Positions 1 through 64,000 of a stretch of 64,000 bases of DNA are shown piece after piece. The position numbers and the translations under genes were made by a program. The stretch is from Vulcanimicrobiaceae bacterium (GTDB lineage Bacteria; Vulcanimicrobiota; Vulcanimicrobiia; Vulcanimicrobiales; Vulcanimicrobiaceae), in the NCBI GenBank assembly GCA_035938175.1, contig DASZHD010000046.1, positions 9,294-73,293 of the forward strand, written 5' to 3'. A model generated the notes under the pieces. It was not told the origin of the DNA. It ran no database searches and worked only from the letters and a program-made list of their open reading frames with translations. The stretch's first letter is position 1. The number at the start of each line of letters is the position of its first letter.

Positions 1-169
1 GCCCCGTCTCGCGATGACGGGATGGGAGATGGCGCGATCTGAAACCAAGCCTCCTGCTCGGCTTTTGCGCGGCCGAGCGGGCGCCTAGACCAACGACTAC
101 AACGCCGCGTTTCGTAAGTGAATTGTGGTAGAGCGTGATCCTAGAAACATTTTTTCAGATGTCTCCCGC

Positions 170-829
170 TTACGGGATAACAGCCTTTATGTGCCAATCA
201 CATTCCGAGTTAACCTCAAGATAGATGTCGCCGCCATTGTGCAGGTGTGTGACGTCGCTACCGCCGCTTCCCAATTCGTTGACCGCTTCATTGGGTATAC
301 CGCTGGAGTCATAATACATGACGATGAAATTACCATGATTCTCAAAATTTGAGCAATCGTAGGTCCAATATAGATCCCAATCGTCGGGGACATTGAACCG
401 CTGAGTACTCTTAATTCCGCTTCCGGAAATATCAGCGACAACTTGCGCGTGATGAACTGGAGGAGGGGGTGCGGCGATTTGATGGACGGCATGTGATGAT
501 CCGCGACTTTGTGGCCGCTCGACAACTGCAGAGTGTTGTGTTGTCGAAGGCGCTAAAGCCCCAATAATCGCAGAAATGATAACAATCGCAACAACCGTTA
601 GACAGCCAATTGACCAACACCCTAAAGGTTTCTTCTGCTGTCCTGCAGTTTGAATTCCGGGCGCTGGAAACGAGGGGCCTGGCGTTCCAGCAGTCGGCAA
701 TACCTGCGATTGCTCGGGAGTCGTGTTGATCGGTGTATTGCGTGCTGCGCCACAACGCGAGCAGAATTGACCCTCAGGATTAAGCTGAGCACCGCACTGT
801 TGACAAAACATCAGTGGACGAACTCGCAT
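170..829 (-). CDS. zinc-ribbon, single-pass membrane protein of unknown function
   Basis: 219-aa ORF. The N-terminus has CxxC...CxxC (FCQQCGAQLNPEGQFCSRCG), followed by a Pro-rich linker, one hydrophobic helix (LTVVAIVIISAIIGAL) and a C-terminal domain of about 120 aa. Confidence 0.6.
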   Translation of the reverse strand: MRVRPLMFCQQCGAQLNPEGQFCSRCGAARNTPINTTPEQSQVLPTAGTPGPSFPAPGIQTAGQQKKPLGCWSIGCLTVVAIVIISAIIGALAPSTTQHSAVVERPQSRGSSHAVHQIAAPPPPVHHAQVVADISGSGIKSTQRFNVPDDWDLYWTYDCSNFENHGNFIVMYYDSSGIPNEAVNELGSGGSDVTHLHNGGDIYLEVNSECDWHIKAVIP

Positions 830-1057
830 CGATTCAATGTTGGCATACTAACAAGGCCTAGGAATTGCTCTTGAACTATTTAGGGCTCCTTTGTGGTCGC
901 TCTGCAACTTGAAAAACCGCGCCGAAACTCCTTTCTCGAAAATGCGACAAAATGCCTCATGGAAAGCCATGGTTCATTCGGACCATTGCGACGGGTGTAT
1001 ACAGTCGCCGCCCAAAAAGAGCGATAAAGAAGCCGCCAGAAAAGGAGTACAGAGCCT

Positions 1058-1240
1058 ATGCTACCGGAAATCGGATTGATAGTTGCAATCTACACAGTCG
1101 TTCGATTTATCCAATTCATTTCGGACCGAGCCGGCCATCCAATAGTCAAAGTAGTTTCCGGACTCGGACTGATCGCTACATTGTTTCTTGCATACGCGCT
1201 TGTGAGCTCTGGTTCACACATGCCCAATCCCGCTCCATAG
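1058..1240 (+). CDS. small two-helix membrane protein (hypothetical)
   Basis: 60-aa ORF with two hydrophobic segments (IGLIVAIYTVVRFI; GLGLIATLFLAYALV). No homology recognised. Confidence 0.3.
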   Translation: MLPEIGLIVAIYTVVRFIQFISDRAGHPIVKVVSGLGLIATLFLAYALVSSGSHMPNPAP

Positions 1241-1474
1241 TCGTCTAGACGTAGTGGACTGGTGACCAGGCGCACCAATCTCGAAGACCGCGAGGACACT
1301 CGCGCGGCCCGAGTGAGGAAAGGTGAAATTCAAGGAGTTCGGCAGAACGGCGTGCATTTCGTAATGGCGATTGAACAACTCATGGGCGCTCGACATTCTT
1401 AGATGACCGTAATGTGCAATACTAACCGATTGGAAATCCGCATCGCCGACGCGACGCTTTACGTCACTTGCTTG

Positions 1475-1678
1475 CTATCGCGTGAGTGGTCGCGTGCGCC
1501 ATGCCATGGCGGTGGCGAGAGCAATGCCCATGGTCCCACCCAAACCTACGGCACCGATAACGTCCGTCGTTCGAAAGTTGCCGTTTGCACCGGATGCCAA
1601 ACCTACCACTAAACCGGCGAGCGCGGCACAGCCAAAGATGCAACCGCCGATTAGGAGTAAACGCCCACTACCCGACAT
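1475..1678 (-). CDS. small Gly-rich membrane protein (hypothetical)
   Basis: 67-aa ORF with glycine-zipper-like hydrophobic segments (LLLIGGCIFGCAALAGLVVGLASG; GAVGLGGTMGIALATAMA). Confidence 0.35.
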   Translation of the reverse strand: MSGSGRLLLIGGCIFGCAALAGLVVGLASGANGNFRTTDVIGAVGLGGTMGIALATAMAWRTRPLTR

Positions 1679-1736
1679 GGTTTATGCGACCTCCGCTTTA
1701 ACAGCTGTGACGATCGATTTCACACAATAGGACGAT

Positions 1737-1846
1737 GCCCCTTCGATTCCTCCGGTGGTTCGATGCGCGAGCACGACGAGTTATGCCCTTCGATTCCTCA
1801 GGGTGCTTCGATACCTCAGCATGACAGGCGATTCCTCACCATGACA
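1737..1846 (-). repeat. 49-nt repeat family, 2-3 degenerate units in reverse orientation
   Basis: cccttcgattcctcagggtgcttcgatacctcagcatgac is the reverse complement of the unit seen at 13784, 20021 and 63595. The flanking copies are degenerate. Confidence 0.8.
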
Positions 1847-1854
1847 AGTGGAGG

Positions 1855-2634
1855 CTATTCGCCCGCTGGAATGATGTACGTCGGCGGCGGAACGACCGGC
1901 TCTCCTACTTCGAGCACGATCCCCTGATGCGCGCGTAGCGGAATTGCGCGCAGATCGCCGTCGTACGGCTGCCCGTTCACAAATGCGGTTACTTTGCCTT
2001 TGAACGGCCCTACTTGATCGCGGCTGAGCGGCTGTCCCCAGATGTCGAAGAACATGCCCACCGTGTACGGACCGCCGTTGGGTGCGTTGACGTCGCCGGC
2101 TTCAATGTGAATGATGCCGCTGGCATCATGCGTGTGCAGCCAGTACAAACAGCTGCCGTTCGGCGAGAGCGGCTGTAGCGCAAAGCCGATATACGGCGGA
2201 ATCTGCAAAGGCGAACCGTCGACCATGATCGCGAGGTGGCTGTGAACGTGCAGTTGGACCGCCTCGGTCGTGGCGCATGGAATGCCGTCGACGAGCTGTC
2301 CGTGTCCGCCGCTTGCGGTGTCGGGCAGAATGCCCTTTTGCGGATTCGGCGTCGGTAATCCGAAAATGGGTTTTCCGACGGGCTGGCCGTTCACGAGCGC
2401 GATCGGTTTGGTCGTCGGCTGCGGTCCCGGCGTCGGCGTGGAATAGTCGAACGCCAGCGCTTTCGCGCGAGTCTGATTCGAAATGAAATTGGATATGCCG
2501 AAGCCGGCGAGCACGAGCACGATCACGATGGCGAACCCGATGTAGATCGGCGTCATGGGATCGCGTTTGGCGGGCGGCGGCGTCGCGCCGCCGCGCGTGG
2601 TTCTGCGGCGCTCTGCGCGGCTTGGCTGGCTCAT
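1855..2634 (-). CDS. membrane-anchored exported protein, HTHD-motif family (paralog of 10047..11087)
   Basis: 259-aa ORF with an N-terminal TM anchor (IYIGFAIVIVLVLAGFGI). The C-terminal domain carries CLYWLHTHDASGIIHIE and FFDIWGQPL..QVGPFKGKVT, matching CFYELHTHDPSGAIHVE and FLALWGIPV..QFGPFNGPIT in the 10047 ORF. Confidence 0.65.
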   Translation of the reverse strand: MSQPSRAERRRTTRGGATPPPAKRDPMTPIYIGFAIVIVLVLAGFGISNFISNQTRAKALAFDYSTPTPGPQPTTKPIALVNGQPVGKPIFGLPTPNPQKGILPDTASGGHGQLVDGIPCATTEAVQLHVHSHLAIMVDGSPLQIPPYIGFALQPLSPNGSCLYWLHTHDASGIIHIEAGDVNAPNGGPYTVGMFFDIWGQPLSRDQVGPFKGKVTAFVNGQPYDGDLRAIPLRAHQGIVLEVGEPVVPPPTYIIPAGE

Positions 2635-2641
2635 GCGCCCG

Positions 2642-3661
2642 TTAGTTGACTGCGCCGGACATCGATGCCTGCGGGTCCAGCCGGCGATCCGGGATGAGAT
2701 AGTTGCGGACGTAATCGTCCACGGCGTCCGCGAGCGGCGTAATGGGCGCTGCGTATCCGGCTCGGCGCAGCCGGTCGATCGTCGCGCACGTGCAATATTG
2801 ATATTTGTCGCGCAGCGTCACCGGCATGTCGATGAACTCGATGCGCTCGGGCACGTCCATGGCGCGGAAGATCGGGCGGACCAAATCCAGCCACGTGTGC
2901 GGCGCGCCCGCACCCACGTTGTACAGACCGTACGCCTCGGACTGCGCGAGATGGAGCGTCATTGCGACCGCGTCCTTGACGTAGAGAAAATCGCGCTGCT
3001 GCTCGCCGTCGCGATACTCGCAACGATGGCTCTTGAATAGCCGGATGCCGCCGTTCTCGCGGATTTGATAGAACGCTTTGTCCACGAGACTGCGCATGTC
3101 GCCTTTGTGGTGCTCGTTGGGGCCGAAGATGTTGAAGTACTTCAGGCCGGTAATGCGATCCAGAAGGCCTTCGTCGCGGGCATATAAATCGAAACGGTGC
3201 TTCGAGTACGCGTACATGTTCAGCGGCCGCAGCGCATCCAAATCACCGTCGTCGCGCAGATCGCGTTCTAATCCGCCGTACGTCGCGGCAGACGATGCAT
3301 AGACGAAGCGGACTCCTTGCGTAACGCTCCAGCGCGCGAGCTGTTTGGTGTACTCGTAGTTGTTGCGCATCAGGTACGCGGCGTCGTTTTCGGTGGTGCT
3401 GGAGCAGGCACCCAAATGCAGGATCGTCGAGATGCCCGCGAGTGCGGGCGCGTTGGCTTGTACGAGCGCGAGAAAATCGTCCGCGTCTTGATAGTCGCGG
3501 TAGCGAAGCGGCACCAGGTTTTTCCATTTTTCCGTCGTGTCGAGACGGTCGACCACCAAGATGTTGTCGATGCCGCGCAGATTCAACGCCCAAACGAGCG
3601 CGCTGCCGATGAAACCGGCTCCGCCCGTGACGACGATCCGGCCCTGATTGAGCTGATGCAT
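2642..3661 (-). CDS. hldD: ADP-L-glycero-D-manno-heptose-6-epimerase
   Basis: 339 aa. Rossmann motif VTGGAGFIGS, then ACSSTTE, YASSAATYG, YAYSK and FNIFGPNEHHKG, collinear with E. coli HldD/RfaD as I recall it. Confidence 0.9.
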   Translation of the reverse strand: MHQLNQGRIVVTGGAGFIGSALVWALNLRGIDNILVVDRLDTTEKWKNLVPLRYRDYQDADDFLALVQANAPALAGISTILHLGACSSTTENDAAYLMRNNYEYTKQLARWSVTQGVRFVYASSAATYGGLERDLRDDGDLDALRPLNMYAYSKHRFDLYARDEGLLDRITGLKYFNIFGPNEHHKGDMRSLVDKAFYQIRENGGIRLFKSHRCEYRDGEQQRDFLYVKDAVAMTLHLAQSEAYGLYNVGAGAPHTWLDLVRPIFRAMDVPERIEFIDMPVTLRDKYQYCTCATIDRLRRAGYAAPITPLADAVDDYVRNYLIPDRRLDPQASMSGAVN

Positions 3662-3725
3662 ATTCCGGGGCGCAACGTTCCGGATAAGGCGGCGGACAAT
3701 CCTGCCCGCCGCCTTACCAGGCGTC

Positions 3726-6152
3726 TTAGAGCGGCGCCGTCATGCGGAACAGAATGCTCGCGCCTTGCGAGTACTGCGTCGTGTTGAAGCCGTTCGCGAT
3801 CTTGATGATGTAGCGATCGTTGAACAGATTCTGCACGTCCAGATCGAAGCCGACGCTCTTATCGCCGTTTCGGCCCGGATCGCGGCCGATCGAGAAGTCG
3901 GCAGTCAGGTGGGTGGGCAGCGTTCCGCTGAAGCCCACGGGTTGACCGTCCACGAAGCCCTCGAAATTCACCGGATACCCCGTGCCGTATTCGCCTTGCA
4001 GCGTCGCAAAGTACGCCTTGCGATCGCCGAAGCGGTGCGTGAACGCGGCATTCACCGCCACGGCCTGGCTGTGATCTTCCGGCGCGAGCTGACCGATGAG
4101 TTCCTGCGTCGTGCCGCCCGAGGAACCCGGCGGGAAGAGGAACGTCGATCCGGAGATTCCGGCCGCCAGCGATTGCGACCACGTCCCCGACAAGAACCAC
4201 GAATCCGAATCCGGCAGCGTTTCTTGCAGGCGCAGTTCGGTGCCGTGCGCGCGGCCGATCGAGTTATTGAACACGGCGAAGAGCGGCGTGTTCAGCAACT
4301 GCGTGGTGTCGAGCACGTTGCTGACGTTACGATTCCACTGGTTCAGATACCCGGTGAAACGCGGCGAGAACGTGTGCGCGAGGCCGAACTCCGAGTAAGA
4401 ATCCGTTTCGGGTTTCAGATCGTACACCGGCAGCGTGGAGCACCCTTGCAGCACGACGCAGGCGTTTCGCACGTCTTCGAGCTGCGGCGCAGCGTAGAAG
4501 CGTCCGTAGTACGCGTGTACGACGTTCTTGGAGTCCGCAGCGTAATTCACGCCGATACGCGGGCTGATTTGATCGCCGCCGACGTATCCCGTCGAGTGAT
4601 CGTAGCGAACGCCGTAGCTGAACGAGAGCTGTTGCGACGGAGTCCATTTGTCTTCCGCGTAGATTCCCACTTGCGTGCCGGCTTGGTCTTGCCCCGTCGT
4701 GTTCAGCGACAGCGACGTGGGTGGCGGCAGCGGATAAGTTCCGGTCAACGTCGCGCAGCTGGGATCGTAGCACGCGAACGTCTGCGAGGCTTTGAAGATC
4801 TCGCGGCTGGCGTCGACGCCGACTTTGAACGCGTGATGCTGCGTCGCGCGGAACTGCGATGCGCGCAGACCGACGTAGTTCGCCACACGATCTTGACTCA
4901 GGCCGATTCCGCTTTGATAGGCCGTCGCGTTCGGATTAGTGCAGAACGAGGGAACCGGATTCAAATTACCGCACGGCCCCAGATTCTGGAGCGCGAGCAC
5001 GTCGTTCGGCAGATCGCCGGCGTACGCAATGCGCGTGTAGCGCACCCACGGAATCAGTTGGAAGATTCCGTTGCCGTCTTTGGACGCGGAGGTAAAGTTC
5101 AAACTGGCGTAGCGGTCGTATTCGCGCTGCACGTCATCCGTTCCGGGAACCGCGAAAATGGGATTCGTCGCGTCGTTAGGATTCGTGTTGATCGGAATTT
5201 GGAACTGCGCGAGCTGATTCGAAAAGTCGAACGCCAGCGACTGCCGGTCGTTGAAGGTGGTGATCGTGCGCAGGAATTCGTCCGCCTGCGAGGAGTTGTC
5301 GTGACTTTGCACGATCGTCGGCGAATCGAGGCCGCGATCGGAGACTTGCGTGTTGGCGTTGAGGAACACTTCGGTCTTGCCGATCCTGGCGGCGTTGTCG
5401 AAGCTCTCCAGCAATTGCCCGTAGTTGCCGCTGCCGGCCGTGAAGTAACTTTGATAGGGAACGGTGAGATCGCTCGCGCGGTTGCTGATGATATTCACGA
5501 CCGCGCCCTGGCGGCTGCCGCCGTACTCCGCCGGCATTGCGCCGGTGAACACTTCGAGCGAATCGATGTTCTTGGGGTCGAGAAGTTCCGCGAAGTTGGA
5601 ACTGGTCGCCTGCGGCAGCGGCGCGCCGTCGATCTCGTACGTTACGCCGTGAAAACCATGCGCAACCGGTTCGTTATACGAGAATTTCACGATGCCGGGC
5701 ATCGTTTCGATGAGACTGTTCAAACTATTGTTTGCCGGCAGCGCCGCAATTTGCTGGCGCGTAACGTTGTTCACCGATACGGGGGTACCGGTAACGCCGG
5801 CGTGCGCGGTTACCTGCGCGCTGGCGATCGTCTTGACTTGACCCAGCGCGACGTTGAGCGTAAGCACCTGATCCGAAGCGACTTGGATCTGCTGGGATTG
5901 CTGCGGTACGCCGGGATACGACGCGGTCAGCGTATACGTACCGAACGGCACTTGCGAGAATACGTACGCACCCGTGTTGTCGGTCGTGCGTGAGAGCGTA
6001 GACCCCTCGCCGGTCAGCGTTACGGACGCGCCCGCGACGGGCTTACCGCTGACGGTAACCGTTCCGCGTACCAATCCGGTAGTTGCGGCGAATGCCGGGA
6101 CGGCTATGAATGTGATGAACGCGGCAAGCAGTGCCGCAAGAATTCGAGACAT
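3726..6152 (-). CDS. TonB-dependent receptor-like outer-membrane protein with N-terminal carboxypeptidase-regulatory-like domain
   Basis: 808 aa. Signal peptide (AFITFIAVPAFA), then a CarboxypepD_reg-like segment (GLVRGTVTVSGKPVAGASVTL...GTYTLTASYPG), a plug-like region (EIDGAPL, IDSLEVFTGAMPAEYGG) and a long beta-rich C-terminus ending in an aromatic-rich strand. Confidence 0.85.
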   Translation of the reverse strand: MSRILAALLAAFITFIAVPAFAATTGLVRGTVTVSGKPVAGASVTLTGEGSTLSRTTDNTGAYVFSQVPFGTYTLTASYPGVPQQSQQIQVASDQVLTLNVALGQVKTIASAQVTAHAGVTGTPVSVNNVTRQQIAALPANNSLNSLIETMPGIVKFSYNEPVAHGFHGVTYEIDGAPLPQATSSNFAELLDPKNIDSLEVFTGAMPAEYGGSRQGAVVNIISNRASDLTVPYQSYFTAGSGNYGQLLESFDNAARIGKTEVFLNANTQVSDRGLDSPTIVQSHDNSSQADEFLRTITTFNDRQSLAFDFSNQLAQFQIPINTNPNDATNPIFAVPGTDDVQREYDRYASLNFTSASKDGNGIFQLIPWVRYTRIAYAGDLPNDVLALQNLGPCGNLNPVPSFCTNPNATAYQSGIGLSQDRVANYVGLRASQFRATQHHAFKVGVDASREIFKASQTFACYDPSCATLTGTYPLPPPTSLSLNTTGQDQAGTQVGIYAEDKWTPSQQLSFSYGVRYDHSTGYVGGDQISPRIGVNYAADSKNVVHAYYGRFYAAPQLEDVRNACVVLQGCSTLPVYDLKPETDSYSEFGLAHTFSPRFTGYLNQWNRNVSNVLDTTQLLNTPLFAVFNNSIGRAHGTELRLQETLPDSDSWFLSGTWSQSLAAGISGSTFLFPPGSSGGTTQELIGQLAPEDHSQAVAVNAAFTHRFGDRKAYFATLQGEYGTGYPVNFEGFVDGQPVGFSGTLPTHLTADFSIGRDPGRNGDKSVGFDLDVQNLFNDRYIIKIANGFNTTQYSQGASILFRMTAPL

Positions 6153-6215
6153 GAATCTTTCCTTAAACGCAGTGAGATGGAAACGGAGAAAAGCGTCCGG
6201 ATGGACGCAGCGCGT

Positions 6216-6722
6216 TTAAGCGAAAGCCGGCGGAGGCCGGGAGAAGAGCCGAAGTGTGTGCGCGGTGGAACGCGAGGGCGCACACGTGTATGGAGCGCGA
6301 GAAGCCTGCCGTGGCGCAGGCGAAAAGACGCCTGTCAGAACTGCGACGATCGCGGCAAACGTTTGCGCGAATGCGAGCAACACGACGCGCACCAGCCAGG
6401 ACGCGAACGCGACCGCAACGGCCGCCGCTAAAAATGAAACGGCGTGAGACTGCTCGCACAGCTCGATGCCGGCAAACCATGCTGCCGCGCCGCCCGTCAT
6501 CGCGAGCAGATGGATCCGCGGCGATTTCCAGCGGCGAACCGCAGCAACGGCGGCCAAAAGCGTGGCGAAGAATGCGAACGACGTGCCGAGCGAGAGCGCG
6601 GCACCGTGCAAGGACCCGGCGAGCGTATGCTCGTTGCCGAACAACAGGACGTGCGCGAGCAGCGCTGCGGGCAATCCCAGCAACGCGGCGTAGCCGAACT
6701 TCCTGATGCTCGTCACTATCAC
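6216..6722 (-). CDS. polytopic membrane protein (hypothetical)
   Basis: 168-aa ORF with about 4 hydrophobic helices. Its start overlaps the stop of the upstream multicopper oxidase by 4 nt, which suggests an operon. Confidence 0.5.
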   Translation of the reverse strand: MIVTSIRKFGYAALLGLPAALLAHVLLFGNEHTLAGSLHGAALSLGTSFAFFATLLAAVAAVRRWKSPRIHLLAMTGGAAAWFAGIELCEQSHAVSFLAAAVAVAFASWLVRVVLLAFAQTFAAIVAVLTGVFSPAPRQASRAPYTCAPSRSTAHTLRLFSRPPPAFA

Positions 6723-8167
6723 GAGCGGTAAACGACCTCGGTTCGCATCCCGTCCATCATATGTATCTCGTTATGGCAATGCAACAGCCACCGTCCGGGC
6801 GGTGAATCCGCCGTAAAATGCCATGTTGCTGTCCCTCCATGCGCCCGCACCAGGGCCGTGTCCTTGGGGAGCGGCCTAAGCAGCGGTTTGCCGTCCACGC
6901 TCGTTAAACGAAAAACATGCCCGTGCAGATGCATCGGATGGTCCATATCCGTCGTGTTCTTGAAATGAATCGTCACGGCGTCGCCGCGTGTGACGAAAAT
7001 CTTCGGGGTGTGCGGATACGTTTTGCCGTTTATCGTCCACGCGTTGCTGCCGTAGGCGCCGCCCCCAAGTGTAAAGTTGTAGTCATGCTGAGGCGTCTTG
7101 TCATGCTGAGGCATCGAAGCACCCTGAGGCATCGAAGGGCCAACTCCCCCCGCCCCCTCGTACGTAAAGAACTCAACGCCTTCCAGGGTTTGCGGGCTCG
7201 CGGCGGGCGCCGCATTTTCGAAGCCCTCGGTATAAACGACGGCCGCCTGCTGATACGCGGTCGGTTCGCTGGAGAGACCTTGCAATAGCCAAGCACCGGG
7301 TTTTTGTACTTCGAACCACGCGTCGTACCGTTCGGCGACGCCTATACGCAACGCATCGACCGTCACGGGCGCTTCAAGACGGTTCCCGTCCGTGTGCGTT
7401 ACGGTCAGACGATGATCGGCCAGACGCACGTAACGCGTCTGCGTCGGGTTCGCATTGAGAACGCGCAAGCGCACGCGCTGTCCGACTTTCACGGGAAGTT
7501 TTTGCGTTGCCGGATACGACCGGCCGTTGATGCAATGCGCGACGTACGCAACTTCGTCGCCCATTTTATCGTTGGGCTCCATCTCGCGCATTTCCGGAGA
7601 ACCGATAGGATCCACCATCGGCGCGCCGCTTACGCCCATCATCGCCTGCTCGATCGTCGGCAAATTCGGCACGTCGTGAAAGACGAGCGCAAACTCCGCG
7701 TCGTAGTGCTCGTCGTTCGGATCTTCCACGACGATCAATCCGAAGAGCCCGCGCGGCAAGCCGCCGCCCACGTGATCGTGATACCAGCGCGTTCCGGCCG
7801 GCTGCGCGACGAAATCGTACAGAAACGAATCGCCGCTGGGCACCGGCGCCTGCGTAATATCTTCAACGCCGTCCATGCGGTTCGGAAGAATCATTCCGTG
7901 CCAGTGAACCGTAGCCGGTTTGCCGCTGGAGTTCACGAATTTCGCGCGCAACCGCTGCCCTTGCGCGACGCGAATGACCGGCCCCGGAATGCTGCCGTTG
8001 AACGCGAGGAGCGGATACTGCATGCCCGGCGCCGGCGAAAATGCAATCGGTGCTGCGGTTAGCGTGTAGTCCAGCGTGTCTTCGGCCAGCGCCCGCGCCG
8101 GCAGCCGCGGTACTGCGAGCGCGGCCATCACGCCCGCACTTCGCGCCAAGAAGACGCTGCGGCGCAT
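6719..8167 (-). CDS. Tat-exported multicopper oxidase
   Basis: All four copper-ligand motifs are present: HWHGM, WYHDHV, HPMHLHGH and HCHNEIHMMDGM. There is a twin-arginine leader (MRRSVFLARSAGVMAALAVP). I place the start at the internal ATG at 8167, where TAATG overlaps the upstream stop by 1 nt. Confidence 0.9.
   Translation of the reverse strand: MRRSVFLARSAGVMAALAVPRLPARALAEDTLDYTLTAAPIAFSPAPGMQYPLLAFNGSIPGPVIRVAQGQRLRAKFVNSSGKPATVHWHGMILPNRMDGVEDITQAPVPSGDSFLYDFVAQPAGTRWYHDHVGGGLPRGLFGLIVVEDPNDEHYDAEFALVFHDVPNLPTIEQAMMGVSGAPMVDPIGSPEMREMEPNDKMGDEVAYVAHCINGRSYPATQKLPVKVGQRVRLRVLNANPTQTRYVRLADHRLTVTHTDGNRLEAPVTVDALRIGVAERYDAWFEVQKPGAWLLQGLSSEPTAYQQAAVVYTEGFENAAPAASPQTLEGVEFFTYEGAGGVGPSMPQGASMPQHDKTPQHDYNFTLGGGAYGSNAWTINGKTYPHTPKIFVTRGDAVTIHFKNTTDMDHPMHLHGHVFRLTSVDGKPLLRPLPKDTALVRAHGGTATWHFTADSPPGRWLLHCHNEIHMMDGMRTEVVYRS
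7082..7142 (+). repeat. 49-nt repeat family copy inside the multicopper oxidase CDS
   Basis: gtcatgctgaggcgtcttgtcatgctgaggcatcgaagcaccctgaggcatcgaagggcc. It is read through in-frame on the minus strand as GPSMPQGASMPQHDKTPQHD. Confidence 0.8.
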
Positions 8168-9984
8168 TATTGCCCGACGTTCAGCGGCACAGTCATGGTT
8201 TGGCCGTCGTACTGAACGCGCACGGTCCACGGACCGCCCATCGAAAACACGACGCGTCCCGTGAACAGATGCGGATCGGAAGCGGATTGCGTGAGCGTCA
8301 CTTCGCGAGTCTGCATCGTGCTCGCACCCATTTGCATGATCGGAAGAACGCTGACGCTCTTCGGCGGAGTTCCTGGGAACCGGATCGATATCGTCGCCAT
8401 GTCGGTCGGCACGGCGGGATCGAACGTTACGACGGGCTTCGTGCCCGCCGAGCCGCCGTCCAAATTCGAGAGATACGTGACGATGCTCGAGACTTGATCG
8501 GTGGTGAAGCCGAAGTTCGGCATCGGCGGCTTAGGATTCACGATTGCATTTGCAATTTGCTCCGCGGTGAGCTTGTGCTCGATTCCGAAGAGCGCCGGAG
8601 CAACGCCGCCGCCGTGCAAACCCGCGCCGTGACAGCCTTCGCATCCGTTTGCCTGCACCAGCTTCGCACCCGCGTCAGCCGAAGCGGCGCCGGTTACGGC
8701 CTGCGGACTCGCCGACGGAACGGGCGCGGCACTTGGATCCGGGGGCGGTGCATTTGCTGCGAGCGTTTGGGCAGACGCCACGTGCAGGTTGGAAAGAAAG
8801 CGGCGGCCGTAGTCATACGGGCCGCCGTACGCCATTTGAAACGCGATCTGCGGACGCTGTCCCGGATATGTTGCCAGTTCGCCGATCAGCGCCAGGTTCG
8901 GTAAGACGTTATGCGCGACGTCCGCGACGACTTGCCGCGTCAGTGTGTCGCTCGAGGCAACGTCGTAGCGGAGTAACAGGTGGTTGCGCCATCCCAAATC
9001 GCGTTCCGCCTCGAAAAAGAATCCGTTCAACGGCACGTCGTACGCGCCGATATCCGGATTCGCGTCTTGCCCGTGATAGTACATCGATTGATAGTGCCAT
9101 GCGTCGGTTTGGTAAGCGAAATAGACGCCTTCGCGCGTGAAGGGCTGGGTGCCCAAGAACGCGCCGCTTGCCGGGTCGTTCAGCGGCGACCATCCGCGCA
9201 TGCCCACGAGCCCGACGCTCCAAGGAATGGACATGCCCCCGTACGACACGTTGAGGTCGATCGCGCGCGGATTGTTGGCCTGGTTGTAATCCAGTGCGTC
9301 GCCCGTGGAGCCGCTGCCCGTTAACCACGACACATTGTACATGAACTCGTTGGACATGCCGTTGAAGGCCGCGCCCCACCGCGCGTCATTGGGATTGAAC
9401 TGATTCTGGCCCGTGGTCTGAGCCGCGAGCAAATACGGGCTAATCGTCCACGCGTGGGCCGGCATAAACGGAAACGGGGTGTGAAATTTGCCGACCTGGA
9501 TCGAATTCGTGCCGTGCAGCAGGCCGTTCCAGGATATCCAGACCTGTTCGGTCTGCCCGATGACGCCGGAATCGATGACGTGCTGTTCGGCGTACCACGT
9601 AAAGTTGCGTCCCAAGAATCCGCCGCCCAGAAGCGAGAGGTCGGAAACCATCGTGCTTCCCGGATGATCTTTGTTTGCGAGGATCGATTGAATGTACAAG
9701 CGCGCTGAAATCGGGAGCGCGCGATCTTGCAGATGCCGGTTCAGGATTTGAAAATTCGACATCATGACCATCATGCCGTAGCGCGTCATTCCCGGAAACG
9801 TCGTGTGACAGGTTTCGCACGAAATGCCTTGCCCGTTGGCAAACACCGGAATAGCATCGGCGCGCTGCGCTGGAATGAATGCGAGAAGTGCGGCGGCGCC
9901 GAGTGCGCGCAGAACCGCAGCGTACGATGGGTGCATGGAGTGCCTCCGCGAGAATTCAGGCGCGTTCGCGTCGTAGGTTTCCAT
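8167..9984 (-). CDS. multidomain c-type cytochrome: N-terminal heme site, beta-barrel-like region, class-I cytochrome c domain, YtkA/FixH-like domain
   Basis: 605 aa. Signal peptide (ALLAFIPAQRADA) with CETCH directly after it. A region of about 380 aa rich in alternating aromatic/Gly strands follows, then a Pro/Ala linker. A second heme site CEGCHG has a downstream PPMP Met ligand region. The C-terminal Ig-like domain has a Met-rich segment (LPIMQMGASTM...GGPWTVRVQYDG). Confidence 0.75.
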   Translation of the reverse strand: METYDANAPEFSRRHSMHPSYAAVLRALGAAALLAFIPAQRADAIPVFANGQGISCETCHTTFPGMTRYGMMVMMSNFQILNRHLQDRALPISARLYIQSILANKDHPGSTMVSDLSLLGGGFLGRNFTWYAEQHVIDSGVIGQTEQVWISWNGLLHGTNSIQVGKFHTPFPFMPAHAWTISPYLLAAQTTGQNQFNPNDARWGAAFNGMSNEFMYNVSWLTGSGSTGDALDYNQANNPRAIDLNVSYGGMSIPWSVGLVGMRGWSPLNDPASGAFLGTQPFTREGVYFAYQTDAWHYQSMYYHGQDANPDIGAYDVPLNGFFFEAERDLGWRNHLLLRYDVASSDTLTRQVVADVAHNVLPNLALIGELATYPGQRPQIAFQMAYGGPYDYGRRFLSNLHVASAQTLAANAPPPDPSAAPVPSASPQAVTGAASADAGAKLVQANGCEGCHGAGLHGGGVAPALFGIEHKLTAEQIANAIVNPKPPMPNFGFTTDQVSSIVTYLSNLDGGSAGTKPVVTFDPAVPTDMATISIRFPGTPPKSVSVLPIMQMGASTMQTREVTLTQSASDPHLFTGRVVFSMGGPWTVRVQYDGQTMTVPLNVGQ

Positions 9985-10046
9985 GAAAAAGCGCTCCGTT
10001 CATTTCCGGAGCGCTTTTCGTGTCAACTACCGGGCATTCGAAGACG

Positions 10047-11087
10047 CTAATACTCGTCCCAGAATGCAACGTTAGGGAGCGATGCTCCGGTAGGATTGCC
10101 CGACCCGATCAGCACCCAAATCACTTCGTGCGAATACAACGGAATCTGCCGCATGTCGCCGTTCCAAACGGTATACAGGTTCGACGGTATCTCCGGCATG
10201 CCGTAATGCCCGCCGCGCCCCTGTTGGCCGGACGTGTACACGGTGATCGGTCCATTGAACGGGCCGAACTGCGACGGACCGACCGGAATGCCCCACAGCG
10301 CCAGAAAATCGCCGAGCGTATAGATCGTCCCGTCTTGCGAGACGCCGTTGGGGTTTGACGATTCGACGTGAATCGCGCCGCTTGGATCGTGGGTGTGCAG
10401 CTCGTAGAAGCAGCCCGGCTGTCCCGGATTTTGCGAGTTGTACGAATATTGCGTCCAGTTGGGGATGCCTTGATACGTGATGTCGCCTTGCGGATCGGCG
10501 ATCCCGACGCCGTCCGGCACCGCGATTTCGGAACCGTTGTAATAGACACCGAGGAACGCGTGCACGTGGTATCCCGGCGGTATCGGTCCGCTGTACATAC
10601 TCGAAAGACACGGAACGTTGTCCGGTCCGAACGTCGTGTTTATCGGACCCTGTCCGCCCGCAGGATAGTCTCCGTCTCCCGGATCTTTTCCGATTCCCTG
10701 CGTGAACAGGTCGTCGGTTCCGTTGACTTCACCGTGACCGTTTGTAACCGTCAGCGTGCCGTTCGGCGTCGGTGTTACGCCGGGCGTGGGTGTGGGCGTC
10801 GGCAGCGGCGTGGGCGTGACGACCGGTGTGGCGGTTGGAAGCGGCGTCGGCGTTACCGCCGGCGTTGCCGTGGGCGCGGGGCTTGCCGATCGCGCCGGCG
10901 TGGGACTGGATGCCGGCGAGGCGGACGTGCCCGGCGACGGGGTCGTCGAAGGACTTCCCGTCGGGCCTCCGCCAGGATTGGGAGACGGCCCGCCGACGGG
11001 CGGGCCGGTTCCGCCGCCTCCGCCGCACGCAGTAAGCAAAGCCAGAATAGCGCCAAGGGCGGCGCCGACGGTCACAGTACGACGCAT
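10047..11087 (-). CDS. lipoprotein with Pro/Thr-rich linker and HTHD-motif domain (paralog of 1855..2634)
   Basis: Lipoprotein signal with lipobox (MRRTVTVGAALGAILALLTAC) at the internal ATG at 11087. A long PT-rich linker (TPTPLPTATPVVTPTPLPTPTPTPG) follows. The C-terminal domain is shared with the 1855 ORF. Confidence 0.7.
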   Translation of the reverse strand: MRRTVTVGAALGAILALLTACGGGGGTGPPVGGPSPNPGGGPTGSPSTTPSPGTSASPASSPTPARSASPAPTATPAVTPTPLPTATPVVTPTPLPTPTPTPGVTPTPNGTLTVTNGHGEVNGTDDLFTQGIGKDPGDGDYPAGGQGPINTTFGPDNVPCLSSMYSGPIPPGYHVHAFLGVYYNGSEIAVPDGVGIADPQGDITYQGIPNWTQYSYNSQNPGQPGCFYELHTHDPSGAIHVESSNPNGVSQDGTIYTLGDFLALWGIPVGPSQFGPFNGPITVYTSGQQGRGGHYGMPEIPSNLYTVWNGDMRQIPLYSHEVIWVLIGSGNPTGASLPNVAFWDEY

Positions 11088-11309
11088 ACTAGCGTGATCG
11101 TAGCGGCGGCCTGTCAGAAAAAAGAGGTGCCGCGGGGGCGCCGCGGCTCCCCCAATCGACGGCCCTCCAGTGACCTTGGGCCCAATCGCGCGAACCCCGG
11201 AACCCGGGCTCTCGCGGCCGGGTCCAAAGGCGTGATAGAGAGACAAGGGGTGCACTTGCGCCCACGTCTAATATGGGGCGCCCACCCCCGAGAAAAGAGC
11301 TGACGCGTC

Positions 11310-11858
11310 ATGAGTGCCCGGTTGCCCGTCGAAAATAGCGATACCGTGAGTCTGGTTTGCGCGCTATTGGTGCGCTATCCGGAGATCGCGTCGATGCGCA
11401 GCGCCCCGGGTAACGGCACGCTCCGGTTTTCGTTCGCCGTCCAAAACCGCTTGGATCGCGCCACGCAGCGCGCGATCGTCGAGGAGATCGAGTCGCACGT
11501 TCACGCCTTTCTGTCGCTCTCGGGTGAGAACGGCGAAGTAAGCGTGGAGTGCGAATCCGACCGCGCGACGAGCTTCGTGCACGTCACGCGCGACCTCGAG
11601 ACGTTTTCTAAGGATGAGCTCGAGATGCTGACGGGGCTCTTTGCCGATCGATTCGGCGCGGCGCTCGTGCGCAACCCCGCGGCCGACGAGCATCCGGATG
11701 AAGATCCCGCGTGGCAAGACGAACTGGTCGAGGCGGCGATTGAAGCGCTGCGCGATCCGGAACAATCGAAAAGTCTCGTCGGATTCCGCGAAGAGAAACG
11801 GGTTCTCGTCTACTTCTTGAAATCTCAGAAGAAAGCGAAGGCTTCGGCTCGCAGGTAA
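11310..11858 (+). CDS. hypothetical acidic protein
   Basis: 182-aa ORF lying upstream of, and co-oriented with, ymdB. No motif recognised. Confidence 0.5.
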   Translation: MSARLPVENSDTVSLVCALLVRYPEIASMRSAPGNGTLRFSFAVQNRLDRATQRAIVEEIESHVHAFLSLSGENGEVSVECESDRATSFVHVTRDLETFSKDELEMLTGLFADRFGAALVRNPAADEHPDEDPAWQDELVEAAIEALRDPEQSKSLVGFREEKRVLVYFLKSQKKAKASARR

Positions 11859-11890
11859 CTAGCACGATTACACTCCTGCTGATCGGCGAC

Positions 11891-12652
11891 GTGGTTGGTT
11901 CGCCCGGCAGGGAGACGCTCAAGCGATGCGTTCCACTCGCCCGCGACCAGCATAACGTCGACCTTTGTATCGCCAACGGCGAAAACGCCGCCGGCGGTTT
12001 TGGATTGACCGTGCAAACCGCGCAAGAAATGTTCGAAGCGGGGGTCGACTTCATCACGAGCGGCAACCACATCTGGGACAAACGCGAGTTCCGCCAGCAT
12101 TTGGATACGAGCGACCGGATCATTCGGCCCGTGAACTATCCCCCCACGGCGCCGGGGCGCGGCTACGGCTATGCGCGGGCGAACGGCTCGACCGTTGGGA
12201 TCGTCAACGTGATGGGGCGCACGTTCATGCCGCCGGTGGACGATCCGTTCCGGGCGGTGGACGGCGCCGTCGACGATATGGCACTCCAGACGAAGCTGAT
12301 CGTGGTCGACGTCCACGCCGAGGCCACGAGCGAAAAAGTTGCATTAAGCCGGTTCCTTGACGGACGCGTCTCGGTAATCTACGGTACACATACGCACGTT
12401 CAAACGGCAGACGAACACATTTTGCCCGGCGGCACGGCGTATCTGACCGACGTGGGGATGACGGGCCCGACCGAAGGGGTGATCGGTATGGAAGCCGGTC
12501 CGGTGCTCGAGCGGTTCACGACCGGGTTTTCGGAGCGTTTCAGTGTGCAAAAGGCCGGAACCAAACAATTCTGCGCCGCTGTTGTTAGGATCGATGTGGA
12601 GTCCGGGCGCGCTACGGAAATCAAGCGCATCTTCCAGCGAGGCATAGCATGA
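11891..12652 (+). CDS. ymdB: YmdB-family metallophosphoesterase (2',3'-cyclic-nucleotide 2'-phosphodiesterase)
   Basis: LLIGDVVGSPGRE, NGENAAGGFG, TSGNHIWD and GTHTHVQTADE motifs. The family-typical LLLIGD lies just upstream of the GTG used by the ORF track, so the true start is probably a non-ATG codon near 11867. Confidence 0.85.
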   Translation: MVGSPGRETLKRCVPLARDQHNVDLCIANGENAAGGFGLTVQTAQEMFEAGVDFITSGNHIWDKREFRQHLDTSDRIIRPVNYPPTAPGRGYGYARANGSTVGIVNVMGRTFMPPVDDPFRAVDGAVDDMALQTKLIVVDVHAEATSEKVALSRFLDGRVSVIYGTHTHVQTADEHILPGGTAYLTDVGMTGPTEGVIGMEAGPVLERFTTGFSERFSVQKAGTKQFCAAVVRIDVESGRATEIKRIFQRGIA

Positions 12653-12945
12653 TACAGGATCCGGAAAAGCACATCACTACAAGCGTCCTCAAGGTCTCCG
12701 CGAAGAGCAATCCCAACTCCGTGGCCGGCGCTCTTGCCGCCGTACTGCGGGAGCGCGACTCAGCCGAACTACAGGCCGTCGGCGCCGGCGCCATCAATCA
12801 AGCGATCAAAGCGGTCGCAATAGCCCGAAGCTATTTGAAGACGAGCGGCATCGATCTGGTTTGCGTCCCTTCCTTTATAGATGTAGAAATCAACGGAAAC
12901 GAACGCACCGGGATTTCGCTGGCGATAGAACGCCGGATGGCATGA
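12649..12945 (+). CDS. spoVS: stage V sporulation protein S-like protein
   Basis: 98 aa. LKVSAKSNPNSVAGALAAVLRE...AVGAGAINQAIKAVAIAR is the SpoVS signature. An ATGA overlap with the ymdB stop reproduces the conserved ymdB-spoVS pair. Confidence 0.9.
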   Translation: MIQDPEKHITTSVLKVSAKSNPNSVAGALAAVLRERDSAELQAVGAGAINQAIKAVAIARSYLKTSGIDLVCVPSFIDVEINGNERTGISLAIERRMA

Positions 12946-12961
12946 TAGAACGTTAGGCGGC

Positions 12962-13765
12962 GTGATCGTCGATTTTCACTCCCACACCTGTGAGAGCGAC
13001 GGCACGCTGACACCCGCGGCGCTGTGCGAGTTCATGCGCGAGCGCGGGGTGCGCGTGTTCTCGATTACCGATCACGACACACTCGGCGCGTACGGCACGT
13101 TCGACGTGCCGGCTTCAATGCGCGTGGTGACCGGCATTGAGATAAACACGACGCACGCCGACAGCGAGGTGCACATCCTCGGCTACCGCTTGCCGACGTC
13201 GCACGCGGCGCTGCAAGAAGTGCTCGCTGGCAACCGCGCGGCGCGCCGTTCGCGCGTCGGAAAAATCGTCGCGCAGCTGCGCGAAGCGGGGCACGACATC
13301 TCGATGGCGCACGTGCAAGCCGAAGCCAACGAACGCGCTTCGCTCGGGCGGCCGCACGTCGGAAAGGCGCTAATCCGCCGCGGCATCGCGCCGGACATCG
13401 AAACGGCGTTCCGGAAATTTTTGCGCCGCGGAACGCCCGGATACGTTCCGTCGACGCACATGCGCCCGCACGACGCCATCGCGATCATCAAAGAGGCCGG
13501 CGGCGTACCCGTGCTCGCGCATCCCGGACGCCTGCGAGATTACGACATCATCGACGAGCTCGCGCAAGCCGGCTTGCGCGGATTAGAAGTCTTTTATCCC
13601 ACGCACGAGCCGATGCAAGTTCAGCATTTTCGCGATCGCGCGCACCGCCTCGGCTTGGTGATGACCGCCGGCTCGGATTTTCACGACATCCGCTATCACA
13701 AACGCGGCGTCGGCGTCGAGATCGACGAGGCGGACATTCGCCCTTTTCTGGATCTTGTGGCGTAG
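12962..13765 (+). CDS. PHP-domain phosphoesterase (TrpH/YciV-like)
   Basis: VDFHSHTCESDG at the N-terminus, ITDHDT, AHPGR and GSDFH motifs typical of PHP metal-dependent phosphatases. Confidence 0.85.
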   Translation: MIVDFHSHTCESDGTLTPAALCEFMRERGVRVFSITDHDTLGAYGTFDVPASMRVVTGIEINTTHADSEVHILGYRLPTSHAALQEVLAGNRAARRSRVGKIVAQLREAGHDISMAHVQAEANERASLGRPHVGKALIRRGIAPDIETAFRKFLRRGTPGYVPSTHMRPHDAIAIIKEAGGVPVLAHPGRLRDYDIIDELAQAGLRGLEVFYPTHEPMQVQHFRDRAHRLGLVMTAGSDFHDIRYHKRGVGVEIDEADIRPFLDLVA

Positions 13766-13768
13766 CTT

Positions 13769-13938
13769 GTCATGCTGCCGCGTGTCATGCTGAGGTATCG
13801 AAGCACTCTGAGGAATCGAAGGGCCCCGCATTGTCATGCTGAGGTATCGAAGCACCCTGAGGAATCGAAGGGCCCCGCATTGTCATGCTGAGGCATCGAA
13901 GCACCCTGAGGCAGCGAAGGGCCCCTCTCCCCTCGCAA
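13769..13938 (+). repeat. 49-nt repeat family, tandem array (one partial and three full units)
   Basis: Units start at 13769 (partial), 13784, 13833 and 13882, giving an exact 49-nt period. The consensus is gtcatgctgaggNatcgaagcaccctgaggaatcgaagggccccgcatt. Confidence 0.9.
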
Positions 13939-14087
13939 CCGCGCCCGACGTTTCGCATCCGTGCGAAACGCTGGCCTACTGAATTGAGCGCTTCACCCCA
14001 CATCCGTGTTTAGGCGCTCAATTCAGATGCTTGCGAGGGGAGAGGGGCCCTTCGCTGCCTCAGGGTGCTTCGATGCCTCAGCATGAC
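13882..14087. repeat. perfect 57-bp inverted repeat enclosing a 92-bp double-hairpin core (MITE-like or structured-RNA element)
   Basis: 13882..13938 is the exact reverse complement of 14031..14087. The core holds a 9-bp stem (13949-57 with 13962-70) and a 13-bp stem (13979-91 with 14014-26). Confidence 0.85.
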
Positions 14088-14155
14088 GAGCGATGCTGCA
14101 GCATGACAAGGGGCGGCGAGCCGAGAAGCAAGCGTCCCACAAGGAGACCCAAAGC

Positions 14156-16816
14156 GTGAAGCGCCTCGCCGCCGGTATACTCGCCGGCTTTTTGTTATCC
14201 AGTTCGGGTGTGATGGCGCAAACGGCGCCCGCACAAGACGGCAACGTCGTCCGCGAAACGCTCGCCAACGGCTTGCGCGTCGTCATCGTGCGCGATCGGC
14301 TTGCGCCGGTTGCCACCACGAATATTTCGTACGGCGTCGGATCCGACGACGACACGATGCCCGGCATCGCGCACGCGACCGAGCATATGATGTTCCGCGG
14401 GACGCACGACGTCACGCCCGGGCAGTTCACGATTATGACGGCGCGGGCGGGTGCGCAGTACAACGCCGGCACCGGCAACTACGCGACGCAGTACTATTTC
14501 AAACTTCCGTCGATGTACGTCGGGCTCGCGCTGCGTTTGGAAGCGGATCGCATGACCGGCGCACGGGAGCTCGCGTCGGACTGGAATACCGAGCGCGGCG
14601 CCATCGAACAAGAGGTTCGAGCTCATGAAAGCGTGCCAACCGCCAAGGTTTTGGGCAAAATGCGCCGGGCGGTTTTCGGCGACACGCCGTACGCGCAGGA
14701 CGGCGTCGGAACCGTCGCAAGCTTTGAAAAGATGCGCGCTTCGGATATCGCGCAGTTCTACCACACCTGGTACCACCCGAATAACGCGACGCTAATCGTC
14801 ACCGGCTACGTCGATCCAACGCAGATCCTTGCGCAAATTCACCGCTATTTCGATCCCATACCGAGTGTGCCGTTGCCGCAGCATCACAGCTACGCGTTCG
14901 GCGCGCTGGATGCCTCGACGCTTCGCGACACGATTGCGGAACTGCCGGTGCCGGTGGTGGCCGAAACGTACCGCATGCCTGCGCTGGGTGCGCCGGACTA
15001 TATGGCGGGACAAATTCTCTCGCTCGTGCTCAACAACGTGCGCGGCGGTTTCGGACAGTTGCAGACGAAAGGTCAGATTCTGGGTGCGGGCGCCGTCGCG
15101 GGTGCGTACTCGGACGTCGGCACGATGATCGTCGTCGGCTTCGGTCTACCGGGGACCCAGCCCGAGGGTACGCAAAGCGCCATCGACGGCGTGTTGGAGA
15201 CGTACCGCACCGGCGGCGTTCCCAGCGATCTGATCGAAACGGCGAAACTGCGGATGCTCAGCCAGCAGCAATACCAACGATCCTCGATCAGCGGGCTTGC
15301 AGACTGGTGGTCGAACGCGCTCTCGCTCGGATACGATTCTCCCGACGACATCCTCAGCAAAGTCGCCGCCGTCACACCGGCCGACGTGGATCGCGTTTTC
15401 CGGCAGTACATCGATCCCAAGCATGCGGTGTCGATGCTGCTGCAGCCGAAGTCGGTGACGTCGCTGCCGCACGTGGATCCCAACGCAAACAAAGAAGACG
15501 TACAATATCCGGTAGACAAAGACGAACCGCTGCCGCCGTGGGCAAAAGCCTATTTTACGGCGCCGCTCACGGTGCCGGCAGAGGACGGCGCCGCTTCGGC
15601 GTTCACGCTTCCCAACGGCCTGCGCCTCACCGTCCAGCGAGAGCCGTTCGCGCCTACCGTTGCGCTCGAGGGAACGATCCGGATGAGTTCGCAGCTGTAC
15701 GAGCCCAAAGGCAAAGACGGCGTGAGCGATATCACCGCGACGCTGTTGCAATGGGGAACCTCGACCTACGATCGAGCGGCGTTCCAAGCGCAGCTGGATG
15801 CAATTGCGTCCTCGGTAAGCTTGGGATCGTCGTTCGGGCTGGAATCGCAAAGCGCGAATCTGGACCGTTCGCTGCAGTTGCTCGCCGACGGGATGCTGCA
15901 TCCGGCGTTCGCGGATGCCTCGTTCGAAGTGGTGAAGGGCAACACCGAACGGACGCTCGCAGCGGTGGAGCATCTGCCTTCGACGCAGGCCGCAATCGCC
16001 CAAACCAACGCGCTGTATCCCATCGGCGATCCGCGCCGCCGGCGCGCAACGGCCGCGACCGTCGCTTCGGTGACGCTGCAGGACGTGAAAAAGTGGTACG
16101 CGTTTGCGTACCGGCCGGATTTGACGACGATCGCCATCGTCGGCGACGTCTCTCCCGCCGAAGCGAAAGCGGCGGTCGAACGGTATTTCGGCCAATGGCA
16201 CGCACACGGGCCACGACCGCCGTTCATCTTCCCGCGCTTGAAGTCGCACGCGAGCCGGTCGGTGACGGTCACTTCGAGCACGAGCACGCAATCGCAAGTC
16301 ACGCTCACGCAGATTATCAACGTCCATCGCGGCGATCCCGATTACATTCCGCTGCAGCTCGCCGACACGATTCTTTCGGGCGAAGGCACCGGGTCGATGC
16401 TGTTCCAGGATCTGCGCGAGAAGAACGGCTACGTGTATGACGTCAGTTCCGAGATGGATATCGGCTTGTCCAGCTCCACGTTCTCGATCGATTTTGCATC
16501 GGATCCGAAAAACGTCGAACGCGCGCAAGCCGCGGCGGTGGCGGACATTCGCCGCTTGCAGACCGCGTTGATTCCGACGGAGCAATTGCAACGCGCGAAG
16601 GCCCTGTTGCTGGCGGAACGCGTCTTACCGCTGGACAGTTACGAGGGCATCGCCGGGGACATTTTGGAAGCGGCGCGGAGCGGCATCAGCAGCGCCGAAG
16701 ACGCCGCCTTCTGGAACGCGCTGCTGCATACGACGCCGGATCAAGTGCGCGCGGCGATGCGCCGGTGGGTGAAGCCCGAAGGATTTACGCGCGTTATGGT
16801 GGCGCCGGGATCATGA
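14156..16816 (+). CDS. tandem-module M16 (pitrilysin/insulinase) family zinc peptidase, secreted
   Basis: HxxEH zinc motif (HATEHMMFRG) and two M16 active/inactive domain pairs. I place the start at GTG 14156, preceded by AAGGAG, which yields a signal peptide (KRLAAGILAGFLLSSSGVMAQ). The longer ORF-track start lies inside repeat DNA. Confidence 0.85.
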   Translation: MKRLAAGILAGFLLSSSGVMAQTAPAQDGNVVRETLANGLRVVIVRDRLAPVATTNISYGVGSDDDTMPGIAHATEHMMFRGTHDVTPGQFTIMTARAGAQYNAGTGNYATQYYFKLPSMYVGLALRLEADRMTGARELASDWNTERGAIEQEVRAHESVPTAKVLGKMRRAVFGDTPYAQDGVGTVASFEKMRASDIAQFYHTWYHPNNATLIVTGYVDPTQILAQIHRYFDPIPSVPLPQHHSYAFGALDASTLRDTIAELPVPVVAETYRMPALGAPDYMAGQILSLVLNNVRGGFGQLQTKGQILGAGAVAGAYSDVGTMIVVGFGLPGTQPEGTQSAIDGVLETYRTGGVPSDLIETAKLRMLSQQQYQRSSISGLADWWSNALSLGYDSPDDILSKVAAVTPADVDRVFRQYIDPKHAVSMLLQPKSVTSLPHVDPNANKEDVQYPVDKDEPLPPWAKAYFTAPLTVPAEDGAASAFTLPNGLRLTVQREPFAPTVALEGTIRMSSQLYEPKGKDGVSDITATLLQWGTSTYDRAAFQAQLDAIASSVSLGSSFGLESQSANLDRSLQLLADGMLHPAFADASFEVVKGNTERTLAAVEHLPSTQAAIAQTNALYPIGDPRRRRATAATVASVTLQDVKKWYAFAYRPDLTTIAIVGDVSPAEAKAAVERYFGQWHAHGPRPPFIFPRLKSHASRSVTVTSSTSTQSQVTLTQIINVHRGDPDYIPLQLADTILSGEGTGSMLFQDLREKNGYVYDVSSEMDIGLSSSTFSIDFASDPKNVERAQAAAVADIRRLQTALIPTEQLQRAKALLLAERVLPLDSYEGIAGDILEAARSGISSAEDAAFWNALLHTTPDQVRAAMRRWVKPEGFTRVMVAPGS

Positions 16817-17395
16817 CAGCGAGGCGTTGACCGAGTCGCGCAGCGATTTCAACGCTTCGGCCGCTTTACGCCGCAACTCGTCGAGCTCGGCGGATTGCGT
16901 TCGAATCGCGTCTTCGTCTTTCATGAACTTGTGATTGATCCGCACGTTGTACGCGCACGCTTCGAGTGCGGCATAGCCGAATTCGGCGGCGCACCCGACG
17001 TCACTGATCAAATTCGCATTCTGCAAGCTCAGCGCAACCGCGGCGAGTTCGAGAACGCGTAAAGCGGCTCGCGCGCCTTCCAGCGGAACGGAAGCCGCCG
17101 CGTGCAGCGCTCGTTGCATTGCCGCTTTGTCGCCGCGCGCTGCCACGACGGCGGCGTATGCGCGTTCGTCCTGCGCTCGCAGTACCATCGTCTGCTCGCG
17201 TAAACCGTCGGCATCCGCAACGAGCCGGCGGGCGGCCTCGTGAACGCCGGAGTACTTCGGACTCGACGCGCAAATTCGCGCGACCATAGCGACCAAGCTG
17301 CAGCCTGCTGCCGCGACCACCATTGCCGCGCTGCCGCCCCCGGGAGCGGGTTCTTCGGACGCCAGCTGTGTGAGATAGTCGTTAAGAGTGAGCAC
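16811..17395 (-). CDS. cyclodeaminase/cyclohydrolase family protein (FTCD C-terminal-like, methenyl-THF cyclohydrolase-like)
   Basis: LASEEPAPGGGSAAMVVAAAGCSLVAMVARI is typical of the formiminotransferase-cyclodeaminase C-domain family. I prefer the GTG at 17395, because the 17485 start would leave only 22 bp to the divergent ahcY. Confidence 0.75.
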   Translation of the reverse strand: MLTLNDYLTQLASEEPAPGGGSAAMVVAAAGCSLVAMVARICASSPKYSGVHEAARRLVADADGLREQTMVLRAQDERAYAAVVAARGDKAAMQRALHAAASVPLEGARAALRVLELAAVALSLQNANLISDVGCAAEFGYAALEACAYNVRINHKFMKDEDAIRTQSAELDELRRKAAEALKSLRDSVNASLS

Positions 17396-17405
17396 GCCAG
17401 GGTGA

Positions 17406-18785
<1,380 letters not shown>

Positions 18786-18790
18786 CGCGC

Positions 18791-20014
18791 ATGGCCTACC
18801 GCAGACTGTTCACCAGCGAATCCGTTACCGAAGGGCATCCCGACAAGATCGCGGATCAAATTTCGGACGCCGTATTGGACGCCATTCTCAAAGACGATCC
18901 GAACGGGCGCGTGGCATGCGAGACGTTTGCCATCACCGGGCAAATTCACATCGCGGGCGAGATCACGACGACGACGTACGTCGATATTCCGCGCATCTGT
19001 CGCGAAGTCATTAAAGACATCGGCTATACCAAGTCCGCCGTCGGTTTCGATGCCGAGACGTGCGGCGTCAGCGTTTCGGTCGACGAGCAGTCGCCCGACA
19101 TTGCGATGGGCGTCGACAAGTCGCTGGAAGCCAAGGCCGGCGAACACCCCGACGACAAGTACGAACGCATCGGCGCGGGCGACCAGGGCATGATGTTCGG
19201 CTACGCGTGCCGCGACACCGAAGAATTGATGCCGCTGCCGATCGTCCTTGCGCACAATCTCACGCGTCATCTTTCCGCGGTCCGCAAGAACGGAGACATT
19301 CCGTACCTACGGCCCGACGGCAAGTCGCAGGTGACGGTCGAGTATGAAAACGACAAGCCCGTACGCGTGGAAGCTGTCGTCATTTCGACGCAGCACGATC
19401 CGGATATTCCGCTCGAAACCATTCGCGCGGAGATCACCGAAAAAGTGATCAATCACGTGATTCCGGAATCGCTGCGCGACGAGCGTACGCGCATTTACGT
19501 CAACCCGACCGGCCGCTTCGTCATCGGCGGTCCCAAGGGCGACGCCGGATTGACCGGCCGCAAGATCATTGCCGACACCTACGGCGGCATGGCGCGGCAC
19601 GGCGGCGGCGCGTTTTCGGGCAAGGATCCGACTAAGGTCGATCGTTCGGCCGCGTATGCGGCGCGTCACGTCGCAAAGAACGTCGTCGCCGCGGGACTCG
19701 CGGAGCGGTGCGAAGTGCAGGTTGCGTATGCAATCGGCGTCGCGCATCCGGTGAGCGTGCTCGTGGAAACATTCGGCACCGCGAAACTTCCGGAAGAACA
19801 GATCGCGGAACTCGTCAAGAAAATCTTCGACCTGCGGCCTGCCGCAATTATCGAGCGGCTGGATCTGCGCCGTCCGATTTACCGTCAGACCGCGTCGTAC
19901 GGTCACTTCGGACGGCCGGATTTGGATTTGCCGTGGGAACGCTTGGATAAGGTCGAGGCGTTGCGCACGGCCGCCGGCTTGGACGCGCTGAAAGTTCCGA
20001 GCTTCGCCAAGTAA
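18791..20014 (+). CDS. metK: S-adenosylmethionine synthase
   Basis: [53 protein letters not shown] use the internal ATG at 18791, just after the ahcY stop. Confidence 0.95.
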
Positions 20015-20020
20015 GCTTTC

Positions 20021-20105
20021 GTCATCCCGAGGTATCAGCGTGTCATCCCGAGGTATCCGCTTGTCATCCTGAGGTATCGAAGGACCCTGAGGTATCGAAG
20101 GGACC
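20021..20105 (+). repeat. 49-nt repeat family, divergent copies
   Basis: gtcatcccgaggtatc is repeated three times and ends in ctgaggtatcgaaggaccctgaggtatcgaagggacc, directly after the metK stop. Confidence 0.8.
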
Positions 20106-20235
20106 AACCATCATAAGCAGGGGGCCCGGTGCAACGCATCGGACCCCCTTTTCGTTATCTACAGCAGCAGGCTCACAAACGTGGGTAACATGGGACCGAC
20201 TCCACGGTTCCGCAAAGAAAGATTAAGGAGAACGC

Positions 20236-20829
20236 ATGACCCTGAGAAGCAGAATCCCGGCGCTGGCGATGATCGCGGCTTTTCTGATGCCTATCGCGGC
20301 CCTCGCGCAGACGGTTACGCTGTCGCAAGGCCAGACGCTCAACGTGCAATTCCAGAGTACGCTGAATTCCGGCAGCGCGTACGCGGGGGAGCACTTCGCC
20401 GCCCGCGTCGTGACGCCGTTCCCGAATGACGATCCGACGTTCGCAAACGCCGTGGTCAACGGCACGGTGATCAAAGTGGTACAGGCCGGCCAAGGCCGCA
20501 ACCCCGAGCTGCATCTGTCGTGGGACTCGGTCACACTGCAGAACGGCGCGACGTATCCCCTGAACGCCGAAATGACCAGCGGCGGCCCGAAACAGCAAAA
20601 CCGTAACGGCGGACACGTCGCCCTGACGACGATCGGCGGCATGATCGCCGGCAACATCATCGGCAAGACGATCTTCCACACGAGTGCGGGCGGCGCAATC
20701 GGTGCGGTCGGCGGCTTCTTGACCGGCTACAACAAGAAGTCGAACATTCAAGTAAGCCAAGGCGACCAGGTTCAGCTCACGCTCACGCGTCCGCTGATGG
20801 TTCGCCGCCAGGCATCGCGTCCGTACTAA
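20236..20829 (+). CDS. secreted protein with C-terminal glycine-zipper segment
   Basis: Signal peptide (IPALAMIAAFLMPIAALAQ). The C-terminus has GGMIAGNIIGK...AGGAIGAVGGFLTG. Confidence 0.6.
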   Translation: MTLRSRIPALAMIAAFLMPIAALAQTVTLSQGQTLNVQFQSTLNSGSAYAGEHFAARVVTPFPNDDPTFANAVVNGTVIKVVQAGQGRNPELHLSWDSVTLQNGATYPLNAEMTSGGPKQQNRNGGHVALTTIGGMIAGNIIGKTIFHTSAGGAIGAVGGFLTGYNKKSNIQVSQGDQVQLTLTRPLMVRRQASRPY

Positions 20830-20854
20830 CGGTCCGGTAACCGGCAAAAACGCA

Positions 20855-20888
20855 ACGGCTCTCCCGAATGGGAGGGCCGTTGTCGTTT
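20855..20888. terminator. bidirectional intrinsic terminator between convergent genes
   Basis: 11-bp stem (acggctctccc / gggagggccgt, with one G-U pair) and a GAAT loop. It has an A-run upstream and a T-rich tract downstream, and sits between the stops at 20829 (+) and 20887 (-). Confidence 0.5.
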
Positions 20889-22113
20889 AGCGGCGCTCTT
20901 GCCGAATCGCGGGCGAGGCAATCGCGGCGAACGCGAGCACCAAGTACCCGAACGCCGAGATTTCCATGGCGCGATGCGCGCCCCATTTGTCCGCGATGGT
21001 GCCGAACGCGATCACACCGGGCGCAATGCCGAACAACACGATCAGGCGTACCACACCGAACACGCGGCCGACCAGCTCTTCGGGAATCACGCGAAGCCGA
21101 AATCCCACGATTTGCGCAACTTCGAACTGCGCGCACGCATTGCCGATCGCCCAGAAGACGCCCGCGATCCACATGTTCTTGGTCAGGATTACCGGCAAGA
21201 ACAGCACCGCGTCGATCGCATACGCAACGCACAACGCGTATCCGAACGGCCAACGCGAGGCGAACTTTCCGGCAACTAGCGAGCCGCACACCGCTCCGCA
21301 TGCCGAGATCCCCAGAAATATTCCCACCTGCGCATCGGTCGCGTGAAAGCCGCCCTTTAAGAACGGAATCAGTACCGCGTAAGCGCCGAAACCGATCGTG
21401 TTCAGCGCAAAGCTGAAGAAGGTTTGGGCGCGCAGTCCGCGATCGGCCAGCAGCACCGAAAACCCAAGCCGCACGTCCTGCGTCACGTGACGCAGCGACG
21501 GAACGCCGTGCGTTTCGTGCGGACCCAGCGTCGGGATGCGCGCAAGCGAGAGCTGCGAGAGCAGATATGTCAGCGCGTTCGCCGCGAGCGCCGGGAACGG
21601 TCCGAAAATACTGAATAACGCGCCGCCGGCGACGGGCGTGATCAAGTTCGACGTATTCTCCGCCGCCGCCAGCGCCGCCACGGCTTGCGTCCCGCGATCG
21701 CGGCCCAAGAGGAACGGAATGCTGGATGCCTGACCGCCCATGAAGACGGCGGCGCAAATCGAGAGCAGCACGAGTCCGCCGTAGAGCATCGGAATCGTGA
21801 GCGCGTGCCGCGCGTAGAGCAGCGCAAAGAGTGCCATGATCGCGCAGCGCACCGCGTCCGTCCCGATCATCAGCGTGCGGCGATCCAGACGGTCCGCCAG
21901 CGAACCGCCGATTAAGCCGAAGACTGCAAACGGCGCGATTTCGCAGATGTACGAAACGCCCGTCGATAGCGCGGAACCCGTCAGCCGGTAGACTAGCAGC
22001 GGCACGGCCAGCGTGCGCAGGCCGTCGCCAATCAAGCTGAGCGTTTGTCCGGCGTAATATTGTCGAAAGCTGCGGGACGAAAAGATCCCCGGCGCAGCTC
22101 TTTGGGAAACCAT
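20887..22113 (-). CDS. MFS transporter
   Basis: 408 aa with about 12 hydrophobic helices. An MFS loop 2-3 motif-like segment is present (GGSLADRLDRR). Confidence 0.85.
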   Translation of the reverse strand: MVSQRAAPGIFSSRSFRQYYAGQTLSLIGDGLRTLAVPLLVYRLTGSALSTGVSYICEIAPFAVFGLIGGSLADRLDRRTLMIGTDAVRCAIMALFALLYARHALTIPMLYGGLVLLSICAAVFMGGQASSIPFLLGRDRGTQAVAALAAAENTSNLITPVAGGALFSIFGPFPALAANALTYLLSQLSLARIPTLGPHETHGVPSLRHVTQDVRLGFSVLLADRGLRAQTFFSFALNTIGFGAYAVLIPFLKGGFHATDAQVGIFLGISACGAVCGSLVAGKFASRWPFGYALCVAYAIDAVLFLPVILTKNMWIAGVFWAIGNACAQFEVAQIVGFRLRVIPEELVGRVFGVVRLIVLFGIAPGVIAFGTIADKWGAHRAMEISAFGYLVLAFAAIASPAIRQERR

Positions 22114-22145
22114 TGGACTACTCCAATTGCACTTTGGCCGCCGGT

Positions 22146-22185
22146 AAAAACGAAGAACCCCCGCGCGCGCGAGGGTTCTTAAAAA
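22146..22185 (-). terminator. intrinsic terminator downstream of the substrate-binding-protein gene
   Basis: On the minus strand, a GC-rich hairpin (aagaaccc...gggttctt, stems at 22153-60 and 22173-80) is followed by cgttttta. Confidence 0.55.
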
Positions 22186-22312
22186 ACCTCACTTGCGTGC
22201 TGCGATACGCGCTTCAACGTTCCGGATAGGACCGGACTCGTTGTTGAAGACGAACGCTGCTAACGCATAGTGACGGTGATTGTACCCTTTGTTGTAAAGG
22301 TTGTCAAACGCG

Positions 22313-23875
22313 CTATAGCGACCACTGCCAGACGTTGGCATATGGTGAAGTGGGCGAGGGCCGGAAATCGTGCAACTGTTTTGGCACGATGTAGATTGGA
22401 TTGTTCGCCCACAGCGCAAGCAGCGGTGATTGCTCCGCGAGGCGATGCTGCACGATCGATGCAAATCGCTTGCGCGAGTTGGCGTCGTACGTTTTAAGAT
22501 CCGCGTCTTCGGCGCGCTCGACGACCGGATCGCAGAAGCGCGCCGTGTTAAAACCGTTCGGTGGGGCGTACGCGCACGAGAGAACCCACTGCGTGTTCGG
22601 ATCGACGGTATTGTAGAGCTCGATGAATGCCAGCTGAAATTTTCCGCCGAAAAACGGGCCGCCCGCAACGGCGGGAGCACGAAACATTTGCGGTGTGTAC
22701 GCATGGAGCGTAACCTCGACGCCCGCGTCCTGTAATTGGCGCTGGATTTGTACGGCGACGGATGCGGACGTCGCAATGCCCGACTCGTAGATGAACGTCA
22801 GCGATCGAATGCCGGCGGCTTGGAGCGCGGTACGCGCACGATCGACATCGTACGGCGGCGGCGTGGCCGACGGATCGTATGCCCAACTGAAAAGCCCGCG
22901 GTTCGCGTCTTTGGCGGATTGTGTGCCTTTCGTGGCGTCGCGGACGAGAACCGGAACGTTCAGCGCTTGGACGACGGCGCGGCGAATCGCCGCACTTTTC
23001 ATGGTGGGATCGGACGTATTGAAAATTAGAACGCCGAACCCGGCAAACGGCGCCCTTACGACCTGTACTTGCGGGATCGATTCATACTCGGAGATATGCA
23101 CCGGATCCGCAAAGAAATATGCTTGCACTTCGCGCGTGCGGAGCTGATTGAGAATCGTGTTCGAGTTAGCGATGAATTTGAGCGTGATCGTCGCTATGGC
23201 GGGTCTGCCCCGGAAATAGGCGTCATTACGCGTCAGCGTCAAGTGATCGCCGCGCGCCCACTGCGTGACGCGATACGGCCCGGAGCCGACGGGCATTGCA
23301 TTAAACGGGGTTTCGTTCAAATCGGCATAGTTGCGCAGCAGGTGCTCGGGCAATATTCCGTAGTTCTGATCCGGCGCGAAGAAATTACTGAGAATCGGCG
23401 AGTACGGAGCGCGCAGTCGAACGCGGACCGTGTACGGATCGATGGCCGTGACGCTTTGTACGCGTTCGTAGCCGTATCGCGATAAGACGTTATTCCGCCG
23501 GTTCATGATTGCGCGATACGTAAAGACTACATCGCGTGCCGTCACCGGCGCGCCGTCTTGCCACTTGGCGTTCGTTCGCAGATGATAGGTGATCGACAGT
23601 CCATCGGGCGAGACGCCGCCGTTGCGGCGTGACGGAACGACCGACGCGAGGTCCGGCACGAAATTTCCGCGTTCGTCATAGCCGAGCAGGTAGGAGTAGA
23701 TCAGCGGGTCCAGCGTCGTTGCAGCGGGCCCTTCCACCAAGATCGTGTTGAGCGTTCGCGGCTCGCGCGGTTCGGCGATCGTCAGCCCACCGCCGCCGGC
23801 GGTGGATTGCTGCGCTGCCGAGTGGCATGCCGTGAGTAAGCAAGTGAGGATAAGCGCAATCGCAGAGCGTCGCAA
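22313..23875 (-). CDS. ABC transporter substrate-binding lipoprotein, family 5 (peptide/nickel type)
   Basis: 520 aa with a lipobox (LILTCLLTAC). SBP_bac_5-like features (WQDGAPVTARDVVFTY; NPIYIVPKQL). No permease or ATPase gene lies adjacent, so it is an orphan. Confidence 0.85.
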   Translation of the reverse strand: MRRSAIALILTCLLTACHSAAQQSTAGGGGLTIAEPREPRTLNTILVEGPAATTLDPLIYSYLLGYDERGNFVPDLASVVPSRRNGGVSPDGLSITYHLRTNAKWQDGAPVTARDVVFTYRAIMNRRNNVLSRYGYERVQSVTAIDPYTVRVRLRAPYSPILSNFFAPDQNYGILPEHLLRNYADLNETPFNAMPVGSGPYRVTQWARGDHLTLTRNDAYFRGRPAIATITLKFIANSNTILNQLRTREVQAYFFADPVHISEYESIPQVQVVRAPFAGFGVLIFNTSDPTMKSAAIRRAVVQALNVPVLVRDATKGTQSAKDANRGLFSWAYDPSATPPPYDVDRARTALQAAGIRSLTFIYESGIATSASVAVQIQRQLQDAGVEVTLHAYTPQMFRAPAVAGGPFFGGKFQLAFIELYNTVDPNTQWVLSCAYAPPNGFNTARFCDPVVERAEDADLKTYDANSRKRFASIVQHRLAEQSPLLALWANNPIYIVPKQLHDFRPSPTSPYANVWQWSL

Positions 23876-24014
23876 AGGTGCCCCTTCCGTGCTGAGTGCG
23901 GCGGTATTCGGCTTCGCGCAGGGATCCCCGCGCTCGGTAAAATTCCGGTCAGGCGGCGGGTAAAGACCGGAGGAGGCCCGCTTGGGATGGCCAATATCCG
24001 CGGGTCGCCGACGT

Positions 24015-24090
24015 TCCGGATTAGCTCAGTTGGTAGAGCAGCTGACTGTTAATCAGCGGGTCGCTGGTTCGAGTCCAGCATCCGGAGCCA
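24015..24090 (+). tRNA. tRNA-Asn (anticodon GTT)
   Basis: 76 nt. Acceptor stem tccggat/atccgga, D-loop agctcagttggtagagc, anticodon loop ctGTTaa, T-arm ggttcgagtcc, encoded CCA. Confidence 0.95.
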
Positions 24091-24093
24091 TTG

Positions 24094-24130
24094 AAGCAGA
24101 AGCCCTCGCAATGCGGGGGCTTCTGCTTTT
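24094..24130 (+). terminator. intrinsic terminator after tRNA-Asn
   Basis: 12-bp perfect stem (aagcagaagccc at 24094-105 with gggcttctgctt at 24117-128) followed by a T-run. Confidence 0.7.
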
Positions 24131-24435
24131 ATCGTTGCGATGCTCGGACGTAGAAACCGTCAGGGTGAGCAGCGCTGCGTGGCAGCGCGTGTCGAACCAA
24201 GAGTCCATCATCCTCCACTCACGGCGGTGCCGTTTTTGGCTTGGCGCAGCGCCGCCGCCTTTCTGTTGCACGGGTAGCGGGGATTTGCGCACGGGAAGCT
24301 GCCAAATCGTTCGCGATTCTAAGTTATCCTACTGCATTTTGAGATTGACACTGTCCCTTACTTTGTACGCAATCGGCTAGCCGCACGCGTGGAAATATAA
24401 TTTCGTCTTACAGTGTAGTCCTCGCGCCTTTACAC

Positions 24436-24756
24436 TTACGGACCATACTGTGCTTTCGCCCTTTTCGGGTGAATAGGCGCGCACAGCACAATAGAACACG
24501 ATGAGTGCTGTTGCAGCAGATCACCCCAATCAAGACCCGAAAGGAAATATTTCCGACCGATACGATGTATCAAAGGCCTACTTGTATGCAACAAGCGTTC
24601 GAACGACTCCGAATCACCAGTTCTTGCATGCCCGATTAGCCGGTACGTTTCGTAAAGCGCTTGGAATGCGCGGCGGTCACTTGCCCGACTTCCGAGTAAG
24701 TGCAAAGTCGCGTCAATGGTGGATGATGCAAATTGCGAGTACGTAGTGTTGTTCAC
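24436..24756 (-). pseudogene. truncated sigma-70-family factor (region 2 fragment only)
   Basis: HARTGDSESFERLLHTSRPLIHRIGRKYFLSGLDWGDLLQQ resembles sigma region 2.1-2.2 (GD..AFE.L....RPL......KYF..G.D.EDLIQEG). The ORF ends about 20 codons later, without regions 2.4, 3 or 4. Confidence 0.4.
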
Positions 24757-25016
24757 ATGCTTTTCGCAACCGTCTTGAGCGACGACCAGTCCCGTTCTCG
24801 CAGCTTCAGCGGCAACTACTCGGCTCTACAGCCACATCGTCCGGTAACTTCCGGTTGCTCATCCTATGATGGGCATTCGTGGCTTGGATTTGGCGCAGTC
24901 ACGGTCGTTTTTCGGCGGCCGCTCGCTTTGCAGGTCAACGTCTCTGAGGTTTGCTCGCGACCCGGTAGGGTTGCTATTTTTCGAGAAGTATATCAAATGC
25001 GTTTCAGCATAGTACA

Positions 25017-25418
25017 ATGAACCGGTCCGAAAACATGCGGCGGATTCGAAGTCGCAATACCGTACCCGAGCTGATGCTCCGAAAGGCGCTTTACGCGCGA
25101 GGGTTGCGCTATCGGTGTCACGTTAGGTCACTTCCGGGCAGTCCAGATATCGTATTCGCTCGGCAGCGCACTGCGCTATTCGTGCATGGATGTTTTTGGC
25201 ACCGCCATCCGGGTTGCCGAGCTTGCACGACACCTCGGACGAATTCGGACTTCTGGAACGCAAAGTTTAGAGAGAATGTTGCCCGCGATCAACGAGACCT
25301 CGCTTTACTTGCTGCATCAGGTTGGAAAGTTATGATCGTGTGGGAGTGCGAGATCGCTTCGCGGCCATTTGCGTGCGCCGATAGGATCATCGAAGAACTC
25401 CTTCGTCGAGAACCGTAG
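25017..25418 (+). CDS. vsr: very-short-patch repair endonuclease
   Basis: 133 aa. NMRRIRSRNTVPELMLRKAL, PGSPDIVF, ALFVHGCFWHRH, NSDFWNAKF..N..RD and IVWECE are classic Vsr motifs. Confidence 0.9.
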   Translation: MNRSENMRRIRSRNTVPELMLRKALYARGLRYRCHVRSLPGSPDIVFARQRTALFVHGCFWHRHPGCRACTTPRTNSDFWNAKFRENVARDQRDLALLAASGWKVMIVWECEIASRPFACADRIIEELLRREP

Positions 25419-25811
25419 CTCATAAAGCGCACCTCAGGTGCCCTGCGTTATGAGCGGCACGCACAAGGAGCATGGTAGCGATTACCGAACTACGTCAGCT
25501 CGGCGCCACTTGTAAGGCGGCGCTGAATCGCGGCGTGTTCGTGGCTGAGGAATTCACATTGTATTTCTACCGTCACGCGGGGAGTGCTCTGCGATCTGTT
25601 TTACGGATCGTTGTTGAACCGCGTAACGCTGTCGAAGGGACCGCATCTGAATTTCAGTGTGTTCGGCGGCACGAATGGGATCGGTGTAATAACAGCTGGC
25701 GATGAAGGCGCCTTCGCTCAAGCATGAAGCAATCCAAGAGCGTAATACGCTGAACATAAATGCTTTGCGGCATGCCAGCCGTATGGCACACTTCCGCGCT
25801 AGCCTTGGGAT

Positions 25812-27257
25812 ATGAAGGTGCCATCTAACGCGACGGGCTTATCGCTGCTGGGCGATCGGGCTGAGGCAGATCGCATCATCGAACAGGCCGTCCGGTCGTG
25901 CCAGACCACACGGGGCAATGGTTCGTATGATCCGCGCGATGCGGAACGCGTCTATTTTCGCATGACTCGTCGGCCGGGCCATCCCCGGTCCATAGGACGA
26001 GCGTTAACTCAAATAGCTCGTCGTTTTTGCAAAGAAGCTGAAATCTCGTGTGCCGCGTGTCCTATTCGCCAGTTTTGCGAAACGGGCCGCTCGAATAGCA
26101 ATGAGCATCCCGCTGTCCCTTTCATCGACCTCTTTTGCGGTGCAGGGGGGTTTTCTTTAGGTTTTGAGGCGCTTGGATTTACGCCAGCGCTCTCAATTGA
26201 CCACGACCCATCGGCTGTGAGGACGTATAACTTTAATCGCCTGACGTCCGGCGGTCACGGCATACTTGCTGACATAGAAGACGTCGCTTACGACACAAGT
26301 CTTAGAGGCTTGGCGCCGCTAATCATAGGCGGTCCACCCTGTCAGCCATTCAGCATGGCAAATCGACAGCGCGCAGCATCCGATCAACGTGATCGCTTAA
26401 TCGATGTTTTCCTGCACGCAACTATGACGTCTCAAGCGAAAGTCTTCGTAATTGAGAATGTTGCGGGCGTAAGGCAACGCGAAGAAGTGATCAAGTCCTT
26501 CGGCGAGCGGGTCGGGTATGTCATCTTTCAGCGCGAAATTAATGCTAGTGATGTCGGTGTTCCGCAAAACCGCAACCGTACGTTTATTTTTGGCGTCAAA
26601 GCAAAAACGTGCGCTCAGCATAGCGAAGTAGAGGCGACATTTCTAAGGTTACTTTCCGAGCAGAGGCTGCTCCTAAAGACAGCACTGCGCGATGCCATAC
26701 GTGACCTCCCGGCGTTGAGAGCACCTTATCAGAGTAATGCGACAGTAGCTGATTCCGAGACGGTGGGCTTTGCCGTGGCGCCGTTTCATGGCGGCACGTT
26801 GTCGCAATACACCGAGATGTTGAATGGCGGCAAAAATCCTCAATTTCTTTTTAATCACCGGGCGAAGTATTTGAACGGCCGTGACCGAGAGATATACCGG
26901 CTGTTACGCCCTGGAGAGAAATCTGACGCGGATAGCATAGCACATATAATGCCGTACAAGCATCGCGCGCATCTATTTCGCGATAAATTTTATCGACTTA
27001 AGTGGACCGACGTGAGTAAGACGATCACTGCGCATATGTACTACGATTGCCACATGTATATTCATCCGACTCAAGCGCGCGGCCTAACACCTCGTGAGGC
27101 CGCGAGGATACAGGGCTTCCCTGATTCATACTTCTTTGTGGGTCGTCCAAATGAGTGGTATCGGCAGATTGGGAATGCTGTAAGCCCGATCGTTGCGGGG
27201 GAGGTTGCTCGCATTGCGCATGGGCTACTTGCGCTTTTCGGGGAAACTGATCGTTAA
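25812..27257 (+). CDS. DNA (cytosine-5)-methyltransferase with ~100-aa N-terminal extension carrying an EndoIII-type Cys loop
   Basis: Motif I FIDLFCGAGGFSLG, motif IV GGPPCQPFS, motif VI ENV, motif VIII QNRNRTFIFG, TPREAARIQGFPD, and motif X QIGNAVSP. The N-terminus carries CKEAEISCAACPIRQFC. Confidence 0.9.
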   Translation: MKVPSNATGLSLLGDRAEADRIIEQAVRSCQTTRGNGSYDPRDAERVYFRMTRRPGHPRSIGRALTQIARRFCKEAEISCAACPIRQFCETGRSNSNEHPAVPFIDLFCGAGGFSLGFEALGFTPALSIDHDPSAVRTYNFNRLTSGGHGILADIEDVAYDTSLRGLAPLIIGGPPCQPFSMANRQRAASDQRDRLIDVFLHATMTSQAKVFVIENVAGVRQREEVIKSFGERVGYVIFQREINASDVGVPQNRNRTFIFGVKAKTCAQHSEVEATFLRLLSEQRLLLKTALRDAIRDLPALRAPYQSNATVADSETVGFAVAPFHGGTLSQYTEMLNGGKNPQFLFNHRAKYLNGRDREIYRLLRPGEKSDADSIAHIMPYKHRAHLFRDKFYRLKWTDVSKTITAHMYYDCHMYIHPTQARGLTPREAARIQGFPDSYFFVGRPNEWYRQIGNAVSPIVAGEVARIAHGLLALFGETDR

Positions 27258-28255
27258 TGCGAGCATTCGACGCATTCTCAGGAATCGGAGGGTTTCACGA
27301 GGCACTCCGTAGCTCGCGCAATCTCAAAGGCGTTATGGTGCGCGCAGCGGTAGATTCTGATCCCGCATGCAAATTGGTATATCAACGTTCATTCGGTGAA
27401 CACGGCATTTTTTTTAACGATATATTCGACATCGGTATAGGAGACCGTGAGGGTCGCGACTTGGGCGCTGTTGATTTGATAATGGCCGGTTTTCCGTGCC
27501 AACCGTTCGCGAACATTGGGAGGAGGGGCGGGATGGATGACCCTCGGGCGCGGACGTTCCTTCATCTCGTGGACATTCTAAAGACGTATCAACCGAAGTA
27601 TGCCGTGCTAGAGAACGTCCAAAAACTCTCGAGTTTTGACAGTGGCGGAACGTATCGGGCAGTTTTGACCGCTTTAACTGCTGCCGGCTATCACGTGGAG
27701 CCTTTGGATCTTTGTGCGTCGGATTTCGGTGTTCCGCAACAGCGTAGGCGACTGTATTTTGCCTGCGTTCATAAGCGTTTTAGAAAACTACCCTTTAAGC
27801 ATCGGCTTCCTCGGCGCCATGGCCGGTTTCGCACTACGTGGCATCTATTGGAAAAAACTATGCCTGACCAGCATATTGTACCGCCTATGACTAGCCGCAC
27901 CGTTTTCAAGCGGAACACGCGATGGCAAGGTGACTTGCAGATAGATCGTGTGATCGCCCGGCCGATATGCGCCACGATGGGCAAGTGGCATCGTGCAAAT
28001 CAAGACAATTACTACTCCGAATCTTACGTCTTCGGTCCACAACCAACGGGTTGGGGAGGTGGCCGTGATTACAGGCACGGCGAGCCAGTGCGCCGTATAA
28101 CGCCGCTTGAAGGCTTGCGACTCCAAGGGTTTCAAGACGATTTCCTACGCGCATTCGAGGGAATATCAAATACAACGGCCTATCGACTTATCGGGAACGC
28201 CGTAGCGGTCCCCGTAGCGCAATCTGTGCTTGAATGGCTGCTCGCCAATGACTAG
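27257..28255 (+). CDS. DNA (cytosine-5)-methyltransferase (second, shorter)
   Basis: AFDAFSGIGGF, GFPCQPFA, ENV, QQRRRLYF, TPLEGLRLQGFQDDF and LIGNAVAVPV. TAATG start/stop overlap with the upstream methyltransferase. Confidence 0.9.
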   Translation: MRAFDAFSGIGGFHEALRSSRNLKGVMVRAAVDSDPACKLVYQRSFGEHGIFFNDIFDIGIGDREGRDLGAVDLIMAGFPCQPFANIGRRGGMDDPRARTFLHLVDILKTYQPKYAVLENVQKLSSFDSGGTYRAVLTALTAAGYHVEPLDLCASDFGVPQQRRRLYFACVHKRFRKLPFKHRLPRRHGRFRTTWHLLEKTMPDQHIVPPMTSRTVFKRNTRWQGDLQIDRVIARPICATMGKWHRANQDNYYSESYVFGPQPTGWGGGRDYRHGEPVRRITPLEGLRLQGFQDDFLRAFEGISNTTAYRLIGNAVAVPVAQSVLEWLLAND

Positions 28256-28276
28256 CTTGGAATTGCTCATAGTACG

Positions 28277-29743
28277 ATGGACGTTGTAGAGACAAGCGCC
28301 GGCTTCGACATCGCCCTTGCTCGGTTACGGGCGGCAAATTCCAATGTAGAAGATGAAACCTTCAAATGGGATGACGTTCGCGAAATTCTATGGCTTCAGC
28401 TCACAAACACGGATGTCGTGGCTTCCCGCAAGACCACGGATAGGAGTCACGCTACATCCATCGAGATAACAGACGGCGCAAATACTTCCCCGAACAAGGT
28501 TCGCGATTTCTTCCCAGCTCTCGCATTCAGCGAGAGATACCCTGAGCGACGAACCGCCGTACCGATTCGTTGGCGGCGCGAAAACGTAACCGGGCTGACG
28601 GAGCGTTTTGGCCAACCGAAGAGCGAGGAACCTGGTTGGGATTTAGGCACATGTCAGATACGTCGTACAAGGAACCGCAACGAGACCCAGAACCCCGGGT
28701 TGATGATCGCATACGAAAACGATATGCACGATCTTCGCGCTGCTCTACAAGAACACGACGCGCTTGTATTTGTACGGCGCGGCGGTGTACTCTCTTATGA
28801 GGTGTTCGGAATTGCACCTGAGCCACCATTCGACCCCATTCTAAACGGCAAACGGATCTTCGTTCGTGATCCGAGTCCAGGCGATCGCCGACAAGTATGG
28901 ACTTACAAAGATGCAAGGTTGCGATCGCTGGTCTCGTTCCTGGAGCAACCGGCCGGCCCGCAGGCGCAATCTCAAATTGATCGGGTTGTCGCAATCGCGA
29001 AAGAGCATGGGTCCACTGCAATTATCGCTCTCGCTGGCGTACCAGGTACCGGGAAGACGTACGTTTCCGAGCGAGCGGCAATCGCTATAGCGGGCGACCG
29101 GAGCCGGGTAGAAGTTGTGCAGTTTCATGCCGCATACGCGTATGAGGAATTTGTAGAAGGCATTACCTTTGAAGGCGAGCCGAAGAGCGGGTTGCTTCTA
29201 AGGCTAAATGAAAAGGCTGCACAAGACCTTAGCAATACGTACGTACTTGTCATTGAAGAGCTAACTCGCGCCGATCTCAGCGCGGTGTTAGGCGAGCTCC
29301 TGACGTACATTGAGTATCGCGACCGCTTCGTGACGCTTCCGTACAGCGGTAAAAAGTTTCGGTTGGCGCCCAACGTTATAGTGCTTGCGACCTATAACCC
29401 CACGGATCGTTCGGCCCTTGAGGTGGACGCAGCACTGCTGCGCCGGCTACGCATCATAGACTTTTTGCCGTCGTACGATCTTGCGTTTGAGATACTGAAG
29501 TTTAATGGCGTCGATGACGAAACCGCCACGAAAGCAGCTTCCGTCATGCTGGTGCAGAAGGCTGACCCTCGGTGGGCTTTTAGAATGCCCTTTGGGCATG
29601 GAATTTACGCGGACGTTCGTGGCGTTAACGACCTACAAGACCTTTGGGAGCAACGTATCAGCCGGTTCTTGCATGGGCCGTGGGAAGATCATCCGTATGC
29701 CGCCGATATCACTGCCGCTTATCCGTGGCGTAAAAATGCATGA
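28277..29743 (+). CDS. McrB-like AAA+ (GTPase-type) restriction subunit with uncharacterised ~230-aa N-terminal domain
   Basis: Walker A AGVPGTGKTY, Walker B/McrB-type VLVIEELTRAD, VIVLATYNPTDRS..VDAALLRR (AAA_5/McrB signature). Confidence 0.85.
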   Translation: MDVVETSAGFDIALARLRAANSNVEDETFKWDDVREILWLQLTNTDVVASRKTTDRSHATSIEITDGANTSPNKVRDFFPALAFSERYPERRTAVPIRWRRENVTGLTERFGQPKSEEPGWDLGTCQIRRTRNRNETQNPGLMIAYENDMHDLRAALQEHDALVFVRRGGVLSYEVFGIAPEPPFDPILNGKRIFVRDPSPGDRRQVWTYKDARLRSLVSFLEQPAGPQAQSQIDRVVAIAKEHGSTAIIALAGVPGTGKTYVSERAAIAIAGDRSRVEVVQFHAAYAYEEFVEGITFEGEPKSGLLLRLNEKAAQDLSNTYVLVIEELTRADLSAVLGELLTYIEYRDRFVTLPYSGKKFRLAPNVIVLATYNPTDRSALEVDAALLRRLRIIDFLPSYDLAFEILKFNGVDDETATKAASVMLVQKADPRWAFRMPFGHGIYADVRGVNDLQDLWEQRISRFLHGPWEDHPYAADITAAYPWRKNA

Positions 29744-30980
29744 CCAAGAATTGCCTAAAGCTGTGTTGCAGATGCGGGAGTGGGGACGGCGCGATATATC
29801 GACTGCCGACGCATTAACTTTTATTTCCGATGGCGCGTTCGGGCTATTATCTTCGCAAAATGTGTTGCAGGTTGTACGCGATCGGCGTGGCATCGCTTTG
29901 CGGGCATTCAGCTATGTGGGTCGATGTGACATCAACGACAAAAAGATCATAGTTGAACCGCGACTTTCCTGCAGCTACGACCCGCTTATCAAAGAGCTTG
30001 ACGCGTTAGATGCAAAGGCGGTCAATGGAGTACTCGAGCAGCTTTCGCTCGGTAGTACCGGCCGGTCTTTCATTGAAGCATTCATTTCAGCGGCTCAAAG
30101 CTATTTCAGCATTGGGCGGCTGAATCGCTACACTGCGGTGGATGAAGCTAGCCGGTTCGCGAGAGGAAAGATAATTACTCCGGCTACAATACGGCTTCGA
30201 GCCCGCGGGCGGAGCAACGTTGTCGTTACGCGGCGACGGACCCTGTCCCCCCCGACGCTGGCTCATAGTGCGCTGCGTCAGGCGCTTCTCTTGGCTGAGC
30301 AGCAGTTACTGAATCATGACAACCAAGATTCTCGCATCATAGAGCTGCGATCTCTAAGCCGGCTGTTGCCGATCGCGATGCCTACGTCGCTGAACCTTTT
30401 GCTGGACGCATGCGATGAAGCTCAAAAAGCATCCGCACCGTACATACGCGATCTTTTTAAGATCGTAAAGATAATTTTGCTGGGCGGTGCCGACAGTTCT
30501 CTCTCGGTACCGATCATCCAACTTGATCGCGCCATGTTCTTCGACATGGCGAAAGTAATAGAAAATGCGGTGCGCAGAATAGTAGCTCGTTCACTCTCAT
30601 CCCATCGCGTGTTGGATGGTAACGTGCATAAGCAGCCTTTCTTGCAGAATCCCATCAGTCTGGGGGAACCAGATATCGTTATCTATGATAGATCTAGGCT
30701 TATTGCCTTGATGGATGTAAAAGATAAGATCGTGGTGTCGGCGTCACGGGACGATGTATATCAGATATTTAGCCACTGTGTAGGTGCCGGTGCGAACCTT
30801 GGAGTCCTGATATTCATTGGCGAGGATTATGAAAGCCCCAAGCTAATTGGCGCGTGGGACTCACGGATATCCCTATTGCAAACCACCATTCGTCCCAACG
30901 AACCGGAGCGAGATCTGCGTCTAATGCTTTCGCAGCTAGCTATCGCGCGCGAAGAATCCTTTGCCACTAATAGGGCCTAG
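29736..30980 (+). CDS. McrC-like PD-(D/E)xK nuclease subunit
   Basis: McrC N-domain pattern (SYVGRCDINDKKIIVEPR), RGKI, and a C-terminal nuclease core GEPDIVIY...LMDVKDK...DDVYQIFSH. I use the ATG at 29736, which overlaps the McrB-like stop by 8 nt. The longer ORF-track start lies inside the upstream gene. Confidence 0.8.
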   Translation: MHDQELPKAVLQMREWGRRDISTADALTFISDGAFGLLSSQNVLQVVRDRRGIALRAFSYVGRCDINDKKIIVEPRLSCSYDPLIKELDALDAKAVNGVLEQLSLGSTGRSFIEAFISAAQSYFSIGRLNRYTAVDEASRFARGKIITPATIRLRARGRSNVVVTRRRTLSPPTLAHSALRQALLLAEQQLLNHDNQDSRIIELRSLSRLLPIAMPTSLNLLLDACDEAQKASAPYIRDLFKIVKIILLGGADSSLSVPIIQLDRAMFFDMAKVIENAVRRIVARSLSSHRVLDGNVHKQPFLQNPISLGEPDIVIYDRSRLIALMDVKDKIVVSASRDDVYQIFSHCVGAGANLGVLIFIGEDYESPKLIGAWDSRISLLQTTIRPNEPERDLRLMLSQLAIAREESFATNRA

Positions 30981-31510
30981 AGCGCTCATCGTTCATAAGG
31001 CCACTGACTTAAGGATTAGTCGCTCTGGGTGGCTCGGAACCAGGTCTATCGCGATAGCAACGGCCATCGATTTATTCATGAATGCGCGCAGAAACCGCTT
31101 TCCGCACGATGGGCGTTAACGCGCAGCCCGTACAGCTATTAGTATCAGATGATGCGAGCAAATTAACTAGCAACGCGTTTAAGTTCAAGTAGTTTGTGTG
31201 TGGCTGAGCTAATACGGAGTCCTCTGAGCGGCATCATTATGCCGTTTACCACAACGAGAAAACGTTCGCCGAAGGCACGACATGCGTGGGCGAGATCAGC
31301 CGATATGGCTGCCACTTCGTTCATCAGGATCCCCAAATCATCACGAACGCGTCTCCGTAGCGGAATCGGCGCGTACGTCGGCTCAAGCGGCAAAGTTCGC
31401 CATCGAATACCGGCGATGCGGAGTCTGTCATCCGCGCCGCCGGACGCGATCAGGTCCGCCAATGCTTTTGTGTGCGTCGAATGGGGATGCTGCAGGCTGA
31501 CGTCTCCCCA

Positions 31511-31686
31511 TGAGTGCCCCCGCTGATATGTGGAATCTGGGGCGTGAGCGTCGAAAGGAAAACCACATGCGCAAGTCCCAATTCACCGAAGCTCGGGTCG
31601 TCGGCCTTCTCGCAAAATCGACAGACCTTAAAATATTCCACCTTCCGTGCGATGGGATCTCCTACGCTGATGGCTACCGTCGGTAA
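31511..31686 (+). mobile_element. decayed IS3-family (IS407-like) left end with truncated orfA
   Basis: A 39-codon ORF at 31567..31686 encodes MRKSQFTEARVVGLLAKSTDLKIFHLPCDGISYADGYRR, resembling the HTH N-terminus of IS3/IS407 OrfA (MRKSRFTEEQI.G.L.........DLCRKHGIS.ATFY.W). The upstream tgagtgcccccgctg begins with the TG(A) typical of IS3 inverted repeats. No orfB follows. Confidence 0.45.
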
Positions 31687-32018
31687 ATTGTTCCCGAGGC
31701 TGGTGTGTGCCTTTGCCCCAGCCCGTGTTCTTTCCAGTATCGACTAGTGTGAGAGTCGTCCAAACGCCGGGACATCAGCGCACAGCGAACGCGTTGACAC
31801 TTCCAACTCATCGGATACGAACGGTCAGGTCTGTAGGAAGATCGGGCATGCGGAGGACTCGCGGCCTTGGCCAAGCATGCCAGTCAACAAAAGTGCAGTC
31901 GTCAATGGCGTTTTGGTAAGATTCGTTAGCGTTGTTACAACCTCCGCGATTCGTGAGTAACAGCCAACGTATAATGGTCTGATAACGATGTTGGTCTCTT
32001 TGGATCATAGCGAGACGG

Positions 32019-35000
32019 TCACTTCTTTTCGGCCTCTTGCACGTACGCACAGAGAAGATTAACGAGGGCCATCTGCTCGGGAGTACGGCAACGAATTTGC
32101 AGTAGACGCGGTGAGCAGAAGAGCACGCTTAGACATTGCGCGCGCGAGATGGCGACGTTGAAGCGGTTCTTCTCGAAGAGAAATTCCATATTGCGCGGCA
32201 GATCTTCACCGCTCGACGTCGCCATGGAGTACAGCACAATTGGGGCCTGAAGCCCCTGGAATTTGTCGACCGTGCCGACCGCGATATGTCCGAAGCCTGC
32301 CGCTCGAAGGCGCTGCTTGATTAAGACGCGCTGTGCGTTGTAGGGCGACACGATGAGAATGCTTGACTCGGTAATTGGGCGCCCGGATTCGGTACGCGTT
32401 TTGTAGGTGCCGCGCATGAGCAGCCTCACCTCTCTTACGATCGCTGCGGCTTCCTCGACAGAGGACCGGCGGTTGCCTTCGTGATCGATCGGTCTCCAAC
32501 GCAGCCCACTTCCCGCAAGACCGGGCGAAGTAACTGCATTAATCTCGTTCCCCTCGGCCGGCCTAAGACGGCCTTCATAGACTGCGTCAGAGATGAAGCC
32601 GCAAATCGACGGATGCATCCGCCAGGAGTGCAGCAAAAAGATGCCGCGGTCTTCAGGAATAGTCGCATGATCGCCCAAGAGATGCTGAAGAATGGACCGG
32701 CTGATGCCTGGCGGATGCTTTCCTTGTGAGACTTGTGCAAGCTGGAGAGGGTCACCGAGTAGCACGACACTTCTCGCGGCCCGTGCGCAGGCGATCGCGT
32801 CGGCGATAGGAAGTTGACCGGCCTCGTCGATTATCAACACATCGAAGGCGTTCGCCGCATTGCCCAATGCGAAAAGCCAGGGCGTACCCGAAACCAGTTC
32901 ATACTGCTCCTTGAGAGCATCGTCTGACTTCTTTTGATTAACGACTAACGCTCTTTCCCCGAGCGCCGACACGTATTGATCCTCGTCGTCGGTGTATTTG
33001 TGTGCGCCCCGGAAAACGTGTGAATCCTCGACCGCCGCTTTTTCCACGGCGGCTACGAGGTTGTGCGCTGCCTTGTGGCTGCGCGCCAGCACGCCAACAC
33101 GCTTACCGGCTTTCAAGAGCTCTACGATCGCGCGACCGCCCGTCGTACTCTTCCCAGTTCCGGGCGGTCCTTGTACGACGAGATAGCTGGAATCGAGTTC
33201 GAGAACTGCCTTCGCGAGGGATTGCCCATCGACGTGCGCCGGCTGAATGGTAGTGCCTGGCTGGTGGCCCTTCATCCGAGGAAATGCCATAAGCAGCATA
33301 TCCACGATTGCTGGGTGCTCGTTTTGGAGTCTACCGTCGATATAGAGCCGTGCGATATCGGCGAGAGCCTGGCGTTGGGGACCGCCGTCAAACGGTTTGG
33401 GAACCAGGGCGCGTAGCGCTGCATGATCCTCTTGCGGCCACCGGCGAAGTTGGAGTGTCCGAGTCTCATCATCGAGACTGACGAGCTCCCCGGCGCTCTT
33501 CATGGTATCTGGATCGTGAACGTGGGACCCGACGACGATGCCGTGCTGTTGTTCCGGAAAAGAAAACGTGTACGTCAACTTACGTTTGCCGGCCACCTTG
33601 ATGGGTTCAATTTCCGGGCACCAGTTGAGTTCGCCGATACATTCGTGATCAAATTCCGCGAGTTCGTCGGCGTTGCGACAGCGATGGAAGTACTCCCACC
33701 ACGATGGCTTCGCTTCGCTGCGATGGTAGTCGATTAGGTTTGCAAGATACCAGCGAAGTCGTTCGTCATCTGATAGCGCCCCCAGAGCAGCGAGATCGGC
33801 AGGCGGTTCTAGTCCAGCCAGAATCTGCTCGCGAAGCTCGCGCGTCGCGGCATTCTCTGCGCGTTTTTCCTCGCTCGGCGGCTTAGAGGCGTCGGGTACG
33901 AACCAGGGAAGATCGATTTTTTGGTCACGCTGCAATTGTTCGCGTCGTTCGAGAAGCCAATTGTGGAGGTGAAATGTCGAGCGGCAATCCTCATCGTTGT
34001 AGTGTCGGATCATCTCTAGGATCGAAGCGTCTCGGCGGTCTAGCCACTCTTCGAACAAGAGAATCGAGTCATCGCCGCGCTTAAGGTCTGCCGTACGATG
34101 GAAGTCGTAGAATGGCTCCAACTTCTTGATCGAGTAGCTCTCTTGTGAGATGCGAAGGCCTTGGCGCACTACCGTATAGAGATCCACAAAGACCTGAGCG
34201 CGCAGAAGGTCGTCGAATTCGTCAACGAGCGTGTTGTAACGAGTCGTAAGACGGCCTAAGGCCGTCTTTTCGTAGCTCGCATAGTGATAGACATGCATAT
34301 TGGGATATTTCTCGCGCCATTCCATGACGAAGGCAAGAAAGTCGGTTACTGCCCCTCTCTGCTCGACGAGCGAATGCGCCCAATAGGCGACGTACCGATC
34401 CTCTGCCGGCATGTAGACGCCGAACAAATACTCCAGGCCGGTCTCGGGTGCGTAGTAGGGGTCCCCCTCCATATCAAAGTAGAGATCGCCCTCGTCGCGC
34501 TCTGGAAGGAGCGAGAACCCGCGCTTTGGATCGCTCGGAAGGATCCTGAAATGGTACGCATCTTTTCCGGTTACGCCGGCCTCGATGGACTTGCGTTGCA
34601 GCACTTGTAGTTGGGCTTGCTGCGCCAAGTTATCAAAGGTGCCTGGATTGAAGCCGGTTGGTCGTGTTCCATTGGCATTGGCGAGCTGCGCAACCGTCGT
34701 GATTCCATCGGCATTGAGTTTGGCGATCTGATCGCGGCGCATCCAGGCGACAAGGCTGAGATGGTCGTCCTTGCGTCGTCGTTGGTCACAAACCGGGTCC
34801 CACTCACAGAGTAAGCAGTGCTCAACCTTGTCCGGATAGGCTTGGAGGACTTCGATATTCTGCAAGAACCATTTCCGTAGATGACGGTAATACGCCAAAT
34901 AGTCGTGTATGGCAAAGGACCGCTCCTCACCGCTTCCGAGCGCGACCATCATGTGTCTGGGAAGAAGCCCGTCTTGGAGGCGGCTGAGGTGCTCGCTGTA

Positions 35001-35465
35001 CGAGCAGAGTTGAATAAGGAAATACGCCTTCGCTGAGCGCGCGAGCTTCGTGTCGATGACTTCGTAGCTGAAACCCGAGGGGGTCCGTTCATCTTGAATT
35101 CGTCGAAGAAAATCAGCGCGCCCGAGAAATGCACCGTCAAAGAAAGTGGGCTGATAGATATAGGAAACGCCGCCTTCCATCGCTCGGCGTGTAGCTTGAT
35201 CGGCCGCGATCAGACCGTTGATGGATCGATCCGCAAGACGGGCAGGGAACTCGTGCACCGAGGCGTCGCTGCGCTTGAGCCGATCCAAGAATCGTTGCTC
35301 GTGTTCTTCGCCTTTGCGTCCTAGCAGGTCCGACGTCGGATCGGATGGTGGCGCCGTCAATCCACCCAATGCGACCTGACGCTGAAGCTCGCTGAGGTGG
35401 GGACACTCCAGAAAATTGTTGAGGTCCGTCGCTGAAAAGATCAGTCGACCATCGGCCCGCTGCAG
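32019..35465 (-). CDS. fused Cas4/RecB-like PD-(D/E)xK nuclease + RNase-H-like domain + SF1 (DNA2/Upf1-type) helicase
   Basis: Nuclease core GRADFL...YEVIDTKLA...YFLIQLCSY with a Cys cluster CLLCEWDPVC. An RNase-H-like segment follows (YFDMEGDPYY...HVYHYASYEKTAL). The helicase has Walker A QGPPGTGKST, VLIIDEAGQL, LLGDPLQL, SPYNAQR, VDKFQGLQAPIV and NVAISRA. The 5' end is extended past the ORF-track TTG (35369) to include the in-frame DLNNFLECPH. Confidence 0.85.
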   Translation of the reverse strand: MQRADGRLIFSATDLNNFLECPHLSELQRQVALGGLTAPPSDPTSDLLGRKGEEHEQRFLDRLKRSDASVHEFPARLADRSINGLIAADQATRRAMEGGVSYIYQPTFFDGAFLGRADFLRRIQDERTPSGFSYEVIDTKLARSAKAYFLIQLCSYSEHLSRLQDGLLPRHMMVALGSGEERSFAIHDYLAYYRHLRKWFLQNIEVLQAYPDKVEHCLLCEWDPVCDQRRRKDDHLSLVAWMRRDQIAKLNADGITTVAQLANANGTRPTGFNPGTFDNLAQQAQLQVLQRKSIEAGVTGKDAYHFRILPSDPKRGFSLLPERDEGDLYFDMEGDPYYAPETGLEYLFGVYMPAEDRYVAYWAHSLVEQRGAVTDFLAFVMEWREKYPNMHVYHYASYEKTALGRLTTRYNTLVDEFDDLLRAQVFVDLYTVVRQGLRISQESYSIKKLEPFYDFHRTADLKRGDDSILLFEEWLDRRDASILEMIRHYNDEDCRSTFHLHNWLLERREQLQRDQKIDLPWFVPDASKPPSEEKRAENAATRELREQILAGLEPPADLAALGALSDDERLRWYLANLIDYHRSEAKPSWWEYFHRCRNADELAEFDHECIGELNWCPEIEPIKVAGKRKLTYTFSFPEQQHGIVVGSHVHDPDTMKSAGELVSLDDETRTLQLRRWPQEDHAALRALVPKPFDGGPQRQALADIARLYIDGRLQNEHPAIVDMLLMAFPRMKGHQPGTTIQPAHVDGQSLAKAVLELDSSYLVVQGPPGTGKSTTGGRAIVELLKAGKRVGVLARSHKAAHNLVAAVEKAAVEDSHVFRGAHKYTDDEDQYVSALGERALVVNQKKSDDALKEQYELVSGTPWLFALGNAANAFDVLIIDEAGQLPIADAIACARAARSVVLLGDPLQLAQVSQGKHPPGISRSILQHLLGDHATIPEDRGIFLLHSWRMHPSICGFISDAVYEGRLRPAEGNEINAVTSPGLAGSGLRWRPIDHEGNRRSSVEEAAAIVREVRLLMRGTYKTRTESGRPITESSILIVSPYNAQRVLIKQRLRAAGFGHIAVGTVDKFQGLQAPIVLYSMATSSGEDLPRNMEFLFEKNRFNVAISRAQCLSVLFCSPRLLQIRCRTPEQMALVNLLCAYVQEAEKK

Positions 35466-35499
35466 AAGATGCTCCTTTCACCCACGCTATTTGTCGGAC

Positions 35500-35754
35500 T
35501 CATCGTATCCTACTCTTTGCTTCCGCCAACCGTGTGACACTCGGGCAGCGATAATCGTCCCTTTGGGCATACGAGACTATTCCGAGGATGCCGCTCGGTA
35601 TCCGTGTGATGGTCGGAGAGTATACGACGACTCGCGATAGAACGTCGATGTCACGGCCCAGGGTTGTAACGGCGTGTTGCTGGTTGCCCATCAGGCCTGC
35701 ATCCATTAGTAGGAGTGAGCCATAAACCTGTGGTGACACGGATTCGCCATTCAT
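35500..35754 (-). CDS. hypothetical small protein immediately upstream of the nuclease-helicase
   Basis: 84 codons from the internal ATG, on the same strand as the helicase and ending about 35 nt before its putative start. No motif recognised, so coding status is uncertain. Confidence 0.25.
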   Translation of the reverse strand: MNGESVSPQVYGSLLLMDAGLMGNQQHAVTTLGRDIDVLSRVVVYSPTITRIPSGILGIVSYAQRDDYRCPSVTRLAEAKSRIR

Positions 35755-36183
35755 CGGTGTCTCCCAGGTCCATGGGTCGCGTAGTGTACTGCGCATGACA
35801 CTTGTGACTCATTGTTACACAGTGGCGATGCCCGCTATTTCCAGTAGTGGACTGCACGCTCGCAGAACATACCGCCGCATCAGGCGATTTGCATGGCAAC
35901 TCCGCAGCAGCGGTTATGGACGCTGGCCGCCAAGGCCATTCCGCCCTCACCAAAGACGCCGCGCACTGCTGCTGGTTACGAAGGGGCTCGCGCTGAAGTG
36001 TAACGTCTACTGCGCGCGCCAACGAGTGCGGCCGGCTTCGAATATCTTACAAACGCCCTCGTCGAATCGCGACGTAGTCGGACGCACCGAAAAACGCGAT
36101 TTTGCATGGTTTCACCGCGCGGCACGTCCGGTGTAACCTCCCGCCGCCAACCCTCTGACACCACCGCATGCCAAAATATCCTC

Positions 36184-36672
36184 ATGGAAGAAGACAATGC
36201 CCGCAACCGGCGGGCGCTCAAAGCGCTTATCAATGCCGGTGGCTTCATGGCGCATCGCTTTGGCGAATCCGGCTTCGTGATGCCGTTCAGCGGTAGACTG
36301 CGCGACTGGCATATTCGCGCGAACCTTTGCGGTGGGTGGCTCGCAATGAGCACGTATGTTATGGAGTTACCCGACAAAGGCCCGACGCGCTCCGGACTCC
36401 TGGAGCGGATGCTCGAACTCAACGACGTCATCAGCGTCGGAAAATTTAGCAAGCACGAGCAAGCGCTGCATCTCGACGTGGAGTACCGCCAAGAACATGT
36501 GGACGCAAGCGCGTTTAGCGGTCTTGTCGGTCTCGTGCACTCGGTTTGCGAGCAGTACTATCCCGAACTCGTCCGCATCGCAACGGGCGATACTGCGCTG
36601 CAGCAACTGGAGGTGGCGTTCCAGCGGCCCGCGCTCGGCGCCGAATCAAAGGAGCGCCGGAAAGCGGACTAA
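36184..36672 (+). CDS. hypothetical protein (possibly YbjN / type-III-chaperone-like fold)
   Basis: About 162 aa from the internal ATG. The general pattern (LLERMLELND...GKFS...ALHLDVEY) is reminiscent of the YbjN family. It is convergent with the WYL regulator and overlaps it by 4 nt. Confidence 0.4.
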   Translation: MEEDNARNRRALKALINAGGFMAHRFGESGFVMPFSGRLRDWHIRANLCGGWLAMSTYVMELPDKGPTRSGLLERMLELNDVISVGKFSKHEQALHLDVEYRQEHVDASAFSGLVGLVHSVCEQYYPELVRIATGDTALQQLEVAFQRPALGAESKERRKAD

Positions 36673-37628
36673 CGGTACTCCGCGCAAATCTTCTCCGCGA
36701 TCGCTCGCGCGTGCTCAACCGCCTGAGGCGGCGCACACACCTTCGCGTCCGCGCCAAAGCCAAAAGCCCACCGCACCACCTCGCCGACGTCGCTAACGGT
36801 AAACGTCATCGTGGCGGAGCCGTCGTCGTGCAACTGCGTTTCCTGCGCCCGCTGCCATTCGCGCGACGTGGCCGAAGGCGCAATCGCCGGCGATAGCCAC
36901 ACCGAGACGCGCTGCTCGCTCTTGCCCTGAATGAAGCCGAGCACGTCGTCGTTCAAATACTTCTGCGGAATCGGCTGCGGCGAAAATGATCCGGCTCGTT
37001 TTATCGCACCCTGGATCGCGTCCAACGCGTAGTATTTCCAGTCGCGCGTGCCGCCCGCATCGCGAGCGAGCAAATAGTAGCGTCCCGAACGCATCACCGC
37101 GCATCCCGGCTCGACGCGCCGCTCTTTGCCCGAGTAACGGAATGTTACGCGCGCGTTGTTCGCCCATGCCGCCTGCAGCTCGTCGAAGGCCTCGGCCACG
37201 TGCGTTCCCTCGCGCAGCGCGGGCTGCAGAAAATGCAGGAACCGGCGTTCCTCGCGCGGCTCGTCGGCCTGGATCGACTGCAACTGCGCCTCCACCGGTG
37301 CTCCCAATGCGCGCCCGGCGTCGCGAATCAGCGTCTGCAGCGCGCGGCTGCTCTTGTCGATCCCGGTCGGGCGCTGGTCGAAATCCAGCAGGCGCACGCG
37401 GTCGTGTTCGCTCTTCTCGGCAATGCGAAAGCCGGCGCGCTCGCCGATTTTCCGCAATTCCTGAAGGTCGCGCAGAACCGTGCGTTCCGATGTCCCGTAT
37501 TCTTCGCACATGCGCTCGAGCCGGATAAATTTGTTGCGCACCAGTTCCAGCAGAATGCGGATTTTGCGCTCCGTCGCCGTGCTCGGCTCCCCCGATGGCC
37601 GGCCTTTGCCCGAGATCTTCTTTGCCAT
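36669..37628 (-). CDS. WYL-domain transcriptional regulator (HTH + WYL + WCX-like C-terminus)
   Basis: N-terminal wHTH (ERMCEEYGTSERTVLRDLQELRKIG) and a WYL domain (VTFRYSGKERRVEPGCAVMRSGRYYLLARDAGGTRDWKYYALDAI). I prefer the start MAKKISGKG at 37628. Confidence 0.8.
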   Translation of the reverse strand: MAKKISGKGRPSGEPSTATERKIRILLELVRNKFIRLERMCEEYGTSERTVLRDLQELRKIGERAGFRIAEKSEHDRVRLLDFDQRPTGIDKSSRALQTLIRDAGRALGAPVEAQLQSIQADEPREERRFLHFLQPALREGTHVAEAFDELQAAWANNARVTFRYSGKERRVEPGCAVMRSGRYYLLARDAGGTRDWKYYALDAIQGAIKRAGSFSPQPIPQKYLNDDVLGFIQGKSEQRVSVWLSPAIAPSATSREWQRAQETQLHDDGSATMTFTVSDVGEVVRWAFGFGADAKVCAPPQAVEHARAIAEKICAEYR

Positions 37629-37691
37629 GTGCGGGTATTGAACTCGCGCTCGCGCCAAGCCTACGGCACGCGCGCACGGTAGGCTCGCCCT

Positions 37692-37940
37692 ATGACACTC
37701 TTGATCGTTGGCCTAACGCTTTGGTTGGCCGGAAAACTGCTCGTCAAAGCGTTCGGCGCCGATCGGCCGCATTTCATCTGCCGGCACTGTGCGCGCATCA
37801 GCAGAGGCCACGATTACTGCGTGGATTGCCGGGACCTTCGGAGCACGGAATATACCGTGGGCGATTCGAACAAAGCCAAAACTGAGGGAGATCGAGGATG
37901 CCTTCAATCTTCGGGAATTTTGTATTTGCCGCGCCCCTGA
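37692..37940 (+). CDS. small membrane-anchored zinc-ribbon protein (hypothetical)
   Basis: 82 aa with an N-terminal TM (LLIVGLTLWLAGKLLV) then CRHC...CVDC. GC3-rich in the first ~55 codons. It is divergent from the WYL regulator across a 63-bp intergenic region. Confidence 0.35.
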   Translation: MTLLIVGLTLWLAGKLLVKAFGADRPHFICRHCARISRGHDYCVDCRDLRSTEYTVGDSNKAKTEGDRGCLQSSGILYLPRP

Positions 37941-37968
37941 ACGTTCGCGCTTTGACTTTGGCAGCGTC

Positions 37969-38790
37969 ATGCCCAAGAAACTGAAGCCTCGCCAGAAGCG
38001 CAAACCGCGCAGCGAGCGAATCTGCGGCTTACCGGTCTCTGACCGTGCGGATTATCGCGTCATTACGGCAATCGGCGATCTGCTCCGAGCCGTCGGGCGA
38101 TGCCGCGCGCAACTCTTCGCCGGCGAACCGCGAACCGAACAAGAGTGCGTGAGCGCGATGCTGGGGCACGTGTATGACGCAGCCGCGTCAGCCGTCACCG
38201 GTGTGTCGATGCTGCTCAGTCACGGCGGACGTATCGCACCGTACATGATGGGCCGGCTCTGTTTCGAGTACATGGTGCGTGCCGAATACTGCGCCGCGCA
38301 TCCCGACTACGCGCAGTGGGCGCTCCGCCTGCAGTTCCTGCGCAGCAATCTGCGCTACAACGATGCGATCCTCTCGAACAAAGACAAGCGTATCATGGGC
38401 GATCGGCTGCGTCGCGAAGAGCGCTGCCTGCCCAAACTCAGCCCGCACGCGCGAGAAGAAGCGGGTCTCGTGCCGTTTCACCAGATTACGTTCACCGACA
38501 TGATGCTCGACGTGCTGGATACGCACGACCCCGAAGCCTATCGCCGCCAGAGTATGCTGATGCACGCCGATCCGTATGCGATTGCCACGCTCGACGAGGT
38601 CGACGTTGCCGCCGTCAACCGCGAACTGGTCGAGGCATGCGTCGCGCTGGCGCGTATTGGTACGCTGATATACGAACGCGTGACGCTCGGGGCCATCGCC
38701 GAAGAGGAATTTCGTGCAGCGTGTGCGCGGATTGATGATCTTTCGACAGTTTACGGAAACCTAGGCGTATTGGACAAAGCTGCATCGTGA
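37969..38790 (+). CDS. hypothetical all-alpha protein
   Basis: 273 aa from the internal ATG (MPKKLKPRQKRKPR...). The sequence is helical and Arg/Ala-rich. No catalytic motif was recognised with confidence. The alternative start at 37789 overlaps the preceding small ORF. Confidence 0.5.
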   Translation: MPKKLKPRQKRKPRSERICGLPVSDRADYRVITAIGDLLRAVGRCRAQLFAGEPRTEQECVSAMLGHVYDAAASAVTGVSMLLSHGGRIAPYMMGRLCFEYMVRAEYCAAHPDYAQWALRLQFLRSNLRYNDAILSNKDKRIMGDRLRREERCLPKLSPHAREEAGLVPFHQITFTDMMLDVLDTHDPEAYRRQSMLMHADPYAIATLDEVDVAAVNRELVEACVALARIGTLIYERVTLGAIAEEEFRAACARIDDLSTVYGNLGVLDKAAS

Positions 38791-38905
38791 CGATCAAAGC
38801 AGGGAAACGACTATGAACGCGACTTCTGACTGGCAATACGAAATGGCCGTCGCTGAGTTCGTCCGCACTGGAGCACAGCTTATTCCAACCGAAGCCGATA
38901 CCGAC

Positions 38906-39976
38906 TCACTGGGCAGGTTTAATCAAGTAGTTTCCGTTTGGCCCCGATGCGACGAAGTCACCATCCGAGCTCACACCTTGATACGCGTTGCTGTAGTTGC
39001 CCGATGGAGAAATATACTTCGATAGATTAGGAACGAGAGTGCCGTTGAAATAACCGAAAACTGATTGGCTTAATTTCGGGGAACTATAATTGCCAATGAC
39101 TCGGTTCGAGTCGTCAATACCCACCGGGGTGATGAAGTCTTTTGTGGAATTCATGCCTTTGATTATGGTAAGGCTGCCGTTATTGTCTAGATATCCTTCA
39201 GCCCAGTCGCCAACCATACCGTCGCCGTGATATATTGCGCCAGTTACGATACCCATATCGTTTATCCAAACGGCATCTGTTGTATTTCGCTTTGGCAGCA
39301 GTGCCGTAACCGATTGACCGTGTCCGGTGAATGCGGCGCGCGCAATGTAGCCGAACTCTGCTTCGGTAAAGGCATAACGCCCCAAAGCGTTGACGCTATC
39401 GACGCCCGGAAAGCCGGTTTCGGGTCCGAATATCTTCGCAGGGGTTCCGTCTTTGTAAAAGCGAGCCAAGTACGGATTCGGGACATTGTTCGGTCCACCG
39501 ACGCCATAAATGTCTCCGGCTTCGCTAATGCCTGTAGCAATGGAAAAGAAATTCGGTTGACCGGCCTGAGGTCGTGGAGACGCGAGTACTTTAACAAGCC
39601 CGTTCGCCCAATACAGTGCGACGCTGCTGCCGCACCAGCCAACGGCCTCACCGTGCGAGTTTGAGCCGAGGACAGATGCGCCGGTTGTACAGCCCGAACT
39701 TGCCGGCAGTATTTGCACCTTCCCGTCTTTATAGATCGCCCCATTATTACCGGACGACCCAACAACGTCGCCGTCCCTCATCATCGCGGACGGAGTGAAG
39801 GACGTAGGCAAAAGTGTAGCAGTATAGCGCGGGATGGCAGACGTGATGATGTTGCTGAACTGATGGCTTGACCGGAGGGTGCTGGGCTCCGGCGCAAAGA
39901 CCGTAGTAGAGCTTGCGCATGCAGACAAAACACACGCTAGAACGGTCGTCGTAATGAGTACCAGACGGAGACACAT
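38906..39976 (-). CDS. secreted lipoprotein with HAF-like extracellular repeats
   Basis: Lipobox (VLACVLSAC) followed by about 6 repeats of the type G(I/V)(N/S/D)..G.(I/V)(V/T)G. Examples are GSNSHGEAVGW, GISEAGDIYGV, WINDMGIVTGA, GIDDSNRVIGN and GVSSDGDFVAS. The region is noticeably lower in GC. Confidence 0.55.
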   Translation of the reverse strand: MCLRLVLITTTVLACVLSACASSTTVFAPEPSTLRSSHQFSNIITSAIPRYTATLLPTSFTPSAMMRDGDVVGSSGNNGAIYKDGKVQILPASSGCTTGASVLGSNSHGEAVGWCGSSVALYWANGLVKVLASPRPQAGQPNFFSIATGISEAGDIYGVGGPNNVPNPYLARFYKDGTPAKIFGPETGFPGVDSVNALGRYAFTEAEFGYIARAAFTGHGQSVTALLPKRNTTDAVWINDMGIVTGAIYHGDGMVGDWAEGYLDNNGSLTIIKGMNSTKDFITPVGIDDSNRVIGNYSSPKLSQSVFGYFNGTLVPNLSKYISPSGNYSNAYQGVSSDGDFVASGPNGNYLIKPAQ

Positions 39977-40311
39977 ACGTTTAACCTCGCAGTACTGTTC
40001 GTCAGCGCCCCTGGGGAATATGCCTAATACGAATGCTTTCTAAAGCCACGTAGCGCGGTGCGCCTTACATCGGTGCGCAGAACGTAAGCGCGGTGTCCGA
40101 TGACAGAGGTCGGCGACTAGAGACACCTCGACTCTAAGGGCGTGGACATTCCCATCGTAACACGTTTGGCCTCTGCTCAATATGGGACTTCCGAAACTCT
40201 TCGAAATGGGGGTTGGGCTCCGGCGATGGAGTGAGTCAGACCTCCCCCGTTCGTTTCCCGCGTTTTTCTCACAGGCCGCGTACCGTTAAGGCACGACGCA
40301 AGAGGTAAAAC

Positions 40312-40971
40312 ATGCGTAACAGTCTTATCCCTGTGGCCCTCTCGGTGGCAGCATATGCCGCATTCGTGCGTCCGCGCATCCTGCGATGGGGCGCTACCGA
40401 TGAAGAAGTGAACGCGCCGTTCCCGGGCGCGGATCTCGTGCCGGCCGGCGTGCGCGGTGCAACCATGGCGACGACGATCGATGCTCCGCCGGCGAAAGTC
40501 TGGCCGTGGCTCGTCCAGATGGGTTACGGACGCGCAGGTTGGTACAGCTGGGATTACCTCGACAACCTTGGACGGCACAGCGCGCAAACGATGCACCCGG
40601 AATGGCAGAACGTCAAAACCGGCGAGTATCTTTCCGGACCGAACGTCAGCGAACCCGAGCGTACGGCGTGGGAAGTTGCGGCCCTGGAACCGCAGCGGTT
40701 CCTCGGCCTTCGATCGCGTATTCGCGGCAGTGAATCATTATGGGCGTTTTGGCTGAAGGAACTTCCCGGCAAGAAAACGCGTCTGATCGTAAGCGGCTAT
40801 TGGCGAACCGATCCCGCATGGCTGCGTCCGGTTCTCAGTTTTGCATTTCTCGAGTGGGCACATTGGATAATGCAGATGAAGCAGTTCGCCGAGATAAAGC
40901 AGCGCGTCGCGAAGTCGACCACAGTCCAGGAAATCTCAAGCGAGACGCTCGCGTTCACCCTCCCTCGATGA
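40312..40971 (+). CDS. SRPBCC-family (polyketide cyclase/START-like) protein
   Basis: IDAPPAKVWPWLVQMGYGRAGWYSWDYLDNLG is typical of an SRPBCC subfamily. Confidence 0.7.
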   Translation: MRNSLIPVALSVAAYAAFVRPRILRWGATDEEVNAPFPGADLVPAGVRGATMATTIDAPPAKVWPWLVQMGYGRAGWYSWDYLDNLGRHSAQTMHPEWQNVKTGEYLSGPNVSEPERTAWEVAALEPQRFLGLRSRIRGSESLWAFWLKELPGKKTRLIVSGYWRTDPAWLRPVLSFAFLEWAHWIMQMKQFAEIKQRVAKSTTVQEISSETLAFTLPR

Positions 40972-41719
40972 GCCTGCGAATCTGTTCTGCATACGCCCGG
41001 CTCGAATTCAGCTTAGTTCCGTTCCGCAAGACGATTACGTACTCGCCGTGAGTCCACGGTTCCAATCTGAAAATCCGGTCGGCATTGATCACGACCGATC
41101 GATGTACGCGGATAAATCCGTGAGGCGACAACCGTTCCTCAAAAGCTGTGAGCGCCTCACGCGTGCGCAGCGTCGCAGTTCCGCTGTGAATGACGGTATA
41201 ATTCCCGTCGGCCTGCAGCCAATCGATTTCGGATGCACCGATGAAACGCACGCCTTCTTGCGTTTTCACCGCAAGGCGTTCGGCCCCGGCGTTTCGGGCG
41301 GCCACCGCCCGAAGTAACCCTTCGATGTCGTACGGCGCGGAGGCGGGATCGGCAAGCCGTTCTCGTGCGCGATTGAGCGCACTGCCGAACCGCTCGGCCG
41401 AGTACGGTTTCAGCAAATAATCGATCGCGTTTACGTCAAACGCGCGAATCGCATACGCATCGTACGCCGTGACGAAAATGATGCCGCGAGGCCGTTCGTC
41501 GGCGCTCAGCGCTTCAAGCACGCCGAAGCCGTCGAGTTCCGGCATTTGAATGTCCAGAAACAGCAAAGCCGGATGCTCGCGCCGTATGTGCTCGACTGCG
41601 CCGCGCCCCTCCGACGCTTCGAAGACGACGTCCACGTCGTCGAACGCTTGCAGCAAATCCCGGACGCGCGCGCGTGCCGGCTCTTCATCGTCAACGATCC
41701 CGGCACGAAGCGTCCGCAT
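40955..41719 (-). CDS. LytR/AlgR-family response regulator (REC + LytTR)
   Basis: REC domain (IVDDEEPAR...LLFLDIQMPELDG...IFVTAYDAYA) and LytTR domain (IDWLQADGNYTVIH...HRSVVIN). Start at the ATG at 41719, one nt after the kinase stop. Confidence 0.9.
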   Translation of the reverse strand: MRTLRAGIVDDEEPARARVRDLLQAFDDVDVVFEASEGRGAVEHIRREHPALLFLDIQMPELDGFGVLEALSADERPRGIIFVTAYDAYAIRAFDVNAIDYLLKPYSAERFGSALNRARERLADPASAPYDIEGLLRAVAARNAGAERLAVKTQEGVRFIGASEIDWLQADGNYTVIHSGTATLRTREALTAFEERLSPHGFIRVHRSVVINADRIFRLEPWTHGEYVIVLRNGTKLNSSRAYAEQIRRLIEGG

Positions 41720-41720
41720 T

Positions 41721-42809
41721 CTATGAAGCGGCGGATGCCGGAGCCGCGAGCCCGATGCGCCGGGGAATTCGCACGGTGACTTCCGTGCCGCCGCCCTCGA
41801 CATCGCGCAGTTGCAGGCTTGCGGCCTCGCCGTAGAGTTGCAAGAGCCGCTTGCGGATATTCGATAATCCGAGTCCCTCGCGGAACTCGGCGCGCGGTGG
41901 AAGGCCGCGCCCATTGTCGGCGACGCGCAGCACCAGCATATCGTCTTGCGCCGCCGCGGTGATGCGCACGTTCGTCGTCTTCGACGATTCGTTCAGTCCA
42001 TGCCGTACCGTGTTTTCAACCAGCGGCTGCAACACGAAACTGGGCACGCGCTCGCCGAGCAGCGCGGCATCGACGTCGACGTTCGCCGCCAGGCGATCGC
42101 CGAATCGCGCCCGCATGATCTCCAAATACGCCTCGAGCATTCGGATCTCCGAATCCAAGCGGGCTTCTTGACTGCCGTCGTTGGCCAGCGTGAGGCGAAG
42201 CATATCGCTCAGCCGTTCCAACATTCGCTGCGCGGCGGAGACGTCGCGCTGCATGAGCGAGCTGATGCTGTTGAGTGTATTGAACAAAAAGTGCGGATGG
42301 ATCTGCGCGCGCAACGCATCGAGCTGCGCGTGCGAGAGTTGCGCCTCCAGCTGTGTCGCCTGAAGCTCGCGCGCACGCGCGATCCGGTAGTATTCCATCG
42401 CATAAAGAAGTACGACGAATGAAAGCTGGCCGATAAAAACCCCGAACACCTCGTCGATCACGGTTTTCGCGAACGTCCAGTGGGTGCCGAAGATCGCGTT
42501 TTCCAGCGGAATCCAGATCGCGTATTTCGGAACGACTGAAAACACCAAAATGACCGCATACAGTAAGACTTTTGCGGGCAAGTGCGGACGCACCAGCGGC
42601 ACCCGTCGTACGAGCCAAATGTACATGGGCGTGAGCAATCCGCACGACCACCAATTCAATAGCCCGGTTCCAAGGGCGTAACCCATCGTGACGGGATGGC
42701 CGGCGGCGCCGGCAGAGGCGTAGGACTGTACACCGTCCAGCAGCCCGATGACCGTGAAAAGGGTGCCGTAAAGCGCAAAATCGCTCCGCAAGCGCGCCGC
42801 GCGGTTCAT
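41721..42809 (-). CDS. LytS/YehU-type sensor histidine kinase
   Basis: Membrane N-terminus, His_kinase motif QIHPHFLFNTLNSISSL, and HATPase (VENTVRHG...DNGRGL). I prefer the start MNRAARL at 42809. Confidence 0.85.
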   Translation of the reverse strand: MNRAARLRSDFALYGTLFTVIGLLDGVQSYASAGAAGHPVTMGYALGTGLLNWWSCGLLTPMYIWLVRRVPLVRPHLPAKVLLYAVILVFSVVPKYAIWIPLENAIFGTHWTFAKTVIDEVFGVFIGQLSFVVLLYAMEYYRIARARELQATQLEAQLSHAQLDALRAQIHPHFLFNTLNSISSLMQRDVSAAQRMLERLSDMLRLTLANDGSQEARLDSEIRMLEAYLEIMRARFGDRLAANVDVDAALLGERVPSFVLQPLVENTVRHGLNESSKTTNVRITAAAQDDMLVLRVADNGRGLPPRAEFREGLGLSNIRKRLLQLYGEAASLQLRDVEGGGTEVTVRIPRRIGLAAPASAAS

Positions 42810-42941
42810 TACACAAGTGTATCCGTTCCGGGCGTGCGGGAAAAGCGGCGCCGTCACGCGGTGCCGGCGTCTCGCAACCGCTTGCGTCCCTTCCGCCCCA
42901 GACTCGTGGCCCAAGCCGGTCGACCGCACTATTCTGGCGCC

Positions 42942-44999
42942 ATGAATCGCCGCGCCGGGCTCCTCTTCACTGCATGTGCAGCATACGCCGTTCTCACGTG
43001 TACGGCTGCACAAGCCATCGGCCTTCGCATACCCAAAGCCCTAGCGGCACCGCACGTCGACGGGACGCTTCGCGATCCCGAGTGGACCCGAGGGACGCGC
43101 GTGACCCTGGACTACAACCTGCGCACGCATACGGCAGCGCCCGAAGCGACGACTGCCTATGTCATGAGCGACGACAGCTTTGTGTACGTTGCCTTCGAAG
43201 CCAATCAACGCGCACCGATTCGAGTTTCGCAATACACCAACAACGTCGGGTGCTGCGTGGACGATTCGGTTCAAATCGACTTGTGGCCGAACGGCCCCAG
43301 CGGATTCCGTTATCTGTTCATCGCGACGCCCATCGGCACGCGGTATCAGTATTCGAGTGAAAACAACGTCTACGAGCCGGACTGGTCCGCCGTTGGAAAG
43401 CTCGTGCCGGGCGGCTATGTCGTGACGATGAAAATTCCGCTCGCGGTAATGCATGGAACCGGATCGGGTGCTTGGCGCGTGCAGTTTGCGCGCGTCGTTC
43501 AAGCCACCAACGACGACATCGTGTGGAGCTACGGACCGCCGCAGCAAAACCACAACGACGTAAACTACGCCGCGCCTGCGCAAGGTTTGCCGCTTCTGGC
43601 GGCGCATCGCCCAAAGCCGCGCGCCGGCGTATACACGTTGGGGCAAGCCGGATCGAGTTTCGCAGGCGGGGTGAAGGCACGCGGCGGTGCGGACATCTCG
43701 TTCCCGGTGCTTCCGGGTACGTCGCTCGTCGCCGCAATCCATCCCGATTTCTCGGACGTGGAAGTGGATCAGCAAAGCATCGCGCCGACCGCATTTGTCC
43801 GGCAAGTAAATGAAGTGCGTCCGTTCTTCACCCAGGGAGCGAATTTCTACAACACGACGCCGTATTGTCCGCAATGCCCGGGCTCGCAGCTCTACACGCC
43901 CGGCATACCGACGCCGCAGAACGGTTTTGCGCTTGAGGGTCAGCGCGGATTGTTCAGCTACGCTGCATTCGATGCGCTCGGCACCGATCGCGACGATACC
44001 GCCCAAGTGCTGAATTACACTTCGCCAAATCAAGAAAATCGTCTTACCGCTCAGCGCGGAAGCACCAGTATGCCGAACCTCAACGACGTGACGCTCGGAG
44101 CCTCGTACACGCACGATAACTTGAAGAACTTTGCGCAGTGGATTCGGTATGGTACCGACAGCGGTACGAATGTTCTCGCGGGCGATCGTGCTCAGCGGTA
44201 CGAAGCCGGCGCATCGGCGTATACACCGACCAGCGCGCTTTCCGTAACGTTGCGAAAGATCGGCGCGTATTATAATCCGGTTGACGGATACGTCAACAAT
44301 CCGGACATCGCCGGATACGACGTCGCAGCCAACAAAACGTGGAGACTCAGCGGGACGTCCTCATTCAAAGAGTTCGACCTCAGCGGCAACCTCGACCGCT
44401 ACCATGGCTATCGCGATGGGCTCAGCCAGAGCGATCAATATCTGCTTGCGCAAGCCACGACGAAAAACAATTGGAGCATCGCCGCTTCGACCGGCTCGTC
44501 GTACTTGCGCTTGAACGATGGCGTGTTCTCGCCCGTCACCGGGAGCCAGGGAGTCGCCGTGTACTACAACTACGGTGCGGCAACGCAGTCGTTCGTGCAA
44601 TTCGAAACCGGCCGCTTCGGGCCCGGCCGCCTGAATTCGTGGACGCGCGTTGCAGCGCTCCGTCTGGGCGCGCGGGGAACGCTAGGACTGGATCTCGACA
44701 ATACGCAGCAAGGCACGCTCTCGACGACCTATTCGCAATGGCTGGAGCGCGTTTCGTTCAATCTCCAAAGCGGTCCCGACGAGTCGTTTGGCGTCGGAGT
44801 GCGCCGGATAATCGGTACGCCGCCGATGCTCGATACGGTGCCCCAATTTCAAAACGGCTCCAACATCGCGATTTCCTATCACCGCAAAATGAGCGCGGGG
44901 GAACTTTACGCGGTATACGGTGACGCTGCTGCGTTCTCGACAGTGCCCGCGTTTTTGGTAAAGTTTATCCGTTACGTGGGCGGACAGAAGGGGACGTAG
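42942..44999 (+). CDS. secreted CBM9/DOMON-like N-terminal domain protein with large beta-rich C-terminus
   Basis: Signal peptide (LLFTACAAYAVLTCTAAQA) at the internal ATG at 42942. APHVDGTLRDPEW...YVMSDDSFVYVAFEA resembles carbohydrate-binding family 9-like domains. The family assignment is tentative. Confidence 0.6.
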   Translation: MNRRAGLLFTACAAYAVLTCTAAQAIGLRIPKALAAPHVDGTLRDPEWTRGTRVTLDYNLRTHTAAPEATTAYVMSDDSFVYVAFEANQRAPIRVSQYTNNVGCCVDDSVQIDLWPNGPSGFRYLFIATPIGTRYQYSSENNVYEPDWSAVGKLVPGGYVVTMKIPLAVMHGTGSGAWRVQFARVVQATNDDIVWSYGPPQQNHNDVNYAAPAQGLPLLAAHRPKPRAGVYTLGQAGSSFAGGVKARGGADISFPVLPGTSLVAAIHPDFSDVEVDQQSIAPTAFVRQVNEVRPFFTQGANFYNTTPYCPQCPGSQLYTPGIPTPQNGFALEGQRGLFSYAAFDALGTDRDDTAQVLNYTSPNQENRLTAQRGSTSMPNLNDVTLGASYTHDNLKNFAQWIRYGTDSGTNVLAGDRAQRYEAGASAYTPTSALSVTLRKIGAYYNPVDGYVNNPDIAGYDVAANKTWRLSGTSSFKEFDLSGNLDRYHGYRDGLSQSDQYLLAQATTKNNWSIAASTGSSYLRLNDGVFSPVTGSQGVAVYYNYGAATQSFVQFETGRFGPGRLNSWTRVAALRLGARGTLGLDLDNTQQGTLSTTYSQWLERVSFNLQSGPDESFGVGVRRIIGTPPMLDTVPQFQNGSNIAISYHRKMSAGELYAVYGDAAAFSTVPAFLVKFIRYVGGQKGT

Positions 45000-45043
45000 C
45001 CGCCCGGGCAGGCCTGATAGCGACCTGCTCGAAACCCGCGCCG

Positions 45044-46162
45044 ATGGTGCGTGAAAGATTGCCGTTCGCCGGTACATTTCGAGCGGCGGCGACTTTTTGC
45101 GTCGTGTGTTACCACGTGTGGCTTGCGGACATTGCTGTTAAACACGTTCAAGGCCCCGCATTTTTGACGATTCTGGGTGCATTCGCAGTTGCGTGCTTTT
45201 TCGCACTGAGCGGATTCTTGCTCGCTCTGCCGTACGTCGCGGCATTTGTGGAAGGGCGGAAGCTGCCGGCTTGGACGGCATTCGCGCGCGACCGTTTCCT
45301 GCGAATTTATCCGTTGTACGCGTTCGCCGTGATTACGCTCGTACTGCTCAACGTGCCGAACCCGGGCATCCATCCGGGCGATGCGCACGACGTCATTTCG
45401 CACCTGACCTTTACGTTCGTCTTCAATCACGAGTCGGCGCTTACGATCGACCCGCCGATGTGGACCATGGCAACCGACGTGCAATTTTACGTGCTGCTTC
45501 CCGTGTTGTTTGCAGCGGTCGCCTTTTTCGATCGCAAGCGCCGGCTCGCCGTGCTCGCAGCATCCGTCGTCGTGCTCGTTGCCGCTTCGATCGTGTGGCG
45601 CCTTGCCCACGCGTCTGCAGCGGACGCAGCCTTGCAAGATTTCGCCCTGAAGGTCATCATCTTCGAACAACTTCCCGCCATGTTCACCGCTTTCGGTGGC
45701 GGAATACTCGGCGCGATCGCATGGTATAAGGCTCCGCGCGAACGGCGAACCCTTCTTGGAATCGCAGCACTGCTCTTCGCGCTTCCGTTCTTGTATTACG
45801 GACTCAACAATCTCGTGCCGTATATCGTAATGAACGACGTCTTTTGCGGTGCCGGCGCCGCGGGTGTGCTCGTTGCGGGTTGCGCGCTGCTGCCGAACCG
45901 GCTGTTCGAAAGCAAGCCGGTTATGTGGGCCGAGCGGCTTTCATACGGCGTGTACCTGTTTCACTTTTTCGTCGTTGACTACGTTCGGCAGTTCACTGCG
46001 CCGTTGCCGCCCTGGCCGTATTTTTTCGCGACGGCGGCACTGGCATACGTCGCGACGTCCGTGCTGGTATTGCCGATGTATCTCTGGATCGAGCGCCCGT
46101 TCTTGGTGCTAAAATCCGTACTGAACAAGCGCGCGGAGCATTACTTGGAACCGGCGGCATAG
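45044..46162 (+). CDS. acyltransferase family 3 membrane protein
   Basis: 372 aa with about 10 TM helices. FRAAATFCVVCYHVW and RDRFLRIYPLY are typical of acyltransferase_3. Confidence 0.8.
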   Translation: MVRERLPFAGTFRAAATFCVVCYHVWLADIAVKHVQGPAFLTILGAFAVACFFALSGFLLALPYVAAFVEGRKLPAWTAFARDRFLRIYPLYAFAVITLVLLNVPNPGIHPGDAHDVISHLTFTFVFNHESALTIDPPMWTMATDVQFYVLLPVLFAAVAFFDRKRRLAVLAASVVVLVAASIVWRLAHASAADAALQDFALKVIIFEQLPAMFTAFGGGILGAIAWYKAPRERRTLLGIAALLFALPFLYYGLNNLVPYIVMNDVFCGAGAAGVLVAGCALLPNRLFESKPVMWAERLSYGVYLFHFFVVDYVRQFTAPLPPWPYFFATAALAYVATSVLVLPMYLWIERPFLVLKSVLNKRAEHYLEPAA

Positions 46163-46190
46163 TGGTACCGCCTGAAATGCGGCCGCTGTT

Positions 46191-46730
46191 GTGAACGTCG
46201 ATATTCGAGTTGCGCGCCCCGAAGATGCGGCCGACATCGCTCGCATTTATTCGTATTACGTGACGGAGACCGTCATCTCGTTCGAGGAGAAGCCGCCGAC
46301 CGAAACCGAGATGCGCGAGCGAATCGTGCGCACGCTCGAGTTTACGCCGTGGCTCGTCGCGTCGGTATCGAATAGCGTTATAGCGTACGCCTATGCGCAG
46401 CGCCACCGCGAACGCGCCGGTTACCGGTGGGCCGTGGACGTGTCGGTCTACGTCGATCGTGGGTACCAGCGCCGCGGTCTCGGCAAGCAGCTGTATGACG
46501 AGCTCTTTAAAATTTTGGCGCGTCAGGGGTTTCGGCGCGTATGCGCGGGCTTGACGTATCCGAACGACGCCAGCGAAGGTCTGCACCGTTCCGCCGGCTT
46601 TACGCCGGTGGGAATCTATCGCCGCATTGGCTGGAAGCTCGGAGCGTGGCGCGACACGCTGTGGCTGCAGCGCGAGATCGGCGGTGACGGCGAGCCGCCG
46701 CCGGAACCGATCCCATTTTCACGCTTATAG
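46191..46730 (+). CDS. GNAT N-acetyltransferase (phosphinothricin-acetyltransferase-like)
   Basis: IRVARPEDAADIARIYSYYV..T.ISFEE.PP...EM and the acetyl-CoA motif QRRGLGKQLY. Confidence 0.85.
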   Translation: MNVDIRVARPEDAADIARIYSYYVTETVISFEEKPPTETEMRERIVRTLEFTPWLVASVSNSVIAYAYAQRHRERAGYRWAVDVSVYVDRGYQRRGLGKQLYDELFKILARQGFRRVCAGLTYPNDASEGLHRSAGFTPVGIYRRIGWKLGAWRDTLWLQREIGGDGEPPPEPIPFSRL

Positions 46731-46824
46731 CCATCCCTGCGCTCGCGGATTGACATTGCGCGGGCAGTATGTGAAATTAGCCATATGGCTAATCAACGAA
46801 TAGCGGAACGCTGAAATAAGCGGC

Positions 46825-47724
46825 ATGGAATATCCCTACTATCTCGTCGACGTCTTTACGACGACGCCGCTTGAAGGCAATGCACTTGCCGTATTTCCGG
46901 ATGCCTCCGGCCTTGACAAACCGCGCATGCAGCGCATCGCCCGCGAACTGAACTTATCCGAAACGACGTTCGTCTTCCCGGCGGAATCTGTCGAAGGCGC
47001 GACGCGCGTCCGGATCTTTACTCCTACGTACGAAATGACGTTCGCCGGACACCCCACGATCGGAACGGCGTTTGTCCTGCGCGAATCGGGAATCGTCGAT
47101 CGCAATGCGCCGGCGCTGTTTTTGGACGAGAACATCGGCCGAGTACGGGTTCGCGTCGACGAACGGGACGAACTTCTCTGGTTGACGACGCCGCCGATCC
47201 GCAAAATTGCGGAGTTTCCGCGCGAGCGTTGCGCCGCGGCGCTCTCACTTGGCGACTCCGATCTGATTCCGGACGTCCCGTGTGAACTGCTCTCCGCCGG
47301 AAATCCCACGATCTTCGTTCCGCTGAAGAGTCGCGGCTTGGTCGACCGCGTTTCCGTGAACGTATCCGCGTTTGAAGAGTTGACTCGAACTTGCGACGAG
47401 CCGGTCTGTCTTTTCCCGTTTGCGCCGGTGGAAACCGGTGCGTTTTCGCGCATGTTTTCACCGGAACTAGGGATCGTCGAGGATCCCGCGACGGGCAGCG
47501 CGACCGGGCCGCTGGCAAGATTCATGATGACGTACGGGCTTGCTCCGCGCGCCGGCGGCTCGCGGTTCGTCAGCGAGCAAGGTGTGAAGATGGGCCGGCG
47601 CAGCGTGCTGCATATTCTCGTGCACGGCGAGGACGGCGCCGATGGCATCGAAGTCGGCGGCAATGTGACGCCGGTAGGACGCGGAACGCTAACGGTTTCG
47701 TCCGGAAACTCCCCAAACGGGTAG
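46825..47724 (+). CDS. PhzF-family isomerase
   Basis: YYLVDVFTTTPLEGNALAVF...ARELNLSETTFV...FAGHPTIG...EDPATGSATGPLA. Confidence 0.9.
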   Translation: MEYPYYLVDVFTTTPLEGNALAVFPDASGLDKPRMQRIARELNLSETTFVFPAESVEGATRVRIFTPTYEMTFAGHPTIGTAFVLRESGIVDRNAPALFLDENIGRVRVRVDERDELLWLTTPPIRKIAEFPRERCAAALSLGDSDLIPDVPCELLSAGNPTIFVPLKSRGLVDRVSVNVSAFEELTRTCDEPVCLFPFAPVETGAFSRMFSPELGIVEDPATGSATGPLARFMMTYGLAPRAGGSRFVSEQGVKMGRRSVLHILVHGEDGADGIEVGGNVTPVGRGTLTVSSGNSPNG

Positions 47725-47756
47725 AACCTCGATACGCTTTTACGAAAGGATTCAGA

Positions 47757-48131
47757 ATGTCAGCTGCCGTTCGCTCGCTTCTTGCTTCCGCTGCAGTTCT
47801 GATCGCAATCGGCACGCCGATTGCAACGTGCGCAACGGGGCCCGGTAATGGACCGCCCGGCGGTAAGTATCGCGACTGCCATGGATACGTGCGGCACGTA
47901 TCGCTCGAGAACGTCCGCGTTCACTGCATCGACGGGACGCCTGCCGACGTCTCATTCTTAGCGTGGCCGAAATTCGTGGAGATGCCCAGCGGTAAAACGA
48001 TGGAATCGAAAGATCTGAAGCCGGGAACTCCCGTTCACGTCATTTTCACGCAATCGCTCGGCGTGCGCCACGCGTACAAGGTGTATCTGGCCGATCCCAA
48101 AGGACGCGGCCTCTTCGGCTTCAAGACGTAA
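47757..48131 (+). CDS. small secreted protein (paralog of 49083..49424)
   Basis: Signal peptide at the internal ATG (MSAAVRSLLASAAVLIAIGTPIATCA). YVRHVSLENVRVHC...SFLAWPKF...DLKPGTPVHVIF...GVRHAYKVYL aligns with the 49083 ORF. Confidence 0.55.
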   Translation: MSAAVRSLLASAAVLIAIGTPIATCATGPGNGPPGGKYRDCHGYVRHVSLENVRVHCIDGTPADVSFLAWPKFVEMPSGKTMESKDLKPGTPVHVIFTQSLGVRHAYKVYLADPKGRGLFGFKT

Positions 48132-48198
48132 CCGTCGCAAGATTCTCCGCCGTTCGTAGAAAACGAAATGCAGCTCGTGCGCTGCGTAGGAGTTTACG

Positions 48199-48615
48199 TT
48201 GGACGGCTTAGCCTTCGTGCAGAATCTTCCCAAACACGATCCTATGCCGATGGCGCGGCATTTCGACTTGAAGATCCTTGATGTCCAGCGCGGTTCCGTC
48301 GTCGCAACTGCCGCGCCGGACGAACGTCACGAAAATCCGTTTCGCGTGGTTCAGGGCGGATTTGCCGCGACGGTGCTGGATATCGTGCTCGGCCTGGTGT
48401 CGATTACCGAATTGACCGGCGATATGCAATCGGTCGCGACGACGGACCTAAGCGTCCGGTACATCCGCGCAATTCGCGAAGATACCGGTCTGGTTACCGT
48501 TCGCGGCCGGACGATTCATGCCGGTAACCGCGTCGTGGTTGCCGAGTGCCGTCTGGAAAACGCAGAAGGTAACCTGTGCGCGATCGCCCAGTCGACCAGC
48601 CTGATCGGTCGATAG
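48199..48615 (+). CDS. PaaI-family hotdog thioesterase
   Basis: ENPFRVVQGGFAATVLDIVLG, followed by a GR.IHAGNRVVVAEC.L pattern. Confidence 0.8.
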   Translation: MDGLAFVQNLPKHDPMPMARHFDLKILDVQRGSVVATAAPDERHENPFRVVQGGFAATVLDIVLGLVSITELTGDMQSVATTDLSVRYIRAIREDTGLVTVRGRTIHAGNRVVVAECRLENAEGNLCAIAQSTSLIGR

Positions 48616-48624
48616 TGGAAAATG

Positions 48625-48981
48625 CTACGAAACTAGCAGCATCGGGAATTCGTCGACCGTGGAAGCGTCGCGAACCGCGTCTTCTTGACGATCGTAAAAC
48701 GCAAAGGCCGAGGCTAGTCCCGTTACTTCCAGGAGCCGTCGCGGGCGTTTGGTCATCGCCACCAGACGCACGGGATCCGGAACCTCGGGGCGAGCGCGTT
48801 TCTTTAATTGCAGCAAGAACCGCAGAAAGGTCGTATCGGCGAAATCGACGTGACGCAGGTCCAGCACGATCACGTCGTAGGAGGAGAAAGACGCACAGAG
48901 CCGCGCCAGCATGGGCGTCGAGGAGAAATCGATATCGCCGCCTAGCGCGACAATACGCGCCCGGAGATCGGTATGGGGCAT
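48625..48981 (-). CDS. STAS-domain protein (anti-sigma-factor antagonist-like)
   Basis: LGGDIDFSS...VIVLDLRHVDFADTTFLRFLLQLKK. No partner kinase or sigma factor lies nearby. Confidence 0.7.
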   Translation of the reverse strand: MPHTDLRARIVALGGDIDFSSTPMLARLCASFSSYDVIVLDLRHVDFADTTFLRFLLQLKKRARPEVPDPVRLVAMTKRPRRLLEVTGLASAFAFYDRQEDAVRDASTVDEFPMLLVS

Positions 48982-49082
48982 GTCCGAAGCATAACCGGGC
49001 TATCTTAGCGTAGACTTAGAGCGCTGTACGGCCTTTCGACCGCCGGTGACAGAGGGCCGCCGGTTTTGGGTAACTGCGGGTC

Positions 49083-49424
49083 ATGAAAACGTTGAGAACC
49101 ATCGTCGCATCGGCCGTTGCCGCGGGCCTTTTCCTGGCCCCGCATGCGGCATTCGCCGCTTCGACCTTCTATGGCATCGTTCAGCACATGTCCGTGCAAA
49201 ATATCAAGGTGTACAATCCCAAGTCCCATCAGGCACTCAGTTTCCTTTTGGTGCCGAAGTTCGACCAGATTTTCTCCGCCGACGGGAAGACGACGTATCA
49301 GATGAAGGACGTTAAGCCCGGGCGGTACGTCGGCATCATTTACGATCAAAAAGCCCTCGGCGCCCGCCACGCCGACAAGATCTATCTCTTGACGAACGCC
49401 AATCAGAAGATCGGCGAGCAATAG
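49083..49424 (+). CDS. small secreted protein (paralog of 47757..48131)
   Basis: Signal peptide (AVAAGLFLAPHAAFA). IVQHMSVQNIKVYN...SFLLVPKF...DVKPGRYVGIIY...GARHADKIYL. Confidence 0.6.
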   Translation: MKTLRTIVASAVAAGLFLAPHAAFAASTFYGIVQHMSVQNIKVYNPKSHQALSFLLVPKFDQIFSADGKTTYQMKDVKPGRYVGIIYDQKALGARHADKIYLLTNANQKIGEQ

Positions 49425-49461
49425 CCGTCCTTGTGAGGGCCGCCGGGGGATTGCACGCGTC

Positions 49462-49674
49462 GTGATCGTCCATTTTTCAAAACACGACCTCATCGCGCGC
49501 CTGGGAGAGCCGGCCGAAGAAAACGTGCGGCCGGATCCCTCGCAGAGCGGGAAAATGCTCTCGGTTCTGCGTTGGGACTGCGGGTGCGGCGCGATGAAAT
49601 CGCAGGACGATCAGCTCTGGGAATGGGAACCCGGCGACTGCACGCAGCATCGAGACGGGCTGCACGAATCGTAG
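49462..49674 (+). CDS. hypothetical small protein
   Basis: 70-aa ORF with a GTG start, ending just before a strong terminator. No motif recognised. Confidence 0.3.
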   Translation: MIVHFSKHDLIARLGEPAEENVRPDPSQSGKMLSVLRWDCGCGAMKSQDDQLWEWEPGDCTQHRDGLHES

Positions 49675-49694
49675 CCCCGCAATAATAAAAGAAG

Positions 49695-49725
49695 AAGAGC
49701 GGCGATTGTGCGCCGCTCTTTTTTA
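49695..49725. terminator. bidirectional intrinsic terminator
   Basis: Perfect 10-bp stem (aagagcggcg at 49695-704 with cgccgctctt at 49711-720) and a 6-nt loop. There is a T-run on the plus strand and a T-rich tract on the minus strand. It sits between convergent stops at 49674 and 49739. Confidence 0.75.
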
Positions 49726-49738
49726 ACCGGTTACGGCT

Positions 49739-50137
49739 TTACGCCGCTTTCTTTTTGCGTCCGCCTTTTTTGCGGCCGCCCTTTTTGCGTCCGGCCTTCT
49801 TGCGTCCGCCTGCGGATGCTGCTGATTTCTTGCGTCCGCCCTTTTTGCGTCCGGCTTTCTTACGACCGCCCGCGGCTTTCTTGCGTCCGCCCTTCTTGCG
49901 TCCGCCCGTCGATTTCTTGCGTCCGCCTTTCTTGCGTCCGCCGGTCGATTTCTTACGTCCGCCTTTGCGTGCACCGGTCGATTTCTTGCGTCCGCCTTTG
50001 CGTGCGCCCGTCGATTTCTTGCGGCCGCCCGCGGCTTTACGGCCCGCGGATTTCTTACGGCCGCCTTTGCGGCGCCCGCCACGACGTCCCGATGATTCTT
50101 CCATCGTTCCGCCGTTTTGCATCATGTCGGAATCCAT
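49739..50137 (-). CDS. highly basic GGRKK-repeat protein (histone H1 / Hc1 / AlgP-like)
   Basis: 132 aa with a short acidic N-terminus (MDSDMMQNGGTMEESS) followed by about 20 repeats of GGRKK(S/A)(T/A)G. Lys+Arg exceed 40% of residues. The underlying DNA is tandemly repetitive. Confidence 0.7.
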   Translation of the reverse strand: MDSDMMQNGGTMEESSGRRGGRRKGGRKKSAGRKAAGGRKKSTGARKGGRKKSTGARKGGRKKSTGGRKKGGRKKSTGGRKKGGRKKAAGGRKKAGRKKGGRKKSAASAGGRKKAGRKKGGRKKGGRKKKAA

Positions 50138-50341
50138 TCTTCCTCCCTTCGTCCCCGGGGACGAACTCGAGATGGTGGACAGCGCAATTTAGCGCTTTGT
50201 GCGCATCATAAGTAATTTTCGCAAGAATTGCAAATCGAGGGTGTATTTGCTGTTGACGAAGACTTCACAAATGGTGTATCGCGCGCACGCGCGTTGTCCT
50301 CAATTTGCCCCCGGCTTGACCGCGGGGGTATACTAGGGCCC

Positions 50342-52480
50342 GTGAAAAAGCCCGTGATTATCGTGGAATCGCCGACCAAGGCACGCACGATAAAGAAGTT
50401 TCTGCCGCCGAGGTACGTGGTCAAAGCATCGGTCGGACACGTTCGCGATCTTCCGAAGAGCACGCTCGGCGTGGACGTGGAGCACGGGTTTGCGCCGAAG
50501 TACCTGACCATCAAAGGCAAGGGCGAGGTCATCAAAGATCTCAAGTCGGCGGTCAAAGGCGCGAGCGATGTCTACCTGGCCACCGACCCCGATCGCGAAG
50601 GCGAGGCAATCGCCTGGCATTTGGCCGAGCTGCTGAAACTGGAAGATCCTAAGCGCATCGAGCTGCACGAGATCACCAAAGAAGCGGCGCTGGCGGCGCT
50701 CAAAAATCCGCATCCCATCGATATCGATCGGGTCAACGCTCAGCAAGCGCGGCGGATTCTCGACCGTCTCGTGGGCTACAAAATCTCACCGCTGCTGTGG
50801 GCGAAAGTGCGCGGCGGCCTTTCGGCCGGGCGCGTGCAGTCCGTCGCGGTTCGGCTCATCGTCGATCGGGAACGCGAAATCGCCGCGTTCGTACCCCGCG
50901 AATATTGGACCATTACGGCGCAATTGGCCACCCGGCGCGAACCGTCGCTGGTCTTCCCCGCCGATCTGCTGCTGCGCTCGGGCGAGAAATTCGTACCGGA
51001 GAACAAAGCGCAAGCCGACGCGGTCCTTGCCGATTTGGAAGGCGCGCAGTATCGCGTTGCTTCCATAAAACAGCGCGAGGTCAAACGCAATGCCACGGCC
51101 CCGTTTACCACCTCGACGCTGCAGCAAGAAGCCTCGCGTAAGCTCAAATTGCGCGTCCGCCGTACCATGCAGATCGCGCAGGCGTTGTACGAGGGCGTCG
51201 ATTTAGGTGCCGAGGGCACCGTCGGTCTCATCACCTACATGCGCACCGACTCCACGCGCATTTCCGATCAGGCTCGCGAAAATGCGCGCGAGTACATCGT
51301 CGAGACGTACGGCGAGGCGTTTCACGGCGGCCGCGCTCACCGGGTCCGGGAAGGCGCGCAGGACGCGCACGAAGCGATACGGCCTACCTCGGTCCACCGC
51401 ACGCCCGAGCAGATGGCGCATGTGCTCAAGCGTGACGAACTCCGTCTGTATACGCTTATTTGGAACCGTTTCGTGGCCTCGCAGATGTCGGCGGCGGTGT
51501 TCGATCAAACCACCGTGGATATCGCAGCCAAGCAGTATACGTTCCGCGCCACCGGCAGCGTTCTGAAGTTCGCCGGTTTCACCAAGATCTACGAGGAAGG
51601 GCGCGACGACGCCGCCGCGGCTGCCCAGCCGGGCGCCGAAGGCGACGATATGGCAAAGCGCCGCCTTCCCAAACTCGAAGCCGATCAGGATTTGGACCTG
51701 CACAAACTCGAGCCCAAGCAGCATTTCACCGAGCCGCCGCCGCGCTATACCGAAGCGTCGCTGGTGCGCGCGCTGGAAGAGAACCGCATCGGCCGGCCGT
51801 CGACGTACAGCACGATTGTCGAGACAATCCAAGCCCGCGGCTACGTCACGCAAGTCGACCGCCGTTTCCAACCCACCGAAATCGGGATCGCCGTCAACGA
51901 TTTGCTGGCCGAGCACTTTCCGGATATCGTCGATCTCAATTTCACGGCGCAAATGGAAGGCGACTTGGATAAGGTCGCCGAGGGCGGCGAAGATTGGGTG
52001 CGGCTGCTGGACCGCTTCTACGGGCCGTTCGTCAAAGAACTCGACGAAGCGGAAAAGAAACTGCCGCGGCTAGAGATCAAGGACGAGCCGACGGATGAAA
52101 TTTGTCCGAACTGCGGCCGGCCGATGGTCATCAAGACGGGCCGCTTCGGGCGCTTTATCTCGTGCACGGGGTATCCGGAGTGCAAGACGACGCGTCCGAT
52201 TCTCAAAGACACGGGCGCGAAATGTCCCAAAGACGGCGGCATGATCGTCGAGCGCAAATCCCGCAAAGGCCGCGTGTTCTACGGGTGCGCAAATTATCCG
52301 AAGTGCGATTTCGTCTCTTGGGATCGCGTCGTTCCGCAGCCGTGTCCGGTATGCGGTTCGTACGTCGTGGCCAAAACGCGGCGCGGCGGCAACACGATTT
52401 TAGAATGCAGTGCGAACAAAGAACACGACGTGAGCGCACTGGCGACCCAGGAAGCCGAACCCGAACTCGTTTCATCTTAA
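50342..52480 (+). CDS. topA: DNA topoisomerase I
   Basis: Toprim N-terminus (VIIVESPTKARTI..FL, ATDPDREGEAIAWH), the active-site region (ITYMRTDSTR), and three C-terminal Zn ribbons (CPNCG...CTGYPEC, etc.). I prefer the GTG at 50342 (VKKPVIIVES). Confidence 0.95.
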   Translation: MKKPVIIVESPTKARTIKKFLPPRYVVKASVGHVRDLPKSTLGVDVEHGFAPKYLTIKGKGEVIKDLKSAVKGASDVYLATDPDREGEAIAWHLAELLKLEDPKRIELHEITKEAALAALKNPHPIDIDRVNAQQARRILDRLVGYKISPLLWAKVRGGLSAGRVQSVAVRLIVDREREIAAFVPREYWTITAQLATRREPSLVFPADLLLRSGEKFVPENKAQADAVLADLEGAQYRVASIKQREVKRNATAPFTTSTLQQEASRKLKLRVRRTMQIAQALYEGVDLGAEGTVGLITYMRTDSTRISDQARENAREYIVETYGEAFHGGRAHRVREGAQDAHEAIRPTSVHRTPEQMAHVLKRDELRLYTLIWNRFVASQMSAAVFDQTTVDIAAKQYTFRATGSVLKFAGFTKIYEEGRDDAAAAAQPGAEGDDMAKRRLPKLEADQDLDLHKLEPKQHFTEPPPRYTEASLVRALEENRIGRPSTYSTIVETIQARGYVTQVDRRFQPTEIGIAVNDLLAEHFPDIVDLNFTAQMEGDLDKVAEGGEDWVRLLDRFYGPFVKELDEAEKKLPRLEIKDEPTDEICPNCGRPMVIKTGRFGRFISCTGYPECKTTRPILKDTGAKCPKDGGMIVERKSRKGRVFYGCANYPKCDFVSWDRVVPQPCPVCGSYVVAKTRRGGNTILECSANKEHDVSALATQEAEPELVSS

Positions 52481-52502
52481 ACTTTCGGAAGGTTCACCGA
52501 TC

Positions 52503-53936
52503 TTGTCAAAGCGTCTAACCGTTATCGGCGCGGGCCTTGCCGGAAGCGAGGCCGCTTGGCAAGCGGCGCTATGCGGCGTTGCCGTCGATCTCTACGAAAT
52601 GCGCCCGCAGAAAAGCGGTCCCGCCCATCACACGGGAAATTTTGCCGAGCTGGTCTGCAGTAATTCATTTCGCGGCGCCGCGCTCGAGAATGCCGTCGGT
52701 TTGTTGAAAGCGGAACTGGAACTTCTCGATTCGCTCGTGATGGCGTCGGCGCGCGATGCCGCGGTGCCGGCCGGCGGCGCCTTGGCGGTGGATCGCGACC
52801 GCTTTTCGCAAGCCGTACAAGCACGAATCGAATCGCAGCCGCTGATCGCGGTGCATCGCGAAGAAGTGCTGACGATTCCGCTCGACCGTCCCGCGATCGT
52901 TGCGTGCGGGCCGCTGCCGAGTACGGAGTTTTTGGGGGAGATTGATGGGGTGTTGGGGAGGGTGGACCCTTCGATGCCTCAGGGTGGTTCGATTCCTCAC
53001 CATGACAAATCGAGGCTGCACTACTACGATGCCGCCTCGCCGATCGTCGCCGCCGATTCGATCGACGAACGTCCCATGTATCGCAAATCGCGATACGAAA
53101 AAGGCGACGGCGACGACTACCTCAATATTCCCCTAACGAAAGAGCAGTATCTTCAACTGCTCGCGGATTTGCGCACGCTGCCGCGGCACGAAACCAAAGC
53201 GTTCGAAGATGCAAAATATTTTGAAGGCTGTCTTCCGATCGAAGAGATGGCCGATCGCGGCGACGACGTGCTGCGCTTCGGACCCATGAAGCCCGTCGGA
53301 CTGCGCGATCCGCGCACCGGAAAAACGCCGTACGCGGTCGTGCAGTTGCGCAAAGAAAACGTCGCGGGCACGGCGTTCAATTTGGTCGGTTTTCAAACTC
53401 GTCTCACCTGGCCGTCGCAAAAGGAAGCGTTCCAAAAACTTCCCGGGTTGGAACGCGCGGAATGGCTGCGCTTGGGCGTTATGCACCGCAACACGTTCAT
53501 CGACTCGCCGCACCTGTTGGGGCCGGACCTGCGTTTGCGCGGAACGCCGTCGCTGTATTTTGCCGGACAGATCACCGGAGCCGAAGGGTACGTCGAGGCC
53601 GCCGCTTGCGGCGCCATGACCGGCATCCACGCCGCGCGCCAAATCCTGGAACTGCCCGCGGTGGAGTTTCCGGATACGAGCGCGTTCGGCGCGATCGTCG
53701 CGCACCTGCAGAACACCCAGACGCCGGACTTTCAGCCCGCAAATGTCACATGGGCGCCGTTTCCGCCGCTTGATCCGCAGACCGTTGCGAGCCTCGGAAA
53801 GCGCCCAGACAAAAAGGTGCGGCGGCGGATGCTTGCGGAACGCTCGCTGGCCGCAATGAACTTATTTGCCCGCGCGTTGAGGAGACATGATGATCGCAAC
53901 CCCTCCCACCACCTACTCGCCGCCCCGGCTCGTTAG
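52503..53936 (+). CDS. trmFO: methylenetetrahydrofolate--tRNA-(uracil-5)-methyltransferase
   Basis: LTVIGAGLAGSEAAWQ (FAD site), ELVCSNSFR, MHRNTFI, YFAGQITGAEGYVE. It contains an in-frame repeat-derived insertion (see findings). Confidence 0.9.
   Translation: MSKRLTVIGAGLAGSEAAWQAALCGVAVDLYEMRPQKSGPAHHTGNFAELVCSNSFRGAALENAVGLLKAELELLDSLVMASARDAAVPAGGALAVDRDRFSQAVQARIESQPLIAVHREEVLTIPLDRPAIVACGPLPSTEFLGEIDGVLGRVDPSMPQGGSIPHHDKSRLHYYDAASPIVAADSIDERPMYRKSRYEKGDGDDYLNIPLTKEQYLQLLADLRTLPRHETKAFEDAKYFEGCLPIEEMADRGDDVLRFGPMKPVGLRDPRTGKTPYAVVQLRKENVAGTAFNLVGFQTRLTWPSQKEAFQKLPGLERAEWLRLGVMHRNTFIDSPHLLGPDLRLRGTPSLYFAGQITGAEGYVEAAACGAMTGIHAARQILELPAVEFPDTSAFGAIVAHLQNTQTPDFQPANVTWAPFPPLDPQTVASLGKRPDKKVRRRMLAERSLAAMNLFARALRRHDDRNPSHHLLAAPAR
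52967..53006 (-). repeat. 49-nt repeat family copy inside trmFO
   Basis: cccttcgatgcctcagggtggttcgattcctcaccatgac (reverse orientation), read through in-frame as PSMPQGGSIPHHD. Confidence 0.8.
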
Positions 53937-55200
53937 CCGCGCCGCAAACGTCGTCGAACCGAAGGGAGCCGGCCACGTGCTGGTTCAGGTTCAGGTGAAC
54001 GCGGACGGTTCGTTCAAAGTCTTGCGCGTCATCCGTTCCAGCAATCCGGCCGACAATGCAGCCGCCCTGGACATCGCTTCGCATTCCAAGTACGCACCGG
54101 CGTTGAAAAACGGCGCGCCCGTCCGCTCGCTCTTCGATTTCGACGTCGTGTTCGGTCAAGAAGCGGTCAGCGGAGCGGCAGCGCAGATCGCCGCAATGCT
54201 GCACAAGAACGATTTCAACGGCGCCAAAGCGGCGGCTGAATCGGCGCTGACGCAAAATTCGAACAACCAGCTCGTGCAGGCGCAGCTCGGCGTTGCCGAC
54301 GCATTCTTGCACGACATCAGCGGAGCGGTTGCGGCATTCGACAAAGCCGGAACGATTCCGGAGATGTATCAAAACGTTGCGATGCAAGCGTATTCGCTCA
54401 ACGCCACGTCCCTTGCCGGCACGCAGCCGCAAGTCGCGCTCGCGCAAGCGCAAAGGGCCGTTTCGCTGAACGGTGACTACGGCGCCTACTATGCGCTCGG
54501 CGTTGCGCAGCAGGCTAACAAAAACAGCACGGCCGCATTGAGCGCGCTGGAGAAGGCCGAAAGCATGGCGCAAGGCGCGCATCCGCCCGCCGATGCCTCG
54601 AGTATGGCCAACATTTATCAAGCCATGCTTACCGCGGCGCAGGCGTCCGGCGACAAAGCGACCGTCGATCGCGTTTCTGCTCAAATCAACAAGTTGGATC
54701 CCGCGGCCGGCGGCAAGACGCTTGCTTACAATCTCGATTCGCAGGCAGCGGCAAAAGAACAGCAGCGCGATTTCTCCGCAGCCGTGGCTCTCTACGAAAA
54801 AGCCGCTCAAGCCTCTCCGCAATGGGCCGGTCCGCCCGAATACACGAAGGCCGCGATCGTCCTCGCAACCGAATCGCTGCCGAACTATCCCGCGGCGCGG
54901 ATCGAGGCCGAAAAAGCGATCGCCATAAATCCGAACTACGCGCCCGCGTATTATGTCAGTGCGGTGGCTATGGGGCAGGACGCGCTCGGCAACGGAAACA
55001 TGGACGAACTGCAGCGCGCCACGGACAATGCCTACAAGGCTGCCGATCTCGCTCAAAAAGTGGGAGACACGCAACTTGCTACGTCGGCACGATACTTTGC
55101 CAAGAACCATCAGCTCGATCAAAACCTGCAACAGTGGTCCACCGGCCTATCCACCAACTCGCGATACATGTCGAACAACGGGTACCAGCCCAACACGTAA
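53887..55200 (+). CDS. TonB-C-terminal-like domain + TPR-like repeat protein, no recognisable signal or anchor
   Basis: The N-terminal ~90 aa (GAGHVLVQVQVNADGSFKVLRVIRSSNPADNAAALDIASHSKYAPALKNGAPV) match the TonB_C pattern. The remainder is Ala-rich helical repeats. GAGGAG RBS before the ATG. Confidence 0.7.
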   Translation: MMIATPPTTYSPPRLVSRAANVVEPKGAGHVLVQVQVNADGSFKVLRVIRSSNPADNAAALDIASHSKYAPALKNGAPVRSLFDFDVVFGQEAVSGAAAQIAAMLHKNDFNGAKAAAESALTQNSNNQLVQAQLGVADAFLHDISGAVAAFDKAGTIPEMYQNVAMQAYSLNATSLAGTQPQVALAQAQRAVSLNGDYGAYYALGVAQQANKNSTAALSALEKAESMAQGAHPPADASSMANIYQAMLTAAQASGDKATVDRVSAQINKLDPAAGGKTLAYNLDSQAAAKEQQRDFSAAVALYEKAAQASPQWAGPPEYTKAAIVLATESLPNYPAARIEAEKAIAINPNYAPAYYVSAVAMGQDALGNGNMDELQRATDNAYKAADLAQKVGDTQLATSARYFAKNHQLDQNLQQWSTGLSTNSRYMSNNGYQPNT

Positions 55201-55225
55201 ATTGAAAATTCAGAGGTAAAGCACC

Positions 55226-56536
55226 ATGATGCTTGCCGCGCCTCCCCCGAGTTTCATCGCCCCCAAAGTTCTTAGCCGCGGTCCGAGCGTCGTCGAACCT
55301 CACGGCGCCGGACGCGTACTGGTTCAAGTTCAAGTCAACGCCGATGGTTCGTTTAAAGTGTTGCGTGTCGAACGCTCGACGAACAACGGCGACAATGCAG
55401 CGGCAATGGACGTCGCGGCGCATTCGACGTATTCACCCGGTATTCGCAACGGAAAACCGGTGGCGTCGATCCTGGATTTTCAAATCGTGTTCGGCGATCA
55501 AGCCGTTAGCGGGTCCGCCTCGAAAATCGACACGCTCTTGCACGATAACGACTTCGCAGCAGCCAAGGCTGCCGCGGAGGCCGCTCTGGCGCAGAGCCCC
55601 GAAAACCATTTGGTGCAAGCGCAACTCGGCGTAGCCGATGCATTTATGCACGACATTGCCGGTGCAGTGGCCGCATTCGATCGCGCCGGCTCGATACCGG
55701 ATGCATACACGGACGTTGCAATGCAGGCGTATGCAATGCATTCGCTTTCCATCGCCGGCACGCAGCCGCGGACAGCATACGTAGAAGCGCAGCACGCGAT
55801 GTCGCTGGGCGGCGATTATCGCGCATATTACGCGCTCGGCGTTGCGGAACAAGCCAACAAAGACAATTCAAGCGCCCTGGGCGATTTACGCAAAGCGCAA
55901 ACGCTGGCACAGGGCGCCAATCCGCCGCCCGATCAGCAAACGCTGGCGGGCATCGACCAGGCGTTGCTCTCCGCCGCGCAAACCGCCGGCGACAAAGCCA
56001 CGGCGGACCGCGTCAGCGCGGACATCGCCAAGATGGATCCGGGCGGGGCGGGGCGTACGGCCGCGTACAACTTCGACGTCCAGGGTTCGCAGGCGGCCTC
56101 GCGTCACGATTACACCGGCGCGGTCGCGTTCTACGAAAAAGGGGCAGCCGCCGCACCCGACTGGGCGGGACCGGTAGAGTATACGAAGGCGGCGATCATC
56201 TTGGCGACCGAACCGCTTCCGAACTATCAGGCGGCGCGCCTCGAAGCGGAAAAAGCAATAAACGCCAACGACCAGTATGCGCTTGCTTACTATGTCGATG
56301 CTGTCGCAATGGGGCAGGACGCACTCGGCAGCGGGAATATGGACGAGCTGTCGCGCGCCACGGACAGCGCGTACAAAGCGTCGACGCTGGCCCAAAAGGC
56401 CGGGGATGCAAAGCTCGCCGCGTCGGCCGCATACTTCGCGAAGTACCATCAGGTCGACATGAACCTGCAGGTCTGGTCCACCGGGCTTTCCATTAACCCG
56501 CGGTACTCAAATCAGATGCACACCCCCAACCAATAG
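55226..56536 (+). CDS. TonB-C-terminal-like domain + TPR-like repeat protein (tandem paralog)
   Basis: Collinear with the 53887 ORF along its whole length and of equal length (436 vs 437 aa). Example: GAGRVLVQVQVNADGSFKVLRVERSTNNGDNAAAMDVAAHSTYSPGIRNGKPV. Confidence 0.7.
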   Translation: MMLAAPPPSFIAPKVLSRGPSVVEPHGAGRVLVQVQVNADGSFKVLRVERSTNNGDNAAAMDVAAHSTYSPGIRNGKPVASILDFQIVFGDQAVSGSASKIDTLLHDNDFAAAKAAAEAALAQSPENHLVQAQLGVADAFMHDIAGAVAAFDRAGSIPDAYTDVAMQAYAMHSLSIAGTQPRTAYVEAQHAMSLGGDYRAYYALGVAEQANKDNSSALGDLRKAQTLAQGANPPPDQQTLAGIDQALLSAAQTAGDKATADRVSADIAKMDPGGAGRTAAYNFDVQGSQAASRHDYTGAVAFYEKGAAAAPDWAGPVEYTKAAIILATEPLPNYQAARLEAEKAINANDQYALAYYVDAVAMGQDALGSGNMDELSRATDSAYKASTLAQKAGDAKLAASAAYFAKYHQVDMNLQVWSTGLSINPRYSNQMHTPNQ

Positions 56537-56715
56537 TGCGCTTTTCCGGCCCCAACATTAAAAGGAGGCTAAGGAGGGTCTTAGCCGATTCCACATAATT
56601 CGTCCGGTTGGGTTCGGTCCGTACCCGCGAGTTTGGTATGTTCGAAACAAGGAACAGGGCGTAGCAAACCGCAGGCGGCCGCAAACCCCACTCACACAAC
56701 ATGTGGAGGAAAGCT

Positions 56716-59700
56716 ATGCGGTTTTCACTCGCGAAAGCGTGGACGAGGTTCACGCGCGCGATGCTCTGCGTCGCTGTGTCCCTTTCGTTTGTGTTTTCCA
56801 TGGCAGCCCCGTCCTATGCGGCCGGCGGCGTCCAAGGAAACCTGACGGGAACGGTACAGGACGCGAGTACCGGCAAGCCCCTCGCAGACGTCCATGTGAC
56901 GGCGACTTCGCCGTCAGGGAACTTTACGGGTTCCACGGATGCGGGCGGGCATTTCACCCTGCTGGGTCTTCCGGCCGACACGTACACCGTGTCGTTCACG
57001 AAGAACGGCTATGACTCTATCTCGCAACCCGGCGTAGCGGTCTTCGGCGACGAAACCGACAGCGTCGGAGTCATTCGCATGAACGCTTCTCTTCGGACCA
57101 TCGTCCACGTCAACGCCCGGGCGCGCAGCGGCGCGTATCAACCGACGCAGACGCAGGACGTGACGACGATCAGCGGACAGCGCATCACGCAAGCGCTCGG
57201 AAGCGCTACCAGCAAGAACGAGACGAACCTGATCCTCGCTGCCCCGGGCGCAATGCAGGATTCGCAGGGCAACATTACGGTTCGCGGTTCGCTCAACGTC
57301 GAGCTGGGTTACCAATACGACGGCGTCAACTTCACCAACCCGTTCTTCGACGGCAACGCGGGATCGGGTTATAACGAAACCGGCAGCGGTTACCTCGGCA
57401 ACATCACCGGCGGCTCCGGCGGCTCACTGCAAGTCGTCTCGGGTTCCGGCGATGCAACGCAAGGCAACATCGGCGCCGGCGTGATCAACATCGTCCCGCC
57501 ACGCGGAACCTATCCCGCGTCGGGCCTTTTGAGCGCCGCCGTTTCGGAACCGTTTTACGGTCACGACTTCGACGTCAACTACGCTTGGGCAACGCCCAAC
57601 AACCGGTTCTCGGATTTCTTCTCCTATGACGGAATCCGCAGCGTGCCGCAGTATGCGCCGTACGGTGTGGATGCTTCGACGATCGGCCAGTACTATGGCC
57701 TCAGTTCCGTCACGCACGACGACATCCAGAACAACTTCGTCTTCCGCTTCGGCCACAACAACAACATGGCGTTCCAGTGGCTGAACCGGAGCTCGGACGA
57801 ACGCCAATACGGTAACTACGGCGGTCTGCAACAAGCCACGTACTATCCGTACAATCCGATCGCAGCGGCGCCGTACGTTCAAGCGTGCGGATTCATCGGC
57901 GGCGGACCGTGCTTCCCCGGCGTCACCGATGCCAGCGGAAACGTGCTCCAAACGCCTGCACAGGAATACGCGGCAACGACGTTCCTGTTCCCGGGGGTTC
58001 CGTCTACCAACATCCTGCCAACGCAGGATGAAGAGGTTGCGGACACACCGCTCGCGTTCAACAAGCTCGGTTACACGTGGAACATCAATCCCACGACGTT
58101 CCTGAACTTGAACTACGCGAATCTGTACAACCAAAACATCGCCCACGGCTATACCAACGGCAGCTTCACGCCGTTCCTCATCGAGAACGGCGGACAGCGC
58201 GTGTTCGGCGACATGGAACTGACGCATCAATTCGGTCAGAACCACACGACCACGCTCGCGGTTCGTTATGAAGACGATCTGCCGCGCTGGCATCAAGAAG
58301 GGTACTTCCAACTCGACACGATGGGGCTGGGATCGCTCTATAACGCCGTGGCTGGAATCGGTTATCCGTCAGCCGACGACTTCTACGTTCCGCCGAACCA
58401 GGGTCAACCGGTAAGCGCCGCCAACCCGTGCCCGACCGTTCCGTTCCTCGGAACGCCCGGTTCGTGTTACGTCTACAGCTACATGCTCGCGCATGGCCTG
58501 TGGAACGGTTTGGCGTCGATGCCGCGCATCCCGACGCAAGGACTCGACTACCATCACACGATCTTCCACGAGTCCGGAATCGGCTTACGCGATCAGTGGA
58601 CGGTCAATTCGCGCCTGCATTTAGACTACGGTCTCCGTTTGGATGCAGACAACCTGGACTGGGGTGCGAACCCGTACAACACCTCGCCGACGGCTCTCTC
58701 GAACCCGAGTGACGTCAATCCGTCGGGATTGAACAACGACTTCCTGCGTCCGCGCATCTTCCAACCGCGCTTCGCAGCGTCGTATCAGCTGAGCGCGAGC
58801 GATGCGTTGCGGTTCTCGTACGGCCGTTCCGTCGAGTTCTTCTTCGCACAAACCGCCGGCACGCCGTTCGATCTCGCGAACGTGCCGTCGTTCTTCTTCC
58901 AGATGCCGGCCAAGGATACGGCGGCAGTTCCGGCTTGCGGAAGCGGCTGGAATCCCGATCAGCCCAAGACGATTAACTCGCCCAACGGCGGTCCGGGATA
59001 TCTCTGGAAGTGTCCGAACTACGCAGTTTCTTGGTACTGGCTCGGCGACCAGTTCTTCGACGCGCCCGACTTGGGCGGCGGCATCGGACCGCCGATCTAC
59101 AACAACTGGGATCTGCAATGGTCGCACCAGTTCACCAAGGGTATCGTGAACGGCTTCGGCATGAAACTGACCGGCTTCTATCGCCGCGGTTACGATGTCG
59201 AAGAGAACACGCTGCTCTCGAATGCTCCGCCGAACCCGATTACCGGCCAAACGTCGGCCTCGGTGTTCTCGACGCGTAACAACGGCGTCGAAAAGACCTC
59301 GGGTATCGAGTTCATGCTGACGTCTCCGGATCGTCCGACCGGCTTCAGCGGATTCTTGACGATGAACTACATCTCGTCGTTCACGTCCAATCCGCCGGTC
59401 GATCAGGCCGAAGTCGGCGGCAGCTCGAACTTCGCCAACGACCAGCTGCCGATTCTGTTCCAGTACGAATTCAACGCTGGACAGCTCTATCGCAGCGCGT
59501 TCCTGCCTCCGTTCCAAGGCCGCTTGGGACTTGAATACAAGACTGCCAACGGTTGGAAGATCAATCCGATCTTCGCATTCGACGGCGGCTATCCGACAGG
59601 CGTCGGATCGCAAACCTACGGCGCCGTCAACGGTGCGTATGTCTGGATTCCGGAAACGAACTTCGGCGCAGGGTCGCCGCTGGGCGGTCCGAACGGCCCC

Positions 59701-60129
59701 GGTAATCCGTACAACGCCTCGTTCTTCGTCGATCCCGCAAACCCGGGCAACTACCTGTCTCCGAATATCGCCGCATCGCGCGGTTATCCGGAACCGGCAC
59801 TTCCCGGCAATGCATTGACGAAGGCGCACGGAAACTTGGATCTCGATCTGGAGTACGCGCCGCCGGGCTCGCCCTGGACGGTGGGTGCTTACGTCGCGAA
59901 CCTGTTCAATAACCACTACGGCCTGTGGTATCCGAACCAGCAATACCAGCCCGTCGCAACGGGCGTTTCGGGTCCACAGACAGGAACGTTTGCAACCGCG
60001 TATCCGGGATCGCCTTTCTGGCAAAACGGCGTACGCGACAACTTCCTTGGCACATACGCGAACGGTCCGTTCCAAGTACCGTACAACGCCGGTACGAACA
60101 TTCAGTTCTACCTGCAGCGTCGGCTTTAG
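56716..60129 (+). CDS. large TonB-dependent-receptor-like outer-membrane protein with carboxypeptidase-regulatory-like domain
   Basis: GGAGGA RBS then ATG 56716. Signal peptide (LCVAVSLSFVFSMAAPSYA), a CarboxypepD_reg-like segment (NLTGTVQDASTGKPLADVHVTA...DTYTVSF), a plug-like segment (GNITVRGSLNVELGYQYDGVNF), and about 900 aa of beta-rich sequence ending ..NIQFYLQRRL. Confidence 0.8.
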   Translation: MRFSLAKAWTRFTRAMLCVAVSLSFVFSMAAPSYAAGGVQGNLTGTVQDASTGKPLADVHVTATSPSGNFTGSTDAGGHFTLLGLPADTYTVSFTKNGYDSISQPGVAVFGDETDSVGVIRMNASLRTIVHVNARARSGAYQPTQTQDVTTISGQRITQALGSATSKNETNLILAAPGAMQDSQGNITVRGSLNVELGYQYDGVNFTNPFFDGNAGSGYNETGSGYLGNITGGSGGSLQVVSGSGDATQGNIGAGVINIVPPRGTYPASGLLSAAVSEPFYGHDFDVNYAWATPNNRFSDFFSYDGIRSVPQYAPYGVDASTIGQYYGLSSVTHDDIQNNFVFRFGHNNNMAFQWLNRSSDERQYGNYGGLQQATYYPYNPIAAAPYVQACGFIGGGPCFPGVTDASGNVLQTPAQEYAATTFLFPGVPSTNILPTQDEEVADTPLAFNKLGYTWNINPTTFLNLNYANLYNQNIAHGYTNGSFTPFLIENGGQRVFGDMELTHQFGQNHTTTLAVRYEDDLPRWHQEGYFQLDTMGLGSLYNAVAGIGYPSADDFYVPPNQGQPVSAANPCPTVPFLGTPGSCYVYSYMLAHGLWNGLASMPRIPTQGLDYHHTIFHESGIGLRDQWTVNSRLHLDYGLRLDADNLDWGANPYNTSPTALSNPSDVNPSGLNNDFLRPRIFQPRFAASYQLSASDALRFSYGRSVEFFFAQTAGTPFDLANVPSFFFQMPAKDTAAVPACGSGWNPDQPKTINSPNGGPGYLWKCPNYAVSWYWLGDQFFDAPDLGGGIGPPIYNNWDLQWSHQFTKGIVNGFGMKLTGFYRRGYDVEENTLLSNAPPNPITGQTSASVFSTRNNGVEKTSGIEFMLTSPDRPTGFSGFLTMNYISSFTSNPPVDQAEVGGSSNFANDQLPILFQYEFNAGQLYRSAFLPPFQGRLGLEYKTANGWKINPIFAFDGGYPTGVGSQTYGAVNGAYVWIPETNFGAGSPLGGPNGPGNPYNASFFVDPANPGNYLSPNIAASRGYPEPALPGNALTKAHGNLDLDLEYAPPGSPWTVGAYVANLFNNHYGLWYPNQQYQPVATGVSGPQTGTFATAYPGSPFWQNGVRDNFLGTYANGPFQVPYNAGTNIQFYLQRRL

Positions 60130-60144
60130 GACTAGGAGGAGCAC

Positions 60145-61530
60145 TTGAATAAACTCAATTCGCTCCTTGCGCTGGCGGCGGTGAGCTCTTTGCTCACCGC
60201 CTGCAGCCAAGGAAATTCAGCACCGCCGGCGGTTACCACCGTTCCGGTCGGAAGCCCGAGCTACAGTAAGCTGCAGCTTGCGGTCGGTAACGCAACGTTG
60301 CCCGGCGGTTTTGGAGTAAATATCGTATCGACGCTGCGTCAGCCGAACGGTCTTAGCGCCGTGCTGCTCGACACGCCGTCGATCTCCGGTCCGTGGACGT
60401 TGCCGGCGGCAGCGCCTGCGGGTGGCGGTCCCGATGCGTATGCCACCATCAATGATGGTGGTCCCAGCATGGCGGATTTTGCCAGCAACGCTCTAACGGG
60501 GACGCCGCTGACGGTTCATCTCGGTGCACCGGCTTGCGACACCGCGGGCGTTGCCCCGGCCGGTTTCTCACAATGTCCGGCGGGCGTGACGCCGGATACG
60601 ACGACGTTCGGTCAGAGCGGCGGCGTATTCGGGATGGGTTTGCAACCGGCAAACTCGACGACGAACACGACCGCGACATCGTACGTTCCGTATGGTCAAC
60701 CGATCTTTGCCACTGCCGCGATGGTCGCAGCACTGACGGGACCGGCTACAGGCGGCGCGACGGCAATCCCGGGCGCACCCTTTACCACGTTCGGCGGTCC
60801 GCCGTCGTTCCATGACAGCACCAGCAACATGGGATGGCGCGACGGTCTCCATAACCTCGGTTCGGGTGTCCTTGGATGGGACGAAGGCATTAACGTAGTT
60901 CAGCTACCGGCCGCATCCGCTACCGGTACGTATACGATGAACGTAGCGATTCCCACGGGGCAGAACAGCCAAGGGCAATCGTCGTTTGCCACCGTCACCG
61001 CAAGCGCTCATCTGGGCGGCACCGTGTTGCCGGCAATCCCGGCCGCGCCGGTCCTTGCACTGGATGGTGCGGGCGGCGGAACGGTCACCGCGACGTTGCC
61101 CGCGGGCGCAACCGAGGGCTACGTCCAGATTGTCGATTGGGGCCCGAACGGCCATGCCGGAGCCTCGGATGGTTCCGGTGCCAATTGCCAAGGCGCGTTG
61201 GGCACGGCGGCGTTTCCGGTCTACTACACGATTCGTATAGTACCGGGTACGACGACGTACACGCTGCCGGACACCGACGGTCCGAATACCACGCAAAACG
61301 GCCCGTCGGCTCTTACGCCAAGCCCGTCCATCTGCACGGCGGCGCAAAACGCCAAAGCCGTAGCAACCGGGACGCCTGGCGACACGTTCACGACCCAAGA
61401 GTTTGCGGTGGATTATCCGCTTTTCGAAGCGTCATATCCGAACACCACCTCGCAGGCTCCGGCGCTGACCGGCACGGCCGGCCAAGCGGACATCTCGATC
61501 TCTCCGAACGCGACGTCAGCTTCGCCGTAG
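60145..61530 (+). CDS. lipoprotein of unknown function
   Basis: AGGAGGA RBS, TTG start, lipobox (LAAVSSLLTAC). 461 aa, rich in Thr/Gly/Pro/Ala. It lies immediately downstream of the receptor, in a SusD-like position, but I saw no sequence similarity. Confidence 0.6.
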   Translation: MNKLNSLLALAAVSSLLTACSQGNSAPPAVTTVPVGSPSYSKLQLAVGNATLPGGFGVNIVSTLRQPNGLSAVLLDTPSISGPWTLPAAAPAGGGPDAYATINDGGPSMADFASNALTGTPLTVHLGAPACDTAGVAPAGFSQCPAGVTPDTTTFGQSGGVFGMGLQPANSTTNTTATSYVPYGQPIFATAAMVAALTGPATGGATAIPGAPFTTFGGPPSFHDSTSNMGWRDGLHNLGSGVLGWDEGINVVQLPAASATGTYTMNVAIPTGQNSQGQSSFATVTASAHLGGTVLPAIPAAPVLALDGAGGGTVTATLPAGATEGYVQIVDWGPNGHAGASDGSGANCQGALGTAAFPVYYTIRIVPGTTTYTLPDTDGPNTTQNGPSALTPSPSICTAAQNAKAVATGTPGDTFTTQEFAVDYPLFEASYPNTTSQAPALTGTAGQADISISPNATSASP

Positions 61531-61624
61531 TTCCTTCGGGACGAAAGCAAAAAACGAGGGTGGAGCAATCCACCCTCGTTTTTCATTTGCAACCCGGTAC
61601 GCGTTGTGTGAATATGCATGAGAT

Positions 61625-62152
61625 ATGAGAATTCGCTCAACCACGATTCTGGCGGTGCGCCGGGACGGAAAGCTCGCCGTAGCAGGCGACGGGCAAGTTA
61701 CCTTCGATAAAACGGTCATGAAGCACGGTGCGCGCAAAGTGCGGCGCATCGCGGGCGGTAAAGTCATTGCCGGCTTTGCGGGATCGGCAGCGGACGGCAT
61801 TACCTTGCTCGAAAAATTCGAAGGCAAATACAACGAGTACAAAGACATCATGCGCGCGTCGGTCGAGCTCGCGAAAGAGTGGCGTCAGGACCGCGCCCTG
61901 CGCCGTCTCGAGGCGCTGCTGATCGTCGGAAATGCGGATCATTTGCTGGTACTCAGCGGAAACGGCGACGTAATCGAACCGGACGAGGGCGTCGCTGCAA
62001 TCGGCAGCGGCGGACCGTACGCGCAGGCGGCAGCAGCCGCACTGGTTCGAAACACCGCCATGCCGGCCGAAGAGATAGCGCGCAAGGCGTTGGAGATCGC
62101 CTCGGAAATCTGCATTTACACGAACGACAGTATCATCGTGGAGAGCCTCTAG
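61625..62152 (+). CDS. hslV: ATP-dependent protease subunit HslV
   Basis: [22 protein letters not shown] (N-terminal Thr nucleophile after processing), [15 protein letters not shown]. Confidence 0.95.
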
Positions 62153-62169
62153 TGGCAGGCGGGAACGAC

Positions 62170-63591
62170 ATGATTCAGCTCACGCCGCGCGCCATCGTTG
62201 CCGAGCTCGATAAGTACATCGTCGGCCAGGCAAACGCAAAACGTGCCGTAGCCATCGCCATGCGCAACCGGTATCGCCGCGAAAATGTGCGCGAAGACTT
62301 GCGGGCCGAGATCATTCCGAAGAACATTTTGATGATCGGGCCTACCGGCGTTGGCAAAACCGAGATCGCGCGCCGCTTGGCCGCGCTCTCCGGCGCCCCG
62401 TTCGTGAAAGTCGAGGCTACGAAATATACCGAGGTCGGCTACGTTGGCCGCGACGTCGAGTCGATGGTTCGCGACTTGGTCGAACACGCGGTGCGCATGG
62501 TCACCGACGAACGCCGTGAAGAAGTGAAAGATCTCGCGGAGAAAATGGCAGTGGATCGTATCATCGATCTGCTTCATCCCGAGACGCGTCCGCCCGCGCC
62601 TCCGGGACAGCAGAATCCGTTTGCGGCGACGCTGGGATCGATCTTCGGCGGTCAATACGCGCAACAGCAACAGCAGCAGGCGCCGCCGCCACCGCCACAG
62701 AGTCCCGACACGGCTCGCGTGCGCGATCAAGCGCGGGCAGACGTCGAGCGCGGATTCTACGACGTGCGCCTGGTCGAAATCGAGACCGAAGAAGCGCCGA
62801 ACGTTCCGATCGGCGTTATCGGCGGCGGGTTCGATCAGGGCGGCGGCGTTGGAGACATCGGTGAAATGCTCGGCGGGATCTTGCCGAAGAAGCACATTAA
62901 AAAGCGGGTGACGGTGCAAGAAGCCCGCCGAATTTTCGCGCAGGAAGAAGCCAACAAACTGATCGACATGGATGCGGTCAAGCGCGAAGCGTTGCGGCGC
63001 GCGGGCGAAAACGGCATCATCTTCATCGACGAGATCGACAAAGTCGCGGGAAGAGAAGGCGGCCGCGGCCCCGACGTCTCGCGCGAAGGCGTGCAGCGCG
63101 ATATCCTGCCGATTGTCGAAGGCAGCACGGTCAACACCAAATACGGCACGATCAAAACCGATCATATCTTGTTCATCGCGGCCGGCGCATTTCACATCAG
63201 CAAACCGTCGGACCTGATTCCCGAACTGCAGGGCCGCTTCCCGATACGCGTGGAGCTCGATTCGCTGACGGCAGAAGACTTCAAAACGATTCTTACACAG
63301 CCGAAGAACGCGCTAACCGAGCAGTATAAAGCGCTGCTTGCCACCGAAAACGTGACGCTGGACTTTCAGCCGGACGGCATCGAGCAGCTCGCGCAATTCG
63401 CGATGCAAGTCAACGAGCAGAGCGAGAACATCGGCGCGCGACGGCTGCATACGGTGCTCGAGCGGCTTCTGGACGAGGTGAGCTTCGGAGCGCCCGAGCA
63501 AGGGGGAACTGTGGTCATCGACGCCGCGTACGTCAAGCAGAAGCTGCAAGACGTGGTCACGAACGCGGACTTGAGCAGTTACATTTTATAA
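62170..63591 (+). CDS. hslU: ATP-dependent protease ATPase subunit HslU
   Basis: [27 protein letters not shown], Walker [50 protein letters not shown] use the ATG at 62170; the ORF-track start lies inside hslV. Confidence 0.95.
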
Positions 63592-63594
63592 TCT

Positions 63595-63830
63595 TGTCAT
63601 GCTGAGGAATCGAAGCACCCTGAGGAATCGAAGGGCCACGCATTGTCATGCTGAGGAATCGAAGCACCCTGAGGAATCGAAGGGTAACGTATTGTCATGC
63701 TGAGGCATCGAAGCACCCTGAGGAATCGAAGAGTCACGCCGTTGTCATGCTGAGGCATCGAAGCACCCTGAGGAATCGAAGGGTCACGCGTCGTCATGGT
63801 GAGGTATCGAACCACGCCGAGGCATCGAGG
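63595..63830 (+). repeat. 49-nt repeat family, tandem array of five units
   Basis: Units start at 63595, 63644, 63693, 63744 and 63793 (period 49-51 nt). The last unit is degenerate. The array begins 4 nt after the hslU stop. Confidence 0.9.
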
Positions 63831-63838
63831 CGATTTGG

Positions 63839-64000
63839 CTACCCCGCCTGCGCAGCAGTCATCTTCCGCCGCTTGCGGTCGTACATACGCTCGTCCGCCG
63901 TGCGAATGAGCCCAGGCAAATCGGCGGCATCTCCGGGGAACACGCTCGTGCCGACCGTTGCGCCGACATCCGGTAATCCATCCGCATCGCTAAACGGCGC
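63839..64000 (-). CDS. C-terminal end of a GGDEF-domain protein (partial, runs off the window)
   Basis: Minus-strand translation gives ...DVGATVGTSVFPGDAADLPGLIRTADERMYDRKRRKMTAAQAG-stop. The RTADERMYDRKR tail is typical of diguanylate cyclase domains (ADeAMY.AK). Confidence 0.6.
   Translation of the reverse strand, partial: APFSDADGLPDVGATVGTSVFPGDAADLPGLIRTADERMYDRKRRKMTAAQAG

Follow-up and report, generated by a model that had tools for sequence, protein, structure and literature searches.

A hairpin-forming, REP-like interspersed repeat in a Baltobacteraceae genome that probably spreads as selfish DNA

Introduction

Why is the gap behind hslU filled, from one stop codon almost to the next, by five head-to-tail copies of the same 49-nt sequence, and what kind of element would produce such an array? 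The array lies in a 64-kb window (C46:9294-73293), by which we mean the whole stretch of DNA analyzed here, taken from a MAG of the Eremiobacterota (a soil phylum that has been little studied), family Baltobacteraceae, with an assembly of 3.73 Mb in 62 contigs and 61% G+C. The initial annotation of this window described a genome-specific repeat family forming tandem intergenic arrays at gene 3′ ends, with units that were not hairpins, had no spacers and belonged neither to REP/BIME-like palindromes nor to CRISPR. We followed the repeat through the window, the genome and the related genomes. We conclude, with a probability of roughly 0.7, that it is a REP-like, hairpin-forming, non-coding interspersed element that spreads as selfish DNA.

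Results

The repeat in the window and across the genome

TRF reports a 49-nt period with 4.8 copies at 63594-63828 (90% matches) and 2.9 copies at 13783-13925. This agrees with the fivefold array first described at 63595-63830 and with the 3.5-fold array described at 13769..13938, the latter resolving into a partial head followed by three full units (Table 1). The internal half-repeat of the unit is also real: the 14-nt half-unit CTGAGGNATCGAAG matches the window 28 times against 1.4 expected, a count reached by 0 of 100 shuffles, and its matches recover all seven of the loci described earlier, among them the copies previously placed at 1737..1846 and 20021..20105. Inverted copies had been noted at 14031..14105; within them, 14031-14087 is a perfect inverted copy of 13882-13938 (57/57), and the whole composite at 13766-14117 consists of 3.5 units, a long structured core and 1.5 inverted units.

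Table 1. Features of the repeat family in the 64-kb window, in window positions
Feature	Position	Strand	Evidence or remark
Half-unit CTGAGGNATCGAAG matches	1741-1819, 14050-14081, 52969-53000	-	
Half-unit CTGAGGNATCGAAG matches	7106-7137, 13790-13919, 20069-20100, 63602-63830	+	
Degenerate unit 1737-1780, full unit 1786-1825 and partial head 1828-1846	1737..1846	-	
Partial head and full unit in multicopper oxidase gene 6719-8230(-)	7084..7139	+	In frame, antisense
Partial head 13768-13776 and three full units (heads 13784, 13833, 13882)	13766..13921	+	Left arm of composite
Long structured core of composite	13922..14047		RNA fold, nhmmer, covariation
Inverted unit 14048-14087 and inverted partial head 14091-14117	14048..14117	-	Right arm of composite
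Two partial heads (21-nt period) and full unit 20063-20102	20021..20102	+	TRF, half-unit matches
One full unit in trmFO (52503-53936, +)	52967..53006	-	In frame, antisense; encodes DPSMPQGGSIPHHD
Direct head-to-tail array, 5 units	63594..63832	+	TRF, half-unit matches
GTCAT heads of the hslU-downstream array	63596, 63645, 63694, 63744, 63793		Last unit degenerate

As first reported, the arrays start within a few nucleotides of stop codons. The hslU array begins 4 nt past the TAA of hslU (63589-63591) and fills all the space up to a convergent ORF on the minus strand, finishing 6 nt short of the stop codon of that ORF (63839-63841); no terminator-like site or intrinsic terminator was found around it in 63300-64000. 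The left arm of the composite begins 2 nt past the stop of the PHP-domain gene, and the copies at 1737..1846 lie in sense orientation 8 nt 3′ of the stop of the minus-strand ORF 1855-2634. The copies behind metK begin 6 nt past its stop and are followed by a terminator hairpin with a U-tract at ~20119-20157. The metK unit thus lies between stop and terminator hairpin, and is therefore transcribed, inside the metK 3′ UTR.

Two further features of the window were recorded. The longest hslU ORF, 61879-63591 (570 aa), overlaps an hslV-sized ORF at 61625-62152 and has AAA-domain matches only from about residue 105; hslU itself probably starts near 62150. Dense tandem repeats of 15, 21, 36 and 102 nt (TTCTTGCGTCCGCC...) were found by TRF at 49751-50071, within overlapping ORFs that span 49708-50211; the gene concerned codes for a low-complexity repeat protein and has no relation to the 49-nt repeat family.

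Across the genome we counted 461 half-units with at most one mismatch; full 40-nt units number 287 and are spread over 145 loci. The family is accordingly dispersed, not confined to the window, and present in the hundreds of copies that had been predicted, at gene 3′ ends. The 145 loci comprise 60 singles, 32 direct arrays, 44 head-out doublets and 9 complex loci, with no pure tail-out doublet among them. Such a dispersed distribution, together with a semi-conserved inter-unit segment, is not that of a CRISPR, as had already been noted. That same 9-nt segment is a spacer between the tandem units, which had been described as lacking one.

Each unit is a pair of covarying stem-loops

Each 40-nt unit consists of two adjacent small stem-loops, in which 4-bp stems surround a conserved GA-G...C-GA core. 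The consensus is (T)(T/C)GTCAT-SS-TGAGGNATCGAA-SS-AC-C-C-Y-GAGGNATCGA-R-GGG, where the positions S, Y and R are variable and change in complementary pairs. The first stem occurs as TGCT/AGCA (82), TCCT/AGGA (89), TGGT/ACCA (82) and TCGT/ACGA (10), each of the four S-S variants being seen with its exact complement (4/4), and the second as CCCT/AGGG (~213), CCCC/GGGG (~50) and CGCC/GGCG (~17); only about a dozen mismatched stem combinations exist. When the two-hairpin model is applied to 150 distinct units, 98.1% of cells are paired, as compared with 85.9% in shuffles, and 172 double-sided stem changes are seen where 62 are expected, values reached by none of 500 shuffles. Six of the eight outer-stem pairs covary, and pairing drops to 35-69% in slid controls, in which the partners are shifted by 1-3 columns. 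Compensatory change has thus maintained the stems; subfamily structure could inflate the covariation in part. The statement that the units are not hairpins therefore fails for the half-unit, which is a stem-loop with compensatory variation, and also in view of the 44 inverted doublets.

Each stem encloses an invariant GA...GA, a single G-C pair and a GNAT loop whose N was in no case a G; this loop has 4 nt here and 5 nt in relatives. The stem count rises to seven “pairs” if the sheared G.A pairs are included. Ahead of the invariant GTC, 47% of the 287 units have a T and 33% a C, and this base lies outside the covarying stem; the tag is followed by AT, and the covarying Watson-Crick pairs are made by the T and the next three positions only. 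There is no free CCA tail, as no more than a C separates stem 1 from the second stem (ACC-CT...). The half-unit cores of 10-12 nt are invariant and regularly spaced. Near-pairs are equally often G-T and A-C (10 and 10), and an RNA-type wobble bias is thus not seen on either strand. Tandem sheared G.A pairs can be formed by the GTCAT strand only. Two resemblances of the loops were considered and not retained: CsrA-type GGA loops, because the base that varies in the loop can be A, T or C, so that GGA is not conserved, and a tRNA T-loop (GGTTCGATTCC), which is true of one stem variant only.

The minimum-free-energy RNA fold of the GTCAT strand is exactly the structure supported by covariation. 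The energy of the isolated unit is unremarkable, both as RNA (-9.8 kcal/mol, z = +0.4) and as DNA (-3.3, z = +0.8), and the tandem array folds worse than its shuffles (z = +2.5), on which ground we rejected a long-hairpin model for the tandem arrays. For these, then, the earlier denial of hairpins holds, in that there is no long-range fold. Given the unremarkable unit energy and the poor fold of the array, the hairpin model rests on the covariation. A short head-out doublet, folded as DNA, reaches -36.8 kcal/mol (z = -8.6).

Doublets, arrays and a 126-nt core

The commonest compound form is the head-out inverted doublet, in which two different arm types surround a conserved centre. The gaps between the arms are bimodal, at 17-20 nt or 126-128 nt. 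Of 37 short doublets, 21 have the canonical asymmetric form [CC/T arm]-GCCGATCGCAAACG-[C/GG arm] (p = 3e-6), in which the two stems of arm 1 are CC-type (first) and T-type (second) and arm 2 is C-type/GG-type. Because the arms are heterotypic, the 100-nt palindrome stays imperfect. Such a frequency would fit a doublet that replicates as one unit; 60 singles and 32 arrays exist beside it.

Direct arrays contain 2-5 units head to tail with a modal period of 49, lengths that may be mis-assembled in a 62-contig MAG in which many contigs end in the repeat. Adjacent tandem units are identical in 16 of 65 cases (3.6% expected for random pairs) and have a common stem variant in 48 of 65 (30% expected). 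Partial heads recur at 21 nt, and at one orthologous intragenic site this genome has three extra heads where a related MAG has zero. From the likeness of neighboring units and the variable number of extra heads, we conclude that arrays grow by local duplication. The repeat also breaks the assembly, as 19 loci lie at contig ends.

The longer of the two gaps holds a structured core. In the window this core (13922-14047) is closed by a 17-bp stem (13922-13938 / 14031-14047), within which two hairpins lie (13939-14030), and its RNA fold has an energy of -59.4 kcal/mol (z = -9.1). It is a separate family, with 31 copies in the genome by nhmmer (for example C46:2693-2813) in both orientations, of which 30 lie between head-out units, with 1-4 units per side and often unequal numbers. 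When armless copies from a congener are included, 16 of 42 pairs covary. The congener copies (L030, L031; G202:C224) differ in their closing stems, lack units and show compensatory changes in each of the two hairpins. Conserved unpaired stretches are AACCGCGCCCGAC, GCTGGCCTAC and CACATCC.TGT.TAGG. The core matches no Rfam family; it may represent an RNA not yet described, or else a MITE-like element.

Position relative to genes and copies within genes

With gene calls from our own rough codon-usage ORF scorer (2952 genes), the loci in spacers comprise 57 unidirectional, 44 convergent and 14 divergent cases; in the background, these three classes make up 63%, 18% and 19% of all spacers. Convergent spacers are therefore two-fold enriched and divergent ones depleted. 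Among singles and arrays in unidirectional spacers, 23 are sense and 6 antisense to the upstream gene (p = 0.002). The head of the unit lies 0-40 nt past the stop codon, at a median of ~18 nt, and in convergent spacers the head side is the side closer to a gene.

In one closed relative (G036, 2.65 Mb; samples L035-L054), unit orientation tracks the replichores (p = 0.02): with the origin at 0.95 Mb by dnaA and GC skew, which switches near 0.95 and ~2.3 Mb, 26 loci are plus and 5 minus in the left replichore, as against 2 plus and 4 minus in the right, so that the GTCAT strand tends toward the lagging-strand side. The gene-strand bias there is weak and the loci are strongly clumped, with ~20 in 2.40-2.65 Mb. 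No replication-strand bias was found in the present genome by local GC skew (p = 0.69); as the observation in G036 is only suggestive, we do not use it as evidence.

About 20 genes carry in-frame copies, in both orientations, among them trmFO, valS and the multicopper oxidase gene. Both intragenic copies of the window reported earlier are thereby included: that of trmFO lies inside the GIDA domain, and that of the multicopper oxidase between the Cu-oxidase and Cu-oxidase_2 domains. TrmFO and ValRS (contig C18) contain the identical peptide PSMPQGGSIPHHD, an insertion of ~12 aa when they are compared with the Thermus structures 3g5q and 1gax. Only two frames are used, both open and hydrophilic, giving SHPEVSKDPEESKG in sense and PSIPQGASIPQHD in antisense orientation. 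Coding arrays have periods of 27 or 21 nt, sub-repeats that keep the reading frame. As with RPE-like coding insertions, these are in-frame insertions inside otherwise conserved proteins. Two genes, at C37:24830-26104 and C30:189169-190878, have long in-frame arrays, one with seven half-units giving (GASIPQHDK)n and the other with a stretch of ~59 aa; the repeat is thus able to build sizeable low-complexity protein segments.

Distribution, empty sites and the absence of a Y1 transposase

Searching public genomes for exact-pattern matches returned nearly exclusively MAGs labeled [quoted passage not shown] The exact double-loop pattern is almost restricted to this lineage: against 258 matches in this genome, one further sampled genome gave 17 and the remaining 199 gave 0. 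A relaxed scaffold, GTCAT-SS-TGAG-N3-7-GAA-SS-AC with covarying SS, is present in 59 of 121 and in ~91 of 124 sampled Baltobacteraceae genomes, for which reversed-pattern controls gave ~0. Its copy number within the family ranges from 0 to 300, and a third of the family is without any copy. No match occurred in 19 genomes of sister families in the class, and a single match in 57 genomes of the rest of the phylum. The loops of the scaffold are lineage-specific (GGNATC, GCYYGTC or GCGNAGTC); every lineage variant retains the GA...GA, and it is the inner loop that differs. The repeat is consequently genome-specific, as first proposed, in its loop sequence only; its scaffold is family-wide.

Two congeners, one of them closed, have no copy at all (gene identity ~77%), and the sites downstream of the PHP-domain gene and of hslU are empty in them. 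Empty orthologous sites were found in G202 and G201; in G202 the complex at 13766-14117 is missing from the orthologous site, where the intergenic gap is ~45 nt. Comparison with MAGs that are 80-86% identical revealed orthologous copies that were shared, gained or lost, and stem-switched. No transposition event and no mobilising enzyme was found, and we deduce mobility from presence and absence between genomes that are ~77-86% identical. No target-site duplication was visible when filled and empty sites were compared, their flanks having diverged. The transposase domain PF01797 (Y1_Tnp/RAYT) is found neither in this genome nor in any of 18 repeat-rich relatives, some of which are closed. Control genomes do match; the sole match falls in a repeat-free genome. 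Neither an IS-like parent with unit ends nor a flanked candidate gene was found in the genome, and the genes between inverted loci (RbfA-like, DHH phosphoesterase-like, EamA-like transporter and aldo-keto-reductase-like) resemble housekeeping genes, as judged from their sequences alone.

Rfam returned nothing at gathering score. Among matches by E-value, we rejected a weak one to Acido-1, as well as one to the plant family MIR537 (64 bits against a cut-off of 100), which is an artefact of the long hairpin. The plasmid collection contained no match to the repeat, and a literature search by sequence string returned primer coincidences only. Similar GTCATCCTGAGCGAAGCGAAGGA-type repeats may also occur in other soil phyla; in the Eremiobacterota, the scaffold is limited to a single family.

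Comparing orthologous regions also yielded two observations beside the repeat itself. Upstream of dnaK, the unit at C57:42160-42191 is orthologous to L008:4200-4240 in a MAG ~85% identical, with its first stem switched from CC/G(A) to GG/CC, either by conversion from another copy or by independent re-insertion at the site; a conserved hairpin (CCTTGTAGCC.AGTAAGCGGCAAGG) lies just upstream of this unit. A conserved intergenic stretch, GCCGAAGTAGGG...GGGTCCTCACCGGATGCCT.CGGGCGATCCGGTCTTC..., is shared by C60 ~6900-7100 (rc) and L009:225-330 with ~85-90% identity between the two species and diverging flanks; a repeat unit adjoins it in the relative and not in this genome. This stretch may be a structured RNA or leader.

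Discussion

How the repeat may spread

The repeat has a REP/BIME-like organisation, its arrays have been amplified locally in tandem, its sites are polymorphic for presence and absence, and its copies are filtered toward 3′ UTRs and tolerant protein loops. We take these observations to reflect an element that would spread at the DNA level in the form of a folded single strand and be mobilised in trans, through an activity other than a RAYT/Y1 transposase, with the canonical doublet likely copied as one unit. Tandem arrays such as 63594-63832 would grow afterwards by local duplication of the unit and its 9-nt spacer, through slippage or unequal exchange. Copies would survive mainly where harm is small: in sense 3′ UTRs, in convergent spacers and in tolerant protein loops that use the two open, hydrophilic reading frames. 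Roles as mRNA 3′ stabilisers, protein-binding sites or recombination hot spots, all raised in the initial annotation, are the classical proposals for REPs. E. coli REPs affect mRNA 3′-end stability or translation termination. By analogy, because copies are co-transcribed with the upstream gene, this repeat may have a secondary effect on mRNA 3′ ends or on termination-proximal translation.

Some of our observations would fit a role in RNA as well as selfish spread, namely the sense bias and the strand-specific G.A motif. Under such an explanation the units would primarily be 3′-UTR modules, selected for protein binding or for blocking 3′-5′ exonucleases, which stabilise or tune the upstream mRNA and were recruited by selection instead of by selfish transposition. 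The 23:6 excess of sense copies with heads 0-40 nt past stops, the transcribed metK unit between stop and terminator, the agreement of the RNA fold with the covariation fold on the one strand able to form sheared G.A pairs and the retention of GA...GA while the inner loop changes would all be expected of it. We nevertheless consider it rather unlikely, because G-U near-pairs are not in excess over A-C, half of the doublet arms are necessarily antisense, 14 loci lie in divergent spacers, ~20 genes are hit in both orientations, and two congeners and a third of the family live without any copy.

It is unlikely that the half-units are instead duplex DNA sites, 18 and 31 nt apart, for a nucleoid-associated protein, gyrase or a similar factor, with arrays that serve chromosome organisation or supercoiling control as has been proposed for E. 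coli BIMEs. Duplex sites would account for the invariant, regularly spaced 10-12-nt cores, for the BIME-like mosaic with its conserved inter-arm motifs and for arrays between convergent genes, where positive supercoils accumulate. They leave unexplained why the stems vary freely yet in complementary fashion, why in-frame copies are tolerated and why close relatives have a copy number of 0.

Less probable again is that the composites are classical MITEs, that is, deletion derivatives of an IS whose DDE transposase recognises the 40-nt units as terminal inverted repeats. A core flanked by head-out inverted arms and a patchy copy number among genomes recall such elements, but the genome has no longer element with these ends, the intervening genes look like housekeeping genes from their sequences, target-site duplications are not visible, and most loci are singles and head-to-tail arrays. 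The arms, moreover, comprise 1 to 4 units, unequal between sides, and a congener has the core without arms. Finally, an assembly artefact from collapsed or chimeric reads, which the 19 loci at contig ends of a short-read-type MAG might suggest, is extremely improbable, since orthologous sites in independent assemblies and in closed relatives carry the family and the in-frame copies keep long ORFs open.

Selfish spread remains our preferred reading. A more specific and more tentative idea is that this is a RAYT-independent replicator, a REPIN/BIME-like hairpin element that might have persisted and diversified across one family without an HUH/Y1 transposase. Its scaffold would be the invariant GTCAT..TGAG..TCGAA..AC with lineage-specific loops and 0-300 copies. 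It could be moved by an unrecognised enzyme, or by a replication-coupled template switch that reads the G.A-stabilised mini-hairpin. If so, the family offers a contrast between 0 and hundreds of copies, in some cases in closed genomes, with which to find the responsible activity, and the answer would bear on the spread of “orphan” CGTC-type REPs in Neisseria, Rickettsia and alpha-proteobacteria.

In bacteria, small hairpin repeats shape the ends of operons, interrupt assemblies and give rise to spurious or altered proteins. To these the present family adds a new phylum and a structure supported by covariation, composed of a 4-bp stem, tandem G.A, a G-C pair and a variable loop. The ~120 related genomes, with zero to ~300 copies, are a comparative panel in which a mobilising gene may be traced by phyletic profile. 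For the annotation of Eremiobacterota MAGs, contig breaks are to be expected at these elements, and peptides of the SHPEVSKDPEESKG or PSIPQGASIPQHD type inside real proteins.

Comparison with known repeat systems

The initial annotation had set the repeat apart from REPs and BIMEs. The pairs of covarying stem-loops, the TGTC/CGTC head tag and the head-out heterotypic doublets contradict this, as together they make up a REP/REPIN/BIME architecture. What is new is a family of the REP/BIME kind, nearest to CGTC-type REPs, in a new phylum and with no known mobiliser.

The closest known kind is that of the CGTC-tagged REPs, which include Neisseria dRS3 and Rickettsia RPE-4 and RPE-6 (Di Nocera, De Gregorio & Rocco 2013, PMC3733652); we liken the two by their traits, and the supplements of that study contain no strings matching the unit. 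Those REPs have at one end an unpaired terminal tetranucleotide CGTC (or TGTC/CCTC) followed by AT, form a stem of 8-9 bp that opens with complementary A-T residues and has a loop of 4-5 nt and end in a short unpaired tail with the consensus CCA (PMC3733652). They lie downstream of ORFs, often less than 20 bp from the 3′ end, in unidirectional and convergent spacers, mostly as HH dimers, with TT dimers rare and HT dimers negligible; they also have intragenic in-frame copies, tRNA synthetase genes among the targets, and are explicitly without an associated tyrosine transposase (PMC3733652). The present repeat shares the TGTC/CGTC head tag followed by AT and placed outside the covarying stem, the position downstream of ORFs in convergent and unidirectional spacers (median ~18 nt), the 44 head-out dimers with no pure tail-out dimer, the intragenic in-frame copies and the lack of a tyrosine transposase. 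It differs in that its unit is a fused pair of stem-loops, each with 4 Watson-Crick pairs, tandem G.A and one G-C instead of an 8-9 bp stem, in its 32 loci with head-to-tail arrays, a form negligible in CGTC-tagged REPs (PMC3733652), in its composites with a 126-nt structured core and in its phylum, which is new for this kind of element.

GTAG REPs and REPINs are mobilised by RAYTs (Bertels & Rainey 2011, PMC3116915; PMC3337134). The repeat resembles REPINs in its hundreds of copies, its extragenic location and its short-spacer inverted doublet, which is seemingly replicated as a unit (21/37 canonical), whereas its tag is (T/C)GTC, not GTAG, and RAYT is absent from the genome and the 18 relatives. 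Rickettsia palindromic elements (RPE-1 and others) insert in frame in essential genes as short hydrophilic loops (cited in PMC3733652). The in-frame copies adding short hydrophilic loops are alike, and the differences are that the repeat is mostly extragenic here and that its coding copies use 27/21-nt sub-repeats.

The compound loci are also comparable to the BIMEs of E. coli. As in these, two inverted arm types (CC/T and GG/C) alternate around an GCCGATCGCAAACG centre or a 126-nt core, conserved non-palindromic motifs separate them, and the clusters vary in composition; the sequences are unrelated, however, and one of the two centers here is itself a repeated, structured 126-nt element. The E. 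coli BIMEs are mosaics in which conserved motifs link REPs of the Y and Z types, and are bound by IHF, gyrase or Pol I. A more distant likeness is to the BOX elements of Streptococcus pneumoniae and the foldback elements of Drosophila, which are modular, with variable tandem subunits within or forming inverted arms. The modular build is alike, and with unrelated organisms and sequences the comparison is an analogy only.
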